A stretch of DNA of 40,012 nt. Source: a bacterium. GTDB taxonomy: Bacteria; Patescibacteriota; Patescibacteriia; JAZDEU01. The DNA is taken from assembly GCA_043800435.1 (NCBI GenBank), contig JAZDMY010000043.1, positions 1-40,012 of the forward strand, in the 5' to 3' direction. The position numbers were made by a program, and so were the translations under genes. This document shows positions 1 through 40,012 of this stretch, one piece after another. The notes beneath the pieces are model-generated. The model saw only the letters and a program-made list of their open reading frames with translations, made no database searches and was not told the DNA's origin. Position 1 is the first letter of the stretch, and each line of letters begins with the position of its first letter.

Positions 1-1
1 C

Positions 2-262
2 AATGATATAAAAAATTTTATCCTTTGGAGCGGCGATAGTGATTTTGAGGAACCAATCCGTCAATTGATTAGTGACGGCAAGCGAGTAATGTTATTTTCT
101 ACTGCAAGACGCATATCTGTAGAATTAGGGAAACTTACACATAAAGGATTATATATATTTGATATACAAAAAATTCGTAATTTTATTTGTTGGAAAAAAG
201 AGATTGCTAATGATATAAATATTTCCTTAACGCAAAAAGGATCTCACCAAAGAGACCCTTAA
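2..262 (+). CDS. NYN/LabA-like (DUF88) nuclease-fold protein, C-terminal fragment; 5' end outside window
   Basis: Frame is open from nt 2 (NDIKNFILWSGDSDFEEPIRQLISDGKRVMLFS...), with TAA at 260-262. The ORF track only shows the part after an internal TTG at 65. The WSGDSDF acidic motif followed by a G-K-x-V strand is what I recall for the C-terminal half of LabA/NYN domains. Confidence 0.5.
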   Translation, partial: NDIKNFILWSGDSDFEEPIRQLISDGKRVMLFSTARRISVELGKLTHKGLYIFDIQKIRNFICWKKEIANDINISLTQKGSHQRDP

Positions 263-303
263 GCCCACGAATTATTGCGGATGTTTTCATCCTGCTTTTT
301 TAG

Positions 304-324
304 TATATATATATATATATATAT
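304..324. repeat. (TA)n dinucleotide microsatellite, about 10.5 units
   Basis: Read directly: uninterrupted alternating T/A from 304 to 324 in the spacer after the NYN fragment. Confidence 0.95.
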
Positions 325-367
325 TGTCAATAGTAAATTTTTTATTTAATTTTAGCGGAAAAAATAT

Positions 368-508
368 ATGCCAGAACATTTAGGACCAAACGAAGAAGAG
401 ATTTTAAAGATGGAGGGGGAAGAGGAGAGGAAGGAGATGGATAAAATTATGATGGAAAATATATATAGGATGGGATTTTTTAAGTTTGAAAAAATAAGTA
501 CTATATGA
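368..508 (+). CDS. small acidic hypothetical protein (46 aa), stop overlaps the GNAT start
   Basis: ATG at 368 and TGA at 506-508, overlapping the GNAT ATG (505-507) as ATGA. Translation is MPEHLGPNEEEILKMEGEEERKEMDKIMMENIYRMGFFKFEKISTI. No domain recognised, and it is shorter than the ORF-track cut-off. Confidence 0.3.
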   Translation: MPEHLGPNEEEILKMEGEEERKEMDKIMMENIYRMGFFKFEKISTI

Positions 509-1026
509 TAAAAATAAGAAAATATTTAGAAAAAGATATTCCTTACCGCGTCAAGTGGTTAAGTAACCCTAATGTCAATAAATTTATCGGCAATGAAATG
601 GGGCAAAAAACAAATCTGCAAAAAGAAAAGGAATGGTTTGCTAATTATAAAAAAGTTAACAATAAAATGTTTTTCACTATCTGTGATAATTCTAAACCAA
701 TAGGATTGATGGGACTATCAAATATTAACAAATCTAATAAAAATGCAGATTTGTTTATTGCTATCGGCGAAGATGACTATCGTGGCAAGGGAATTGGAAA
801 AATCGCCATGGAATGGATAATTGATTATGGATTCACAAAGCAAAAACTTCATAAAATTAATTTAGGTGTCATCAAGGGTAATATTCCGGCGGTAAATTTG
901 TATAAATCTTTAGGATTTATTATTGAAGGTGAGATGAAAGATGAAGTTTTCTACAAGGGTAAATTTCATAATTTTTTATCTATGGCAATTTTTAATAGAA
1001 ATAAAAATAAGAATAATAAGGAATAA
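505..1026 (+). CDS. GNAT family N-acetyltransferase (RimJ/RimL-like)
   Basis: 173-aa ORF. It has an acetyl-CoA loop of R-G-x-G-x-G type (YRGKGIGKIAMEW) and a NIPAVNLYKSLGFIIEG segment typical of GNAT motif B. Confidence 0.85.
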   Translation: MIKIRKYLEKDIPYRVKWLSNPNVNKFIGNEMGQKTNLQKEKEWFANYKKVNNKMFFTICDNSKPIGLMGLSNINKSNKNADLFIAIGEDDYRGKGIGKIAMEWIIDYGFTKQKLHKINLGVIKGNIPAVNLYKSLGFIIEGEMKDEVFYKGKFHNFLSMAIFNRNKNKNNKE

Positions 1027-1068
1027 AAGTTTTTGCAACTCAAGTTTTATTACTTATCTTACAATTAA

Positions 1069-1764
1069 ATGAAAAAATCACATTTTGGCACAGAACAATA
1101 CAATAATAGATATAAAACATCCAGTGAACGAGCGCCTAGAAATGTAATAAAATTATTTGTTAATAAATATTTAAAAAAGGGGCAAAGTTGCCTTGACTTA
1201 GGATGTGGCGGGGGTAGACATAGTGAATATTTAGCCAAGCAAGGATTAAATGTGACTGCCATTGACTTGTCTGCGGTTGGTGTAGAAAAGACCAAAGAGC
1301 TTTTAAAGAAATATCCCAACTCAATTGCTATGGTTGCAAATATGCATACATTGCCATTTAAGGAAAATTCCTTTGATTGTTTGATTTCTAATCGTGTACT
1401 TGACCATAACGATACTGGTGGTGCAGAAACTACCATGTCAGAGATAAGTCGTGTCTTAAAACCATATAGTATGATATTTATTACAGTAGCATCAATAAGA
1501 CAGAATATTGGAACAAATAATAAAATTTTAGAACAAAATGAATTTGGCGGCATTACATTTATAAAAGCGGAATCAGAAATTCTGCATCATTATTATTCTA
1601 AAGATGAAATAAGAGAATTGGCAAAAAATAATAATTTTGAAGTAGTTGAAATTACAGAAAATACAAAAATAGACCAAAAAGGAGATTTAAAAATTGAATT
1701 ACAGATAACAATGAGAAAGATAGAGAATGCTATTTATAATGTTAAAAAAATGTTTCAGAAATAA
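1069..1764 (+). CDS. class I SAM-dependent methyltransferase
   Basis: Motif I is CLDLGCGGGRHSEYLAKQG, followed by an acidic end of strand 2 (VTAIDLS) and the post-I pattern FDCLISNRVLDH. Confidence 0.85.
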   Translation: MKKSHFGTEQYNNRYKTSSERAPRNVIKLFVNKYLKKGQSCLDLGCGGGRHSEYLAKQGLNVTAIDLSAVGVEKTKELLKKYPNSIAMVANMHTLPFKENSFDCLISNRVLDHNDTGGAETTMSEISRVLKPYSMIFITVASIRQNIGTNNKILEQNEFGGITFIKAESEILHHYYSKDEIRELAKNNNFEVVEITENTKIDQKGDLKIELQITMRKIENAIYNVKKMFQK

Positions 1765-1772
1765 TCGCCCAA

Positions 1773-2399
1773 ATGCAAGAAGGGATGATTAAAATGGATG
1801 AGCTTGTTGATGAGGATATTTTAACGGAAAAAGAAGAAAGGGAAGATTCAGCGCCACTTGCGGATAAAAAAGTGGAACATTTAACTTCTATGGATAGTTT
1901 GCAGGTTGCTTATCTTGAAGGAAAAGCGTATTATGATAATAAATCACTGATGGAATATTTGCATAATATGGAAAACGATTTAATCGCAAAGGATATTAAT
2001 AATGTAAGTAAGGATAGAGTGAATTTAAGTTTAAAATGTGTTGATGATAAGAAAAAGATGCAAGGATATATTTTAGCGTATGAAGGGAAAATGGATAAAA
2101 AGGGGGAAGATATAATTTTTATTGCGGATCTTGCTGCGAGTCCCGAATCAAAAATGGCAGGCGGACGGCTGATAAAGGAATTTATTGGATTGTATAAAAA
2201 ATATTATTTAGATGAAGGCAAATTGATACCCATAGTCGCTGACGCGCGGGAGAAAACAAGTTATCAGATAATTTTAAAGCAGGCGGAAAAGATGGGTAAG
2301 GAGTTAGGAGTAAAATTTAGGATTGAAGAAATAGGAGAGGAAGAAAAAGGAGAGGATATAATGCATTTGGTAAAAATAATTCCTGAGAAAGAAAATTAA
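1773..2399 (+). CDS. hypothetical protein with acidic termini; possibly a divergent GNAT-like fold
   Basis: 208-aa ORF with no overlap problems. The only weak hint is IFIADLAASPESKMAGGRLIKEF, which resembles a GNAT beta4-alpha3 acetyl-CoA loop. Confidence 0.4.
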   Translation: MQEGMIKMDELVDEDILTEKEEREDSAPLADKKVEHLTSMDSLQVAYLEGKAYYDNKSLMEYLHNMENDLIAKDINNVSKDRVNLSLKCVDDKKKMQGYILAYEGKMDKKGEDIIFIADLAASPESKMAGGRLIKEFIGLYKKYYLDEGKLIPIVADAREKTSYQIILKQAEKMGKELGVKFRIEEIGEEEKGEDIMHLVKIIPEKEN

Positions 2400-2417
2400 T
2401 AGCAGCGGTAAAAATTT

Positions 2418-2978
2418 ATGTCCGAAATTACAAGTAAAATAAAGGAAAAGATAAAAGATAGAATGGCTGTCAAAAGTATGACAGAATATAGCGTTAAATA
2501 TATGGCGATTGGCGCCATTGATTGCATCTTAGATTTTATTCTTTACTTTTGTTTAACGCGCGGTTTTCCTTTTTGGCGGCAGCATTTTTTAATTGCTAAT
2601 TTAATCGCATTTATGGTAAGCGATGCGTCAGTATTTGATATAGAACGGAAATGGGTATTTAAACTTCCAGTATTGCCAAAGGATGAACAGGAAGCTGAAA
2701 AAATGAATTTATCAAAAAATGAAGAAAATACTATCCATATTCATTATTTTAAATATTTGCTTGTAAGCTTTTTAGCATTTACTGTTAATGAATTAGGATT
2801 ATTTATTTTTGTGGCGGTTTTTAGAGTAAATGATTTAATTGTAAAAGCGTCAATGGGCATTGTGATAGGATTAGGCAGGCTTTTTACGCATAAGTTTTGG
2901 ACATTCAGGAGCAAGAAAATATCAAAGCAAGACCGACTTCCGCCTGTGCAGACAGTAAATAACAAAACAATAAATTAG
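2418..2978 (+). CDS. GtrA-like small membrane protein
   Basis: 186 aa with four hydrophobic segments. The N-terminal KYMAIGAIDCILDFILYFCL pattern is as in the GtrA family. It has an unusual ~45-aa hydrophilic insert between TM2 and TM3. Confidence 0.6.
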   Translation: MSEITSKIKEKIKDRMAVKSMTEYSVKYMAIGAIDCILDFILYFCLTRGFPFWRQHFLIANLIAFMVSDASVFDIERKWVFKLPVLPKDEQEAEKMNLSKNEENTIHIHYFKYLLVSFLAFTVNELGLFIFVAVFRVNDLIVKASMGIVIGLGRLFTHKFWTFRSKKISKQDRLPPVQTVNNKTIN

Positions 2979-3110
2979 GTTGCGCACATAGCGCAACGTG
3001 ATTTGATTCCCCCTTTCTTAATCCCCCCCGTTATACGACGGGACTGGCGCCTTTGCAAAAGGGGGAAACGCTCTGGGAAAAAATATTGAAATTCCTGTGC
3101 ATTAAATTAA
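2979..3110. repeat. composite GC-rich hairpin repeat, modules A-B-C
   Basis: Hairpin GTTGCGC-ACATA-GCGCAAC lies at 2979-2997. TCCCCCTT (3009-3016) pairs with AAGGGGGA (3059-3066). Three exact matches link it to the second locus: 17-mer GCACATAGCGCAACGTG (2984-3000 = 27654-27670); 17-mer CCTTTGCAAAAGGGGGA (3050-3066 = 27914-27930); 19-mer AAAATATTGAAATTCCTGT (3080-3098 = 27845-27863). Confidence 0.7.
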
Positions 3111-3114
3111 ATTT

Positions 3115-3552
3115 ATGCCTCTGCCTGAAATATCAAAAAGAAAATATATGTTTACGGATGATATTAAGTTCCTGCAAAAGATTATAATTTTTCATCCCGA
3201 AGAATATAAATTTTTGGCGCTTAAAAGATCAAAAAATATGGAGACGCGTCCGAGTTGTTATGACTTACCCGGCGGGAATGTCCTTTTCGGAGAACTTCAT
3301 ATGGACTCTCTTAAAAAAGAGATAAAGGAAGAAACCGGAATAGAAGCGGAAGATATAAAAATTGCTTATTTTATTACAAATTATGAAAACGGGATTTATT
3401 ACATATTCGCGGGTTACACAGGAAATGCTTTGTCTGAAAATATAAAATTAAGCCATGAACACAGCGAATACAGATGGGTAACAAAAGAGGAGTTTTTAAA
3501 GCTTGAATCCGGCGAATATTTAATAAATTTCATTAATGCCACATTAAAATAA
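3115..3552 (+). CDS. NUDIX hydrolase
   Basis: Nudix box GGNVLFGELHMDSLKKEIKEETGIE (G-x5-E-x7-K-E-x2-E-E-x-G). Confidence 0.8.
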   Translation: MPLPEISKRKYMFTDDIKFLQKIIIFHPEEYKFLALKRSKNMETRPSCYDLPGGNVLFGELHMDSLKKEIKEETGIEAEDIKIAYFITNYENGIYYIFAGYTGNALSENIKLSHEHSEYRWVTKEEFLKLESGEYLINFINATLK

Positions 3553-3560
3553 CTATTAAT

Positions 3561-4604
3561 ATGACCACTAAACCTCTATTCAATCAAAAAAATGTTATCG
3601 TTATAGGCGGAGCGGGATTTATTGGCGCTTATCTTTGCAATGAATTAGTTAAAAAAAATTTTGTAATCTGCATTGATGATTTATCCGGAGGAGATGAGAA
3701 AAACATTGACCATTTACTTGGATTACCGAATTTTAAATTTATAAAACATGATATCACAACCCCGTTAAATCTTGAAGAGCGAAGCGAACTTTCAGGAGTT
3801 GATTTAAAATTTCAAGGCATTCAAGAAATATACCATTTAGCGGCTTTAATGTCGCCTAAAAAATTTAAAGAGACGAAGGTAGAGATATTTAATGTAAATA
3901 TAGAAGGCACAAGAAACGCGCTTGATTTAGCGGTTAAATACTCAAGTAAATTTTTACTTTCTTCATCATCTGTCGTTTACGGAAAAAGACCTGATGATAA
4001 AACTTTTTTTCAAGAAGATTATTTTGGATATGTTGATCAAATTGGAGAAAGATGCTGTTATGACGAGGGTAAAAGATGCGCCGAAAGTTTAACGGCAATT
4101 TATAAAGAAAAGTATAAGATAGATGCGAAAATTGCCAGAATTTTTAGGACATACGGACCAAAAATGAAATTAAATGACGGACATATGCTGCCGGATTTTG
4201 TCGCAAGCGCTCTTGAAGGGCATGATTTAATAATTCACGGGAATGAAGATTTTTCAACATCGTTATGTTATGTGACGGACTTAATAGACGGAATGCTGAA
4301 ATTAATGGATATGGATATTGATATCGGTCCTGTTAATTTCGGGAACGATCAAAATTATAAATTATCTTATATTGCCGATAGAATTATACAAATCGCAAAA
4401 GAAATTTCCCCGCTCGCAAAAAATGCTAAAATTATTTACGGCGAAGAACTTGTTTTTATGACGCCGCTCGGGCTACCGTCAATAGCAAAAGCAAAGGAAA
4501 AACTCGGTTGGCTGCCTATAATAACATTAGATAGAGGATTAAGAAATATGGTTGATTATATTATGGCGAATAAGGATCTTGTTAATTTTAGATTTAAGAT
4601 TTAA
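3561..4604 (+). CDS. NAD-dependent epimerase/dehydratase, UDP-glucuronate decarboxylase (UXS)-like
   Basis: Rossmann motif GGAGFIGAYL and catalytic YDEGKRCAES (Y-x3-K in the context I recall for UXS enzymes). 347 aa. Confidence 0.8.
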   Translation: MTTKPLFNQKNVIVIGGAGFIGAYLCNELVKKNFVICIDDLSGGDEKNIDHLLGLPNFKFIKHDITTPLNLEERSELSGVDLKFQGIQEIYHLAALMSPKKFKETKVEIFNVNIEGTRNALDLAVKYSSKFLLSSSSVVYGKRPDDKTFFQEDYFGYVDQIGERCCYDEGKRCAESLTAIYKEKYKIDAKIARIFRTYGPKMKLNDGHMLPDFVASALEGHDLIIHGNEDFSTSLCYVTDLIDGMLKLMDMDIDIGPVNFGNDQNYKLSYIADRIIQIAKEISPLAKNAKIIYGEELVFMTPLGLPSIAKAKEKLGWLPIITLDRGLRNMVDYIMANKDLVNFRFKI

Positions 4605-4824
4605 GATTATAGTCCATTTATATTTAATTTAAATCTAAACTTTGGTAAATTTAATAACTCAAACCTAAAAACGCAAATGTCAAAATCACAACTCAAATAT
4701 TAAAACTTGCGTAGTTATAAAATTTTAAGCTGTAGTTTTTAATTTTCATATTCACTCTTTTAATTGTTTTAGAAAATTAATAAAGCTTTTTGCTAAATCT
4801 AAAATCTACAATCATAAATCAAAA

Positions 4825-5700
4825 ATGTTTGATACTCATTGTCACGTAAATTTTAATAACTATAAAGAAGATTCGCGGGAAATTATAAAAGATTGTCTGG
4901 ATAGAAATATCCGGTTGATTATCATTGGATCTCAATATGATACTTCAGCTCGCGCGATTAGGATAGCTGAAGAATATGAAAATGGCGTTTATGCCGCGAT
5001 CGGGCTTCATCCGATACATTTAATAGAGATGCAAGTTAATGAAGAAGAATTTGCATTTAAAAGCAGGGAGGAAAAATTTGATAAAGGACGGTATATGGAA
5101 TTACTGCGTGGCGCACTCCCTTTGGAAAAGGTGGAAAGGGGGATTTTAAAAAAAATCATTGCTATTGGCGAAATCGGGCTTGATTATTTCCATATCCCTG
5201 CTAATATAAATTTTGAGGAGGTAAGGAAAATTCAAAAAAAAGGATTTATTTCCCAGATAGAATTTGCGCGAGAACAGAATTTACCAGTGATTCTTCATTG
5301 CCGGGGCGCTAAGGATAATCTATACGGTGCGTATAATGAAATGCTTGAGATATTGGAAGATTTTAGAGGTAAGGTAAGAGGCGTAATTCATTGTTTTGTC
5401 GGAAACTTAGAAATAGCGGAAAAATTTTTAAACTTGGGATTTTATATCGGTTTTACCGGAATAATAACCTTTAAAAACGCGGGGCAAGAATTATTAGAAG
5501 CGGTAAAAAATATTCCACTGAACAGAATTTTAGCGGAAACAGATTGTCCATATCTTGCGCCTGAACCATATCGCGGTAAAAGATGTATGCCGCAATATGT
5601 GGAATTTACTTTGCGTAAAATTGCCGAATTAAAAGGAGTAAGTTTTGAAGAAGCCGAAAAGCGGACGGATAAAAATGCGGAGGAGTTATTTGGGATTTAG
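4825..5700 (+). CDS. TatD family metal-dependent hydrolase
   Basis: FDTHCHVNF (HxH), GEIGLDY, ILHCR, IHCFVG and ETDCPYLAP motifs appear in canonical order. Confidence 0.9.
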   Translation: MFDTHCHVNFNNYKEDSREIIKDCLDRNIRLIIIGSQYDTSARAIRIAEEYENGVYAAIGLHPIHLIEMQVNEEEFAFKSREEKFDKGRYMELLRGALPLEKVERGILKKIIAIGEIGLDYFHIPANINFEEVRKIQKKGFISQIEFAREQNLPVILHCRGAKDNLYGAYNEMLEILEDFRGKVRGVIHCFVGNLEIAEKFLNLGFYIGFTGIITFKNAGQELLEAVKNIPLNRILAETDCPYLAPEPYRGKRCMPQYVEFTLRKIAELKGVSFEEAEKRTDKNAEELFGI

Positions 5701-5730
5701 ATTAAGAAGAATATTTTTTGTTTGAAAAAA

Positions 5731-5804
5731 CGGGGCGTAGCGCAGTTGGCTAGCGCGCATGCATGGGGTGCATGAGGTCGCCTGTTCAAGTCAGGTCGCC
5801 CCGA
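5731..5804 (+). tRNA. tRNA-Pro (anticodon GGG)
   Basis: Cloverleaf folded by hand:
- Acceptor CGGGGCG/CGCCCCG (5731-5737 / 5797-5803).
- D arm GCGC-AGTTGGCTA-GCGC.
- Anticodon arm CATGC-[AT GGG GT]-GCATG, giving anticodon GGG with G37.
- Variable loop AGGTC.
- T arm GCCTG-TTCAAGT-CAGGT.
- Discriminator A5804.
C1:G72 plus A73 fits bacterial tRNA-Pro. CCA is not encoded. Confidence 0.9.
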
Positions 5805-5859
5805 CTTGTATTTACTCTGATATCCAATAGAGATCGTACATTTAAAAAAGGAGTAACTT

Positions 5860-6018
5860 ATGCCAAAAATAGAGTTAATAGAGGTATTATTGGAGAGATT
5901 AGAAATTTTTATTGCTAATTTGGATCCAATTAGTGATTCAAAAAAAATAAAAGAATATGAAATGATTCAAACTTGCTATCTGGGCGATTTGTTACGAATA
6001 GAGGGGCTTAAAAAATAG
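5860..6018 (+). CDS. small hypothetical protein (52 aa) with strong RBS and its own terminator
   Basis: AAGGAG lies 7 nt upstream of ATG 5860, and TAG is at 6016-6018. Translation is MPKIELIEVLLERLEIFIANLDPISDSKKIKEYEMIQTCYLGDLLRIEGLKK. A perfect 12-bp hairpin follows immediately. Confidence 0.45.
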   Translation: MPKIELIEVLLERLEIFIANLDPISDSKKIKEYEMIQTCYLGDLLRIEGLKK

Positions 6019-6060
6019 GCAAAGCAAAGAAAAATAATCCCCTTTGCTTTGCCTGTTTAA
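6018..6060 (+). terminator. intrinsic-terminator-like hairpin
   Basis: GGCAAAGCAAAG (6018-6029) pairs perfectly with CTTTGCTTTGCC (6042-6053). The loop is 12 nt and is followed by TGTTT. Confidence 0.6.
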
Positions 6061-6093
6061 ATTTTATGAAATATAAATTTATATTTTTTCAAT

Positions 6094-9000
6094 ATGTCAA
6101 CTTTATTAGAAAACTTAAATCCGGAGCAAACGCAGGCAGTTGTCCATGAAAACGGACCGCTTTTGATTGTGGCGGGCGCGGGGACTGGGAAGACAACGGT
6201 TATTACGAAACGAATCGCATGGTTAATTGAAAATGGAAAGGCAAATGGAGATGAGATTTTAGCTTTAACATTTACGGATAAGGCGGCAGGGGAGATGGAA
6301 GAGCGGGTGGACTTATTATTGCCATATGGATATGTAGATTTATGGATTTCAACTTTCCATTCTTTTTGCGATAGAATTTTGCGCGATTATGCACTGGACA
6401 TAGGGCTGCCGAATAACTATAAACTGATAAATACGACGGAGCAATGGATGCTTATAAAAAAAAATTTAGGCAGGTTTAATCTAGACTATTATAAGCCGTT
6501 CGGAAATCCCACGAAATTTATTCACGCGCTGGTAAAACATTTTTCTAGATGCAAAGATGAAGGGATATCGCCTGTGGGGTATCTTGCATATGCCGAATCT
6601 CTTCGGCTTAATCAGGATAATGCGGAGAGTGGAGCGGCAATAAGTAAAAAGTCACCCGCCAGAACGACTAACGTCATTCAGTCGGGCTGGAAAGCTAAAA
6701 TGCCTGCTCTGAGTTTACCGAAGGGGAAAAAACTAAAAAATGAGAATGAAAATGAGATTACCGAGCTGGAAATAAAAAAAGTAGAAGAGGTCGCGAATGC
6801 TTATCATATTTATCAGCAAATTTTATTGGAAAACGATGCTTTTGATTTTGGAGATCTTATTAACTATACCTTGAAATTATTCAAAGAACGGCCGAATATT
6901 TTAGCGCATCTGCGCAGCAAATTTAAATATGTTTTAGTGGATGAATTTCAGGATACGAACTGGGCGCAATATGAATTGATAAAGATGCTTGCGGCGCCTA
7001 AGAATAATATAACTTGCGTCGCGGATGACGATCAGTCAATTTATTTATTCCGCGGGAGTTCGGTTAACAATGTATTGCAGTTTGCGAAGGACTATCCGAA
7101 ATGCGAGGAAATTGTCTTAACTGAAAATTACCGTTCAAAACAGGATATTTTAGACCTGTCATATAATTTTATCCAGCAAAATAATCCAAATCGTCTTGAG
7201 TATCATCTTAATCAAGATGATGTTATGCGTGAGCGGGCGAAGGAAAAGGGAATTGAACTTAAGGATTATAAAGCGATAAATAAAAAACTGCATTCAAATA
7301 CAGCAGGAAAAGCAATTGTTGAACATTTGCATTGTGAGACGTTGGAAGATGAGGTGAATGTTGTTATTGCGCAGATTTTGAAAATAAAGGAACAGAAATT
7401 AGAAACCCTCCCGCACGAGCCATTCGGGCAGGTTGGAAATCAGAAATTGGAAGAGCAAGAATTAAGAATTAAGAATCAGGAATTAAGTAAAACGGAAAAA
7501 ATCCCCCTTAATCCATCTTTACAAAAGGGGGAAATAAATTGGTCTGATTTTGCGATACTTGTTCGGGCAAATGACAGCGCTATCCCTTTTATTAACGCTC
7601 TTGAGCGCGCGGGCATTCCGTATCAGTTTTACTCATTTAGAGGTTTATACAATAAGCCGGTAATTTTAGACATAACTTCCTATTTTCGCTTGCTTGATAA
7701 TTATCATGAGGCGGCAGCTTTATACAGGGTGCTTAATATGCCGATATGGAAAATAACGCACAAAGATTTTTCTAAACTTAATTATGAGGCGTTTCGCCGG
7801 GGAAAATCGTTATTCTATATAGTGAAGAATTATTCTCTATTAAATGAACTTGATGAGGAAACTATAAAATCGCTTGAGAAAATCGTATTGCTTATTGAAA
7901 AGCATTCAAAAATGGCGCAAGAAAAAAGTGTGAGCGAGATTATAACCGTATTTCTGAATGATTCGGGATATTTAGAATATCTCGTAAAAAATCAAACATC
8001 CGATAATGTTAAAAATTTAAGATATTTAAATGAATTTTATAAAAAAATAAAAGAGTTTGAAAGCGCCGAGAAAGAACCGCGGCTTAGAAATTTTATAGAA
8101 GAACTTTTAATGGAAGTGGAAGCAGGCGATGAGGGAACATTAAGTTTGGATATTGATGCCGGACCTGACATGGTAAAAATTATGACGATTCACAGCGCGA
8201 AAGGATTAGAATTTCCGTATGTTTTTATCACGAATTTAGTGGATAAAAAATTTCCAACGATTGAAAGGCATGATCCAATTGAAATTCCGGAGGCATTGAT
8301 AAAAGAAATATTGCCTGACGGAGATATCCATCTTCAAGAAGAGCGGCGGCTTTTTTATGTTGCGATGACACGCGCAAAAGAAGGATTATTTTTTACATCC
8401 GCTGAAAATTATGGCGGCGTTAGGAAAAAGAAAATTTCACGTTTTTTGCCGGAGATGTTCCCGAATATTACAGATAGTCAAAAATTAACAGCATCTCCGG
8501 ATTGGCTTCGCGGATTGCGCGCGGATAGTAACGCTGATCAGACTGAGAAATATAGATACGCATCTGAGAAATGCGAAAAAGAATTTGTCTTACCGAAGCA
8601 ATTCAGCTATACGCAATTGGCGGCATTTGAGAAATGTCCATTGCAATATAAATTTGCGCATATTCTACGCATCCCAATAAAAGGAAAAGGGAGTTTCAGT
8701 TTCGGGAAGACAATGCATAGCACATTGCAGAAGTTTTTTGCGTTAATGAATGAGAGGAAGAATAAAAAGCAAATCGGTCTTTTCGGCGAGGCGGAATCTG
8801 ATAATCTTCCGAAATTGGAAGATTTATTAAAAATTTATAATGAATCATGGATTGATGAATGGTATGAAAATGATAAGGAACAGGAGGAAAAAAAGAAAAC
8901 GGGGCGAGAGTCCTTGAAAGAATTTTATAATTTGCATAAGGATAACTGGCCGGAAGTTTTATTTTTAGAAAAAGGATTTAATTTGAAAATTGGTAACTAT

Positions 9001-9348
9001 ACTTTAAAGGGAAGTATTGACAGAATTGATGGTTTAGGCGATAATGCGGAGATAATTGATTATAAGACCGGAGCTGCAAAAGATGATAAGTCAATTGAAA
9101 AAGAACAATTGTTGATTTATCAGTTGGCTGCGGAACAATGTTTAAAAATTAAGCCGGAAAAGTTAACATTTTATTATATTGAAAATAATAAGGCTGTTTC
9201 ATTTTTAGGAAGTGATGAGGAAATAGAAAAATTAGAAGTAAATATTTTAAATAAGATAGAGAAGATAAAGAACAGTGATTTTAAACCTACTCCCGGCTGG
9301 CAATGCGCTTGGTGTGATTATAGCGGAATATGCGAGCATAGGGAATAA
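6094..9348 (+). CDS. UvrD/PcrA-type superfamily-1 helicase fused to a C-terminal PD-(D/E)xK (Cas4/AddB-like, Fe-S) nuclease
   Basis: Helicase motifs: Walker A AGAGTGKTT, motif II LVDEFQDTN, TIHSAKGLEF and YVAMTRAKE. C-terminal nuclease: SIDRID...AEIIDYKTG, QLLIYQLA, and Cys pattern C(PLQY)...C-x2-C-x5-C (CAWCDYSGIC). Confidence 0.9.
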   Translation: MSTLLENLNPEQTQAVVHENGPLLIVAGAGTGKTTVITKRIAWLIENGKANGDEILALTFTDKAAGEMEERVDLLLPYGYVDLWISTFHSFCDRILRDYALDIGLPNNYKLINTTEQWMLIKKNLGRFNLDYYKPFGNPTKFIHALVKHFSRCKDEGISPVGYLAYAESLRLNQDNAESGAAISKKSPARTTNVIQSGWKAKMPALSLPKGKKLKNENENEITELEIKKVEEVANAYHIYQQILLENDAFDFGDLINYTLKLFKERPNILAHLRSKFKYVLVDEFQDTNWAQYELIKMLAAPKNNITCVADDDQSIYLFRGSSVNNVLQFAKDYPKCEEIVLTENYRSKQDILDLSYNFIQQNNPNRLEYHLNQDDVMRERAKEKGIELKDYKAINKKLHSNTAGKAIVEHLHCETLEDEVNVVIAQILKIKEQKLETLPHEPFGQVGNQKLEEQELRIKNQELSKTEKIPLNPSLQKGEINWSDFAILVRANDSAIPFINALERAGIPYQFYSFRGLYNKPVILDITSYFRLLDNYHEAAALYRVLNMPIWKITHKDFSKLNYEAFRRGKSLFYIVKNYSLLNELDEETIKSLEKIVLLIEKHSKMAQEKSVSEIITVFLNDSGYLEYLVKNQTSDNVKNLRYLNEFYKKIKEFESAEKEPRLRNFIEELLMEVEAGDEGTLSLDIDAGPDMVKIMTIHSAKGLEFPYVFITNLVDKKFPTIERHDPIEIPEALIKEILPDGDIHLQEERRLFYVAMTRAKEGLFFTSAENYGGVRKKKISRFLPEMFPNITDSQKLTASPDWLRGLRADSNADQTEKYRYASEKCEKEFVLPKQFSYTQLAAFEKCPLQYKFAHILRIPIKGKGSFSFGKTMHSTLQKFFALMNERKNKKQIGLFGEAESDNLPKLEDLLKIYNESWIDEWYENDKEQEEKKKTGRESLKEFYNLHKDNWPEVLFLEKGFNLKIGNYTLKGSIDRIDGLGDNAEIIDYKTGAAKDDKSIEKEQLLIYQLAAEQCLKIKPEKLTFYYIENNKAVSFLGSDEEIEKLEVNILNKIEKIKNSDFKPTPGWQCAWCDYSGICEHRE

Positions 9349-9411
9349 AATTTTTAATTCTTAATTTAAAATTTTTAATAAATTTTTAATGATTTAATGT
9401 TTAATTAAAAA

Positions 9412-10707
9412 ATGAATAAAAAAATACAATCTAAAATATACTTTGACCACGCCGCGACTACGGCGACTGATCCACGCGTTTTGAAGGCAATGATGCCGTA
9501 TATGAGTGAAAAATACGGAAATGCCTCATCCGCGCATAGTTTTGGGCAAGGGGCGATGTCTGGAGTTAATAAGTCAAGAAAAATATTGGCTGAATTTTTA
9601 AATTGCGCGATGGATGAAATAATATTTACAAGCGGTGCGACGGAAAGCAATAATTTAGCGCTGCAGGGGTTCTTGCGTAATGCAAGTACACGATTAAACG
9701 CGTCTGGAAAACAGCCATTGCATATCATTACTTCGCAAATAGAACACCCGTCGGTTTTGGATGTATGTAAAGCACTTGAGCGGGAAGGCGCGGAAATATC
9801 ATACGTGGGCGTAAATAGAGAAGGGATGGTTTTAGCAGATGATATTAAGAATGCCATTAAAGATAATACGGTTTTAGTAAGTATTATGTATGTAAATAAT
9901 GAAACAGGAGTTATTCAACCGATAAGGGAAATAGGGAAGATGATTGAGAAATATAATAAATATGTAAACACACCCCTCGCCCCTCTCAAGAGGGGAATGA
10001 ATTCAAATGCTGGAGGATGTAGAATTTTATTCCACACCGATGCGACGCAGGCGGTAAATTATTGCGAATGCAATACGAAATATTTGCACGTTGATATGCT
10101 TAGTCTGTCAGCCCATAAAATATATGGTCCAAAAGGAGCTGGGTGTCTATACGTAAAAAAGGGCATACCGCTGCAACCTGTCCACTATGGCGGGCATCAG
10201 GAAAACGGATTAAGATCCGGAACATATAATACTTCGGGAATTGTCGGATTAGGAAGAGCGGTTGAAATTATTGCCAACGAACGTGAAAAAATAAAAATAG
10301 AAAAGGACAGATATCTTATTTTTTCAGCGGGAAATAAAAAAATAAAAAAATTGCGTGATAGAATAATAAAAGAGATAACTAAAAAAATTCCTGATATCTT
10401 AATAAATGGCAGCATGGAAAATAGAATTTCTTCAAATTTAAATTTAAGTTTTAAGAATATTGAAGGCGAGAGTTTAATGATTATGCTTGATATGGATGGC
10501 ATTGCTGTTTCCACTGGTTCTGCTTGTTCAAGCGGGATGACTGAATCCTCGCATGTTTTAAAAGCGATGGGAGCTACTGAAAGAATGGCGCAAGGAAGTA
10601 TAAGAATTACCTTAGGAAGAAATAATACTTTGCGGGAGGTTGAATATTTTGTTGCGAAATTAGAAGGAGTGGTTAATAAATTAAGACAGTTTGCGGGAAA
10701 AAAATAA
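9412..10707 (+). CDS. cysteine desulfurase (NifS/IscS family)
   Basis: Motifs HTDATQA, PLP-lysine SAHKIYGPKGAG, and active-site loop STGSACSSG. Collinear with IscS as I remember it, apart from an insert at 9968-10000. Confidence 0.9.
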   Translation: MNKKIQSKIYFDHAATTATDPRVLKAMMPYMSEKYGNASSAHSFGQGAMSGVNKSRKILAEFLNCAMDEIIFTSGATESNNLALQGFLRNASTRLNASGKQPLHIITSQIEHPSVLDVCKALEREGAEISYVGVNREGMVLADDIKNAIKDNTVLVSIMYVNNETGVIQPIREIGKMIEKYNKYVNTPLAPLKRGMNSNAGGCRILFHTDATQAVNYCECNTKYLHVDMLSLSAHKIYGPKGAGCLYVKKGIPLQPVHYGGHQENGLRSGTYNTSGIVGLGRAVEIIANEREKIKIEKDRYLIFSAGNKKIKKLRDRIIKEITKKIPDILINGSMENRISSNLNLSFKNIEGESLMIMLDMDGIAVSTGSACSSGMTESSHVLKAMGATERMAQGSIRITLGRNNTLREVEYFVAKLEGVVNKLRQFAGKK

Positions 10708-10744
10708 CCAAGATGCAAGAAACCTGCCAAGAAAGCAAAAATTT

Positions 10745-11734
10745 ATGATTCATATCTTAGAAAATGAACCTTCATACCGTCAAAGGCAAATTACAGAAGC
10801 ATTATTTGATCCGAAAAATACGGGATGGGAAGATATTACGGTTTTGCCGAAAGAATTAAGAGGAAAATTAAAAAAAGAAGTTCCTTGGTTTTCTTTTTAT
10901 TTACAGGAATTAAAAATAAGTAAAATAGACGGCTCTAAAAAAGCAGTATTAAAATTATGCGATAATAATCTTATTGAATCGGTTTTAATAAAAAACGCGC
11001 GCGGGGAATGGACATTATGTCTTTCAACACAGGTCGGATGCCCAATAGGATGTGTTTTTTGCAGTACCGGTAAAATGGGCTTTAGGCGAAATTTAACTAA
11101 AGAAGAAATCATTGATCAATTTCGTTTCTGGATGAGAGAAGGAAATATTACTAATATTGTTGTTATGGGTATGGGAGAACCGCTTTTAAATTATGAAAAT
11201 GTCCGTGACGGGCTGAAAGATATAATAGAATATGCGAATATCGGACAAAATCATATTGTTCTTTCAACGGTCGGCGCAATTGAGAGGCTTTGGTTTTTAT
11301 TAGATGATCCCTTATGGCCTAATGTGCGGGTTGCAATCTCATTGCACAGCGTAAATAATGCAATAAGAAAAAAAATAATTCCAGCGCATAATGATAGTTT
11401 TTTTGAGGAAATTATTAAATGGGCGAAAAAATATCAGGAAAAATTAGCGGCAAAAAACAGATGCTTAAATTTTGAGTATATTTTAATAAAGGATTTAAAT
11501 GACGGTGATAATTCCTTAAAGGAATTATTATATTTTTTAAGCCGTATCGGAAAAGCAAAGGTAAATTTAATTCCATATAATTATTCAGCCGGGAATTTTA
11601 TGCCGGCGACAAGAAGCAGAGAGGAGGAGTTCCAAAATAAAATAAAAAGCGCGGGGTTTACCTGCACAATTCGTAAATCATACGGCGCCGATATCTCAGG
11701 CGCTTGCGGACAATTAATTACTGCTGAAAATTAA
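10745..11734 (+). CDS. rlmN: 23S rRNA/tRNA (adenine-C2)-methyltransferase, radical SAM
   Basis: Motifs GCPIGCVFCSTG (CxxxCxxC), MGMGEPLLN, ISLHS, NLIPYN and C-terminal GADISGACGQL. I place the start at ATG 10745 (MIHILENEPSYRQRQI) rather than 10691, which overlaps the preceding gene. Confidence 0.85.
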   Translation: MIHILENEPSYRQRQITEALFDPKNTGWEDITVLPKELRGKLKKEVPWFSFYLQELKISKIDGSKKAVLKLCDNNLIESVLIKNARGEWTLCLSTQVGCPIGCVFCSTGKMGFRRNLTKEEIIDQFRFWMREGNITNIVVMGMGEPLLNYENVRDGLKDIIEYANIGQNHIVLSTVGAIERLWFLLDDPLWPNVRVAISLHSVNNAIRKKIIPAHNDSFFEEIIKWAKKYQEKLAAKNRCLNFEYILIKDLNDGDNSLKELLYFLSRIGKAKVNLIPYNYSAGNFMPATRSREEEFQNKIKSAGFTCTIRKSYGADISGACGQLITAEN

Positions 11735-13973
11735 TTTTATATATCTCATTCCCATTCAACACATAAATAATTTTATTCTTCTCGTCAACAGCAAAGTCCT
11801 TTAAGTTGCTGAAATTTTCCGAGGTGTATTGGGAAACCAACGCGCATGTTTCTTTATTAAAGACTACGATTCGCTTATTCATAGGATCTAAAATATATAA
11901 AAATTCTGAATCAGAATTTACGTAAATTTTTACCGGGGTCAAAAGCGCCGGTTTTATGTCTGGCAATTTAAAATTGACTAAGTCGCCTTTATAGAATTTT
12001 AAAATAGTCCCGCCATTTTTTAAAATATAAATATTGCCGTCAATCGCCATATCAATAGCGCCGGCAAAATCAATGCCCGAATTATTATTTATCCACTTTT
12101 TACCGGCGGCGGATTTATAAGCATAGATTTGATTATCTTGCCCGTTTATAATGTAAATACTGCTTGCATATGAATATATATTTTTTATTTCTCCTTCTGG
12201 CAAAATATTATTTAAAGCCGTTATTTTTTTATCCTTTATATTAAACTTATAAATTTTATTATTTTTATCAGAGTAAAGTATAATTTCGTTTTCAGTTTTT
12301 AAATTGCTCAGATATTTAAAATCCGCGAGATTGATAATGTTTTCAGAAAGATCCCATAAATCAAACGGCTTTGAGCCATCTTTTATGTATATTTTTTCGC
12401 AGGCATAATTAAATCCTAAAAAAGAGTTATTTTTTAATGTTATATCGTTTAACTCACTTCCGTTATTTCCAATATCTGTTTTTTCCGGAGTTAAAATTTC
12501 AACTACTTTATTTATCTTTTTTTCGAAATCGTCTACCTTCTTTTTTGTATCATCATATTTTTCTTTATATTCAGGTGCTTCAACGGCCATTTGATTTTTC
12601 ATTAAATTGTCTATTTCTTCTAAAATTTTTGACGCGTCCGCATAATTATTATAAATAATATCCGCCTCAAGCGAAGAAAATTTTTGTTCAAGCTCTATCA
12701 ATGCTTCATTATATGCTTTCTCATTCGCTTTTTTAACTTTCGTATTATTGAGCATAGATGTTCCCTTCCAAAATAAAAATAAAATAATTATTAATGCCAT
12801 AATTAGCATAGCGGGTTTTAACGATATTTTTTTTATTTTTCGGAAAGAAAGCACGATTAAGGTTAATATTTCTAAAAGTATTTTTTTGATTAATAAAAAA
12901 AATATTTTAACATATTTTATTGATATTGATGAAATTTTAAAAATATATGGTTTTATTTTTTTAAGGCCGAAATTACTATGTTTTTTTGCCGTTTCATATT
13001 CCTGCTTTTTCTTTTTTTTAAAACCTGACTTTAATTTTACGATTTTTCCGTAAAAAGATTTAGATAATTTTTCTGATAAACTTTTTATTTTAGCATAACT
13101 ATTTTTAAAATCCGGAATTATTGATGGTGTAAGAAATTTTTCGGTGTTTTTTCCCGTTATAATTAATTTTTCAATTGAATTTTCTAAAGGCATTTTTTCT
13201 TCAGCAGCAGTAATCAGATAAATTAAAATAGCCGCGAATTCAATTCCATGGCTTATATCAACCTCATTTAGCATTTTTTTTAGATGCCTAACAGCTGAAT
13301 CCGCATCCATGGAAATAACCACTTGCTTTAATTTATCAGAGATAATGTAATTTAGTAAATTTTGATTAGCTATTATCAAATAACTGTCATTATCTAATTC
13401 CCCGCTTATTATATTGGCAAAAATTTTACCTTCCTTGCCGCTCCCTGCCTCGTTATTCGCCTCTAAAACATCCATTAATTTATATTTATCCCCTTGCCGG
13501 TAAACCAGTAAATTATTTATGCGATTTAAGCAGGAAAAATGGAAATAGTATTTTTCTTCATTTTTTCCGATAAATGGCTCAATAACGCCAATAAAAATAT
13601 TTAGGTCCCCAATTAAAAATTTATGAAATTTTTCCTCCTCAAGAATATATTTAATTTCACTATTTAAAGATTTTAATAATAACTCTAGAATATGCTCGCT
13701 CAGATTTTCCGTTTGCAATGATTTTCGTTCATTGACGGAGTTATAAATTTTTTTAATTTTTTCTGTTATTTTTATTTCAAATGTATTCAAAAGATCATTG
13801 GCATTAATTGCGATATTTTCATTTTTTATTTCAACTATTGCAAATATTTCAGGAAGTTTAAGTTCCTGATTGAAAAAATCTTTGCTTAAAATTATTCGGC
13901 AAAGCCCATTCTTTTCTATCTTATGGTTTTTTTCATCAAATAAAAAATTTAACTTTCTTGATTTTATCGGCAT
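11718..13973 (-). CDS. large hypothetical membrane protein; weak PP2C/SpoIIE-like N-terminal region, central TM segments, C-terminal beta-propeller-like repeats
   Basis: 751-aa uninterrupted ORF. Hydrophobic stretches: ISIKYVKIFFLLIKKILLEILTLIVLSF and AMLIMALIIILFLFW. N-terminal pattern: LLVYRQGDKYKLMD ... GELDNDSYLIIANQNLLNYIS. The C-terminus has repeated Y-I/V-L-N/D-G strands. No firm family call. Confidence 0.6.
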   Translation of the reverse strand: MPIKSRKLNFLFDEKNHKIEKNGLCRIILSKDFFNQELKLPEIFAIVEIKNENIAINANDLLNTFEIKITEKIKKIYNSVNERKSLQTENLSEHILELLLKSLNSEIKYILEEEKFHKFLIGDLNIFIGVIEPFIGKNEEKYYFHFSCLNRINNLLVYRQGDKYKLMDVLEANNEAGSGKEGKIFANIISGELDNDSYLIIANQNLLNYIISDKLKQVVISMDADSAVRHLKKMLNEVDISHGIEFAAILIYLITAAEEKMPLENSIEKLIITGKNTEKFLTPSIIPDFKNSYAKIKSLSEKLSKSFYGKIVKLKSGFKKKKKQEYETAKKHSNFGLKKIKPYIFKISSISIKYVKIFFLLIKKILLEILTLIVLSFRKIKKISLKPAMLIMALIIILFLFWKGTSMLNNTKVKKANEKAYNEALIELEQKFSSLEADIIYNNYADASKILEEIDNLMKNQMAVEAPEYKEKYDDTKKKVDDFEKKINKVVEILTPEKTDIGNNGSELNDITLKNNSFLGFNYACEKIYIKDGSKPFDLWDLSENIINLADFKYLSNLKTENEIILYSDKNNKIYKFNIKDKKITALNNILPEGEIKNIYSYASSIYIINGQDNQIYAYKSAAGKKWINNNSGIDFAGAIDMAIDGNIYILKNGGTILKFYKGDLVNFKLPDIKPALLTPVKIYVNSDSEFLYILDPMNKRIVVFNKETCALVSQYTSENFSNLKDFAVDEKNKIIYVLNGNEIYKINFQQ

Positions 13974-14348
13974 AATTTATTAATACGGAAATTTCAATGC
14001 TGGCATTCGCATAAAAAATCGTGGTATTATGTCTCGCGGGAAATACAAATAAATAAACGCTAATTTATGCAAAGATACATGTCGGACAGCTATTTTTGAT
14101 TTTGACTTATTTATATATTTATATTATACTACAATTAAATCAAAACATCAATAAATTTGAAATAAATAAATTAAATTTTATTTAAGTAATTTATGGAATT
14201 TGATTGCTTATTTAGTGTCTATTGAAATAGTGCCGTCTGCAAAGAGTATGGAGCAATAATTTCTCTTAACACACGCCCCTATCCCCTCTCCAGAGGGGAA
14301 TTTAAGGACTATTTCAACAGCAAATATTTATTTAGTTTTATTGAACAT

Positions 14349-14948
14349 ATGCTTGAGCAATTTTTTGGTTCAAAAACGAGGACTGAATTATTAGGATTTC
14401 TTTTTAGCGAGCCGACTAAAAATTTTTATGTGCGGGAATTAGTGAAACTTACCGGAATCCAGTTGAATTCTATTAGAAGGGAACTTGAAAATCTTGCTAA
14501 TTTTGGAATTATTATTGAGGACAAAGAGAGCAAACATTATGAAAAGGATATAATTGATAAAAAATTTAATTTGCCGATAAAACGAAAATATTATAAATTG
14601 AACAAGGATTTCGTATTGTATAAGGAAATTGAGACATTGATTGTAAAGTCGCGGTTATTATTGGAAAATAAACTTGTTGATAAGCTAAATAATGCAGGTA
14701 ATATTAAACTTATAATATTGTCAGGGATTTTTACCGGGATTAAAACATCAGCGATTGATATTTTAGTTGTCGGTGATATTAATAAAGAAAAATTAAAGGA
14801 ACTTATCCATAAATTCGGCACATATATTAATAAGGATATAAATTATTCAACCCTAACGGAAGAAGAATATAAGTACCGCTTAAATATAAAGGATAAATTT
14901 TTATTTAATATTTTAGATCAAGAAAAGATTGAAATAAAAAATAAATAG
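14349..14948 (+). CDS. winged-helix (ArsR/MarR-like) DNA-binding protein with C-terminal DILVVGD-containing domain
   Basis: The N-terminus FGSKTRTELLGFLFSEPTKNFYVRELVKLTGIQLNSIRRELENLANFGII is a typical wHTH. The C-terminal half has IDILVVGDI, reminiscent of minimal nucleotidyltransferase folds. Confidence 0.55.
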   Translation: MLEQFFGSKTRTELLGFLFSEPTKNFYVRELVKLTGIQLNSIRRELENLANFGIIIEDKESKHYEKDIIDKKFNLPIKRKYYKLNKDFVLYKEIETLIVKSRLLLENKLVDKLNNAGNIKLIILSGIFTGIKTSAIDILVVGDINKEKLKELIHKFGTYINKDINYSTLTEEEYKYRLNIKDKFLFNILDQEKIEIKNK

Positions 14949-14960
14949 TTTTTTGCGATT

Positions 14961-15353
14961 ATGATGCTATTCATAAATACATCCGTGGAAAATAAATTAA
15001 TTTTAGCGGTAAAAAAAGGAGAAGATATAATGAAAAAGGAAGTAAAGATGGAAGGCGGACATGCGGAAAAGTTTATAACGGCATTAGATAAATTTTTAAG
15101 TGAACACAAAATTTATTCAAAGGAGATAGAGGGTATTATTGCCGTCAATGGTCCGGGAAAGTTTACTTCTATAAGGGCAGGTATTAGTGCTGCTAACGTA
15201 CTGGCTTTTGCGCTTAAAAAAGGGTCGGCGGCAATATCCGCTGATGCATCCGGCGATTTAAAAAATATATTTCACGTATCTAAAAATAAATTTAAAAAGC
15301 ATATTCTTATCCCTTTTTATGGCAGGGAGCCGAATATTACCTTGAAAAAATAA
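14961..15353 (+). CDS. tsaB: short TsaB/YeaZ-like t6A biosynthesis protein
   Basis: Has the GPGKFTSIRAGISAANVLAFAL motif (GPGSFTGLRIG in TsaB). 130 aa, so shorter than canonical TsaB. Confidence 0.6.
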   Translation: MMLFINTSVENKLILAVKKGEDIMKKEVKMEGGHAEKFITALDKFLSEHKIYSKEIEGIIAVNGPGKFTSIRAGISAANVLAFALKKGSAAISADASGDLKNIFHVSKNKFKKHILIPFYGREPNITLKK

Positions 15354-17425
15354 TGAGACAAAAAACGAAAAAATTTACTTTAAATTTTTTTTCAGCAAAT
15401 ACAATTAATAGGAATAATCTATATTTAATTATTTTTTTTGCAATATTTTTATTTGTTAAACCTGTTTTTGCCATAGAGCCTAATGATCCGGGTTATTCTT
15501 TTCAATGGTATTTGGAGAAAATAGGCGCATCGGAATCTTGGGATATAACAACCGGAGATAGCAATGTTATTATTGCTTTTATTGATTCAGGCGTATATAT
15601 TGATCATCCTGATTTGAAAAAAAATATATGGGTTAATATGGACGAGATAGGCGGTGATAATATTGATAATGACTTAAATGGGTATGTTGACGATGTTCAT
15701 GGATGGAATTTTATAGATTTTAACAATGATCCGAATCCGAAAGTAGAGGCTAAATGCTTAAATAAAGATGGCGCGATAAATGAAAAATGCAATCTTGGAA
15801 TAAATCACGGAACTATTATAGCCGGTGTGGCCGCAGCCATAGGAAATAATAAACAAGGCATCGCGGGCGTAGCGTGGAATGCGAAAATTATGCCTCTGAA
15901 AGTTTTAGATGGAACAGGCAATGGCGAAAATAAAAAAGTTATTGAGGCAGTAAATTATGCCGTTAATAATGGGGCGAGTATTATAAATTTAAGCATAGTG
16001 GGAGATGAATATTCTCGTGATATGGAATTGGCATTGCAAAACGCTTATAATCATGATGTCATAATTTTAGCCGCTGCTGGAAATAATGATGGCGGCGGAA
16101 TAAATATTGATAAATATCCTAAATATCCGGCTTGTTATAAAGGTGTAAACGGCGAAAATATTGTGTTAGGGATAGCGGGAACAGATAAAGATGATAAATT
16201 AGCGATTTTTTCCAATTATGGGACAAACTGCATTGATGTGGGCGCACCTGCCGTGGATTTTTACAGCACTTCTTTTTTTAATCCCGCGTATCAGGGATTA
16301 GAAGCATATTATAGCGGACTATGGTCGGGAACATCTTTATCAACTCCGATTGTCGCCGGGCTTGCCGCATTAATGAAATCATCGCACCCGCTCCTATCCA
16401 ATAGAGAAATATATAAGTTAATAATAAATAACGCGGATGATACCGGAGATAAATATATCGGGGCAGGCAGAATAAATTTTACTAATACTTTATTAGGAAA
16501 AGTTAATGAAAAAATTTCCGCTTCTTATATTTTGGCGGTTCCTGAGAAAATGGGAATATCCGAGATAAGAAAGTTTAGGGCGGACAGCATATTCTTAAGC
16601 AGTTTTACCGTATATGAGAAGGAATTTTCAAATGGAGCGAATATAGCCGTCGGCGATGCGGATGGCGACGGTAAAAAAGAAATTTTTACCGCTAAAAATT
16701 TTGGAAGCCTGCCGCAAGTAAAAATATTTAATCAAGACGGCGATATTAAAAAAGAATTTCTTGCTTATGGCGAAAATTTTAAAGGCGGAGTAAGTATTGC
16801 CGCAGGCGATTTAAATAATGACGGCATTAATGAGATAATAACCGGAACGGGAAAGGGCGGCGGACCGCAGGTAAGAGTTTTTGATATGAATGGAAGGCTG
16901 AAGTTGCAATTTTTCGCTTACGCGGAAAGTTTCCATGGAGGCGTAAACGTCGCGTCAGGAGATGCTGATGGTGATGGGATTACGGATATTATTACTGCGG
17001 CGGGAAAGGGAGGCCGTTCCCATATTAAAGTTTATAATAATAAAGGAATGGTTAAATCGCAATTTTTTGCGTATAATAGGAATTTTTTTGGCGGAGTAAA
17101 TATTGCTTGCGGCGATCTTAATAAAGACGGCAAGGATGAAATTATAACTTCTCCTTTATCAGACGGCGGACCGCACATAAAAGTATTTGACGCGGATGGT
17201 AATTTAAAGTCTGAATTTTTCGCATATGAGCGTAATTTTTTTGGCGGAGTAAATATTGCTTCCGGAGATATAGATAATAACGGTATTAATGAAATAATAA
17301 CTGGCCAGGCTGATAATAATTCGGAAATTAAAATATTTGATATTGCGGGAAATAAAAAAATAGGATTTGACGGGTTTGGAAAAAATTTCCGCGGCGGAGT
17401 AAATGTGGGAATTATTTCAAACTAA
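15353..17425 (+). CDS. secreted S8 (subtilisin-like) serine peptidase with C-terminal FG-GAP/VCBS-type repeats
   Basis: N-terminal signal/TM segment. Catalytic D (AFIDSGV), H (NHGTIIAGV) and S (SGTSLSTPIVAG). ATG overlaps the TsaB stop (TAATG). Confidence 0.85.
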   Translation: MRQKTKKFTLNFFSANTINRNNLYLIIFFAIFLFVKPVFAIEPNDPGYSFQWYLEKIGASESWDITTGDSNVIIAFIDSGVYIDHPDLKKNIWVNMDEIGGDNIDNDLNGYVDDVHGWNFIDFNNDPNPKVEAKCLNKDGAINEKCNLGINHGTIIAGVAAAIGNNKQGIAGVAWNAKIMPLKVLDGTGNGENKKVIEAVNYAVNNGASIINLSIVGDEYSRDMELALQNAYNHDVIILAAAGNNDGGGINIDKYPKYPACYKGVNGENIVLGIAGTDKDDKLAIFSNYGTNCIDVGAPAVDFYSTSFFNPAYQGLEAYYSGLWSGTSLSTPIVAGLAALMKSSHPLLSNREIYKLIINNADDTGDKYIGAGRINFTNTLLGKVNEKISASYILAVPEKMGISEIRKFRADSIFLSSFTVYEKEFSNGANIAVGDADGDGKKEIFTAKNFGSLPQVKIFNQDGDIKKEFLAYGENFKGGVSIAAGDLNNDGINEIITGTGKGGGPQVRVFDMNGRLKLQFFAYAESFHGGVNVASGDADGDGITDIITAAGKGGRSHIKVYNNKGMVKSQFFAYNRNFFGGVNIACGDLNKDGKDEIITSPLSDGGPHIKVFDADGNLKSEFFAYERNFFGGVNIASGDIDNNGINEIITGQADNNSEIKIFDIAGNKKIGFDGFGKNFRGGVNVGIISN
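16622..17422 (+). repeat. six tandem ~62-aa coding repeats (FG-GAP-like) inside the S8 peptidase gene
   Basis: Repeated consensus GGVN(I/V)AxGDxDxDGxxEIITxxxxGGxPxVKVFxxxGxxKxxFFAYxxNF, read six times in the translation. Confidence 0.7.
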
Positions 17426-17475
17426 TGTCTCGTTTATTTAATTTTTGTATACTGGTTTTTTCCCCGCCCCAGTCC

Positions 17476-17548
17476 CCTGCCTACGCAGGCAGGCGTTAGT
17501 GACTGTGGCGTTTCCACGCGCTCATTGCAGTCCCTTTTGGGAGACTGC
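17476..17548. repeat. two GC-rich hairpins in the spacer after the peptidase gene
   Basis: CCTGCC-TACGCA-GGCAGG lies at 17476-17493. GCAGTCCC-TTTTG-GG(A)GACTGC lies at 17527-17548. They may act as terminators, but no U-run follows. Confidence 0.5.
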
Positions 17549-17590
17549 AACGGCGAGAACACATAAAAATTAAATGAACGGTACACTGAT

Positions 17591-18742
17591 ATGCCTTTGA
17601 GATCTAAAAAAATATTATACGCTGTTTCTATTCTTGCAGGCTCTATAATTGGAGTTGGGATTTTCGGACTTCCTTATATAGCATCAAAAGTCGGATTTTG
17701 GCCGATATTTTTTTATTTATGCGGCGGCGCAATAATTGTTTTGGCAGTGCATTTAATATACAGCCAGATTATCATAGCCAGAAATAGAAATGAACGTCTG
17801 CCAGGACAGGTTAATGATGTCTTTGGGAAAAAATGGGGGACATTGGTATTTATTAATTTTCTCTTAGGATTATTCGCTTCCCAATTAGTTTATATTATTG
17901 TCGGCGGGAAATTCTTATATGGACTTGTCAATCTTTTTTACCCCGCGTCATTAACCTTATGTTCCCTTATCTTTTTTGTTTTTGGCTCTTTTTTAATTTA
18001 TAAAGATATTGAATATATAGCCCAAGCGGAATTTTTAATGCTTATATTCTTAATTTTAATCGTCTTTGTGATATTTTTTTTAAGCATACCTAAAATTAAT
18101 ATTGCAAATTTTGCGCGATATGATTTAAAAAATATATTCCTGCCTTATGGCATAGTGATATTTTCTTTTTGGGGGACATCAATACTTCCCGAATTTATAG
18201 AAATGCTTGCAGGCAAAAAAAGAAAAAAAAATCAGGATATAAATAAAGAAGCGACACGGGCAAATATTTACGCTATTTTAATAAGTTTGTTTACTTATCT
18301 TTTTTTTGTTATAGCGGTATTAGGGGTGAGCGGCGCAATGACATCCATGGAAGCATTTGAGGGATTAAAGCCGTTTTTTTCGCAAAAGATAATGTATGCC
18401 GCTTATTTGTTCGGTTTTTTATGCGTTTTTACATCTTTCTTGGCGTCTGGCTTAACTATAAAAAAATGTTTTATTTTTGATTATAAATTAAGCAATAAAT
18501 TATCTTTCATTTTATCAACATCAATCCCTATTTTTTTATTTTTTTTAAATTTTCAAAATTTTATAAGCATTATAAATTTTATAGGCAATTTCACTTTCGG
18601 CATTGCAGGAATTTCCATCTTCGCATTGTATTTAAAATTAAAAAAAACAAAAAAAATAAAAAATTATCTTTTTTCAAATTATACTGTTTACGCTATGATG
18701 ATTTTATTTTTATCAGGAATCATTTTATGCTTTAAAAAATAG
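17591..18742 (+). CDS. amino-acid permease (APC superfamily, aromatic amino-acid/Mtr-TnaB-like)
   Basis: 383 aa and about 11 hydrophobic segments. The N-terminal SILAGSIIGVGIFGLPY motif is typical of this transporter family. Confidence 0.65.
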   Translation: MPLRSKKILYAVSILAGSIIGVGIFGLPYIASKVGFWPIFFYLCGGAIIVLAVHLIYSQIIIARNRNERLPGQVNDVFGKKWGTLVFINFLLGLFASQLVYIIVGGKFLYGLVNLFYPASLTLCSLIFFVFGSFLIYKDIEYIAQAEFLMLIFLILIVFVIFFLSIPKINIANFARYDLKNIFLPYGIVIFSFWGTSILPEFIEMLAGKKRKKNQDINKEATRANIYAILISLFTYLFFVIAVLGVSGAMTSMEAFEGLKPFFSQKIMYAAYLFGFLCVFTSFLASGLTIKKCFIFDYKLSNKLSFILSTSIPIFLFFLNFQNFISIINFIGNFTFGIAGISIFALYLKLKKTKKIKNYLFSNYTVYAMMILFLSGIILCFKK

Positions 18743-18764
18743 AAATTATTTATAGTGAACCCCT

Positions 18765-18834
18765 CCCTGCGGCAGAGACCGCAGGGCGGCGTCAGGGCTG
18801 CAGGGTAGGAAACCCCGTGGCAGAGACCACGGGG
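18765..18834. repeat. twin hairpins with identical CAGAGA loops and compensatory stem changes
   Basis: CCCTGCGG-CAGAGA-CCGCAGGG lies at 18765-18786 and CCCCGTGG-CAGAGA-CCACGGGG at 18813-18834. Both are perfect 8-bp stems. Confidence 0.7.
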
Positions 18835-18978
18835 CGTAAAAATCTGTTAAAACTGGACTATTGATTTTTTTAGAATAGATGCTATAATAATTTTTAAGTT
18901 TTGTAAAATATAAAATAATCCCCAAAAGCATTAAATATGTTTTTGGCCGCAATCCCCAGCCAAAGATGGACTTAAAAA

Positions 18979-20431
18979 ATGAGGCAAGAATTTTGCCGAA
19001 AAATTAAGTTTAAAATAAGCGGGGGCTTTTTTATTTGCCTTTTTTTTCTGCAGAAAAAAATTTTAAAAATATTTTCTTCGTCCGCGCCTAAAAATTTACA
19101 GCGCAGATTTATAATTTTCTTTATCTTATTCTCATTGCTCGTGATTTTATTCGGAAAACTTTTTTTTGATATGGAATCGCCGAATATCATCTTATATTTT
19201 TACGGCATTTCGGTCTCTTTCGTGCTTTTGATAACTTTTTATTTCGCCTTTTTTAAGTATAGCGATCCTTATTTAGCGGCCGCCGCGATTAATCCTGAAG
19301 GAAAAAATAATTATTTGGTAAGTTGCATGGTCGCGGTTAAGGATGAGGAAAAAATCATAGAGCAATGCATCCTTTCTTTTTTAAAACAAACTTATAAAAA
19401 TAAAGAAATAATTTTTGTCAATGACGCGAGTTGCGATAATACGGAAAAAATATTAGATGAGTACGCGAAGAAAAAATTAATTTCCGTAATTCATCTTAAA
19501 AAAAATATCGGGAAAAAACGGGCGCTTGGGAAAGCGATGCTTATGGCAAAAGGGGAAATATTCGTTTTTTCCGACAGCGATTCAATACTTGCGCCTGATG
19601 CGATTTTTAAAATAGTTAAAATTTTTAAAGCATTTCCAAATATCGGCGCGGTTAGCGGACATTGCCGAGCATTAAACGGCAATAAAAATTTTTTGACGAA
19701 AATTCAGGATTCGTGGTACGAAGGGCAATTTTCCGTTCGCAAGGCCTTTGAAAGTTTTTTTGGCGCCGTGAGCTGCGTTTCCGGTCCTTTGGCTGTTTTT
19801 CGAAAAGAAGCGATTTTTAATTATATACCTGCTTGGGAAAATGATTCTTTCCTCGGTCAGGAATTTAAATTTGCGACCGATCGGACTTTAACCGGCTTTG
19901 TGCTCGGCAGCAATGCTATAGGTAAGAAATTGAAAAAAAAAGTATTCAGATTCTTTGTTTGTTAGATCAATTGATTACCCTGAAAAGGATTGGGATATCG
20001 TTTATACGAAATCCGCAAAAGTATGGACGCAAGTCCCAGATACTGTTGGAAAAATGTTCAAGCAGCAAGTGAGATGGAAAAAAAGTTTTATAAGAAATAT
20101 GTTTTTTACCGGAAAATTCTATTGGCAAAAACCGTTTTTGCCCGCTTTTTTTTATTATTTGCACCTGCTTTTCGTAATAATAGGACCAGTTATCGCTTTT
20201 AGGCATTTAGTCTATATACCGCTTAAAGGCGATATATATTCCGCCTTTTTATACTTGGCCGGCATTGTTTTTATAGGATTTTTATTCGGCTTGGCTTATA
20301 GATATGAAAATAATGATTCCCAAAATTGGATTTATCGTCCGCTAATGAGTATATTATCAACTTTAGTTTTGTCGTGGCTAATTTTTTATTCAGCCCTTAC
20401 AATTAAAAAAATGACATGGTCAAGAGGATAA
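18979..20431 (+). pseudogene. processive family-2 glycosyltransferase (chitin/hyaluronan/NodC-type synthase) interrupted by a frameshift in an A9 tract
   Basis: VNDASCDNT, FSDSDS and TDRTLT are in the 18979-19965 frame. IVYTKSAKVWTQVP and QQVRWKKS, plus the C-terminal TM segments, are in the +1 frame (19955-20431). The switch is at A9 19933-19941. Removing one A gives a continuous ...LKKKYSDSLFVRSIDYPEKDW... Confidence 0.75.
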
Positions 20432-23400
20432 AAAAAATTGAATATGCGATTTTTCTCGGCGGAATAATTATTTTTTTAATTATTGCGTATCATTATTTTT
20501 ATTTTTTTTTAAAAAATATATCCGTGAGTCAAGAAAAACAGATAGAAAAAAAAAATAAAACATGGTTTTTGGCAGTGCGCGGATGATGAGATATCCATCG
20601 ATGTTTCGGGCGGCAATATATGCAGGAAAAAAGCAGATAATTCGTACTCAATATGGGAAAAAATTTATGATACATATCCGAAATTTGCAGACGGAAAAGA
20701 AATTATATACAACTTTATTGACAAGGGAGATATACAAATAGCTGACAGATACCTTAATGATTGGCATGATGTTGAGCGTTTTGTTCCGATTCAAATAAAG
20801 CCGATTACATGGGAAGAAAATTATTATGATGAAAAGTACTGGCGGTTTGTATTTTACAGCTTGCGTTCGCTAAGGCATCTTTTATTCGCCGGCGGAAAAA
20901 TTAAGAATAGTGACTATGATAATAAATTTAAAGAAATCGTTGAAAGTTTTATAAATAACGGCATGGATAAAAAATACGCATGGGATGATTATCATGCCGT
21001 GGCTTTTAGAACTATGGTTCTCGTTGATGCTTGGTGGAAATTGCGAGAAAGAAATGCCCTTTCTCTTGATTTAAGCAATAAGATTTTAGAAACTTTGAAA
21101 GTTCATGGCGACTTTATGCTTGACCGAAAGCATTATGAATCTGGACGAAATCACGGACTTAATGAAATTGCCTCTTTGCTTTTGCTTTCAACAAGTTTTC
21201 CCGATATTGAAGGGGCAAAAGATTGGCATGCTGCCGCGACGAAAAGATTGGAAGAAAGCGCGGCCATATTAATTGACGATGATGGAAGTTTAGTAGAAAA
21301 TTCGTCTTATTATCATTTTTATGTTTTGGAGAAATATTGGGAAATATACGATTATATGCAGCGGTATTATATCCCTGCGGGCGATTTTTTTAAAGAAAGG
21401 CTTAATAAAATGATATTATACAGCACATTTATTCTTCAACCGAATTTAGATGTGCCGCTGCTTGGGGCATCAATTGAAAAAAAAAATAAAATTAGCGGAT
21501 GAATTTAAGGAAATAGCAGAAGCCAGTCCCCAATTTCTTTATGTCCTCTCGCAAGGTAAACAAGGCGAGGCGCCAATCCAACTGAATAAATATTATCCTA
21601 TTACAGGGGAAACTATCATCCGTTCAGGATGGGGCAATAAAGATAATTATGAAAATCAAACCCAGCTTATTTTTGATGTCGGTCCTTATAGAACCGAACA
21701 TAGCGATTTAGATGCGCTTAACTTTATCCTTTATAGCAACGGCTTAAATATGATAACCGATTCAGGGCTTTATACTTATGAAGAGGGGTTCTACAAATCA
21801 TATTTTCACGGCTCAAGAGCGCATAATACAGTTGTAGTTGACGGTATGGACCAAAAATTAGGCACAGCAAGCGCGGGAAATTTTTTTGAAGGCGAAGGGT
21901 ATGTTTACCAATCCGGGCAGCATAATCTTTATAGCGGAGTAAGCCATCAAAGAGGAATTTTACTTATCGGGCATGATGTCGTGATTATTATAGATCGTCT
22001 TACTTCCGAAGATGAACATAAATATGAACAACTTTTCCATTTTTCTCCCGAGTTAGATTTATCTTTTGACGATTTAAATATTACCGGTGTCGGTTCAGGC
22101 AACGGTCGTGAAATTAGAATTTATCAGTTGGTTAAAGATGATATAAAGATTAATTCGGCATTCGGACAGGCATCTCCTCCTGACGGTTTATGTTCGTTTG
22201 AATATGAAAAAGCAGTGCCTTGTTATGCCGTTTCATATGAAAAACACGGAAAAACGGCCAATTATATCACAATTCTTGAAATAGGACGGCATGATAATAG
22301 TTTTTTCGCGAACGTAGAGAATAATATAGTAAATATCCGAAAAAATAATATGGATATTTCAGCCGCAATAAATTTTACGCCGAGTTTTGAAAAAGAAATA
22401 ATTGTTAAAAATAATAGCATGCCGTATCCGCCAATAAAAAATTTCTCGGATTTATTGGTTAAAAAAAACATTGATGATTCTTCGCGAGACAAGGATTTAG
22501 AGATTGCTTCTATTGATGGCTCGGCATCTTCAGTTATAAAAAATATTGCTTTGGATCTTTCCGATAAAAATATTTTTTTTCGGATTAGAGTTGAGGGCAT
22601 AACAGAGACAAATAACCTTGAACTTTCTTTTTTTAACGGAGACGGAAAATATGTCACAAATAATTTAAAAAATTCATATCGGTCGGAGGATGACGGCGAA
22701 TGGTTAGATGTAAGTATTGGTAAAAGCAAGGAAAGGAATAAGGGAGGATGGCGAGAATGCGGGAAGGGAGATTTTGATTGGTCAAAAATCGAAAAACTAA
22801 AATTTACGATAAAAGCGCAGAAAGGACAAAATCCTTTATTTTATGTCAGCGATTTTAAAACCGTGCAAGAACAGGACGAAGCGGCTTTAATATTTATTTT
22901 TGATGATGCTCATTATTCTGTTTCGTATGCTGCCGAAATTATGAATAAGTACGGCTTAAAAGGGAATACGGCGGTTATCGGCAAATATGTAGATCAATTT
23001 AGAAATTATTTATCTTCAATTGAATTGAAGGAACTGCAAAATGATTACGGATGGAATATGATAAATCATTCATTGATGCATAAAAATGCGCTTACCGAGT
23101 ATTACGAAAATAATAATTTATTAGGACTTGAGGATGATATTTTAAGCGGCGCAAAGGTTTTAATTGACAATAAATTAAATTCAGCTCCGAATTGGTATAT
23201 TTATCCGAATGGAGCGACAAATGCTGAAATAAAAAATATTGTGGGAAAATATTATAAATTTGCCAGAGTTACAGCGGAACAGCCGGAGATTTTTCCTTTT
23301 GGAGATCCCTTATCGGTTAAGAATTTTTCCGTAAAGGATACGACTCCTGCGGAAGATGTGATTAAAGCGATTTCTGACGCTAAAAAATATAAAACTTCGC

Positions 23401-23717
23401 TGTTTTTAACTTTTCATAGGATAAAAAAATTTCCTGATGACAAGATAGGGTATGATATGGGAAATTTTGAGGCCATTGTTAAGAATGCCGCCGAAAGCGA
23501 TATTAAAGTAAAAACGCTTAGCGAATTTGATAGAGATAACGGGATATTAATAAATGAGATGCTTATAAAAGATGCAGTACCTGAGCAATTAGCTTTTGAT
23601 GTTAAAATAAATACAGGCAGTAAAGAATTAAAAAAAATTATTATAGCCATAGCGCTAATTTTAATAACATCAACAATATTTTTCGTAAACAGGCATACTT
23701 TAGGAGTAAGACGCTAA
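20416..23717 (+). pseudogene. membrane-anchored heparinase II/III-like lyase fused to a NodB-type polysaccharide deacetylase; two frameshifts in A10 tracts
   Basis: ATG 20416 opens a signal-anchor ORF (MVKRIKKIEYAIFLGGIIIFLIIAYHYF...). It continues in the +1 frame at A10 20546-20555 and again at A10 21477-21486. Motifs: EHSDLDALNFILYSNG...TDSG, RAHNTVVVDG, deacetylase IFIFDDAHYS and NHSLMH, and a C-terminal TM. Confidence 0.7.
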
Positions 23718-23742
23718 GGCTTAGAGTTTTTTATCAAACTAT

Positions 23743-24612
23743 ATGATGAAAAAAATTATTATAATAATTATTCCTTTATCCTTCTTTTATCTTTATTTTT
23801 TTAAATATTTTTCCGGTAATTTATTTACGGAAAAAATTAAAAATTCAATTTACCCAAAATTAATTTCGTCCGATGTTGTGGAATTCAGCGATGAATTTAA
23901 TGTTGAAGAAATAATTCAGGAAACAGGAAAAATGGAAAAAAGTTTCAGTTCCGACTGGTGGCTTAATTCAGGCGGCTTATTTATAAAGAAAAACGGCGTT
24001 GGAAGCACTGCTAAGGGTGAATTAGCGGCGTGCGATAAATGGAGAATAGATTACCAAAATTATAATCCGGAAAGCACTGACGATGGATTTCATCCTCAAA
24101 ATATTTTCCGGCTTGTTCTAAAGAAAAAGCTGCGTGATTTTAGCCAAGAAACATATTTTCGCATCGTTAAAAATAATTTTAGCAAAAGTATCCATCGTAA
24201 TGAATCAAACGGAATATTATTTTTTAATAGGTATAAAGATGGGGATAATTTATATTATGCGGGCTTAAGAGTTGATGGAGCGGCGGTAATAAAGAAAAAA
24301 ATAAACGGAGAATACTTTACAATAGCTTATAGGAAAATTTTTAACGGGAGTTATGACCGTGAAAAAAATTTAAATCTTCTTCCTGCGGGAAAATGGATTG
24401 GTTTAAAAACTGAGATATATAATATTGGAGAAGATGTCAATTTAAAAATATATATGGATAAAGATAATTCAGGCAATTGGGACTTAGCGCTGGAGGCAAC
24501 GGATAACGGCTCTTCTTTCGGCGGAGCGGCGTTATCGGAAGAAAATTACGCTGGCATCCGCACTGACTTTATGGATGTTGATTTCGATAATTATAAAATT
24601 AAAAGTTTATAA
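23743..24612 (+). CDS. hypothetical N-terminally anchored extracytoplasmic protein
   Basis: 289-aa ORF with a hydrophobic N-terminus (KIIIIIIPLSFFYLYFF). The remainder is predicted beta-rich. No family recognised. Confidence 0.55.
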   Translation: MMKKIIIIIIPLSFFYLYFFKYFSGNLFTEKIKNSIYPKLISSDVVEFSDEFNVEEIIQETGKMEKSFSSDWWLNSGGLFIKKNGVGSTAKGELAACDKWRIDYQNYNPESTDDGFHPQNIFRLVLKKKLRDFSQETYFRIVKNNFSKSIHRNESNGILFFNRYKDGDNLYYAGLRVDGAAVIKKKINGEYFTIAYRKIFNGSYDREKNLNLLPAGKWIGLKTEIYNIGEDVNLKIYMDKDNSGNWDLALEATDNGSSFGGAALSEENYAGIRTDFMDVDFDNYKIKSL

Positions 24613-24624
24613 CTGATTTTCTCT

Positions 24625-25368
24625 ATGGATAATCATATAATAATTTTAGCGGGCGGGAAGGGAACACGGATGAAAGCGGAATGTCCGAAAGTATTATGCA
24701 AAATCAAAGGAATTTCAATAATACAGCATCTTTTACTCGGACTCGGGCATTCGTGGAATATATCAATAATAATTGGGCATAAAGGGGAAGAAATTATTAA
24801 GAAATTAGGAAGCCAGTATCATTATATCTGGCAGAATGAACAATTAGGAACAGGGCATGCCGTTAAATGCGCTATGCCGCATTTAATCCATAAAATTTTT
24901 AAAAATATTATTGTAATACCTGGCGATCATCCTTTTATAAACGCAGGGACGATTCGCTGTTTATTAAATTCCCGTGAAGAAAATAATGCGTGCATTTCTT
25001 TAGCGAGTCTTATCGCGCCGGATTTTAATAATGAATATAAATCATTTTATAATTGCGGAAGAGTTATAAGAGATTGCGCGGGAAATATTATGGATATCGT
25101 TGAAGTAAAAGATGCAAAAACGGAAGAAAAATTAATTAAAGAAGTAAATGTAAGCCAATATTGTTTTGACGGAGAGTGGTTATGGAAAAATATAGATAAG
25201 ATAGATAATAATAATAATGCAAAAGAATATTATCTAACTGATTTAATAAAAATTGCTTTTTTACAAAATAAAAAAGTTTGTTCTTTTCACATCAAAAAAA
25301 AGGAGGGTATAGGAGCAAATACATTGGAGCAAATTTCATTATTGGAACTTTTGGAAGTGCAAGATTAA
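24625..25368 (+). CDS. sugar-1-phosphate nucleotidyltransferase (GlmU N-terminal-domain-like)
   Basis: ILAGGKGTRMK signature plus the GTGHA and IPGDHP motifs of the GlmU/RmlA-type pyrophosphorylase fold. No acetyltransferase left-handed-helix domain. Confidence 0.8.
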   Translation: MDNHIIILAGGKGTRMKAECPKVLCKIKGISIIQHLLLGLGHSWNISIIIGHKGEEIIKKLGSQYHYIWQNEQLGTGHAVKCAMPHLIHKIFKNIIVIPGDHPFINAGTIRCLLNSREENNACISLASLIAPDFNNEYKSFYNCGRVIRDCAGNIMDIVEVKDAKTEEKLIKEVNVSQYCFDGEWLWKNIDKIDNNNNAKEYYLTDLIKIAFLQNKKVCSFHIKKKEGIGANTLEQISLLELLEVQD

Positions 25369-25398
25369 TATGGAAACAACTCTATCAGGGAGGAAATA

Positions 25399-26202
25399 AT
25401 GAGTAAGGTAGCAGTATTAATACCCGCATATAACGAAGAGGCAACCATAGGTGTCTTACTTAAAACAATTTCTGAAATGCTTGTAAAAGATTATAAAATA
25501 CTTGTCGTGGACGATGGCTCTACTGATCGCACAGCGGAAATAGCCGGCAAGTATGCTAAAGTGATTGGATTAGGCGAAAACTTAGGAGTAGGCGCTGCGA
25601 CAAAAAAAGGTTTTGAATGCATAGCTGATTATATGCAATGCAGGTACGTTGTGAAACTTGATGGAGACGGGCAGCATGATCCCGCTTATATACTGAAGGT
25701 TGTACGCGAACTGGAAAAAGGCGCCGACTTAGTAATATGTTCTCGCTTTAATCCGCTTTCGGATGTTAGCAACGCTACGCAGGACAGAATATTATTAAAT
25801 TATATTTTTAGCAGCATGGTTTCAAGAGTAACGGGATGGGAATTAACTGATGTGCGCAGCGGTTTTATGGGATTTTGCTCTGAGGATATAATCCGTATTT
25901 CTGATATTATTACTCCAAGATACGGTGTTCCTATGGAGTTGATTATCCGTTTATGGAATAGCAAGCCATTGGCAAGAGTAGTTGAGATTTCACATCCCGC
26001 TAAATATGGCGGGACAAGAAAATTAGAAAGAAAATATGAGAAAGAAACGATTGAAATGAAATCAAGGCGATTTACGGAAGCTTATATGGCATTATTAAAT
26101 ATATTGCAGGCGTTAAACATTAATCTATGCGACCATGCTTACTTTGAAGAGATAAGTATAAGATCGCAATTATTTTCTCCTTTTTCTATACCCTGTGTTT
26201 AA
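25399..26202 (+). CDS. family-2 glycosyltransferase (Dpm1/polyprenol-phosphate glycosyltransferase-like)
   Basis: Motifs VLIPAYNEE, VVDDGSTDRT and LDGDGQHD. GGGAGGA Shine-Dalgarno motif upstream of the ATG. Locally higher G+C than its neighbours: hand counts of two 60-nt lines gave 40 and 52 %. Confidence 0.8.
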   Translation: MSKVAVLIPAYNEEATIGVLLKTISEMLVKDYKILVVDDGSTDRTAEIAGKYAKVIGLGENLGVGAATKKGFECIADYMQCRYVVKLDGDGQHDPAYILKVVRELEKGADLVICSRFNPLSDVSNATQDRILLNYIFSSMVSRVTGWELTDVRSGFMGFCSEDIIRISDIITPRYGVPMELIIRLWNSKPLARVVEISHPAKYGGTRKLERKYEKETIEMKSRRFTEAYMALLNILQALNINLCDHAYFEEISIRSQLFSPFSIPCV

Positions 26203-26235
26203 AATTAAATCCCCGTTTTTATCCCCCCTTTACAT

Positions 26236-26274
26236 AAGGAGGCGCGCCATATTGACGTGCCTCCTTCATTTATT
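26236..26274 (+). terminator. hairpin after the GT2 gene
   Basis: AAGGAGGCGCG (26236-26246) pairs with CGTGCCTCCTT (26256-26266), including one G-U pair. The loop is 9 nt and is followed by CATTTATT. Confidence 0.5.
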
Positions 26275-26302
26275 GCAATTATAAACAAAATGATGTAGAA
26301 TT

Positions 26303-26319
26303 TCTCTATATGATAGAGA
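26303..26319. repeat. 7-3-7 inverted repeat upstream of the ABC ATPase gene (possible operator)
   Basis: TCTCTAT-ATG-ATAGAGA read directly, 31 nt upstream of ATG 26350. The functional role is not supported beyond its position. Confidence 0.25.
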
Positions 26320-26349
26320 GCTCATTTAATTTTTAGAATAATTAAATTT

Positions 26350-27069
26350 ATGTTAATAAGCGCTGAAAATTTACAAAAGGATTACATTAATGAGGATGTT
26401 ATTACCTCCGTTTTATGCGGCGTAAGTTTTACAGTTGATAAAGGGGAATTTTTATCAATTATGGGACCGTCCGGTTCGGGAAAGTCCACTTTAATGCATA
26501 TTTTAAGTTTTTTGGATAAACCCACGGGCGGGTTATATAAATTTAATGATAAAGACGTGACAAAATTTGATGATGATACGCTCGCCGATATGCGAAATTT
26601 TGAGGTTGGATTTATTTTTCAAAGTTTTAATTTACTCGCGCGAACTACGGTTTTAGACAATGTGAAATTGCCGCTTCTTTACTCAAACATAAAAAAATCA
26701 GAGCATAATAGGCGGGCAAAAGAAGCTTTGGAAAACGTAGGGCTTTCGCACAGGTTGTATCATCTTTCAAATCAGCTTTCAGGCGGAGAAAAGCAAAGAG
26801 TCGCGATCGCCCGCGCGCTCGTTAATGATCCGAAAGTTATTTTCGCTGATGAGCCGACCGGGAATTTAGACAGTAAATCAGGGAAACAGGTTATGGAAAT
26901 ATTGCAAAAACTGCACGACGAGGGACGGACGATAATTTTAGTAACGCACGAAAAATATACAGCGGAACATGCCGCGCGGATTATCCGTGTCTTAGACGGG
27001 AAAATTTTATCAGACGAAAGAGTTGTAAATCAAGTCCGCGCCAGGAATGAAAAAGAACTTATGAAATAA
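26350..27069 (+). CDS. ABC transporter ATP-binding protein (MacB/LolD type)
   Basis: Walker A GPSGSGKST, Q-loop, signature LSGGEKQR, Walker B VIFADEPT and H-loop VTHE. Confidence 0.9.
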   Translation: MLISAENLQKDYINEDVITSVLCGVSFTVDKGEFLSIMGPSGSGKSTLMHILSFLDKPTGGLYKFNDKDVTKFDDDTLADMRNFEVGFIFQSFNLLARTTVLDNVKLPLLYSNIKKSEHNRRAKEALENVGLSHRLYHLSNQLSGGEKQRVAIARALVNDPKVIFADEPTGNLDSKSGKQVMEILQKLHDEGRTIILVTHEKYTAEHAARIIRVLDGKILSDERVVNQVRARNEKELMK

Positions 27070-27130
27070 ATTTAAACTCTGATCGGTTTGAATATAATAA
27101 TATATCTTATAAAGTTATAGATTTATTTTT

Positions 27131-27613
27131 ATGTTAAAAATTGACCTACATTTGCACACCGTGGCCAGCGGTCATGCCTACAATACGATTTTAGAATATA
27201 TCAATCATGCTAAAAAATTAAAAATGAAAATCATCGGCATTAGCGATCATGGACCTGGGAGCGGGGAACTAAGCGAGATTTATTTCAAGTGTCTGAGAAG
27301 AATCCCCCGTTTTGTAGATAAGGTGATGATTTTAAGAGGAATTGAGGCCAACATTATAAATGAGAAAGGAGATATTGATATTTCAGATAAGGTGATCAAG
27401 CGCTTGGATTATGTGATGGCTAATTTTCATGAGGAAACGCCATATAATAATTTAGGAATTGAAAAAAATACAGCTGCTCTAATAAAAACCATTAAGTCGG
27501 GAAAAATAAAAATTATTTCTCATCCTTTTTATAATAAAGCGGCTCCTGTTGATATGAGACCAGTAAGCGAAGAAGCATGCAAGAAGGATGTCCTTTTAGA
27601 AATAACCGCCTAA
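27131..27613 (+). CDS. PHP-domain phosphoesterase (YcdX-like), C-terminally truncated
   Basis: DLHLHTVASGHA, IGISDHGP, GIEANI, ANFHE and ISHP motifs are present. The ORF stops at ...LLEITA, before the final metal-ligand motif (..DAH) that I expect in this family. Repeat elements follow directly. Confidence 0.65.
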   Translation: MLKIDLHLHTVASGHAYNTILEYINHAKKLKMKIIGISDHGPGSGELSEIYFKCLRRIPRFVDKVMILRGIEANIINEKGDIDISDKVIKRLDYVMANFHEETPYNNLGIEKNTAALIKTIKSGKIKIISHPFYNKAAPVDMRPVSEEACKKDVLLEITA

Positions 27614-27639
27614 TTAAAGTCATAGCATTAAATTAATCC

Positions 27640-27940
27640 TTCGGCACATAGCGCAACGTGCTATGGCAGCAAGGTGTCATCCCGCAATCCCGAAGGGATA
27701 TGCGGGATCCAGGATTAACCAATCAGAATAAGCACAAGTCGTAAAATTAAACTTTAAAATTTCTATTTTAAAATTATCGAAATTTCACATTTCTGCCTCT
27801 CACTCATGGATTCCGCATAGCGCTTTGCGCTTGCGGAATGACACAAAATATTGAAATTCCTGTACGTTAAATTAAGTTGCGCACATAGCTCAGCGAGTCG
27901 CCCGAGTTTACCCCCTTTGCAAAAGGGGGAGACGCTCTGT
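27640..27940. repeat. cluster of GC-rich nested-hairpin repeats, modules A ... C-A-B
   Basis: TTAATCCT (27643-27650) is mirrored by AGGATTAA (27711-27718). Nested hairpins: ATCCCGCA...TGCGGGAT and ATTCCGCA-TAGCGCTTTGCGCT-TGCGGAAT. Modules shared with 2979-3110 are listed in that feature. Confidence 0.7.
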
Positions 27941-27980
27941 TTGTCCAAAATATTTAAATTCACTATAAGTAAAATCACTT

Positions 27981-29222
27981 ATGAATCTCAAAGAATCCGC
28001 AAAACTTGCTTTTGATTCTTTACTGGCGAATAAATTTCGCAGTTTTTTGACTATGCTCGGAATTGTTATCGGCGTTGGCTCAATTATAGTTATTATTTCA
28101 GTCGGCGCCGGCGCGCAAAGTTTAATTATAAACCAGATAAAAAGCGTCGGCTCAAATTTGGTGGGTATTTTACCCGGGTCAAGCGAAGAAGAAGGCCCTC
28201 CCGCTTCCGTTATGGGAATCGTCATAACTACTCTTAAATATGAAGACGCAAAGGCGATCTTGAAAAAAAATGATGTGCCGCACGCAGTGGCGGTTGAGGC
28301 AAACGTGCAGGGAATAGGCACGGCAACTTGCGGCAATCAAAGTTTTGATGCCACTTTCATAGGCACTACCGCCGACTATGTAAATGTTGAAGATGCGGAA
28401 ATAGAGCAGGGGAGATTTTTTACCGAACAGGAAGAACACGATTTATCAAGAGTAATAGTTTTGGGAAGCGGCGCAAAAGATGAGCTCTTTGGAAATACTG
28501 ATCCTATAAATGAGAAAGTGAAATTAAAAAAAGAGACATTCCGTGTAATCGGAATGCTCAAGGAAAGAGGATCTGCCGGATTTATCAACCAGGACGATTA
28601 TGTTTTTTTGCCTGTATATACCGCTCAAAAATTATTATTAGGGATTGACCATGTTAGTTTTATTCGCGTTAAGGTTGATGATGCCGAAAATATTGACAGC
28701 ACGAGAGAAGATTTAGAAGTCCTATTGCGCGAAAGGCATAACATTGAAAAAGATGAGCCGGTGGATTTTACCATTAGCAGCCAGGCGCAGGCATTAGAGG
28801 CGCTTACCACTATAACCGACGCCTTAAAATTTTTCCTAGCCGCCATTGCCGCGTTGTCTTTAGTAGTGGGAGGAATAGGCATTATGAATATAATGCTTAT
28901 ATCTGTTAGCGAAAGAACCCGCGAAATCGGACTTAGAAAAGCAATCGGGGCAAAATATAACCATATAATGAAGCAGTTTTTACTTGAGACCGTTATAATT
29001 TCCATACTTTCCGGTCTTATCGGCATTATTATCGGCGCCGTTATTTCCACATTAATTGCCGTTGTAGCGAGATATTTGGACTATGATTGGGATTTAGTTA
29101 TTTCCGTCTTTTCTATTGTTATAGCTGTAGGAGTATCAGGCGCGGTGGGACTCGTTTTCGGTATTTATCCCGCCCGCAAGGCCGCAAAACTTGATCCTAT
29201 TGAGGCGTTGAGATATGAGTAA
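27981..29222 (+). CDS. ABC transporter permease (MacB/FtsX family)
   Basis: N-terminal TM (FRSFLTMLGIVIGVGSIIVIISVG), a large periplasmic domain, and the C-terminal FtsX 3-TM bundle with ERTREIGLRKAIGA and YPARKAAKLDPIEALRYE. Confidence 0.85.
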   Translation: MNLKESAKLAFDSLLANKFRSFLTMLGIVIGVGSIIVIISVGAGAQSLIINQIKSVGSNLVGILPGSSEEEGPPASVMGIVITTLKYEDAKAILKKNDVPHAVAVEANVQGIGTATCGNQSFDATFIGTTADYVNVEDAEIEQGRFFTEQEEHDLSRVIVLGSGAKDELFGNTDPINEKVKLKKETFRVIGMLKERGSAGFINQDDYVFLPVYTAQKLLLGIDHVSFIRVKVDDAENIDSTREDLEVLLRERHNIEKDEPVDFTISSQAQALEALTTITDALKFFLAAIAALSLVVGGIGIMNIMLISVSERTREIGLRKAIGAKYNHIMKQFLLETVIISILSGLIGIIIGAVISTLIAVVARYLDYDWDLVISVFSIVIAVGVSGAVGLVFGIYPARKAAKLDPIEALRYE

Positions 29223-29224
29223 AA

Positions 29225-29704
29225 TTAATAAGATACTTTAAATATTTTATAAAATGGATCAGCAATTATTTCCTTATCTTCAAGTTTAAAATATAACCAT
29301 TGATGAATAAAAAAAGACATAAATAATCTTTTTTTTATAATAATTTCTTCTTCTTTAAATAATCCGGTATTAATTAAAATTGATTTAAATAATCTATTTT
29401 GATTATGACACCATAAAAATTGTTTTTTATCTAAAATATCAGTAGTAGAGAAATCACCAAAAAATAATATTGTCCTAAGATTTTTTATTTTAAATTTCTG
29501 GGTATCTCCTGAATAAGTATTAGTTATGTAATCATAAACATTTTTTATGGTATGAGTTTTATTAGAAGCTTTTAATTTAGCGGATAATTTTTTTAATTTA
29601 TCGTAATTTTCAACTTTGGACTTTTTAAAATAATTCGGGTATAGAAAGTATGGTAAAATTTTGCAGGTTATTAAGTAAAACGCAATTATGTATATAATTT
29701 GCAT
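29225..29704 (-). CDS. small membrane-anchored protein with transglutaminase-like Cys-His-Asp pattern
   Basis: LWCHNQNRLFKSILINTGL...FIHQWLYFKLEDKEIIADP matches the C...H-x-W...D spacing of transglutaminase-like cysteine peptidase cores. N-terminal TM present. Confidence 0.45.
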   Translation of the reverse strand: MQIIYIIAFYLITCKILPYFLYPNYFKKSKVENYDKLKKLSAKLKASNKTHTIKNVYDYITNTYSGDTQKFKIKNLRTILFFGDFSTTDILDKKQFLWCHNQNRLFKSILINTGLFKEEEIIIKKRLFMSFFIHQWLYFKLEDKEIIADPFYKIFKVSY

Positions 29705-29738
29705 AAATAATAGTTATTTTAAATTTTTTGGTATGCAG

Positions 29739-30926
29739 TTATAAATTTTTATATTCCATCGCTTTTTCAATGCCATCCCACCATCCATCAGAATTTGTAT
29801 CTTTATTTTTCGGATCAGTGGGGATGCAATCTGAAGTATAAGCATAAATCCCTTCGCATTTTTCTTCCTCATTGGAAATCCCATCGTGGTCAAGATCGGA
29901 GTCAGAACTAGACGAAGTATAAATTTTTAATAGTTTCCATTGGTCATTATTTTTTACAATATAAATTTTCGTATTTCCGCTTTCCATATTAGAGAATATG
30001 ATGCCTTGATTTTTATCCGCATAAATATCAGAATTATTATTTGTTATTTTATTTAAACTCTCTTTGCCTGAACCCATATTAAATATTTCCTGATTGCATT
30101 CTTCAATGCTTATATTAGGGAAAAGGGAAGCACATTCTTCCGCCGATAGATAAGATATTTCCGAAGAGTTATATACATATTTTTTTAGGTTATCCAAAGT
30201 AGTCCCATTTTTATTAATAATACCTTTATATTCGTCAAGGAATTCCCATATTAGTGTAGAATAATTATTGTTTATATCATATTCATTATGTAAAATTGTC
30301 GTTGAAGCAGGTATCTCTGTAAGATTTTTATTCGTTACGCCTAATCCTAATTTTCGCATCAAATTAAACGCGTCTTCAGGTCTGCCTAAAAAGTATCTTT
30401 TTGTGTCATCTGGGTTAATATACCATGCTTCCCCGTGGTTTTCTACTTGTAGTAATATTTTTCCAGCTTGAGTTTTTGCAAAATTTTTATCTATTTTAAT
30501 TGCGCCATTTCCATTCGGATTATAACTGTTTAATACTTCGGTTTTATCATCATATCCGTCATTATCTGTATCAGGATTATTTTTATCAGTACCTAAAGAA
30601 TCTTCAACCATATTAGAAAGCCCATCCTTATCAGAATCATTACCGCTCAAATTTTCAGAAGCTATTTGAATTTTATTAAGATCTGAATTACAAACTCCCG
30701 TGCTCAACTTTATCATTAGATTAAATGCGTCAGTCGGACTTCCTAAATAATAACGTTTATTATCTTTTGGGTTCACATACCAAGCTTCGCCATGACTTTC
30801 AACTTGCAGAATAATTTTGCCTTTTAATGCATTATCTATAGCGGCAAAAGACGTTCCTATTTTTATAAAACCGAATGTAATTAAAACTAAACATATGAAA
30901 CTAAGAAAAAGAATTTTTTTTTTCAT
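29739..30926 (-). CDS. secreted protein with an internally duplicated ~55-aa domain and Asp-rich Ca-binding-type repeats
   Basis: Signal peptide MKKKILFLSFICLVLITFGF. Duplicated domain: GKIILQVESHGEAWYVNPKDNKRYYLGSPTDAFNLMIKL and GKILLQVENHGEAWYINPDDTKRYFLGRPEDAFNLMRKL. Asp-rich repeats: DSDKDGLSN...DTDNDGYDD and DSDLDHDGISN...DTNSDGWWD. Confidence 0.65.
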   Translation of the reverse strand: MKKKILFLSFICLVLITFGFIKIGTSFAAIDNALKGKIILQVESHGEAWYVNPKDNKRYYLGSPTDAFNLMIKLSTGVCNSDLNKIQIASENLSGNDSDKDGLSNMVEDSLGTDKNNPDTDNDGYDDKTEVLNSYNPNGNGAIKIDKNFAKTQAGKILLQVENHGEAWYINPDDTKRYFLGRPEDAFNLMRKLGLGVTNKNLTEIPASTTILHNEYDINNNYSTLIWEFLDEYKGIINKNGTTLDNLKKYVYNSSEISYLSAEECASLFPNISIEECNQEIFNMGSGKESLNKITNNNSDIYADKNQGIIFSNMESGNTKIYIVKNNDQWKLLKIYTSSSSDSDLDHDGISNEEEKCEGIYAYTSDCIPTDPKNKDTNSDGWWDGIEKAMEYKNL

Positions 30927-30977
30927 ATAAATTTTTTAAGTTAGGAATAAAAGATTATAATATTGATTATAATATTG

Positions 30978-32427
30978 AGTATTCTCTAATCATAAGATGA
31001 TACCATAGTGGTAAGTGCTATTTTTTATAGATTTATGGTGTTTATATTCTCTCGGAATAGAAATTTTTTAAAATTAATTATTTTTGAGAAAATTTTTTAA
31101 ATAATATTGATTTTGCTTTTTGCATTTCCTTTGCAAATTCATTATCACTTTTTTCATTTGCTATCTCATCCATTTTTTCAAAACTAAAATTTTCTTTTAT
31201 ATATTTCTTTGCATCCGGTAATGATTTTAATTTCTCATAAGGCGTAACCCATTGATCATATTTTTTTCTAATTTTTCCTTTAGCGTCAATTTTATTGTCT
31301 GCATACCCGCAGGGTGATATACTAAATAAATATTTAAATACTCCTTATTGAATTTATTTATCTCTTTTGCAAACCTCCCATCGATATAATTCCTGCCGAA
31401 AATTTTTCTTATGATGCTTCCGTTTTTAGACTCCACTAATGCATTGTCATTTGAATGTCTTGATCGCGATTTTGTTAATTCAATATGAATTTTATTTAGC
31501 AACTGGGCGACCACCCTGTTGATGAACTCGCTCCCATTATCTGCATGAAATTCATAAATTGTAAAGGGAAATAATTCTAAGAGTTCTTCTATGACAGGTT
31601 TTAAAAATTGTTCCGTTATTTTTTCTACCGTGCCTATCATTTCATATTGCGTTATCTCATCCACTATATTTATGTGATAAACGCCCTTTTTGCCGTTAAA
31701 ATCGCCCTGATGGACGGTATCAACCCGCAAATACCCTGGCTTGCCATTCGGCTCAGGTTTTCTTCTTATACCGATATTTACCGGCGTGGCTTTTGTCCTT
31801 TTAAAAAATTTTGCTTCGCTGGTATTATATTGATTATTATTATTTCTGATATTGTAAATATGAGCCACTGATATATTTGAAATATTTCCGTAATTGATTT
31901 TTTTATACTTATTGTATTCTCTTTCTAAAATTTGTTTAGTCGCTTCTCCGCTTAAGCAGTCGTGCAGCGTATCCGTTTCAATCAGTAAAGATATGTCCGA
32001 TGGAAAATATTTTTTTGTAAACTTGTTTCTCTTTCTTGTTGGATTGTAAAATAATTTTCCCTTGCGCCATTTCTTGCGGCATCTTTTTAAATGGGATTTA
32101 GAATATCCTGTAAAAAATTTCAAATACATAAGGACAACATGTTTATCAGTTCTATCCAAATGATTATACTTCGTCCAATAAAGAGTGGTTTTGATAAAAT
32201 CATACTTATCCTTAGTAGTTTGTATTTCCAATTTCACACCCTCATCCATCGTGCCCTTTAAAAAATTTTTAATTTGGCTTATACTGCTTAATGGTAAGCG
32301 TTTCATAATGATCCTCATAAATCTATTATGAAAGCAATTACCATTTTTAGCAAGATGGGCCTTTTGGGGCTCATTTTGCGTTAGACTCAATATATCCTCA
32401 TGGTATCATCTTGCATTAGAGAAGACT
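30978..32427 (-). mobile_element. insertion sequence (1450 bp) with imperfect ~30-bp terminal inverted repeats and a 5-bp target-site duplication
   Basis: The left end is AGTATTCTCTAATCATAAGATGATACCAT (30978-31006). The reverse complement of the right end (32427 down to 32400) is AGTCTTCTCTAATGCAAGATGATACCAT. The element is flanked by TATTG at 30973-30977 and 32428-32432. Confidence 0.8.
31078..32390 (-). pseudogene. DDE (rve/integrase-core) transposase, frameshifted near the C-terminus
   Basis: DD(35)E triad: VDTVHQGD, FHADNGSEF and LVESKNG. The main frame ends at 31227. The conserved tail PCGYADNKIDAKGKIRKKYDQWVTPYEKLKSLP...LFKKFSQK is in the -1 frame (31313 down to 31078). The switch is at CACCCTGCGGG (about 31306-31316). 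The IS family is not assigned. Confidence 0.8.
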
Positions 32428-32563
32428 TATTGTTGCTTTTCTATTTAAAATAAGTTAAACTTAAAAGAAGTTCTTTTTTAGTATACTATAAAAAAGTAAC
32501 CTTGACAATAATCTGCACTGAAATGCCATTGCAATATAATGCTTACAATATTGAGTAGTTCTT

Positions 32564-32920
32564 ATGACCATAAGGCAAACAATAACAACCGCCTATAATT
32601 CACTGACAAAGCAAAAAATGCGAAGTTTTTTGACTATTTTAGCTGTGGCTGTCGGAATTGGCATAGTCATTATCGTTTTGTCCTCAGGCGCGGGAATGAA
32701 AGCATTTGTGACAAACCAATTGGACTCATTCGGCTCGGATTTAATGGAAATAGAAGTAAAAGTTCCGAGCACGAAACAGGCATCTGTCTCAAACGCCGCG
32801 GGGCAGGCGATGGGTATAACTATTACGACTTTAAAAGTTGATGATATGGATGCAATACTGAAATTACCAAATATCAAAAATGGTTATTCAATGTTAATGG
32901 GACAGGATTTGGCAAGTTAG
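32564..32920 (+). pseudogene. 5' fragment (117 codons) of a MacB/FtsX-type permease gene, paralogous to 38020-39267
   Basis: By my hand alignment, 100 of 117 residues are identical to the N-terminus of the 38020-39267 product. Nucleotide similarity fades near 32930. The fragment lacks the rest of the periplasmic domain and all FtsX TM helices. Confidence 0.8.
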
Positions 32921-32934
32921 TCTAAAATGAATAT

Positions 32935-33378
32935 ATGGAAAAAGACGCAAAAAAACTCGAAGCCGTATCAGCAGGCGGCATAATTATTCGCCATGCTGAT
33001 TCAGATATAGAACTGCTGCTTATCAGGGATAAACGATACACGGCATGGGTTGTCCCGAAAGGACATGTAGAATACGGCGAGACTCTTGAACAAGCGGCGC
33101 TTAGGGAAATCAAAGAAGAGGCCGGTGTTACGAAGGCTAAAATAATTAAAAAACTTGGACAGTTTCGCCGCTACGTTACATGCGCATCTGAGTGGAAAAC
33201 CATACACTACTTTCTTATGTACGCCGCTAAAGAGCAACCATTGGGACAGCCAGAAGACAACAAGATGGAAACAAAATGGTTCTCAGTCGTAAAATTGCCA
33301 GAGATGTATCTTCCTGAGCAAGAAAAGGTTATTAAAGAAAATCTGGAATCCATTCTTCAGATGAAAAAGATTTCGTAA
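32935..33378 (+). CDS. NUDIX hydrolase, NUDT2/Ap4A-hydrolase-like
   Basis: Contains AGGIIIR...ELLLI...WVVPKGHVEYGETLEQAALREIKEEAGV (Nudix box G-x5-E-x7-REIKEEAG). The PKGH(V)E context is what I recall for bis(5'-nucleosyl)-tetraphosphatase-type Nudix enzymes. Confidence 0.75.
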   Translation: MEKDAKKLEAVSAGGIIIRHADSDIELLLIRDKRYTAWVVPKGHVEYGETLEQAALREIKEEAGVTKAKIIKKLGQFRRYVTCASEWKTIHYFLMYAAKEQPLGQPEDNKMETKWFSVVKLPEMYLPEQEKVIKENLESILQMKKIS

Positions 33379-33443
33379 TAGATGAGAAACATCTATCTAA
33401 ATGGGGTAATAAAAATCAATTTAAAAGAGTATTGTATTTCGCT

Positions 33444-33487
33444 ATAAAAAAAGTGGCTATTCGCAGGAAATAATCATATAGCCACTT
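33444..33487 (-). terminator. intrinsic terminator of the minus-strand PRT-kinase-NTase operon
   Basis: AAGTGGCTAT (33451-33460) pairs with ATAGCCACTT (33478-33487). On the minus-strand transcript the hairpin is followed by a U-run (plus-strand A7 at 33444-33450). Confidence 0.55.
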
Positions 33488-33564
33488 AAAAAGATTTCAA
33501 AAAATGAACAAAAAGACATCAGGAAGACAGGGTGATATTGGTATAGATATTATCCTTTGTTCGG

Positions 33565-34485
33565 CTATTCCATGATGTGATGGCGCAGCTTTACGAGGAT
33601 GAGATTTTTTTTGCTAACCTTGTCGGCATTTACCTCTACGATCGTTCCCGCATTAGTCATTGCTTTATGCAGCCAATGATATGACCAGAGATGATACTGG
33701 GTACCATCAACAGCCTCCAAACAATACTTGCGAGGAAAGCTCCATGAAAAGTTACTAGAGATAATCCTTGCGCGTAGCGTTACCTCGCCAATTGCTGGCC
33801 GTTGATAAAGACATTTCGGAATTTGATGTTGCTCGTTCTCGTTATAAGTAAAGATAAACGAGATTTTATATCCTTCTACGTAAAGTTTAGTCAAATCGCG
33901 CGCAAAGAGGGGAAATAAATGATCAAATGGCAAATTGTAGAGTTTGCCATATCTTTGCGCATACCCGCTAGCCAATTCCGATGACATTAGCTGGGCATCG
34001 TCTGACAATAACGCACTCCTGAGTACTCTTAAACACGGCGCTATGTGCCGGACACCATAGATAAGAATGTCCAAATCAGATTCAGTTGTTTGGCACCCCA
34101 GTGAAAATGACCCACCGAGACCAATATGATTAAAAGGAATATGCGCATCGCGGAGTATTTTCAATAGAACACCCTTTCTGGGATCAGACCCTTTGAGCCA
34201 ACTTTTAAAAGCATGCGCCACATCTATCTGCTCTACAATTTCAGATATGGGGACACGAGCCGCCCAAAGATGCAAATGTTTTTCAGGAGGATAAGGCTGA
34301 TTCCACGGATTGGAACCCTGTTTATGGGCTAAGTATTTTTGATAAGGAAGCCCGCGAAATTTCCGATCACCCCCCTCATAAGGGAAGTACATGGGATAAG
34401 CAGTCACTTCGTGGATGGATAGGCTGGGAGCAATAGTTATGTATACCCAACCTGAACGAGTCAATACTGGATTCAATAATCGCAT
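33565..34485 (-). CDS. Pol-beta-superfamily nucleotidyltransferase with unassigned N- and C-terminal (OB-like?) regions
   Basis: GLGGSFSLGCQTTESDLDILIYG fits hG[GS]-x9-13-Dh[DE]h. I place the start at ATG 34485 (MRLLNPVL...), 7 nt after the upstream gene's TGA, with GAGG spanning that stop. The ORF track starts it at 34560. Confidence 0.65.
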   Translation of the reverse strand: MRLLNPVLTRSGWVYITIAPSLSIHEVTAYPMYFPYEGGDRKFRGLPYQKYLAHKQGSNPWNQPYPPEKHLHLWAARVPISEIVEQIDVAHAFKSWLKGSDPRKGVLLKILRDAHIPFNHIGLGGSFSLGCQTTESDLDILIYGVRHIAPCLRVLRSALLSDDAQLMSSELASGYAQRYGKLYNLPFDHLFPLFARDLTKLYVEGYKISFIFTYNENEQHQIPKCLYQRPAIGEVTLRARIISSNFSWSFPRKYCLEAVDGTQYHLWSYHWLHKAMTNAGTIVEVNADKVSKKNLILVKLRHHIME

Positions 34486-34492
34486 GTTAGCC

Positions 34493-35470
34493 TCAAGCTT
34501 CATGTTTAGAAACTTCATCAAGTATAAAATCCACCATGGATTCAACTGAGGATGTTCCATCGTTAATAACTATAACATGTGCTAATAGCACCAATGACCC
34601 GATGTTATTAGCCTCGTAGCCTGTCCATTCGCCTCCGCGATGAGCATCAAGTTCAATCAGTCGGTTTTCTGACGCTTGCGCCTCTATTAGCCTACCTCTC
34701 CATCGCGCACGCTCATGACGTAAACGATTAGGGACTGAGATGTACACAAGTAATGGATTACCGATCCGATAAAGCTCGGCTATTTCAGATAAACGAAGTA
34801 AATTTCCAACAAAGAATCGTTGGGGTATATTTACATCCCATCCACGGAATTGAAAACCCAAACGTAAGGGTTCGGTTTCCCATTTAGACGGGTGTGGGAG
34901 AGCAGACAGAAGAGGGGAATTGGTTGAACGCATTTCGTCAAGACATGTATAAACTTCGTGCACATGTTCGCCACGACGAAGTAACTCCTGAATCAGATAG
35001 GATTTCCCGGATCCTTTAAGTCCAATTATTCCTACCGGTGTAAAACCGTTTTTGATTATTGTAAATTGTGGTAAATGTCCGTAAAACACCCGTCGCATCC
35101 GTCCGTTAATTGCGACAGATATTCGGTTAGCGTCAGGAATCAACTGACTAATGGGTATCCCAAGCAGTCCGGACAGGTACGCCATAACCGATGATGAATA
35201 AATGATCGTTTGATCCTGTAAAGCAACTCGAATCGAATCTAAAATAGCAGGACTGGGGACAGGTTCTGTCCATCTTTCCAATCCGTCATCGCCATATATC
35301 GAACGAAGTCGTTCAATAATTCGGGTATAGGTTTCACTATCCCGATACAACTCAGCGTCAGCCAGTAGTAAGCTGATAATTGCCAACTCGTGTTTCTTTT
35401 GGAAAATCCCAAGGTCAGCTCTTTGCAGAATCTTCTCTACGAATCGCCCAAGCGTTGTTTTGGAAAACAT
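34493..35470 (-). CDS. P-loop kinase-like protein (dNMP/dephospho-CoA-kinase-like C-terminal half) with unknown ~145-aa N-terminal domain
   Basis: Walker A IIGLKGSGKSYL. The tail ...LLAHVIVINDGTSSVESMVDFIL resembles small nucleotide kinases. I place the start at ATG 35470 (MFSKTTLGRF...) behind GAGGAG. The ORF track starts it at 35578. Confidence 0.6.
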   Translation of the reverse strand: MFSKTTLGRFVEKILQRADLGIFQKKHELAIISLLLADAELYRDSETYTRIIERLRSIYGDDGLERWTEPVPSPAILDSIRVALQDQTIIYSSSVMAYLSGLLGIPISQLIPDANRISVAINGRMRRVFYGHLPQFTIIKNGFTPVGIIGLKGSGKSYLIQELLRRGEHVHEVYTCLDEMRSTNSPLLSALPHPSKWETEPLRLGFQFRGWDVNIPQRFFVGNLLRLSEIAELYRIGNPLLVYISVPNRLRHERARWRGRLIEAQASENRLIELDAHRGGEWTGYEANNIGSLVLLAHVIVINDGTSSVESMVDFILDEVSKHEA

Positions 35471-36104
35471 ATGTCTCCTCCAAATATGTTTGAATGGCGT
35501 GGGTTCCAAAGCGAACAAGTTGATTGAGAATTGCTTGTCGCTCACTGTCTGGCAGATGCAGATCAGGAAGTAAATCACGGATGCGAAATAATGAAAATAA
35601 CTTGAGGTTCATATCATCCTTGAGAGTTTCAATAATTGCATCTCCTGCGGGACTAACTTCTTCCCTGTCAAAGAAACGAATGACCGCGGTTGGTTGTACT
35701 CCGGCATTGTAAAGTGTTTGATGAGCCCATTTGATGGTTTTTCCTGTCGTAACGGCATTATCTGCAATGATTGCAGTACGAACATCAGGAGTCGCAAAAA
35801 TTGGTTGCACATCACTGTAAGGATTCAATGTCGCAATACTTACGCCATGCATCACTCGAGACAAACCATTGAAGACCGCTTGGGCAATCGGAAGACCGCT
35901 CCGAGCAATACCAAACACGCATGGAGCGGACCATGTATCCCATGGTAGTATCTCAACCGCGCGATCAGCCAACATGATCAGCACATCATCAGTGATGGTA
36001 GTCGGGAACTTCACAGAGTATGGAGATGGTCTACCCCCCTTCAGGGTTGTCTGACTAAACATGTATGCTCCGCACTGACTAAGCTTCTGAACTATATTTA
36101 TCAT
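35415..36104 (-). CDS. type I phosphoribosyltransferase, orotate-PRT (PyrE)-like but with altered catalytic motifs
   Basis: GAYMFSQTTLKGGRPSPYS (compare PyrE FGEFTLKSGRKSPYF, from memory) and PRPP loop AIIADNAVTTGKT. The C-terminal region is collinear with PyrE. I place the start at ATG 36104 behind AAGGTGG; the ORF track starts it at 36131. Confidence 0.7.
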   Translation of the reverse strand: MINIVQKLSQCGAYMFSQTTLKGGRPSPYSVKFPTTITDDVLIMLADRAVEILPWDTWSAPCVFGIARSGLPIAQAVFNGLSRVMHGVSIATLNPYSDVQPIFATPDVRTAIIADNAVTTGKTIKWAHQTLYNAGVQPTAVIRFFDREEVSPAGDAIIETLKDDMNLKLFSLFRIRDLLPDLHLPDSERQAILNQLVRFGTHAIQTYLEETYVFQNNAWAIRREDSAKS

Positions 36105-36286
36105 TATTAACCACCTTTCAGTTATTTCCAATAGACTTGTTGCGCATTAATTCACTTGGCTAATTTTAGTAAAACGATTAAGTATTTTTATTTATTTTTT
36201 AGCTAAAATTAGATAAAAAATGAAATTTTTACAAAAATTAGTGTTTTATTCCGCAGCAAGGCTAATGAATATTTTCAATGAGCATA

Positions 36287-36315
36287 GTGACATCTTAGAA
36301 TGAATGTGCTATATT
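36287..36315 (+). promoter_or_regulatory. sigma70-like promoter candidate for the HD-MBL pair
   Basis: GTGACA (36287-36292), a 17-nt spacer, then TATATT (36310-36315). The predicted start site would fall at or next to ATG 36323, giving a possibly leaderless mRNA. Confidence 0.3.
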
Positions 36316-36874
36316 GTCAATTATGATAAGAGGCAAGCAGTTAAATGAATTATTTAATAAAATGACGCCTGCACAAAAAAATTTTTGTGCAATGGTTATC
36401 AAGGAAAATGCGTCAAAATTTTACAGTGCTCCCGGTGGTCTTTATAAACATCAAAACTGGGAAGGCGGCTATCATGATCACGTGGTTGAAACCATGGCAA
36501 TTGCAACGTTACTATACCAAGGGCTCTCTCAATATAGGCCACTTCCATTTACGCTTGCGGAATCCCTATATCTTATCTTTATCCATGATCTGGAAAAAAT
36601 GTTTATCTTAACGATTTCTAAAAATGGTAAGCCAATAAAAATTCAAACTGAAATAAAAGGGCAATCTTCATTTGAGAAAACAATGGAAATGCTCGATAAG
36701 TACCATCTTAAACTATCCAAAAAACATGTTAACGCGCTTAAATACTGTCATGGGGAAAATGAAGATTATCACCCGACTAAAAAGATAATGAACCCACTGG
36801 CAGCATTTATTCATTGCTGTGACACTATTAGCGCACGAATCTGGTATCAATATCCTAAGCATAAACGTAGTTAA
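36314..36874 (+). CDS. HD-domain metal-dependent phosphohydrolase
   Basis: Pattern APGGLYKHQNWEGGYHDHVVETM ... IFIHDLEK ... HG ... CCDTISAR (H...HD...D). The true start may be ATG 36323 rather than TTG 36314. Confidence 0.7.
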   Translation: MSIMIRGKQLNELFNKMTPAQKNFCAMVIKENASKFYSAPGGLYKHQNWEGGYHDHVVETMAIATLLYQGLSQYRPLPFTLAESLYLIFIHDLEKMFILTISKNGKPIKIQTEIKGQSSFEKTMEMLDKYHLKLSKKHVNALKYCHGENEDYHPTKKIMNPLAAFIHCCDTISARIWYQYPKHKRS

Positions 36875-36929
36875 TATACCATTATAAACATGGTTCAATA
36901 AAATACCGTTCTTTAAAAATGGAGGAAAT

Positions 36930-37607
36930 ATGAAAATTACAAAATACGCACAGTCATGCTTTTTGTTTGAGTACCAACAGGGAACGACCGTTCTGGTTGA
37001 TCTTGGTAAGTACAGTACGATCGGGGGCGACCTGCCGAATCGACTGGCAATGCCAACATTGTTCATAGTAACACATGGGCACGAAGATCATTATTATCCT
37101 GACATCATTCGGGCTGTATTGCCGTTTAAGCATGACATCGTCATTCATACTAACGAGATATTGGCTGCTCAAATAGCCCAAGATGGTTTTAAACCGGTCC
37201 CAGTCACTATTGGAACAAAGTTTATATCCAGTGAGCTGCAAGTAATGCCGCTCCGAACCGATCACGTAGTATGGGACAAAGTCGTACCAAATTTTGGCTT
37301 CTTGATTCATTCCACTGAATTAATCCTATATTATGCCAGCGACACTCGATATATAGAGCCGGATATACTCAATCTAGGATGTGAAATTGATTTGTTGATT
37401 ATTCCAATCAGTAATCGTGGACTCGTCATGGGTATGGATGATGTAATTATGTTTGCATCTAAAATCCACCCTAAAGTCGTTATTCCGATGCATTACGATA
37501 GCCCAAAAGATAAGGGCAGAGTTAATCCTAATTGTTTTGCAACGTTGGCTAGAAAGGCTGGGCTAAATGTCAAAGTAATTAAAAACGGAAAAACCGCAAT
37601 TTTCTAA
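36930..37607 (+). CDS. metallo-beta-lactamase-fold hydrolase (small UlaG/YtkL-like type)
   Basis: VTHGHEDHYYPD (HxHxDH), a downstream D/H ligand (ASDTRY) and PMHYD. GGAGG lies 6 nt upstream of the ATG. Confidence 0.8.
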   Translation: MKITKYAQSCFLFEYQQGTTVLVDLGKYSTIGGDLPNRLAMPTLFIVTHGHEDHYYPDIIRAVLPFKHDIVIHTNEILAAQIAQDGFKPVPVTIGTKFISSELQVMPLRTDHVVWDKVVPNFGFLIHSTELILYYASDTRYIEPDILNLGCEIDLLIIPISNRGLVMGMDDVIMFASKIHPKVVIPMHYDSPKDKGRVNPNCFATLARKAGLNVKVIKNGKTAIF

Positions 37608-37797
37608 ATCAGGGGCGTAACACTTTTGTCACGCCTTTGCCAATATATATCTTTTTTAATAATTCCATAGGTGAATGAGAAAATCCTCCCTTGAAAATTT
37701 TTCGGCAACCTATATTTAAGGCTGGGGTGTGTCGCATAGTTTTTTACGACATACTCCAAGCCGTTTTTAATTTTTGCGCAAAAAACTATAATGGGCG

Positions 37798-37930
37798 TGT
37801 CGCCGAATGCCAATTTGTGTCATTCTGAGCGACGGAGGAGCGAATAATCCCAGAGTTTTTTCTCTTAACCACAGGATACTTCATTCGTCTTAGGCTTGTT
37901 CAGGATGACGCTTTTGGGTATTCGGCGACA
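37798..37930. repeat. MITE-like long imperfect palindrome (GTCATTCTGAGC ... GTTCAGGATGAC family)
   Basis: The left arm is TGTCGCCGAATGCCAATTTGTGTCATTCTGAGC. The reverse complement of the right arm is TGTCGCCGAATACCCAAAAGCGTCATCCTGAAC, about 25 of 33 matches by hand. The core is related to 39282-39392 in opposite orientation. Confidence 0.65.
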
Positions 37931-38019
37931 GTCCTCGTATAAAAATTACTTGGTGTTTTTTAGTGGTCATATTTATTGTATTTTAGGTGATTATGTGTTA
38001 AATTTATTATATCAAATAT

Positions 38020-39267
38020 ATGACTTTAGCGCAAACCATCACAACCTCATATAATTCATTAACGAAGCAAAAAATGAGAAGTTTTTTGACTATTTTAGCT
38101 GTAGCTGTAGGAATAGGCATTGTTATTATTGTTCTGTCTTCGGGCGCGGGGATGGAAAAATTTATTTCAAATCAATTAGATTCTTTTGGCACGGATTTAA
38201 TTGAAGTGGAAGTAAAAGTTCCGAGCACGAAACAGGCATCTGTCGCGAACGCTGCCGGCCAGGCAATGGGCATAACAATTACTACATTAAAGTCTGATGA
38301 TATGGATGCCGTGATGAAATTGCCTAATATTAAAAATGGATATTCAATGGTCATGGGGCAGGATTTAGTAAATTATCAAAATGAGAGCAAAAAAGTTATG
38401 CTTATGGGCGTGAGCCCGCAGGCATCGATCGTTGATAAGGCGACAAAGCTTGCCGAAGGAGATTTTATTACTGAAGAAGATGACAAAGGACTCGCGCAGG
38501 CAGCGGTGTTAGGTTTTAAAGTTAAAGAGAAACTTTTTGGCGATGATGATGCAATCGGGAAATATATAAAAATAAAAAGAAAAAATTTTCGTGTGAGCGG
38601 TGTATTAGAAAAAAGAGGGGCGATGATGGGAATGGATTTTGATAATTTAATTTATGTTCCATTAAAAACATTGCAAAAAAAAATATTGGGCATTGAACAC
38701 GTAAGCGCCATATTTATGCAAGTTGCCGATATGGATTTAGTTAATGCGACTAAAGAGGATATAGAAATTTTGCTTAGAGAGAGGCATAATATCAGCGATC
38801 CAACGAAAGACGATTTCGCAGTTATGTCTATGCTTGAGGCAAAGGAAATGATGGATAAAGTTTTCGGCGGAATTACTTTATTGCTTTTGGCGCTTGCGGC
38901 GATTTCTCTTGTTGTCGGCGGCGTGGGAATTATGAATATTATGTATGTAAGCGTTGTGGAACGCACTTATGAAATAGGACTAAGGAAAGCATTAGGTGCT
39001 AAAAATAATGATATTATGAGGCAATTTTTATTTGAGGCGCTGCTTCTTACTTTAACAGGCGGAATAGTCGGAATCTTAGGCGGGCTTTCTCTTACATTTT
39101 TAGTCTCCGTAATCGCTAAAATGAAAAATTTTGACCTGCCTTTTGTAATATCCTTTAATTCATTATTAGTCGGCGTCGGTTTCTCAGGTCTTATGGGGCT
39201 ATTCTTTGGCATTTACCCTGCGAAAAAGGCGGCAACGCTTGATCCGATAGTGGCATTGACTAAATAG
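38020..39267 (+). CDS. ABC transporter permease (MacB/FtsX family), full length
   Basis: Same architecture as 27981-29222: N-terminal TM, periplasmic domain, ERTYEIGLRKALGA, and C-terminal TMs ending YPAKKAATLDPIVALTK. Confidence 0.85.
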   Translation: MTLAQTITTSYNSLTKQKMRSFLTILAVAVGIGIVIIVLSSGAGMEKFISNQLDSFGTDLIEVEVKVPSTKQASVANAAGQAMGITITTLKSDDMDAVMKLPNIKNGYSMVMGQDLVNYQNESKKVMLMGVSPQASIVDKATKLAEGDFITEEDDKGLAQAAVLGFKVKEKLFGDDDAIGKYIKIKRKNFRVSGVLEKRGAMMGMDFDNLIYVPLKTLQKKILGIEHVSAIFMQVADMDLVNATKEDIEILLRERHNISDPTKDDFAVMSMLEAKEMMDKVFGGITLLLLALAAISLVVGGVGIMNIMYVSVVERTYEIGLRKALGAKNNDIMRQFLFEALLLTLTGGIVGILGGLSLTFLVSVIAKMKNFDLPFVISFNSLLVGVGFSGLMGLFFGIYPAKKAATLDPIVALTK

Positions 39268-39281
39268 TATAATGTCCACAT

Positions 39282-39392
39282 CGTCATCCTGAACGACCAC
39301 GCATCCAGTGCGGGGGAGTGAAGGATCCCGTGGTTAAGCAGAAAAACTCTGGGATTCTTCGCCCTCCTGGCGCTCGGGCTCAGAATGACGCG
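39282..39392. repeat. second copy (inverted) of the GTCATYCTGA... palindromic element
   Basis: Its reverse complement shares several blocks with 37817-37912: GTCATTCTGAGC, GCGAA(T/G)AATCCCAGAGTTTTT, CTTAACCAC(A/G)GGAT(A/C)CTTCA and GTTCAGGATGAC. Confidence 0.65.
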
Positions 39393-39480
39393 ACTATTTC
39401 ATCAGGCACTAAGTAAGCTATTCCTTGAACTGCGAGAAAATAGTTTTAGAAAAGTACCTGCCTGCCTCTGGTAGGAAATT

Positions 39481-39894
39481 TTATTTTACTATATTTTTTA
39501 AGATAAGATCAGGCAAAATTTTATTCTTAATTATCGGTGAAAGTCGAGGATGAGACAAGTCATCCTTGCCAATCCAATGAAACTTAATTATTTCAGCAGA
39601 TGGTTTGGGCTCGCCAATAATATTACCTTCGTATAGCTTTATAGAAACATCTTTTGTTAAATCGCCTGCCGCAACATCAACATACTCGTTTATATATCGA
39701 AGACTTGTCTCATCCAACTTTACAGCAAGTTCTTCATTTATTTCTTCGACAAGGCATTCAATATCACTTTCGCCTTCATTTAACTGACCACCCGGCATTA
39801 TAAAATCAGAAGTGAAGTTATCCTTCTCACACACTAAAAATTTTGTCTGATCGTCGTTGAGTAATAACAAACCGATTTTATTGAAATAAGCCAT
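39481..39894 (-). CDS. NUDIX-domain protein (degenerate Nudix box)
   Basis: GGQLNEGESDIECLVEEINEELAV matches G-x5-E-x7-(R)E-x2-EE-x-G except at the R position. 137 aa. Confidence 0.65.
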   Translation of the reverse strand: MAYFNKIGLLLLNDDQTKFLVCEKDNFTSDFIMPGGQLNEGESDIECLVEEINEELAVKLDETSLRYINEYVDVAAGDLTKDVSIKLYEGNIIGEPKPSAEIIKFHWIGKDDLSHPRLSPIIKNKILPDLILKNIVK

Positions 39895-40012
39895 AGATTA
39901 TGGTTAAAAATAAAATTTTATTTCGCACATCAGGGATAAAAGAAGTTTTCTTGAGCGTAGCGGAGCAAGTTTGAGAACCTGCTTTATATTTTAAAAGGCA
40001 CGCCATTAATCC

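Follow-up and report, generated by a model that had tools for sequence, protein, structure and literature searches.

The window analysed in this work (the whole stretch of DNA, 40 kb in length, with a G+C content of 34.7 %) carries on its forward strand two adjacent polysaccharide genes whose reading frames are broken. The first (18979–20431) encodes a processive family-2 glycosyltransferase (GT2) that resembles hyaluronan, heparosan and chitin synthases and carries the motif QQVRW; it is present in two pieces, 18979–19965 in frame 1 and 19934–20431 in frame 2. Both pieces matched the Pfam families Glycos_transf_2 and Chitin_synth_2, with Glyco_trans_2_3 also matched, and the closest solved structures were hyaluronan synthases, which gave the best PDB matches, and heparosan synthase. 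The second gene (20416–23717), whose first 16 nt overlap the end of the GT2 gene, is spread over three frames and encodes a membrane-anchored fusion protein of ~1100 aa in which a heparinase-III-like lyase, with its N and C domains, is joined through a middle region to a NodB polysaccharide deacetylase. The gene product matched Hepar_II_III_N, Hepar_II_III_C and Polysacc_deac_1, and the closest solved structure was that of heparinase III (E = 4e-41).

In Patescibacteria, DPANN archaea and Actinomycetota the GT2/fusion pair was conserved, the two genes being neighbours that often overlap, and in one locus, L002, it was intact with an identical 16-nt overlap. To our knowledge, no member of this pair of a GT2 and a lyase/deacetylase has been characterized. 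The best protein identity was 72 % for the GT2 and ~50 % for the fusion protein; exact-product look-ups with the window's own protein fragments gave no match, and single-protein scans of genome and metagenome contigs revealed no close relative.

Three frame breaks at poly-A runs

Three breaks were observed directly by three-frame translation. Frame 1 of the GT2 gene was open from 18979 and stopped at TAG 19963–19965 (328 aa), and frame 2 was open from 19934 to TAA 20429–20431, the frame switch lying at an A9 run (19933–19941; break 1) that is one base over the length required for the conserved L-K-K-K-Y reading. Frame 1 of the fusion gene extended from ATG 20416 to TGA 20584; in frame 2, TAG 20543–20545 abuts an A10 run (20546–20555; break 2, codons 44–47, directly after the N-terminal membrane anchor) and the frame is thereafter open to 21500. 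Frame 0 was open at 21450–23717, with the switch at a further A10 run (21477–21486; break 3, codons ~354–357, in the conserved PLLGAS-[LI]-[ED]-R-[KR]-I segment). Hypermutable mononucleotide runs thus sit exactly on the frame switches, and run length sets the reading frame. The direction of the shift was +1 at all three breaks, zero-frame stops followed 8, 11 and 5 codons downstream of runs 1, 2 and 3, respectively, and removal of one A per run gave single ORFs of 483 aa for the synthase and 1099 aa for the fusion protein. Breaks 2 and 3 lie in two exact copies of the 16-mer GAAAAAAAAAATAAAA (20545–20560 and 21476–21491, forward strand), which would encode E-K-K-I-K in frame; it had exactly two matches in the window and none of 100 shuffles gave two, whilst sites 1 and 3 have AATTG plus the A run in common. 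These results bear out every structural point of the initial annotation, which had named a GT2 synthase and a heparinase-like gene (identities now supported by the Pfam matches), three +1 breaks with one surplus A each whose deletion restores single ORFs, a TAG right before the second tract (here placed in the downstream frame) and an identical 16-mer at the last two tracts.

In the 483-aa read-through of the GT2 gene, identity to intact homologues of 440–490 aa was 60–72 % and continued across the junction at a conserved KLKKKY motif. The residues DSDS (199–202) and QQVRW (362–366) occupied invariant alignment columns, none of 53 near-invariant columns deviated, and the read-through possessed the D, DxD and QxxRW motifs of a GT-A catalytic domain, with C-terminal membrane helices after them; in the unrepaired DNA, QxxRW falls after break 1. 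In the fusion protein, eight of 68 near-invariant columns deviated, all conservatively and inside the range of intact homologues (1040–1370 aa), and around break 2 both the N-terminus MVK..KKIE and the residues I.HG that follow the run aligned with L002. Both repaired proteins could be aligned over their full length to hundreds of intact homologues and retained all invariant residues. Over the 4.7 kb of both genes, alignment to homologues revealed no further inactivating mutation downstream of the breaks. This excludes old pseudogenes but is compatible with very young ones. Elsewhere on the contig real decay was seen in the form of an IS element with a frame-changing transposase, a permease gene fragment and a truncated PHP gene.

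Start-codon inspection of the new frame after break 2 found no ATG, GTG or TTG before position 20861, which makes re-initiation downstream of this break unlikely. No Rfam family was matched in the window.

Long A/T runs in the window and in orthologous loci

Eight A/T runs of at least 9 were found in the window, three of which break a frame, all in the two adjacent genes. The remaining five were in frame, namely an A9 run inside a permease domain match (18223–18231), a T10 run (A10 in the gene sense) right after the ATG of an ORF with an MKKK signal-peptide start (30914–30923), A9 runs at 6456 and 38675, and a T9 run at 20502; all 29 runs of 8 were also in frame. Frames were broken by two of three A10 runs and one of five nine-base runs, so that only runs of at least 9 were affected. 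The initial annotation had already listed the runs at 18223–18231 and, on the minus strand, 30914–30923 as in frame and had rejected a blanket homopolymer error, and this position holds, because five of the eight runs of at least 9 and every run of 8 preserve the frame. An obligatory, organism-wide frame shift on runs of at least 9 was likewise rejected, as five such runs are in frame in conserved domains or a signal peptide. Under random placement, the clustering of the breaks had a probability of 0.07 (eight runs of at least 9) or 0.03 (37 runs of at least 8), a statistic that is only modest because half of the long runs fall in these two genes anyway. An excess of long runs was observed directly: on the basis of the AT-rich relatives (264 kb), 1.06 runs of at least 9 would be expected in the window, which amounts to a ~7-fold excess (P = 0.005 even when only the five in-frame runs are counted). 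The AT-rich relatives showed a sharp drop in run counts between length 8 and length 9.

Orthologous loci lacked these runs. At site 1 the A run was at most A7 in all 80 orthologous loci, and at site 3 at most A5 in all 39 orthologues; since the latter read E/D-R-K/R-I with such short runs, the site 3 run arose by AGA -> AAA. The comparison with orthologues that the initial annotation had proposed found single ORFs in 80 of 80 GT2 orthologues and in all but two of ~45 fusion-gene orthologues, both exceptions being broken away from poly-A. Orthologous coding sequence of other MAGs (215 kb) contained four runs of 9, all of them unbroken, and no poly-A break was found in the same operon; the three breaks that did occur in this operon lay at G runs or in non-repeat sequence.

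Read searches yielded no run holding the organism itself and no RNA run with this stretch. Closer relatives were represented by fragments from four metagenomes (X1–X4), which cover site 1 only and not sites 2 and 3. Three of these fragments, ~93–96 % identical to the window at site 1, were in frame there, one base shorter and with G-interrupted Lys codons, X1 and X3 carrying AAGAAAAAG and X2 carrying AAGAAGAAA. Of the 12 listed differences between X1 and the window, ten affected the third base of a codon in the repaired frame. Relatives position AAG so as to interrupt KKK motifs: the first two codons were uninterrupted in six of 62 motifs, compared with an expectation of 54 %. This placement is much less marked in the window (seven of 16 motifs uninterrupted, or four of 13 without the broken sites). 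Taken together, these comparisons indicate that the poly-A runs are new in, and specific to, the window's lineage and that the ancestral state of both genes was intact. No comparison supported a conserved, evolved recoding signal at the poly-A runs.

Origin of the surplus bases

The reading that we favour, at a probability of about one half, is that three genuine single-A expansions by replication slippage recently silenced the operon, possibly with some leakage. AT-biased substitutions (AAG -> AAA, AGA -> AAA) would have erased the G interruptions that relatives still keep in Lys/Arg-rich motifs, giving pure runs of A8, A9 and A9, each of which would then have gained one A. At the DNA level, the synthase would now be truncated ahead of QxxRW and the C-terminal membrane helices and the fusion protein would be in three pieces, so that the polymer module would be off. 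The first hit would lift selection on the operon, and the other hypermutable runs would drift before point mutations could accumulate; such drift is proposed as the reason why three run frameshifts occur without any other lesion. The silenced state would in principle be reversible, and slippage of RNA polymerase or the ribosome on A9–A10 might allow a slight leak. We infer both the order of events and the presence of the extra As in the organism's DNA. The reading is supported by the tolerance of long runs in the window's lineage (eight against 1.06 expected) and by the real decay seen elsewhere on the contig, and the break pattern does not fit random error, as all breaks are in one operon and the other long runs are in frame. 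In AT-rich reduced genomes, frameshifted runs of at least 9 in otherwise intact genes are a documented first step of gene erosion (PMC3017870).

Alternatively, the true runs may be A8, A9 and A9, with both genes intact and three As added by a sequencing platform or polishing step that miscounted the longest homopolymers; we regard such an artefact as possible, at odds well short of even. It accords with genes that are flawless but for three runs, with the restriction of the breaks to runs of at least 9, with the single sign of all three errors and with the sequence shared between sites (the identical 16-mer at two, AATTG plus the A run at sites 1 and 3), and the reference collection that supplied the loci includes long-read MAGs, judged by contig names. 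The absence of other lesions across 4.7 kb is predicted equally by slippage and by artefact, and errors of the same sign at two identical 16-mers are also what a context-dependent base-calling bias would produce. Five other runs of at least 9 (with an A10 among them) and 29 runs of 8 nevertheless escaped, all three hits fall together in a single operon (P = 0.03–0.07), and in the 215 kb from other MAGs the runs of 9 were unbroken and the breaks found were not at poly-A. Over-calling by one is, moreover, the less usual direction of long-read homopolymer error, and a short-read consensus seldom miscounts A10.

It is also conceivable, but improbable, that the poly(A) runs act as multi-site switches or as a 'dimmer' for a glycosaminoglycan-like surface polymer, with GAAAAAAAAAATAAAA as a slippery module. 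If the runs were contingency switches for a surface polymer and its modification, the assembled population would be in the OFF state. Hypermutable runs within otherwise intact surface-polysaccharide genes are the classic target class of such adaptive phase variation (PMC2831843, PMC8355987), the breaks are restricted to the polysaccharide operon, and break 2 is close to the 5' end of the fusion gene. This form of the proposal is nevertheless quite unlikely. Among the orthologues and X1–X3, the runs were neither maintained nor over-represented at the locus, the close relatives having interrupted, non-slippery sequence; sites 1 and 3 are distant from the 5' end, and an ON state that needs three simultaneous reversions would be an unusual layout for working switches. 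Long runs are frequent all over the contig, and those in this operon therefore need no selection. Nothing specific on phase variation in Patescibacteria emerged from a literature search.

A 'dimmer', of the kind proposed for endosymbiont poly(A) frameshifts, is very unlikely. The genes would be maintained one base out of frame, and full-length protein would come from transcripts that RNA-polymerase slippage has left one A short or two As longer, or from ribosome sliding, so that the synthase and its lyase/deacetylase would stay at a low, stochastic level. No decay was seen downstream of the breaks, as this proposal would have it, and as in endosymbionts the AT-rich coding DNA is dense in A/T runs of at least 9. 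Relative to the genome size of Blochmannia, the window is as dense in such runs as that genome, with eight in 40 kb (34.7 % G+C) here and 153 tracts in Blochmannia, a count taken from PMC3017870. Slippage on runs of nine A/T adds up to 6 nucleotides (PMC5009743), so that +2 products would be in frame, and ~30 % full-length transcripts have been reported for such poly(A)-frameshifted genes (PMC3017870). However, when A/T runs slip, they mostly gain a single base (runs accounted for 151 of 157 insertions but only 16 of 57 deletions), and in Buchnera no reading frame was seen to be restored (PMC5574713). Restoration here requires -1 or +2. The fusion gene would also require two independent rescues per mRNA, efficient slippage would harm the in-frame A9 and A10 runs of other genes, and the ~93–96 % identical relatives are in frame at site 1.

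The initial annotation did not choose between phase variation, polymerase slippage, error and pseudogenes. A programmed RNA-polymerase slippage site of the dnaX or mxiE type was not supported, the runs being absent from all 80 orthologous loci and the ~93–96 % identical relatives in frame at site 1, and +1 ribosomal frameshifting of the Euplotes or prfB type was rejected because the shift sites are not conserved and have no zero-frame stop; no consistent SD-like element could be read upstream of the three runs.

Implications and comparison with known systems

If the extra As are real, the locus is a snapshot of a streamlined, AT-drifting uncultured bacterium that is losing or toggling a surface-polymer module, in which synonymous drift makes slippery runs that fire ahead of any other mutation. 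This would bear on the trust placed in MAG gene inventories and on surface variation in episymbiotic CPR cells, and a switch or 'dimmer', if true, would be without a demonstrated precedent in the candidate phyla radiation. If the As are an artefact, the case is a caution for annotation pipelines, as residual errors limited to runs of at least 9 can mimic phase variation. The comparative by-product, namely the cliff between runs of 8 and 9 and the placement of AAG in KKK motifs, may outweigh the case itself in usefulness.

The poly(A)/poly(T) frameshifts of Buchnera and Blochmannia (Tamas et al., 2008, as summarized in PMC3017870) resemble the present case in AT bias, in many genic runs of at least 9 and in single-base indels within the runs of otherwise intact genes, and they are ambiguous in the same way, since they may mark either incipient erosion or genes rescued by transcriptional slippage. 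Here, however, the host is an uncultured, groundwater-type, Patescibacteria-like bacterium and not an insect endosymbiont, and a single non-essential operon carries all three hits; whilst some endosymbiont frameshifts are conserved, the nearest relatives of the window, compared at site 1, do not have the frameshift. In the surface-glycan contingency loci of Campylobacter (the poly-G runs of capsule and LOS genes), Neisseria and Helicobacter, a run in a glycosyltransferase or polysaccharide-modifying gene likewise switches the frame by one base. The runs described here differ from the Campylobacter loci in being poly-A and in deriving from neutral-looking synonymous or conservative changes, and from contingency loci generally in that they are not conserved among relatives and occur in three places, two of them in one gene. 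The A9 of Thermus dnaX and the T9 of Shigella mxiE likewise couple a run of the 9–10 A type seen here with a frame change that slippage could bridge, but in those genes the site is shared by the orthologues and both of its products are useful, whereas here the orthologues are without runs and the zero-frame products are truncated enzymes without evident use. Among characterized enzymes, the nearest solved relatives are the hyaluronan synthases, heparosan synthase B and heparinase III, with similarity that covers the catalytic cores only.

Frame breaks in a GT2 synthase and a lyase/deacetylase fusion gene

The contig measures 40,012 bases, with a G+C content of 34.7 %. Three-frame translation of the plus strand gave exactly the three switches that the initial annotation had described in this polysaccharide locus. 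The upstream part of the family-2 glycosyltransferase (GT2) synthase gene runs in frame 1 from 18979 to a TAG at 19963, and its downstream part, A9 19933–19941 (site 1) to 20431, is read in frame 2. The next gene, a fusion gene, starts at ATG 20416, with a 16 nt overlap with the GT2 stop. It switches from frame 1 to frame 2 at A10 20546–20555 (site 2), frame 2 being shut by a TAG directly before the run, and from frame 2 to frame 0 at A10 21477–21486 (site 3), frame 0 then extending to 23717. The shift was +1 in all three cases, and removal of one A per run mended the frames as had been proposed, giving single ORFs of 483 aa (GT2) and 1099 aa (fusion protein). The 16-mer GAAAAAAAAAATAAAA, already noted at the last two tracts, was identical around both A10 runs; two matches were found in none of 100 shuffles. 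T(T/A)G precedes the broken run at each site (19924–19944, 20537–20557 and 21468–21488), and AATTG plus an A run is common to sites 1 and 3, with a different reading frame relative to the run; this context could bear on context-dependent base-calling error or on slippage propensity.

The first gene is predicted to encode a processive GT2 synthase, with Pfam matches to Glycos_transf_2 and Chitin_synth_2, the motifs DSDS and QQVRW in invariant alignment columns, and hyaluronan synthases, heparosan synthase B and chondroitin synthase as the closest solved structures. The second matched Hepar_II_III_N, Hepar_II_III_C and, in the PDB, heparinase III (E = 4e-41), and has a NodB polysaccharide deacetylase part; its predicted product is anchored in the membrane and joins a heparinase-III-like lyase to this deacetylase. 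Many intact homologues could be aligned with each read-through protein along >90 % of its length; most belong to Patescibacteria, others to DPANN archaea and Actinomycetota, and the best identities were 72 % (GT2) and about 50 % (fusion protein). In the orthologous locus L002 the pair is intact, also with a 16 nt overlap, and a UDP-glucose dehydrogenase gene lies upstream. The ancestral state was therefore two intact, translationally coupled genes, which, judging from sequence, probably served a glycosaminoglycan-like polymer. The pair of hyaluronan/heparosan-synthase-like GT2 and fusion gene (18979–23717 in the window) is conserved, adjacent and often overlapping in L002, L006, L009, L025, L037, L038 and other loci. 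Its carriers belong to Patescibacteria, DPANN archaea and Actinomycetota, Streptomyces among the last. This suggests an uncharacterised glycosaminoglycan-like polymer system.

Repaired junctions and the origin of the runs

Repair regained the motif K-L-K-K-K-Y at site 1, linked the conserved N-terminus MVK..KKIE and anchor to I-x-H-G at site 2, and gave PLLGAS-I-E-K-K-I at site 3, where orthologues have [LI]-[ED]-R-[KR]-I. Decay downstream of the breaks, named in the initial annotation as one of the signs of plain pseudogenes, was looked for and none was seen: all columns invariant among the compared homologues were retained in all segments of both proteins. The window GT2 was the lone deviant at none of 53 near-invariant columns and the fusion protein at eight of 68, all eight conservative; intact homologues of the latter ranged from 0 to 11.

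In 80 orthologous loci from one-genome-per-species references, the A run did not exceed 7 at site 1, and in 39 of the orthologues it did not exceed 5 at site 3. The limit at site 1 applied even to KKK peptides in genomes of 29–36 % G+C, where one AAG or more broke the run. Short contigs of relatives, which cover site 1 alone among the three sites and are ~93–96 % identical there, were found in three metagenome runs (X1, X2 and X3) from two studies. All were one base shorter and in frame at this site, reading TTG AAG AAA AAG TAT in X1 and X3 and TTG AAG AAG AAA TAT in X2. Of the 12 X1 differences listed, 10 were at the third position of a codon in the repaired frame, and these flanked the run on either side. 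The orthologues and these relatives together indicate that G-to-A changes created the pure runs and that the extra A, or its miscall, postdates roughly 4 % divergence.

Genuine indels, consensus error and recoding

We put the probability that the extra A's are genuine indels at about two thirds. Assembly or base-calling error, the less likely source, would fit the otherwise perfect genes, the confinement of the breaks to the longest runs, their shared sign (3/3), the two identical contexts and the inclusion of long-read MAGs in the reference set. Against such error, the remaining five runs ≥ 9 keep the frame within domain matches or a signal peptide: the A9 at 18223 and gene-sense A10 at 30914–30923, both already given as in frame by the initial annotation, and A9 6456, T9 20502 and A9 38675. 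All 29 runs of 8 in the window are likewise in frame, the three breaks are grouped in one operon (P = 0.07 for runs ≥ 9; 0.03 for runs ≥ 8), and other MAGs, compared over 215 kb of orthologous coding sequence, had no broken poly-A run. An organism-wide shift rule was ruled out by the in-frame runs.

Recent silencing is the simplest account if the indels are real: one run would slip first, selection on the operon would then lapse, and the other hypermutable runs would drift before other sites, leaving three run frameshifts and no other lesion. Such a state could in principle revert and would probably leak a little. Adaptive phase variation could also be at work, although it fits poorly with runs that are incidental and not conserved, and with three of them, two within one gene. 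Rescue of expression by slippage is conceivable, since transcripts of 9-A/T runs gain up to six nucleotides (PMC5009743) and frameshifted endosymbiont genes are reported to yield about 30 % full-length transcripts (PMC3017870), but it is disfavoured: −1 or +2 is needed here and the usual outcome of slippage in runs is +1, the fusion gene would require two rescues per mRNA, and Buchnera showed no restored frame (PMC5574713). The initial interpretation is partly supported: its three poly-A breaks stand, but dnaX/mxiE-type slippage at a conserved programmed recoding site finds no support, the runs being absent from orthologues, close relatives being in frame and three-frame translation showing no stop or stimulator at the shift sites.

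Other lesions and the tolerance of long runs

The contig carries further decay. Small genomes of this kind seldom hold IS elements; one lies on the minus strand at 30978–32427 (transposase ORFs 31227–32405 and 31078–31344), and its rve-domain transposase, either a real pseudogene or a case of programmed frameshifting, shifts frame near the C-terminus at a short C/G-rich string, with no long homopolymer involved. A 118 aa ORF (32564–32920) that matches MacB_PCD at profile positions 1–68 alone is the 5′ fragment of a MacB-type permease gene, resembling those at 38020–39267 and 27981–29222. The PHP-domain ORF within 27131–27980 ends after 160 aa (profile positions 1–74 of 164) and is followed by 367 nt without an open frame and with GC-rich segments; the region resembles a truncated gene trailed by elements of repeat or RNA type. 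Two GC-rich hairpins in the interval that separates the permease stop from the GT2 start, CCCTGCGG-CAGAGAC-CGCAGGG (18765–18788) and CCCCGTGG-CAGAGAC-CACGGGG (18813–18836), have identical loops and stems that differ through compensatory changes; an Rfam search gave no family for them, and a similar string, CCCTGCGGG, occurs where the transposase changes frame, near 31340. The GT2/fusion operon was also broken in three other MAGs, in no case at poly-A: in the fusion gene at a short G run (L014, about 8340–8360) and a non-repeat site (L017, about 7470–7490), and in GT2 at a G8 run (L042, 4675–4682).

In 264 kb of AT-rich relatives (30–39 % G+C, from L004–L065), A/T runs of 7, 8, 9, 10 and 11 numbered 324, 99, 5, 1 and 1, a 20-fold drop from length 8 to 9; the 40 kb window held 59, 29, 5, 3 and 0. 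Runs ≥ 9 were thus predicted at 1.06 per 40 kb, compared with eight in the window (P = 2e-5; 0.005 for the five in-frame runs only). The relatives position AAG codons to interrupt KKK, the first two codons being uninterrupted in six of 62 motifs against 54 % expected from codon usage, and the contig lacks most of this avoidance (7/16, P = 0.004; 4/13 without the broken sites, P = 0.06). Run excess and codon use together indicate that this lineage tolerates slippery runs purged by its relatives, in a manner that resembles AT-rich endosymbionts (PMC3017870).

What the first reader, a model, noticed from the sequence alone, without database searches (positions are those of the whole stretch)
32930..37607. 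Foreign-composition island of six nucleotide-acting enzymes that matches no system I know
A block lies between a truncated (32564-32920) and a full-length (38020-39267) copy of one ABC-permease gene. Its genes differ visibly from the rest of the window in three ways.
1. Base composition. Hand counts of five 60-nt lines inside it gave 42-53 % G+C. Most lines I counted in the AT-rich neighbours gave 17-37 %, although some native genes reach the 40s locally.
2. Protein composition. The products are poor in K/N/I and rich in R/H/W/P.
3. Translation signals. Four genes carry Shine-Dalgarno motifs and two end in TGA. I see neither in native genes here.

The block encodes only nucleotide-chemistry folds:
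- NUDT2-like Nudix (32935-33378).
- Pol-beta NTase (33565-34485, minus strand).
- P-loop kinase-like protein (34493-35470, minus strand).
- PyrE-like PRT (35415-36104, minus strand).
- HD hydrolase (36314-36874).
- MBL hydrolase (36930-37607).

No recombinase, phage structural gene or transporter lies inside. Inference: this is a horizontally acquired cassette that makes, senses or destroys a nucleotide-derived molecule. It could be an anti-phage defence or signalling module, a non-canonical nucleotide pathway, or a salvage cassette for an auxotrophic host.
Basis: partly seen in the sequence, partly recalled or inferred. Interest (0 to 1): 0.85.

Follow-up and report, generated by a model that had tools for sequence, protein, structure and literature searches.

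The report
Mobile nucleotide-metabolite gene cassette, function unknown
A 4.7-kb block of foreign DNA carries a rare, conserved set of nucleotide-handling genes (three likely builders, two or three likely breakers). It recurs as a unit in unrelated uncultured bacteria, matches no described system, and probably makes and destroys a dinucleotide-type small molecule.

Summary
Window 32935-37638 is compositionally foreign: its tetranucleotide distance to the rest of the window is 0.368, against 0.144±0.018 for native segments. It has Shine-Dalgarno sites on 4 of 6 genes, against 1-2 of 31 native genes. It starts 5 nt after the end of a truncated MacB paralogue.

It is a real unit. PRT→kinase→NTase with a convergent Nudix gene recurs in all 11 independent contigs that hold enough sequence, each with different neighbours. 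An HD-like gene is present in 8, the MBL gene in 3, and a HIT gene takes the HD position in one. All six genes are under purifying selection (dN/dS 0.13-0.26).

The families are very rare: 7-9 protein clusters among 5.8 billion. They are absent from viral contigs and hit no known defence model.

- PRT: an OPRT relative that lacks the OPRT catalytic loop.
- Kinase: NMP/nucleoside-kinase fold plus a novel helical domain.
- NTase: pol-β type.
- Nudix: NUDT2/Ap4A-hydrolase type.

Best reading (inferred, about 0.35): base + PRPP → mononucleotide → phosphorylated → joined to a second nucleotide, with dedicated hydrolases for turnover. This matches the logic of NadV/NadR/NadM NAD salvage, built from different folds. 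Defence, RNA repair and plain pyrimidine salvage are weaker rivals.

The parts
32935..33378 (+). Nudix hydrolase of the NUDT2/Ap4A-hydrolase type. It is convergent to the NTase and is a core gene, present in every locus.
   Evidence: Pfam NUDIX 3.4e-20. The Nudix box is complete: GHVEYGETLEQAALREIKEEAGV. Best PDB matches are Ndx1 (Ap6A hydrolase, 4e-13) and Aquifex Ap4A hydrolase (7e-11). It is 45-86% identical across 11 loci.
33565..34485 (-). Pol-beta-type nucleotidyltransferase (306 aa) with extra beta-rich N- and C-terminal domains. Core gene, last in the synthesis operon.
   Evidence: GGS...DLD motif invariant. Pfam NTP_transf_2 scores 0.0079, below cut-off, but distant relatives pass. 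PDB profile hits are MntA, Trf4-type poly(A) polymerase and KNTase at E 0.004-0.01. The model has pLDDT 67 and gives only weak Foldseek hits. There are 7 homologues in 5.8 billion proteins and 288 representatives at E<1e-3 in a profile search.
34493..35470 (-). P-loop kinase (325 aa). Residues ~1-135 form a novel helical domain. Residues ~140-325 have the NMP/nucleoside-kinase fold. Core gene.
   Evidence: Walker A GLKGSGKS; LID-like RHERARxRGRxIE. Model pLDDT 89. Foldseek PDB matches include adenylate kinase 5, SSO1041, dephospho-CoA kinase and UMP/CMP kinase, at E 1e-5 to 1e-4. Pfam AAA_18 hits 10/10 members, AAA_33 8/10, AAA_28 4/10 and dNK 3/10. Only 9 homologues were found.
35415..36104 (-). 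OPRT-family type I phosphoribosyltransferase-like protein (229 aa). It is the first gene of the synthesis operon and overlaps the kinase gene by 56 nt.
   Evidence: The family profile matches yeast and bacterial OPRT structures over the full length (2.8e-20). It scores TIGR00336 6.5e-13 but 48.8 bits, below the 106.8 cut-off. The ribose-5-P loop VDNAVTTG is invariant. OPRT Lys73 and the KEAKDHGEGG loop are absent.
36314..36874 (+). HD-like hydrolase (probable start ATG 36323), divergent from the PRT gene. Present in 8 of 11 loci.
   Evidence: Conserved motifs GGYxDH, FHDLEK, HGENxDYH and HCCDTISAR. Pfam HD is only marginal (2 of 8 members, E 0.076). No PDB sequence match.
36930..37607 (+). Metallo-beta-lactamase-fold hydrolase of the UPF0173 type. 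Accessory gene, present in 3 loci.
   Evidence: Pfam Lactamase_B_3 6.7e-20. PDB matches are Igni_1254 (4.8e-11) and TM1162 (5e-8). Homologues occur in L006 and L007 only.
37608..37638 (+). Hairpin after the MBL gene, marking the right-hand end of the acquired block.
   Evidence: GGCGTAACAC...GTCACGCC followed by T-rich sequence. DNA homology to L007 stops at 37638.
36133..36269 (.). AT-rich ~137-nt insertion in the divergent HD/PRT control region. It holds palindromes at 36160-36221.
   Evidence: Absent from the 82%-identical L007, whose spacer is 53 nt. Inverted repeats I6/I7.
32564..32920 (+). Truncated MacB-type permease paralogue (118 codons). Left border of the insertion.
   Evidence: 86% aa and 82% nt identical to 38020-38375. 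Homology ends at 32930, 5 nt before the Nudix ATG. No C-terminal remnant exists elsewhere in the window.
31227..32390 (-). rve/IS481-like transposase next to the insertion site. It is not part of the conserved cassette.
   Evidence: Pfam rve 4.6e-6; NCBIfam IS481 8e-13, below cut-off.

Best explanation
The block is a horizontally transferred, self-contained module for one nucleotide-derived small molecule. It has a synthesis arm and a turnover arm.

**Synthesis arm.** One operon of overlapping or abutting genes (PRT→kinase→NTase).
1. An orotate-PRT-family enzyme joins a heteroaromatic base, probably pyrimidine- or orotate-like, to ribose-5-phosphate and gives a 5'-mononucleotide.
2. An NMP/nucleoside-kinase-fold P-loop kinase adds phosphate. 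It either converts the mononucleotide to the diphosphate or salvages the riboside.
3. A pol-beta nucleotidyltransferase transfers an NMP from an NTP onto that phosphate. The product is a pyrophosphate-linked dinucleotide or dinucleoside polyphosphate (an 'NDP-X' compound).

**Turnover arm.** These genes are transcribed separately. A NUDT2/Ap4A-hydrolase-type Nudix is always present. It is joined by interchangeable HD-like, HIT or MBL hydrolases that cleave the product or its intermediates.

**Analogy.** The logic is that of NAD salvage: NadV PRT, NadR kinase plus NTase, NadM NTase plus Nudix. Here it is built from non-homologous PRT and NTase folds.

**Role.** I favour salvage or homeostasis of an accessory cofactor- or alarmone-like dinucleotide over immunity.

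**Shown:** the unit is real, conserved, foreign to this genome and under purifying selection, and the fold assignments hold.

**Inferred:** every catalytic step, the substrate and the product.
For: **The unit is real.**
- PRT-kinase-NTase plus a convergent Nudix occurs in 11 of 11 loci with enough sequence, always in the same order and with different flanks.
- Identities of the genes to the window rank the loci in roughly the same order, so they appear to be inherited together.
- dN/dS is 0.13-0.26 for all six genes.
- The PRT and kinase genes overlap by 35-56 nt in every locus checked.

**The unit is foreign to this genome.** The tetranucleotide and dinucleotide signature and the SD usage are outliers. 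In other hosts the cluster GC (0.39-0.52) lies above AT-rich flanks and below GC-rich flanks.

**Chemistry.**
- PRT is an OPRT-family protein with an invariant ribose-5-P loop and the conserved Arg of the OPRT 'DRxE' motif.
- The kinase domain matches adenylate, UMP/CMP and dephospho-CoA kinases. Weaker matches are dNK and the NadR-type AAA_28 family.
- The NTase has the GS/DxD catalytic motif.
- The Nudix is closest to Ap4A/Ap6A hydrolases.
- Nudix, HD (YqeK) and HIT (FHIT, Apa2) are all superfamilies with known dinucleoside-polyphosphate hydrolases (PMC10148737). HIT replaces HD in L014.
- The PRT + P-loop kinase + NTase + Nudix logic is that of NadV/NadR/NadM (PMC9503650).
Against: - No enzymatic data exist, and no substrate can be named.
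- The PRT lacks OPRT Lys73 and the catalytic Lys-rich loop that bind pyrophosphate. It may not be a conventional PRT. It could be a nucleotide-binding or glycosidase-type protein.
- The NTase model is poor (pLDDT 67, C-terminal third below 50). Its best structural matches (terminal uridylyltransferase, poly(A) polymerase, E about 0.06) are RNA-tailing enzymes, though the weak hits also include ANT(2'') and KNTase, which act on small molecules.
- The beta-rich extra domains could bind nucleic acid.
- Two or three hydrolases are more than a simple salvage route needs.
- The families are extremely rare, which argues against a general cofactor pathway.
- HD assignment is at motif level only.
Confidence: 0.35

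Rival explanations
1. It is an anti-phage or other conflict system. The synthesis arm makes a nucleotide signal or a toxic nucleotide analogue on infection. The hydrolases give self-immunity or reset the signal.
For: Distribution is rare, patchy and mobile, and the composition is foreign. The block sits next to a transposase here, next to T4SS genes in L005 and next to a tRNA in L001. Synthesis and hydrolysis genes are in separate transcription units. The MBL gives a faint Apyc1-type Pfam flag.
Against: PADLOC gives only a generic Nudix hit and a non-significant NTase hit. There is no sensor or effector gene, such as a nuclease, TIR, membrane protein or protease, in any locus. Neighbours in other loci show no recurrent defence genes, only generic RecD/PIF1 helicase matches. 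No copies occur in 2.9 million viral contigs.
Confidence: 0.2
2. It is an RNA-end modification or repair set. The NTase tails or caps an RNA or tRNA. The kinase acts as a polynucleotide kinase. The Nudix decaps. HD and MBL act as 2',3'-phosphoesterases or nucleases.
For: The best NTase matches, though weak, are RNA nucleotidyltransferases: TUT4, poly(A) polymerase, Trf4 and MntA. OB-like beta domains are suggested (PAN N-domain hits, probability 0.2-0.4). NUDT2/RppH-type Nudix enzymes also act on RNA 5' ends (PMC10148737). HD and MBL folds are common in RNA processing (established knowledge).
Against: It gives the always-present, translationally coupled PRT no role. The kinase matches small-molecule NMP, CoA and nucleoside kinases, not polynucleotide kinases. 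All NTase structure matches are above E 0.05 on a low-confidence model.
Confidence: 0.12
3. It is ordinary pyrimidine salvage: a divergent PyrE/UPRT plus a UMP/CMP kinase, with housekeeping Nudix, HD and MBL hydrolases that happen to lie nearby in a nucleotide-auxotrophic host.
For: The PRT is clearly of the OPRT family. The kinase resembles UMP/CMP and adenylate kinases. Organisms with reduced genomes depend on salvage (established knowledge).
Against: The PRT is below the PyrE cut-off and lacks the catalytic loop. The families have only 4-9 protein clusters in 5.8 billion, far too few for a housekeeping route. Linkage to the NTase and Nudix is invariant. No pyr genes are nearby in any locus. 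The block is foreign to this genome.
Confidence: 0.08
4. It is an assembly chimera: the block belongs to another organism in the sample and was joined in by mis-assembly.
For: Composition and translation signals change sharply at both borders. Reads could not be inspected.
Against: Both flanks are MacB paralogues of the same array (86% aa identical). A chimera would have had to leave and re-enter the same locus. The left junction truncates a gene cleanly 5 nt before the Nudix ATG. The control region of the block carries an AT-rich insertion (36133-36269) that is absent from the closest relative, L007. Even if the contig were chimeric, the cassette itself is validated by other assemblies.
Confidence: 0.03

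Closest known systems
NAD+ salvage set NadV / NadR / NadM (bacteria and phages)
   Same: It has the same four-part logic (PMC9503650). A phosphoribosyltransferase makes a mononucleotide from base + PRPP. A P-loop kinase salvages the riboside. A nucleotidyltransferase joins it to AMP. A linked Nudix cleaves the dinucleotide. Four of ten kinase family members weakly hit the NadR-type AAA_28 family.
   Different: NadV is a type II TIM-barrel PRT, whereas this PRT is a type I OPRT relative. NadR and NadM use a HIGH-motif Rossmann NTase, whereas this NTase is pol-beta type. There are no gene fusions here. Extra HD, HIT or MBL hydrolases are present. The substrate is unknown. This is analogy, not homology.
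Orotate phosphoribosyltransferase (PyrE / Ura5)
   Same: The profile match to OPRT structures runs the full length (2.8e-20). The N-terminal 'GRxSPY' motif, the ribose-5-P loop, the 'DRxE' Arg and the C-terminal helix are shared.
   Different: It scores 48.8 bits against the 106.8 equivalog cut-off. The flexible catalytic loop and Lys73 are missing. The second acidic residue of the PRPP loop is an invariant Asn. It is never in a pyr operon.
Dinucleoside-polyphosphate (Ap4A/Ap3A) turnover enzymes: NUDT2/RppH (Nudix), YqeK (HD), FHIT/Apa2 (HIT)
   Same: The Nudix is closest to Ap4A/Ap6A hydrolases. The accessory hydrolases of the cluster come from two further superfamilies that hold ApnA hydrolases, HD and HIT.
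   Different: ApnA is normally a by-product of aminoacyl-tRNA synthetases and has no dedicated synthesis operon. The HD-like protein shows no detectable sequence similarity to YqeK structures. No activity has been tested.
Tubercidin/toyocamycin-type nucleoside pathways (PRT TubE + Nudix TubG)
   Same: A PRT builds an unusual nucleotide from PRPP and a Nudix trims phosphates (from my own knowledge, not tested here).
   Different: Those clusters also hold the base-synthesis genes (GTP cyclohydrolase, QueD/QueE-like) and a reductase. None is present here. They have no pol-beta NTase.
MNT/HEPN and other minimal PF01909 nucleotidyltransferases
   Same: The catalytic core motif is shared, and the best PDB sequence hit is MntA (E 0.0037).
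   Different: The protein is about 300 aa with extra N- and C-terminal beta-rich domains. It has no HEPN partner. It belongs to an uncharacterised family of about 288 representatives that includes DPANN archaea.

Membership tests
Orotate phosphoribosyltransferase (PyrE equivalog) | Score above the curated TIGR00336 cut-off | tested here: not met
   48.8 bits against a cut-off of 106.8
Orotate phosphoribosyltransferase (PyrE equivalog) | Flexible catalytic loop (KEAKDHGEGG-type, with the catalytic Lys) and Lys73 | tested here: not met
   The loop is shortened and not conserved, and Ser replaces Lys73 in the alignment to 4wml
Orotate phosphoribosyltransferase (PyrE equivalog) | Context in pyrimidine biosynthesis (pyr genes nearby) | tested here: not met
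   No pyr gene in any of 11 loci
Type I phosphoribosyltransferase superfamily | PRPP/ribose-5-phosphate binding loop (hhhhD[DE]hhTTG.T) and PRT fold | tested here: met
   Invariant VDNAVTTGxT, with Asn in place of the second acid. The profile matches OPRT structures at 2.8e-20. Pfam PF00156 is itself below cut-off for the window protein (21.6 against 26.3)
Pol-beta nucleotidyltransferase superfamily (PF01909) | hG[GS] motif followed by DxD catalytic carboxylates | tested here: met
   G125-S126, D137 and D139 are invariant in 24 sequences. Relatives pass the PF01909 cut-off. The window protein is below it (17 against 21 bits)
Pol-beta nucleotidyltransferase superfamily (PF01909) | Third catalytic carboxylate on a later strand | tested here: inconclusive
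   D197 is conserved in the close family but not in all distant members. The model is too poor to place it
NMP / nucleoside P-loop kinase fold | Walker A, Arg-rich LID and a structural match to NMP kinases | tested here: met
   GLKGSGKS and RHERARxRGR. Foldseek probability 1.00 to adenylate, UMP/CMP and dephospho-CoA kinases, TM(target) 0.6-0.7
Nudix, NUDT2/Ap4A-hydrolase subfamily | Complete Nudix box GX5EX7REUXEEXGU, with closest relatives being ApnA hydrolases | tested here: met
   Box complete and conserved. Top PDB hits are Ndx1, Aquifex and C. elegans Ap4A hydrolases, and NUDT2
Nudix, NUDT2/Ap4A-hydrolase subfamily | Hydrolysis of dinucleoside polyphosphates | not testable with these tools
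   Needs an enzyme assay
HD phosphohydrolase superfamily | H...HD...D metal-binding motif and a match to PF01966 | tested here: inconclusive
   Motifs DH, HD(LEK), H and D(TISAR) are conserved. Pfam HD matches only 2 of 8 members at E 0.076. No PDB hit
UPF0173 metallo-beta-lactamase-fold hydrolases | Match to Lactamase_B_3 and to solved UPF0173 proteins | tested here: met
   72.1 bits against a cut-off of 24. Igni_1254 4.8e-11. The equivalog PRK00685 is not reached (56.9 against 144)
NadV/NadR/NadM NAD salvage | Type II (TIM-barrel) nicotinamide PRT and a HIGH-motif adenylyltransferase | tested here: not met
   The PRT is type I, OPRT-like. The NTase is pol-beta type. This is a resemblance of logic only
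Known anti-phage defence systems (PADLOC-DB v2) | Significant match of the component proteins to a system's models | tested here: not met
   Only a generic Nudix hit (PDC-S07, 2.4e-7) and an NTase hit at 0.017. Nothing for kinase, PRT, HD or MBL
Genomic island acquired by horizontal transfer | Atypical composition, sharp borders, and presence in unrelated genomic contexts | tested here: met
Genomic island acquired by horizontal transfer | Own integrase or recombinase and flanking direct repeats | tested here: not met
   No recombinase lies inside. The flanking MacB segments are only 82% identical. A transposase lies outside at 31227-32390

The most novel reading that the evidence does not exclude
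The cassette encodes a complete, portable pathway for a previously unknown pyrophosphate-linked dinucleotide or dinucleoside polyphosphate that carries a non-canonical base. That product would be a new cofactor or alarmone. It would be made by a type I PRT, an NMP-type kinase and a pol-beta NTase, a non-homologous reinvention of the NAD-salvage logic. Its level would be set by dedicated Nudix, HD, HIT or MBL hydrolases.
Probability: 0.25. Interest if true: 0.8.

Novelty: new variant of a known kind. Interest (0 to 1): 0.58.

Why it matters
If the inferred chemistry is right, this would be a compact, transferable route to a new nucleotide metabolite in uncultured bacteria.

- Three of its protein families have no curated model: the NTase family, the N-terminal domain of the kinase, and the HD-like protein.
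- It would be an independent evolutionary solution to the base → mononucleotide → dinucleotide problem that NAD salvage solves with other folds.
- It would be the first dedicated synthesis operon for a dinucleoside-polyphosphate-like compound.
- The cassette is only 4.7 kb with six intact genes, so it can be tested directly by synthesis and expression.

Even if the role proves mundane, the result gives a clean example of recent gene transfer between hosts of very different base composition and translation-initiation style.

Tried and rejected
- **Rfam and tRNA scan of the window.** No RNA feature lies in or beside the block.
- **PADLOC on the six proteins and on ten neighbours in other loci.** No defence system was found.
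- **IMG/VR scans with the NTase and kinase alignments.** No viral copies.
- **Foldseek of the NTase model against PDB and BFVD.** Nothing better than E 0.06, and the model is too weak in its C-terminal third.
- **PDB sequence and profile searches for the HD-like protein and the kinase N-terminal domain.** No informative match.
- **Exact flanking repeats or att sites around the block.** None. The MacB segments are 82% identical paralogues.
- **Contexts of distant NTase relatives (L015, L018, L019).** No PRT, kinase or Nudix is nearby, so they do not inform the function of the cassette.
- **A broad NTase alignment (A7) for the genome scan.** It was too divergent for the tool, so the closer alignment A1 was used.
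- **(p)ppGpp-type synthetase reading of the NTase.** Considered because of a weak SpoT Foldseek hit, and rejected because the motifs are those of PF01909, not RelA/SpoT.
- **HEPN reading of the kinase N-terminal domain.** Considered and rejected because there is no conserved Rx4-6H motif.
- **Host taxonomy.** It could not be established. The records are labelled only 'bacterium', and one is labelled 'Gammaproteobacteria'.

Full report
**What the window is.** The window is a whole 40,012-bp contig of an uncultured 'bacterium' MAG (locus tags V1860_…). It is AT-rich, with GC 0.27-0.41 in 1-kb windows. It encodes ordinary bacterial genes: an AddA-type helicase-nuclease, a cysteine desulfurase, a subtilase, sugar-nucleotide enzymes, and an ABC ATPase with MacB-type permeases.

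**Checking the observation.**
- GC: the block has GC 0.407 against 0.339 for the rest. PRT, kinase and NTase (0.436-0.451) are the richest genes in the window. GC3 overlaps the top native genes, so GC alone is only a moderate signal.
- Genome signature: this is decisive. Tetranucleotide distance to the rest of the window is 0.368, against 0.144±0.018 (maximum 0.190) for 55 native 4.7-kb segments. Dinucleotide delta* is 0.171, against 0.046±0.019.
- Amino-acid bias: low K/N/I and high R/H/W/P is real for the three core genes.
- Translation signals: SD-like motifs precede four of six block genes but only one or two of 31 native genes. Two block genes end in TGA, and so does one native ORF.
- Flanking 'copies': these are paralogues. 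The 118-codon fragment at 32564-32920 is 82% nt and 86% aa identical to the start of 38020-39267. A third MacB lies at 27981-29222, and no C-terminal remnant exists.
- Nearby recombinase: an rve/IS481-like transposase lies just upstream at 31227-32390.

**The block is a conserved unit.** The kinase has only 9 homologous protein clusters, the NTase 7 and the PRT 4, among 5.8 billion. I fetched their contigs, two GTDB genomes and one groundwater metagenome contig. Presence and absence were scored by tblastn.
- Core: PRT→kinase→NTase with a convergent Nudix occurs in all 11 independent loci that hold enough sequence.
- HD-like gene: present in 8 loci. It lies upstream and divergent in six, and downstream of the Nudix in L011 and L012.
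- MBL gene: present in 3 loci (window, L006, L007).
- HIT gene: occupies the HD position in L014.
- Flanks: they differ everywhere. Examples are tRNA-His with a PIF1 helicase, T4SS genes, NHL-repeat proteins, a 7TM-GAF histidine kinase, and FabH.
- Co-inheritance: identities of the genes to the window rank the loci in roughly the same order.
- Closest relative: L007 is 82-85% DNA-identical to the window exactly over 32935-37638. That fixes the borders of the block, 5 nt after the MacB homology ends and just past the MBL hairpin.
- Selection: dN/dS between the two copies is 0.13-0.26 for all six genes.
- Cluster GC: it is 0.39-0.52. It lies above AT-rich flanks and below GC-rich flanks, as expected for a unit moving between hosts.
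- Absences: no copy is in IMG/VR.

**What the proteins are.**
- PRT: the family profile matches orotate PRT structures over their full length (2.8e-20). It keeps the GRxSPY motif, an invariant VDNAVTTG ribose-5-phosphate loop and the DRxE arginine. It lacks Lys73 and the flexible Lys-rich catalytic loop, and it is far below the PyrE cut-off.
- Kinase: the model is confident (pLDDT 89). Residues ~140-325 match adenylate, UMP/CMP and dephospho-CoA kinases (Foldseek probability 1.0, E about 1e-5). The LID resembles that of deoxynucleoside kinases. Weak Pfam hits are AAA_18, AAA_33, AAA_28 and dNK. The first ~135 residues form a helical domain with no match.
- NTase: it has the invariant GS…DxD pol-beta motif. 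It belongs to an uncharacterised family of about 288 representatives that reaches DPANN archaea. Its distant members pass PF01909 but lack PRT, kinase or Nudix neighbours. The model is weak (pLDDT 67) and has no significant structural neighbour.
- Nudix: it has a complete Nudix box and is closest to Ap6A/Ap4A hydrolases and NUDT2.
- HD-like protein: it has H…HD…H…D motifs but only marginal Pfam support.
- MBL: it is of the UPF0173 type.

**How it most likely works.** The three co-directional genes overlap or abut: PRT and kinase overlap by 35-56 nt in every locus, and kinase and NTase are 7 nt apart here. This suggests a coupled synthesis arm. The hydrolases are transcribed separately.

The simplest chemistry that uses all the parts has three steps. 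Base + PRPP gives a mononucleotide (PRT). The kinase phosphorylates it, or salvages the riboside. The NTase transfers an NMP onto the phosphate and gives a pyrophosphate-linked dinucleotide or dinucleoside polyphosphate. That is the substrate class of Nudix enzymes in general, and of the NUDT2 subfamily in particular.

Two points support this reading. First, Nudix, HD (YqeK) and HIT (FHIT, Apa2) are all superfamilies known to degrade Ap3A/Ap4A (PMC10148737). Second, the four-part logic equals that of NadV/NadR/NadM NAD salvage (PMC9503650), although the PRT and NTase folds differ. All catalytic steps are inferred. I give this model about 0.35.

**Rivals.**
- Defence or conflict role (0.2): it fits the rarity and mobility. 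It lacks any effector, any PADLOC match, any recurrent defence neighbour and any viral copy.
- RNA-end modification (0.12): it fits the weak NTase matches to RNA nucleotidyltransferases. It leaves the PRT unexplained and conflicts with the small-molecule kinase fold.
- Plain pyrimidine salvage (0.08): the rarity, the missing OPRT loop and the invariant link to the NTase and Nudix argue against it.
- Assembly chimera (0.03): it is unlikely because both flanks belong to the same MacB array, and the control region of the block has a local AT-rich insertion. Reads were not available.

**Novelty and verdict.** I found no described system with this gene set in PADLOC, NCBIfam, Pfam or two literature searches. 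It is best filed as a new variant of a known kind: a nucleotide salvage, synthesis and turnover cassette built from different folds. The substrate is unknown. It is a well-delimited, experimentally tractable lead rather than a demonstrated new biology. Interest: 0.58.

Noticed in passing
window 29225-32920: The stretch between MacB1 (27981-29222) and the block is itself a patchwork. It holds two very AT-rich ORFs on the minus strand (GC 0.20 and 0.31; the 395-aa one has two internal repeats and no Pfam hit). It also holds an rve/IS481-like transposase and the truncated MacB2. The macB array looks like an insertion hot spot.
   Followed up: partly
window 36133-36269: A ~137-nt AT-rich insertion lies in the divergent HD/PRT intergenic region. 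It is absent from the 82%-identical L007, whose spacer is 53 nt. It carries palindromes at 36160-36221 and is bracketed by TTATTTCCAAT / ATATTTTCAAT. It could be a MITE-like element or a locally acquired promoter or operator.
   Followed up: partly
window 36300-36325; L007 1598-1625: A conserved TGTGCTATATTGTCAA (extended -10-like) abuts the conserved ATG of the HD-like gene (36323) in both copies. This suggests a leaderless or very short-leader mRNA. The TTG start at 36314 is probably not used.
   Followed up: no
window 37827-37886 and 39316-39375: 60-nt inverted repeats (83% complementary) bracket the full-length MacB gene. A second imperfect inverted repeat lies at 37787-37941. Their nature is unknown.
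   Followed up: no
L007 1-16 and 4707-4722: The 4722-bp contig that carries only the six genes begins and ends with the same 16 nt (GCATTCGAACCTAATA). The other strand resembles a tRNA T-arm (GGTTCGAATGC). This may be a circular form or flanking repeats. The overlap is shorter than a k=31 assembler would leave for a circle.
   Followed up: partly
window, all native genes: Native genes almost entirely lack Shine-Dalgarno motifs, so the host uses SD-independent initiation. The acquired genes keep SD sites.
   Followed up: partly
window 33565-34485 and 35415-36104: The public annotation starts the NTase at residue 32 (275 aa) and the PRT about 30 residues late (199 aa). Conserved N-termini in all homologues support the longer forms (306 and 229 aa).
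   Followed up: yes
window 39481-39894 (-): A second Nudix gene lies just beyond MacB3. It is only 20% identical to the cassette Nudix and has native composition. It is unrelated to the cassette.
   Followed up: yes
L015 3874-6292 (Micrarchaeota MAG JBDRNY010000023); L018; L019: Distant members of the NTase family (about 288 representatives, 300-350 aa, no curated family) occur in DPANN archaea and elsewhere. They lie next to SAM methyltransferases, a RimK-type ATP-grasp gene, or HD/CysRS genes. This is an uncharacterised NTase family in its own right.
   Followed up: partly
L001 12512-12586; L005 4832-7932: In other hosts the cassette lies next to a tRNA-His gene (L001) or next to VirB4/TraC/PrgI-type conjugation genes and a ComF-like PRT (L005). 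This is consistent with mobility.
   Followed up: no
L013 1-2402: One JGI contig carries the same NTase as L014, but the kinase is split into two ORFs and the Nudix is split by a frameshift. The copy is either decaying or affected by sequencing errors.
   Followed up: no

What the first reader, a model, noticed from the sequence alone, without database searches (positions are those of the whole stretch)
33565..36104. Translationally coupled PRT -> P-loop kinase -> Pol-beta NTase operon
Three minus-strand genes are packed with overlaps.
- The kinase ATG (35470) lies 56 nt inside the PRT frame, behind GAGGAG.
- The NTase ATG (34485) follows the kinase TGA (34493-34495) by 7 nt, with GAGG spanning the stop.
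- A 10-bp hairpin plus U-run (33444-33487) closes the unit.

Motifs seen:
- PRPP loop AIIADNAVTTGKT.
- Walker A GLKGSGKS, in the C-terminal half of a protein whose ~145-aa N-terminal domain I cannot place.
- NTase signature GLGGS-x10-DLD, flanked by unassigned N-terminal and possibly OB-like C-terminal regions.

The gene order mirrors a chemical logic: base + PRPP -> NMP -> phosphorylated nucleotide -> nucleotidyl transfer. That reading is inference only. PRTase-domain, kinase and NTase proteins are each known from defence and nucleotide-modification systems, but I do not know this trio as a unit.
Basis: partly seen in the sequence, partly recalled or inferred. Interest (0 to 1): 0.8.

Follow-up and report, generated by a model that had tools for sequence, protein, structure and literature searches.

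The report
Conserved five-gene nucleotide module in Patescibacteria

Summary
The three minus-strand genes are real: dN/dS is 0.13-0.26 against an 82%-identical relative.

- **PRT:** a full-length homologue of orotate phosphoribosyltransferase. It has an invariant D-N PRPP motif and lacks the catalytic lysines.
- **Kinase:** its C-terminal half belongs to the small-molecule AdkA/CoaE-like nucleotide kinase class. Its N-terminal domain has no detectable relative.
- **NTase:** a Pol-beta core (GS...DxD) set between beta/OB-type domains, in an architecture with no solved or Pfam counterpart.

The unit is larger than reported. In every locus with enough flank, PRT->kinase->NTase is followed tail-to-tail by a Nudix of the dinucleoside-polyphosphate (ApnA) hydrolase clade. 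It is also accompanied by an HD phosphohydrolase whose position shifts. An MBL hydrolase is present in one clade, including this window.

The cassette is rare: three loci in 185,579 species genomes. It is absent from the phage collections searched and restricted to Patescibacteria-like MAGs, one of which uses UGA=Gly.

My best reading is a make-and-break module: base + PRPP -> nucleotide -> phosphorylation -> nucleotidyl transfer, with dedicated hydrolases. Product and acceptor remain unknown. No known system matches.

The parts
32935..33378 (+). Nudix hydrolase of the ApnA (dinucleoside polyphosphate) hydrolase clade, convergent with the NTase. It is a core member of the cassette.
   Evidence: Pfam NUDIX scores 3.4e-20. 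A profile of 8 cassette Nudix proteins hits T. thermophilus Ndx1 at 5.5e-17, Aquifex Ap4A hydrolase at 7.6e-14, human NUDT2 at 4e-12 and C. elegans Ap4A hydrolase at 1.7e-11, all ahead of MutT-type enzymes. The gene is tail-to-tail with the NTase in every locus.
33444..33487 (-). Terminator-like hairpin (10-bp stem, 17-nt loop) followed by a U-run, downstream of the NTase.
   Evidence: Read from the sequence. The fold is -12.7 kcal/mol with z = -1.9. It is not conserved elsewhere: in the other loci the NTase-Nudix spacing runs from a 20-nt overlap (L002) to a 35-nt gap.
33565..34485 (-). Pol-beta-type nucleotidyltransferase, 306 aa. It has an N-terminal beta domain (about residues 1-88), a catalytic core with G125-S126 and D137-x-D139, and a C-terminal OB-type barrel (about residues 231-306).
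   Evidence: Pfam NTP_transf_2 scores 0.007, below the cut-off. The AF2 model has pLDDT 94.6. Foldseek finds OB folds (TEBP-alpha, IF1, RPA; probability up to 1.0) and poly(A) polymerase/NF90, but no full-length match. GS, DxD and P251 are invariant in 31 relatives.
34493..35470 (-). Two-domain kinase, 325 aa. The N-terminal domain (about 140 aa) is novel, with an invariant MFSxTxLG N-terminus and LLLAD and YGD motifs. The C-terminal domain is a P-loop nucleotide kinase with Walker A GLKGSGKS and the arginine-rich motif RHxRxxxRGRxIE.
   Evidence: The C-domain profile aligns end-to-end with S. solfataricus AdkA-like/UPF0200 (3lw7/3h0k) at E = 0.003. It also matches the CoaE P-loop region and the deoxynucleoside-kinase region that I read as the LID. 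The N-domain has no PDB hit. Pfam gives only Walker A matches.
35415..36104 (-). OPRT-like type I phosphoribosyltransferase, 229 aa. It has an invariant D-N-A-x-T-T-G PRPP motif and overlaps the kinase by 56 nt.
   Evidence: The profile hits full-length OPRTs (yeast Ura5 7.6e-19, E. coli 1.2e-14), with PyrR next at 5e-4. TIGR00336 scores 48.8 bits against a cut-off of 106.8. Equivalents of K73 and the flexible loop are missing. The R156 equivalent (FDRE) and the T128 equivalent are kept.
36105..36322 (.). AT-rich divergent intergenic region between the PRT and the HD gene, holding promoter-like sites on both strands.
   Evidence: TTGACA-17-TAAGAT on the minus strand (36320-36292) and GTGACA-17-TATATT with a TG extension on the plus strand (36287-36315). 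There is no Rfam match and no significant structure; z = -0.9.
36323..36874 (+). HD-superfamily phosphohydrolase (183 aa from the ATG; a TTG at 36314 is also possible). It is a core member of the cassette and is consistently basic, with pI 9.3-9.9.
   Evidence: Invariant residues are H56, H91-D92 (HDLEK), H153, H167 and D170. There is a weak match to the YhaM HD domain, E = 0.09. The family has more than 941 members, mostly in Patescibacteria. The gene is adjacent to the trio in every locus, in different positions. pI values are.
36930..37607 (+). Metallo-beta-lactamase-fold hydrolase, an accessory member present only in the window, L001 and L002.
   Evidence: Pfam Lactamase_B_3 scores 6.7e-20. 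NCBIfam PRK00685 'metal-dependent hydrolase' scores 2e-15, below the cut-off.
32935..37638 (.). Extent of the whole cassette, defined by DNA homology with the closest relative, L002.
   Evidence: blastn of L002 against the window gives 82-85% identity from 37638 down to 32935 and nothing beyond, although L002 has only 274 nt and 56 nt of flank.
32563..32920 (+). Truncated 5' copy of a MacB/FtsX permease gene abutting the cassette. It marks a rearrangement or insertion boundary and is not part of the module.
   Evidence: A 300-nt direct repeat (32563-32862 against 38019-38318) is 82% identical, with spacing 5456. Pfam finds a MacB_PCD fragment.

Best explanation
This is a self-contained nucleotide make-and-break module of Patescibacteria (CPR) bacteria.

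**Core genes**
- The core is five genes. PRT->kinase->NTase form one tightly packed, probably translationally coupled transcription unit.
- A Nudix gene converges on that unit's 3' end.
- An HD phosphohydrolase gene lies alongside.
- An MBL hydrolase is an optional sixth member and is present here.

**Proposed mechanism**
1. *Inferred.* The OPRT-derived PRT binds a pyrimidine or orotate-like base and PRPP, and forms or holds the 5'-mononucleotide.
2. *Inferred from kinase class.* The AdkA/CoaE-class kinase phosphorylates that nucleotide.
3. *Catalytic motifs shown; acceptor inferred.* The Pol-beta NTase transfers a nucleotidyl group to a phosphate or 3'-OH acceptor held by its flanking beta/OB domains. 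The product would be a pyrophosphate-linked nucleotide conjugate (dinucleoside-polyphosphate-like) or a nucleotide added to an RNA or oligonucleotide end.
4. *Inferred from family.* The ApnA-hydrolase-type Nudix, the HD enzyme and, where present, the MBL enzyme hydrolyse the product or its precursors. This limits or resets the product.

**Shown**
- The genes are real and under purifying selection.
- Their family-level identities are established.
- Their linkage is conserved.

**Not shown**
- Any substrate or product.
- Complex formation.
- The biological role.
For: **Linkage**
- The same five genes occur together in the window, L001, L002, L004, L005-7, L010, L011, L013/14/21 and L023.
- NTase identity across these loci is only 35-77%, and background GC ranges from 25% to 58%.
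- The flanking genes are unrelated: MacB, NHL protein, PIF1 helicase, T4SS, FabH, histidine kinase.
- The HD gene changes place. It is upstream-divergent, downstream of the Nudix, or co-directional and overlapping in L023. It never leaves the cluster, so the linkage is selected and not merely inherited.
- PRT/kinase/NTase junctions range from a 56-nt overlap to a 7-nt gap in every locus.

**Selection**
- dN/dS is 0.11-0.26 for all six genes.

**Enzyme classes**
- PRT: full-length OPRT homologue, 7.6e-19.
- Kinase C-domain: aligns end-to-end with the AdkA-like kinase 3lw7 (depositor's name) and matches the deoxynucleoside-kinase LID region. No polynucleotide-kinase hit.
- NTase: intact GS/DxD motifs. 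The model has pLDDT 94.6, with OB-type domains.
- Nudix: the top seven PDB hits are all ApnA hydrolases.
- HD: metal ligands are intact.

**Literature**
- HD (YqeK), ApaH and Nudix enzymes are the known degraders of Np4N alarmones and Np4 RNA caps (PMC10148737, PMC13010140).
Against: - No substrate is known for any component.
- The PRT lacks the OPRT K73 and flexible-loop lysines and has D-N instead of D-D. It may be a nucleotide-binding subunit rather than an enzyme.
- None of the trio reaches a curated family threshold.
- The OB assignment rests on Foldseek hits with E of about 1e-2.
- NTase pI varies from 5.9 to 9.3 among close relatives, so nucleic-acid binding is not supported by charge.
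- The HD protein is not YqeK-like by sequence. Its only weak hit is YhaM.
- The same HD family is widespread in Patescibacteria outside the cassette.
- No transcript data are available.
Confidence: 0.4

Rival explanations
1. RNA (for example tRNA) end-processing or repair module. The OB-flanked NTase tails an RNA 3' end. The YhaM-like HD protein trims 3' ends or removes 2',3'-cyclic or 3'-phosphates. The Nudix removes 5' caps or pyrophosphate. The kinase and PRT supply or regulate the nucleotide.
For: - The NTase has OB-type domains similar to ssDNA/RNA binders.
- The catalytic core's nearest structures are poly(A) polymerase, Trf4 and TUT7.
- A Micrarchaeota relative of the NTase sits in an overlapping operon with a SAM methyltransferase.
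- The HD protein is consistently basic, pI 9.3-9.9.
- The HD protein's only structural-sequence hit is the exoribonuclease YhaM.
- Np4A-degrading hydrolases also shape RNA 5' caps: loss of ApaH or YqeK leads to Np4-capped RNAs (PMC13010140). That Nudix ApnA-type enzymes such as RppH decap RNA is from my own knowledge.
Against: - The kinase matches small-molecule nucleotide kinases, not Pnk/Clp1-type polynucleotide kinases.
- An OPRT-like PRT has no obvious role in RNA repair.
- There is no ligase, cyclase or Hen1-type partner.
- NTase pI is not consistently basic.
Confidence: 0.2
2. Conflict or anti-phage system. It would make a nucleotide signal or a toxic or chain-terminating nucleotide on infection. 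The hydrolases would act as the off-switch or self-protection.
For: - Distribution is very patchy: three cassette loci in 185,579 species genomes, and about 10 clusters at 50% identity.
- The flanks are variable.
- In the window the cassette lies next to an rve transposase and a truncated gene copy.
- In L008 it lies next to T4SS genes.
- PRT, NTase, Nudix and HD domains recur in nucleotide-centred conflict systems (PMC5512222).
Against: - PADLOC has no significant hit. The best is PDC-S09 at E = 0.016 over 24 residues.
- There is no recognisable effector such as a nuclease, pore or NADase, and no sensor.
- There are no phage-encoded counterparts.
- The flanks are ordinary housekeeping genes in several loci.
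Confidence: 0.15
3. Non-orthologous salvage route to a dinucleotide cofactor such as NAD. The PRT makes the mononucleotide, the kinase enters from the riboside or phosphorylates the product, the NTase adenylylates, and the Nudix regulates the pool. This would parallel NadV + NadR + NadM.
For: - The functional categories (PRT, P-loop kinase, NTase, Nudix) are the same as in the NadV/NadR/NadM salvage sets (PMC9503650).
- The CoaE-like features of the kinase recall 3'-phosphorylation of a dinucleotide.
Against: - The PRT is type I and OPRT-like, not the TIM-barrel NadV/PncB type.
- The NTase is Pol-beta, not HIGH-motif.
- The cassette is far too rare to be an essential cofactor route.
- The OB domains are unexplained.
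Confidence: 0.08
4. Ordinary pyrimidine salvage genes (PyrE-like PRT plus NMP kinase) that merely sit next to unrelated NTase and hydrolase genes.
For: - The PRT is an OPRT homologue, and the kinase is NMP-kinase-like.
- A generic member of the HD family lies beside CTP synthase in another Patescibacterium.
Against: - The five-gene linkage is kept across loci whose NTases are only 35-77% identical to the window's, with gene-order shuffling.
- The genes overlap.
- The PRT lacks catalytic OPRT residues and misses the PyrE threshold.
- The cassette is extremely rare.
Confidence: 0.07

Closest known systems
Orotate phosphoribosyltransferase (PyrE/Ura5), type I PRT
   Same: Full-length sequence homology (7.6e-19 to yeast Ura5, 1.2e-14 to E. 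coli). The 'GRxxPY' hood, the 5-phosphate loop T-T-G-x-T and the equivalents of the orotate-contacting R156 and T128 are kept.
   Different: The PRPP motif is D-N instead of D-D and is invariant. K73 and the catalytic flexible loop (R99/K100/K103) are absent. The protein scores far below the TIGR00336 cut-off (48.8 against 106.8). It is encoded overlapping a kinase rather than in a pyr operon.
Ap4A/Np4N alarmone and Np4-cap turnover enzymes (Nudix ApnA hydrolases such as NUDT2/Ndx1, HD-domain YqeK, ApaH)
   Same: The cassette Nudix clusters with ApnA hydrolases. An HD phosphohydrolase accompanies it. This fits the make-and-break logic of a pyrophosphate-linked nucleotide (PMC10148737, PMC13010140).
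   Different: Known Np4N synthesis is a side reaction of aminoacyl-tRNA synthetases and other adenylate-forming enzymes, not of a dedicated Pol-beta NTase. The HD protein here is not YqeK-like by sequence. No activity has been tested.
NAD+ salvage sets NadV + NadR + NadM (PRT, P-loop riboside kinase, NMN adenylyltransferase, Nudix)
   Same: The same four functional categories are combined to build a dinucleotide from a base and to regulate it (PMC9503650).
   Different: The folds are different: type I OPRT-like against TIM-barrel PRT, and Pol-beta against HIGH-motif NTase. There is no sequence relationship. The cassette adds an HD enzyme and OB domains.
Template-independent terminal nucleotidyltransferases (poly(A) polymerase, Trf4, TUTases) and minimal NTases (MntA)
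   Same: Pol-beta catalytic core with GS and DxD. The best sequence and structure hits for the core are MntA (5yep), Trf4 (3nyb), TUT7 and PAP (1q78).
   Different: No PAP-associated or RNA-binding domain of those families, and no HEPN partner. The core is instead embedded between an N-terminal beta domain and a C-terminal OB barrel, an architecture with no full-length PDB or BFVD match.
Phage clusters for non-canonical nucleotides (for example PurZ-DatZ-MazZ for the Z base, or T4 dCTPase / dCMP hydroxymethylase / dNMP kinase). This comparison is from my own knowledge and was not tested here.
   Same: The logic is the same: a base- or nucleotide-making enzyme and a kinase, plus HD and NTP-pyrophosphatase 'sanitisers', feeding a nucleotidyl-transferring enzyme.
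   Different: No homology. The cassette is chromosomal in Patescibacteria and absent from the phage collections searched. The transferase is not a replicative polymerase.

Membership tests
Orotate phosphoribosyltransferase (PyrE) | Type I PRT fold with full-length similarity to OPRT | tested here: met
   Profile A7 against PDB: OPRTs score 7.6e-19 to 1e-7 over positions 9-204.
Orotate phosphoribosyltransferase (PyrE) | Curated equivalog score (TIGR00336 cut-off 106.8 bits) | tested here: not met
   48.8 bits.
Orotate phosphoribosyltransferase (PyrE) | Acidic pair (D-D) in the PRPP motif, the PPi-binding Lys (K73) and the catalytic flexible loop (K103) | tested here: not met
   D-N is invariant in 9 sequences and also in L023. 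'AYKG' is replaced by 'IA(R/D/N/K)(S/K)G', and the loop is shortened without conserved basic residues. Residue roles are from my own knowledge of the E. coli and Salmonella OPRT literature.
P-loop nucleoside/nucleotide kinases (AdkA-like/UPF0200, CoaE, dNK class) | Walker A plus an arginine-rich LID, and similarity across the whole domain | tested here: inconclusive
   GLKGSGKS and RHxRxxxRGRxIE are invariant. There is an end-to-end alignment to 3lw7/3h0k, but only at E = 0.003. The Pfam AAA_18 and AAA_33 matches are below their cut-offs.
Polynucleotide kinases (T4 Pnk / Clp1) | Sequence similarity to the Pnk/Clp1 kinase domain | tested here: not met
   No such chain appears among PDB hits up to E = 10.
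Pol-beta nucleotidyltransferase superfamily | hG[GS] helix-turn motif and the DxD metal-binding pair on the next strand | tested here: met
   G125-S126 and D137-x-D139 are invariant in 31 relatives. Foldseek hits PAP and NF90. Relatives pass the PF01909 cut-off, while the window protein itself scores 17.2 against 21.
MNT-HEPN (MntA/HepT) toxin-antitoxin | A small (~100-140 aa) NTase paired with a HEPN RNase carrying Rx4-6H | tested here: not met
   The NTase is 306 aa with extra domains. No HEPN gene is present in any locus. The kinase N-domain has no Rx4-6H motif among its invariant residues.
CBASS / CD-NTase and other catalogued defence systems | A match to defence-system protein models, with an effector gene | tested here: not met
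   PADLOC finds nothing for the PRT or kinase. For the NTase there is only PDC-S09 at E = 0.016 over 24 residues. No effector-like gene is present in the cassette.
Nudix ApnA (dinucleoside polyphosphate) hydrolases | Nudix box and closest similarity to characterised ApnA hydrolases | tested here: met
   The Nudix box is intact. The top seven PDB hits are Ndx1, Aquifex Ap4A hydrolase, NUDT2 and C. elegans Ap4A hydrolase, at 5.5e-17 to 4.4e-11, ahead of MutT1 at 1.9e-9. Ndx1 as an Ap6A hydrolase is from my own knowledge.
Nudix ApnA (dinucleoside polyphosphate) hydrolases | Hydrolysis of Ap4A/ApnA | not testable with these tools
   Requires an enzyme assay.
HD-domain phosphohydrolases | H...HD...D metal-ligand pattern | tested here: met
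   H56, H91-D92 and D170, plus H153 and H167, are invariant. There is no Pfam PF01966 hit at E <= 0.01. The YhaM match is only E = 0.09.
YqeK-type HD Ap4A hydrolase | Sequence similarity to YqeK | tested here: not met
   No YqeK chain appears among PDB hits up to E = 10 with profile A5.
NAD salvage NadV/NadR/NadM | TIM-barrel type II PRT and HIGH-motif NMN adenylyltransferase | tested here: not met
   The PRT is type I and OPRT-like. The NTase is Pol-beta. The family definitions are from PMC9503650.

The most novel reading that the evidence does not exclude
A lineage-specific pathway of Patescibacteria that builds a non-canonical, pyrimidine-derived nucleotide from a free base. A previously unrecognised OB-flanked Pol-beta NTase family would then install it, either as a new dinucleoside-polyphosphate-type alarmone or as a terminal modification on RNA. 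Dedicated Nudix and HD 'erasers' are encoded alongside. This would be a complete writer/eraser nucleotide system with no characterised counterpart.
Probability: 0.25. Interest if true: 0.85.

Novelty: categorically new. Interest (0 to 1): 0.66.

Why it matters
Patescibacteria/CPR make up a large share of bacterial diversity. They are mostly uncultured and depend on scavenged nucleotides, so almost nothing is known about their specialised nucleotide chemistry.

**What is new here**
- A compact, portable, strongly conserved cassette combines a base-activating enzyme homologue, a nucleotide kinase with a novel domain, and a structurally new NTase family.
- It also carries two or three matching hydrolases.
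- This combination is the signature of a dedicated small pathway. It could serve a new nucleotide signal, a new RNA-end modification or a new conflict system.

**Why it is tractable**
- All proteins are small and soluble-looking.
- The cassette is under 5 kb.
- The predicted reactions can be tested with PRPP, bases and NTPs.

**Further gains**
- Characterising the cassette would assign a function to an NTase family of about 290 cluster representatives that extends into DPANN and marine archaea.
- It would also help with an HD family of about 1,000 members that is widespread in Patescibacteria.

Tried and rejected
- **Riboswitch or leader RNA upstream of the PRT.** Rfam in E-value mode on 32400-38100 gave only a chance MS2-hairpin hit at E = 1.1. 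The leader fold has z = -0.9. Rejected.
- **Phage origin.** tblastn of the NTase and kinase against 50,697 phage records found nothing, and a pattern scan of IMG/VR with the NTase found nothing. Only the HD family has one hit, in a 635-kb 'uncultured phage' record.
- **Known defence system.** PADLOC was negative.
- **MNT-HEPN toxin-antitoxin pair.** The best single-sequence PDB hit for the NTase was MntA, but no HEPN partner is present and the protein has extra domains. Rejected.
- **Polynucleotide kinase.** No Pnk or Clp1 similarity.
- **YqeK identity of the HD protein.** Not supported.
- **GC content as proof of horizontal transfer.** The trio is 44% GC against 35% for the window. However, neighbouring MacB genes are 38-42%, and cassette GC tracks host GC in other loci. 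This is weak evidence only.
- **First AF2 model.** The 7-sequence alignment gave an unreliable C-terminus (pLDDT 66.7). I replaced it with a 31-sequence model.
- **Genome scan with the broad NTase alignment.** It failed because no stretch was conserved enough.
- **Metagenome scan with the kinase alignment.** The generic P-loop pattern saturated it, and it yielded only 2 loci.
- **Burroughs & Aravind 2016 RNA-repair survey.** The paper is not held, so I could not check whether it mentions a similar cluster.
- **Literature searches.** Searches for the gene combination, for Patescibacteria nucleotide salvage, and for COG1665/UPF0200 found nothing relevant.

Full report
**1. Observation**

Reading the minus strand of 33300-36400 confirms each coordinate.

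| Feature | Coordinates | Detail |
|---|---|---|
| PRT | ATG 36104, stop ends 35415 | behind AAAGGTGG |
| Kinase | ATG 35470 | 4 nt after GGAGGAG; 56 nt inside the PRT frame |
| Kinase stop | TGA 34495-34493 | overlapped by GAGG |
| NTase | ATG 34485, stop ends 33565 | 7 nt after the kinase stop |
| Hairpin | arms 33487-33478 / 33460-33451 | 10 bp, 17-nt loop, run of U |

- The hairpin folds at -12.7 kcal/mol with z = -1.9. Its long loop keeps it out of the consensus terminator scan.
- The three quoted motifs are present at PRT 111-123, kinase 150-157 and NTase 122-139.
- GenBank calls the kinase with the same start (325 aa).
- GenBank starts the NTase at M32 (275 aa).

**2. The genes are real**

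- Against the closest relative (L002, 82-85% DNA identity), dN/dS is 0.13 for the NTase, 0.18 for the kinase and 0.26 for the PRT.
- For the three neighbouring genes discussed below, dN/dS is 0.11-0.17.

**3. What the three proteins are**

None reaches a curated threshold in Pfam or NCBIfam. PADLOC and PHROGs give nothing useful. Profiles built from the homologues are more informative.

*PRT*
- It is a full-length homologue of orotate phosphoribosyltransferase. Yeast Ura5 scores 7.6e-19 and E. coli 1.2e-14. PyrR follows at 5e-4.
- It keeps the GRxxPY hood, the T-T-G 5-phosphate loop and the FDRE arginine, which equals OPRT R156.
- Its PRPP motif is an invariant D-N.
- The PPi-binding lysine (K73) and the catalytic flexible loop are missing. 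The D-N motif also holds in the most distant cassette, L023.

*Kinase*
- The C-terminal half (profile A10) aligns end-to-end with the S. solfataricus AdkA-like/UPF0200 kinase 3lw7/3h0k at E = 0.003.
- It also matches the P-loop region of dephospho-CoA kinases and a deoxynucleoside-kinase segment that I read as the LID. No polynucleotide kinase appears.
- The N-terminal ~140 residues have an invariant MFSxTxLG start and LLLAD and YGD motifs. They have no detectable relative.

*NTase*
- G125-S126 and D137-x-D139 are invariant.
- A 7-sequence AF2 model was poor. A 31-sequence model reached pLDDT 94.6.
- Foldseek finds no full-length match in PDB or BFVD.
- The core resembles poly(A) polymerase and NF90. 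The flanking beta domains resemble OB folds of TEBP-alpha, IF1, RPA and proteasomal Rpt subunits.

**4. The unit is larger than a trio**

The NTase family is very small: 7 proteins in a 5.8-billion-protein database. The kinase family has 9. Looking up their contigs shows the same neighbours every time.

The invariant part is PRT->kinase->NTase followed tail-to-tail by a Nudix gene. A 171-195-aa HD-type gene is always adjacent, but its position varies.

| HD position | Loci |
|---|---|
| Upstream and divergent | window, L001, L002, L004, L005-7, L013/L021 |
| Downstream of the Nudix | L010, L011, the P0007 contig |
| Co-directional and overlapping the PRT | L023 |

- An MBL-fold hydrolase follows the HD gene only in the window, L001 and L002.
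- Junctions within the trio range from a 56-nt overlap to a 7-nt gap.
- Flanking genes are unrelated among loci.
- Background GC ranges from 25% to 58%.
- NTase identity to the window falls to 35%.
- Retention of the five genes through this divergence and reshuffling is strong evidence of a functional unit.

**5. Rarity and hosts**

- A scan of one genome for each of 185,579 species found three cassette loci, plus one archaeal NTase without the partners.
- An exhaustive profile search found 13 representatives below 1e-30.
- All carrier records are unclassified 'bacterium' MAGs from groundwater and sediment.
- The HD family's other members carry Parcubacteria, Uhrbacteria, Paceibacterota and 'Patescibacteria group' names.
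- L023 has in-frame TGA at conserved glycine positions, with TAA/TAG as its only terminators. This is genetic code 25, so it is a Gracilibacteria/Absconditabacteria genome despite its 'Spirochaetaceae' label.
- I infer that the window itself is from a Patescibacterium. This is not shown directly.

**6. The partner hydrolases**

*Nudix*
- A profile of eight cassette Nudix proteins hits, in order: T. thermophilus Ndx1 (5.5e-17), Aquifex Ap4A hydrolase (7.6e-14), human NUDT2 (4e-12) and C. elegans Ap4A hydrolase (1.7e-11).
- MutT1-type enzymes begin at 1.9e-9.
- It therefore belongs to the dinucleoside-polyphosphate hydrolase clade.

*HD*
- The full H...HD...H...H..D ligand set is present.
- It is consistently basic, with pI 9.3-9.9.
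- Its only structural-sequence hit is the HD domain of the exoribonuclease YhaM, at E = 0.09.
- Generic members of the family occur outside the cassette, once beside CTP synthase.

*MBL*
- It is a Lactamase_B_3 / PRK00685-like metal hydrolase of unknown substrate.

**7. Wider NTase family**

- About 288 cluster representatives share the three-domain architecture. They include DPANN and marine archaeal proteins.
- Their contexts differ and never include the PRT or kinase:
  - an overlapping SAM-methyltransferase->NTase->unknown operon in a Micrarchaeon;
  - housekeeping neighbours including an HD gene and a methyltransferase;
  - RadA in marine archaea.
- The cassette NTases are a specialised bacterial branch of an uncharacterised family. 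The flanking domains of that family are not in Pfam.

**8. Mechanism**

*Shown*
- Five to six enzymes that all act on nucleotides or phosphoanhydrides are held together by selection.
- Three are encoded in a way that favours coupled, equimolar synthesis.
- The other two or three are hydrolases.

*Inferred*
- Biosynthetic arm: an OPRT-like PRT forming or holding a pyrimidine-type mononucleotide, a small-molecule nucleotide kinase phosphorylating it, and a Pol-beta NTase transferring a nucleotidyl group to an acceptor held by its OB-type domains.
- Degradative arm: the ApnA-type Nudix, the HD enzyme and, where present, the MBL enzyme.
- The Nudix clade points to a pyrophosphate-linked product. 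This would be either dinucleoside-polyphosphate-like or a nucleotide cap or tail.
- HD (YqeK), ApaH and Nudix enzymes are the known erasers of Np4N alarmones and Np4 RNA caps (PMC10148737, PMC13010140).
- The PRT has lost the OPRT catalytic lysines, so it may need a partner or act as a nucleotide-binding subunit. In OPRT, that loop acts in trans across the dimer (my own knowledge). This makes complementation by the kinase's novel N-domain conceivable, but it is pure speculation.

**9. Rivals**

- RNA-end processing or repair. For: OB domains, the YhaM-like basic HD protein, and the archaeal methyltransferase linkage. Against: the small-molecule kinase class and the unexplained PRT.
- A conflict or defence system. 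For: patchiness and mobile neighbours. Against: no PADLOC hit, no effector and no phage counterparts.
- A non-orthologous NAD-type salvage route. For: the same functional categories as NadV/NadR/NadM (PMC9503650). Against: different folds and far too rare.
- Ordinary pyrimidine salvage with chance neighbours. Contradicted by linkage, overlaps, rarity and the degenerate PRT site.

**10. Context in the window**

- DNA homology with L002 runs exactly from 32935 to 37638.
- The left edge abuts a truncated 118-aa MacB/FtsX gene fragment. Its first 300 nt are 82% identical to the start of the intact MacB gene at 38020.
- Upstream lie an rve-type transposase (31227-32390) and two AT-rich ORFs.
- The cassette therefore sits in a rearranged spot among ABC-permease paralogues. 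This is consistent with acquisition, but does not prove it.
- The 186-nt NTase-Nudix spacer with the hairpin is specific to this window. In L002 the two genes overlap.

**11. Novelty and verdict**

- No catalogued defence system matches the cassette.
- No Rfam RNA family is present in it.
- The NTase architecture and the kinase N-domain have no solved-structure counterpart.
- The searchable literature holds no description of the gene combination.
- The building blocks belong to known superfamilies, but the system cannot be filed under any known kind.
- Function remains unproven, and interest is moderate to high.

Noticed in passing
window 33565-34485 (-): The GenBank annotation (V1860_01865, 275 aa) starts the NTase at M32. 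The 31 upstream residues (MRLLNPVLTRSGWVY...) are conserved in all homologues, so the deposited gene model is truncated.
   Followed up: yes
window 32563-32862 and 38019-38318: A 300-nt direct repeat, 82% identical. A truncated 118-aa MacB/FtsX 5' fragment lies 14 nt from the Nudix start, and the intact paralogue lies 5.4 kb away. A third MacB paralogue is at 27981-29222.
   Followed up: partly
window 29225-32390 (-): An rve-family transposase or integrase (31227-32390) is preceded by two ORFs without family matches. One of them is only 20% GC (29225-29704). This is probably an inserted mobile element next to the cassette.
   Followed up: no
window 37827-37886 and 39316-39375: A 60-nt inverted repeat, 80% complementary, brackets the intact MacB gene (38020-39267). 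Its nature (REP/MITE-like or a terminator pair) is unknown.
   Followed up: no
window 39481-39894 (-): A second, separate Nudix gene (137 aa, Pfam 9.4e-9) lies just beyond the MacB gene. Its relation to the cassette Nudix was not examined.
   Followed up: no
L023:3477-10400: This contig is labelled 'Spirochaetaceae bacterium 4572_7' in NCBI. It has many in-frame TGA codons at conserved Gly positions and uses only TAA/TAG as stops. That is genetic code 25 (Gracilibacteria/Absconditabacteria), so the label is probably a binning error.
   Followed up: yes
L014:1-20564: In one Hainich groundwater assembly the cassette lies within a repeat of about 13.45 kb (86-100% identity). The repeated part includes a 1068-aa M23 peptidase, 396-aa and 166-aa ORFs, and a 402-aa Nudix fusion. 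A 209-nt fragment of the cassette Nudix 3' end is also duplicated 2.3 kb away.
   Followed up: partly
L020 (LR745206.1 601840-602346); L015:6001-6564: The HD family of the cassette has more than 941 members across Patescibacteria. One copy (40% identity) is in a 635-kb 'uncultured phage' record. A generic member sits beside CTP synthase and a nucleoside deoxyribosyltransferase-like gene.
   Followed up: partly
L012:3859-6292; L017:5135-7260: Distant archaeal relatives of the NTase are found in an overlapping SAM-methyltransferase->NTase->unknown operon next to a RIO kinase (Micrarchaeota). They are also found next to radA, followed by an unknown 350-aa gene, in marine archaea.
   Followed up: partly
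L011:10131-10628: A SLOG cluster-4 (LOG/DprA-like nucleotide-binding) gene immediately follows the HD gene of the cassette in this locus only.
   Followed up: no
window 35467-35506 (-): A weak Rfam match to the MS2 operator hairpin (17.7 bits, E = 1.1) spans the kinase Shine-Dalgarno sequence and start codon. It is almost certainly chance, but a small hairpin there could modulate coupling.
   Followed up: no
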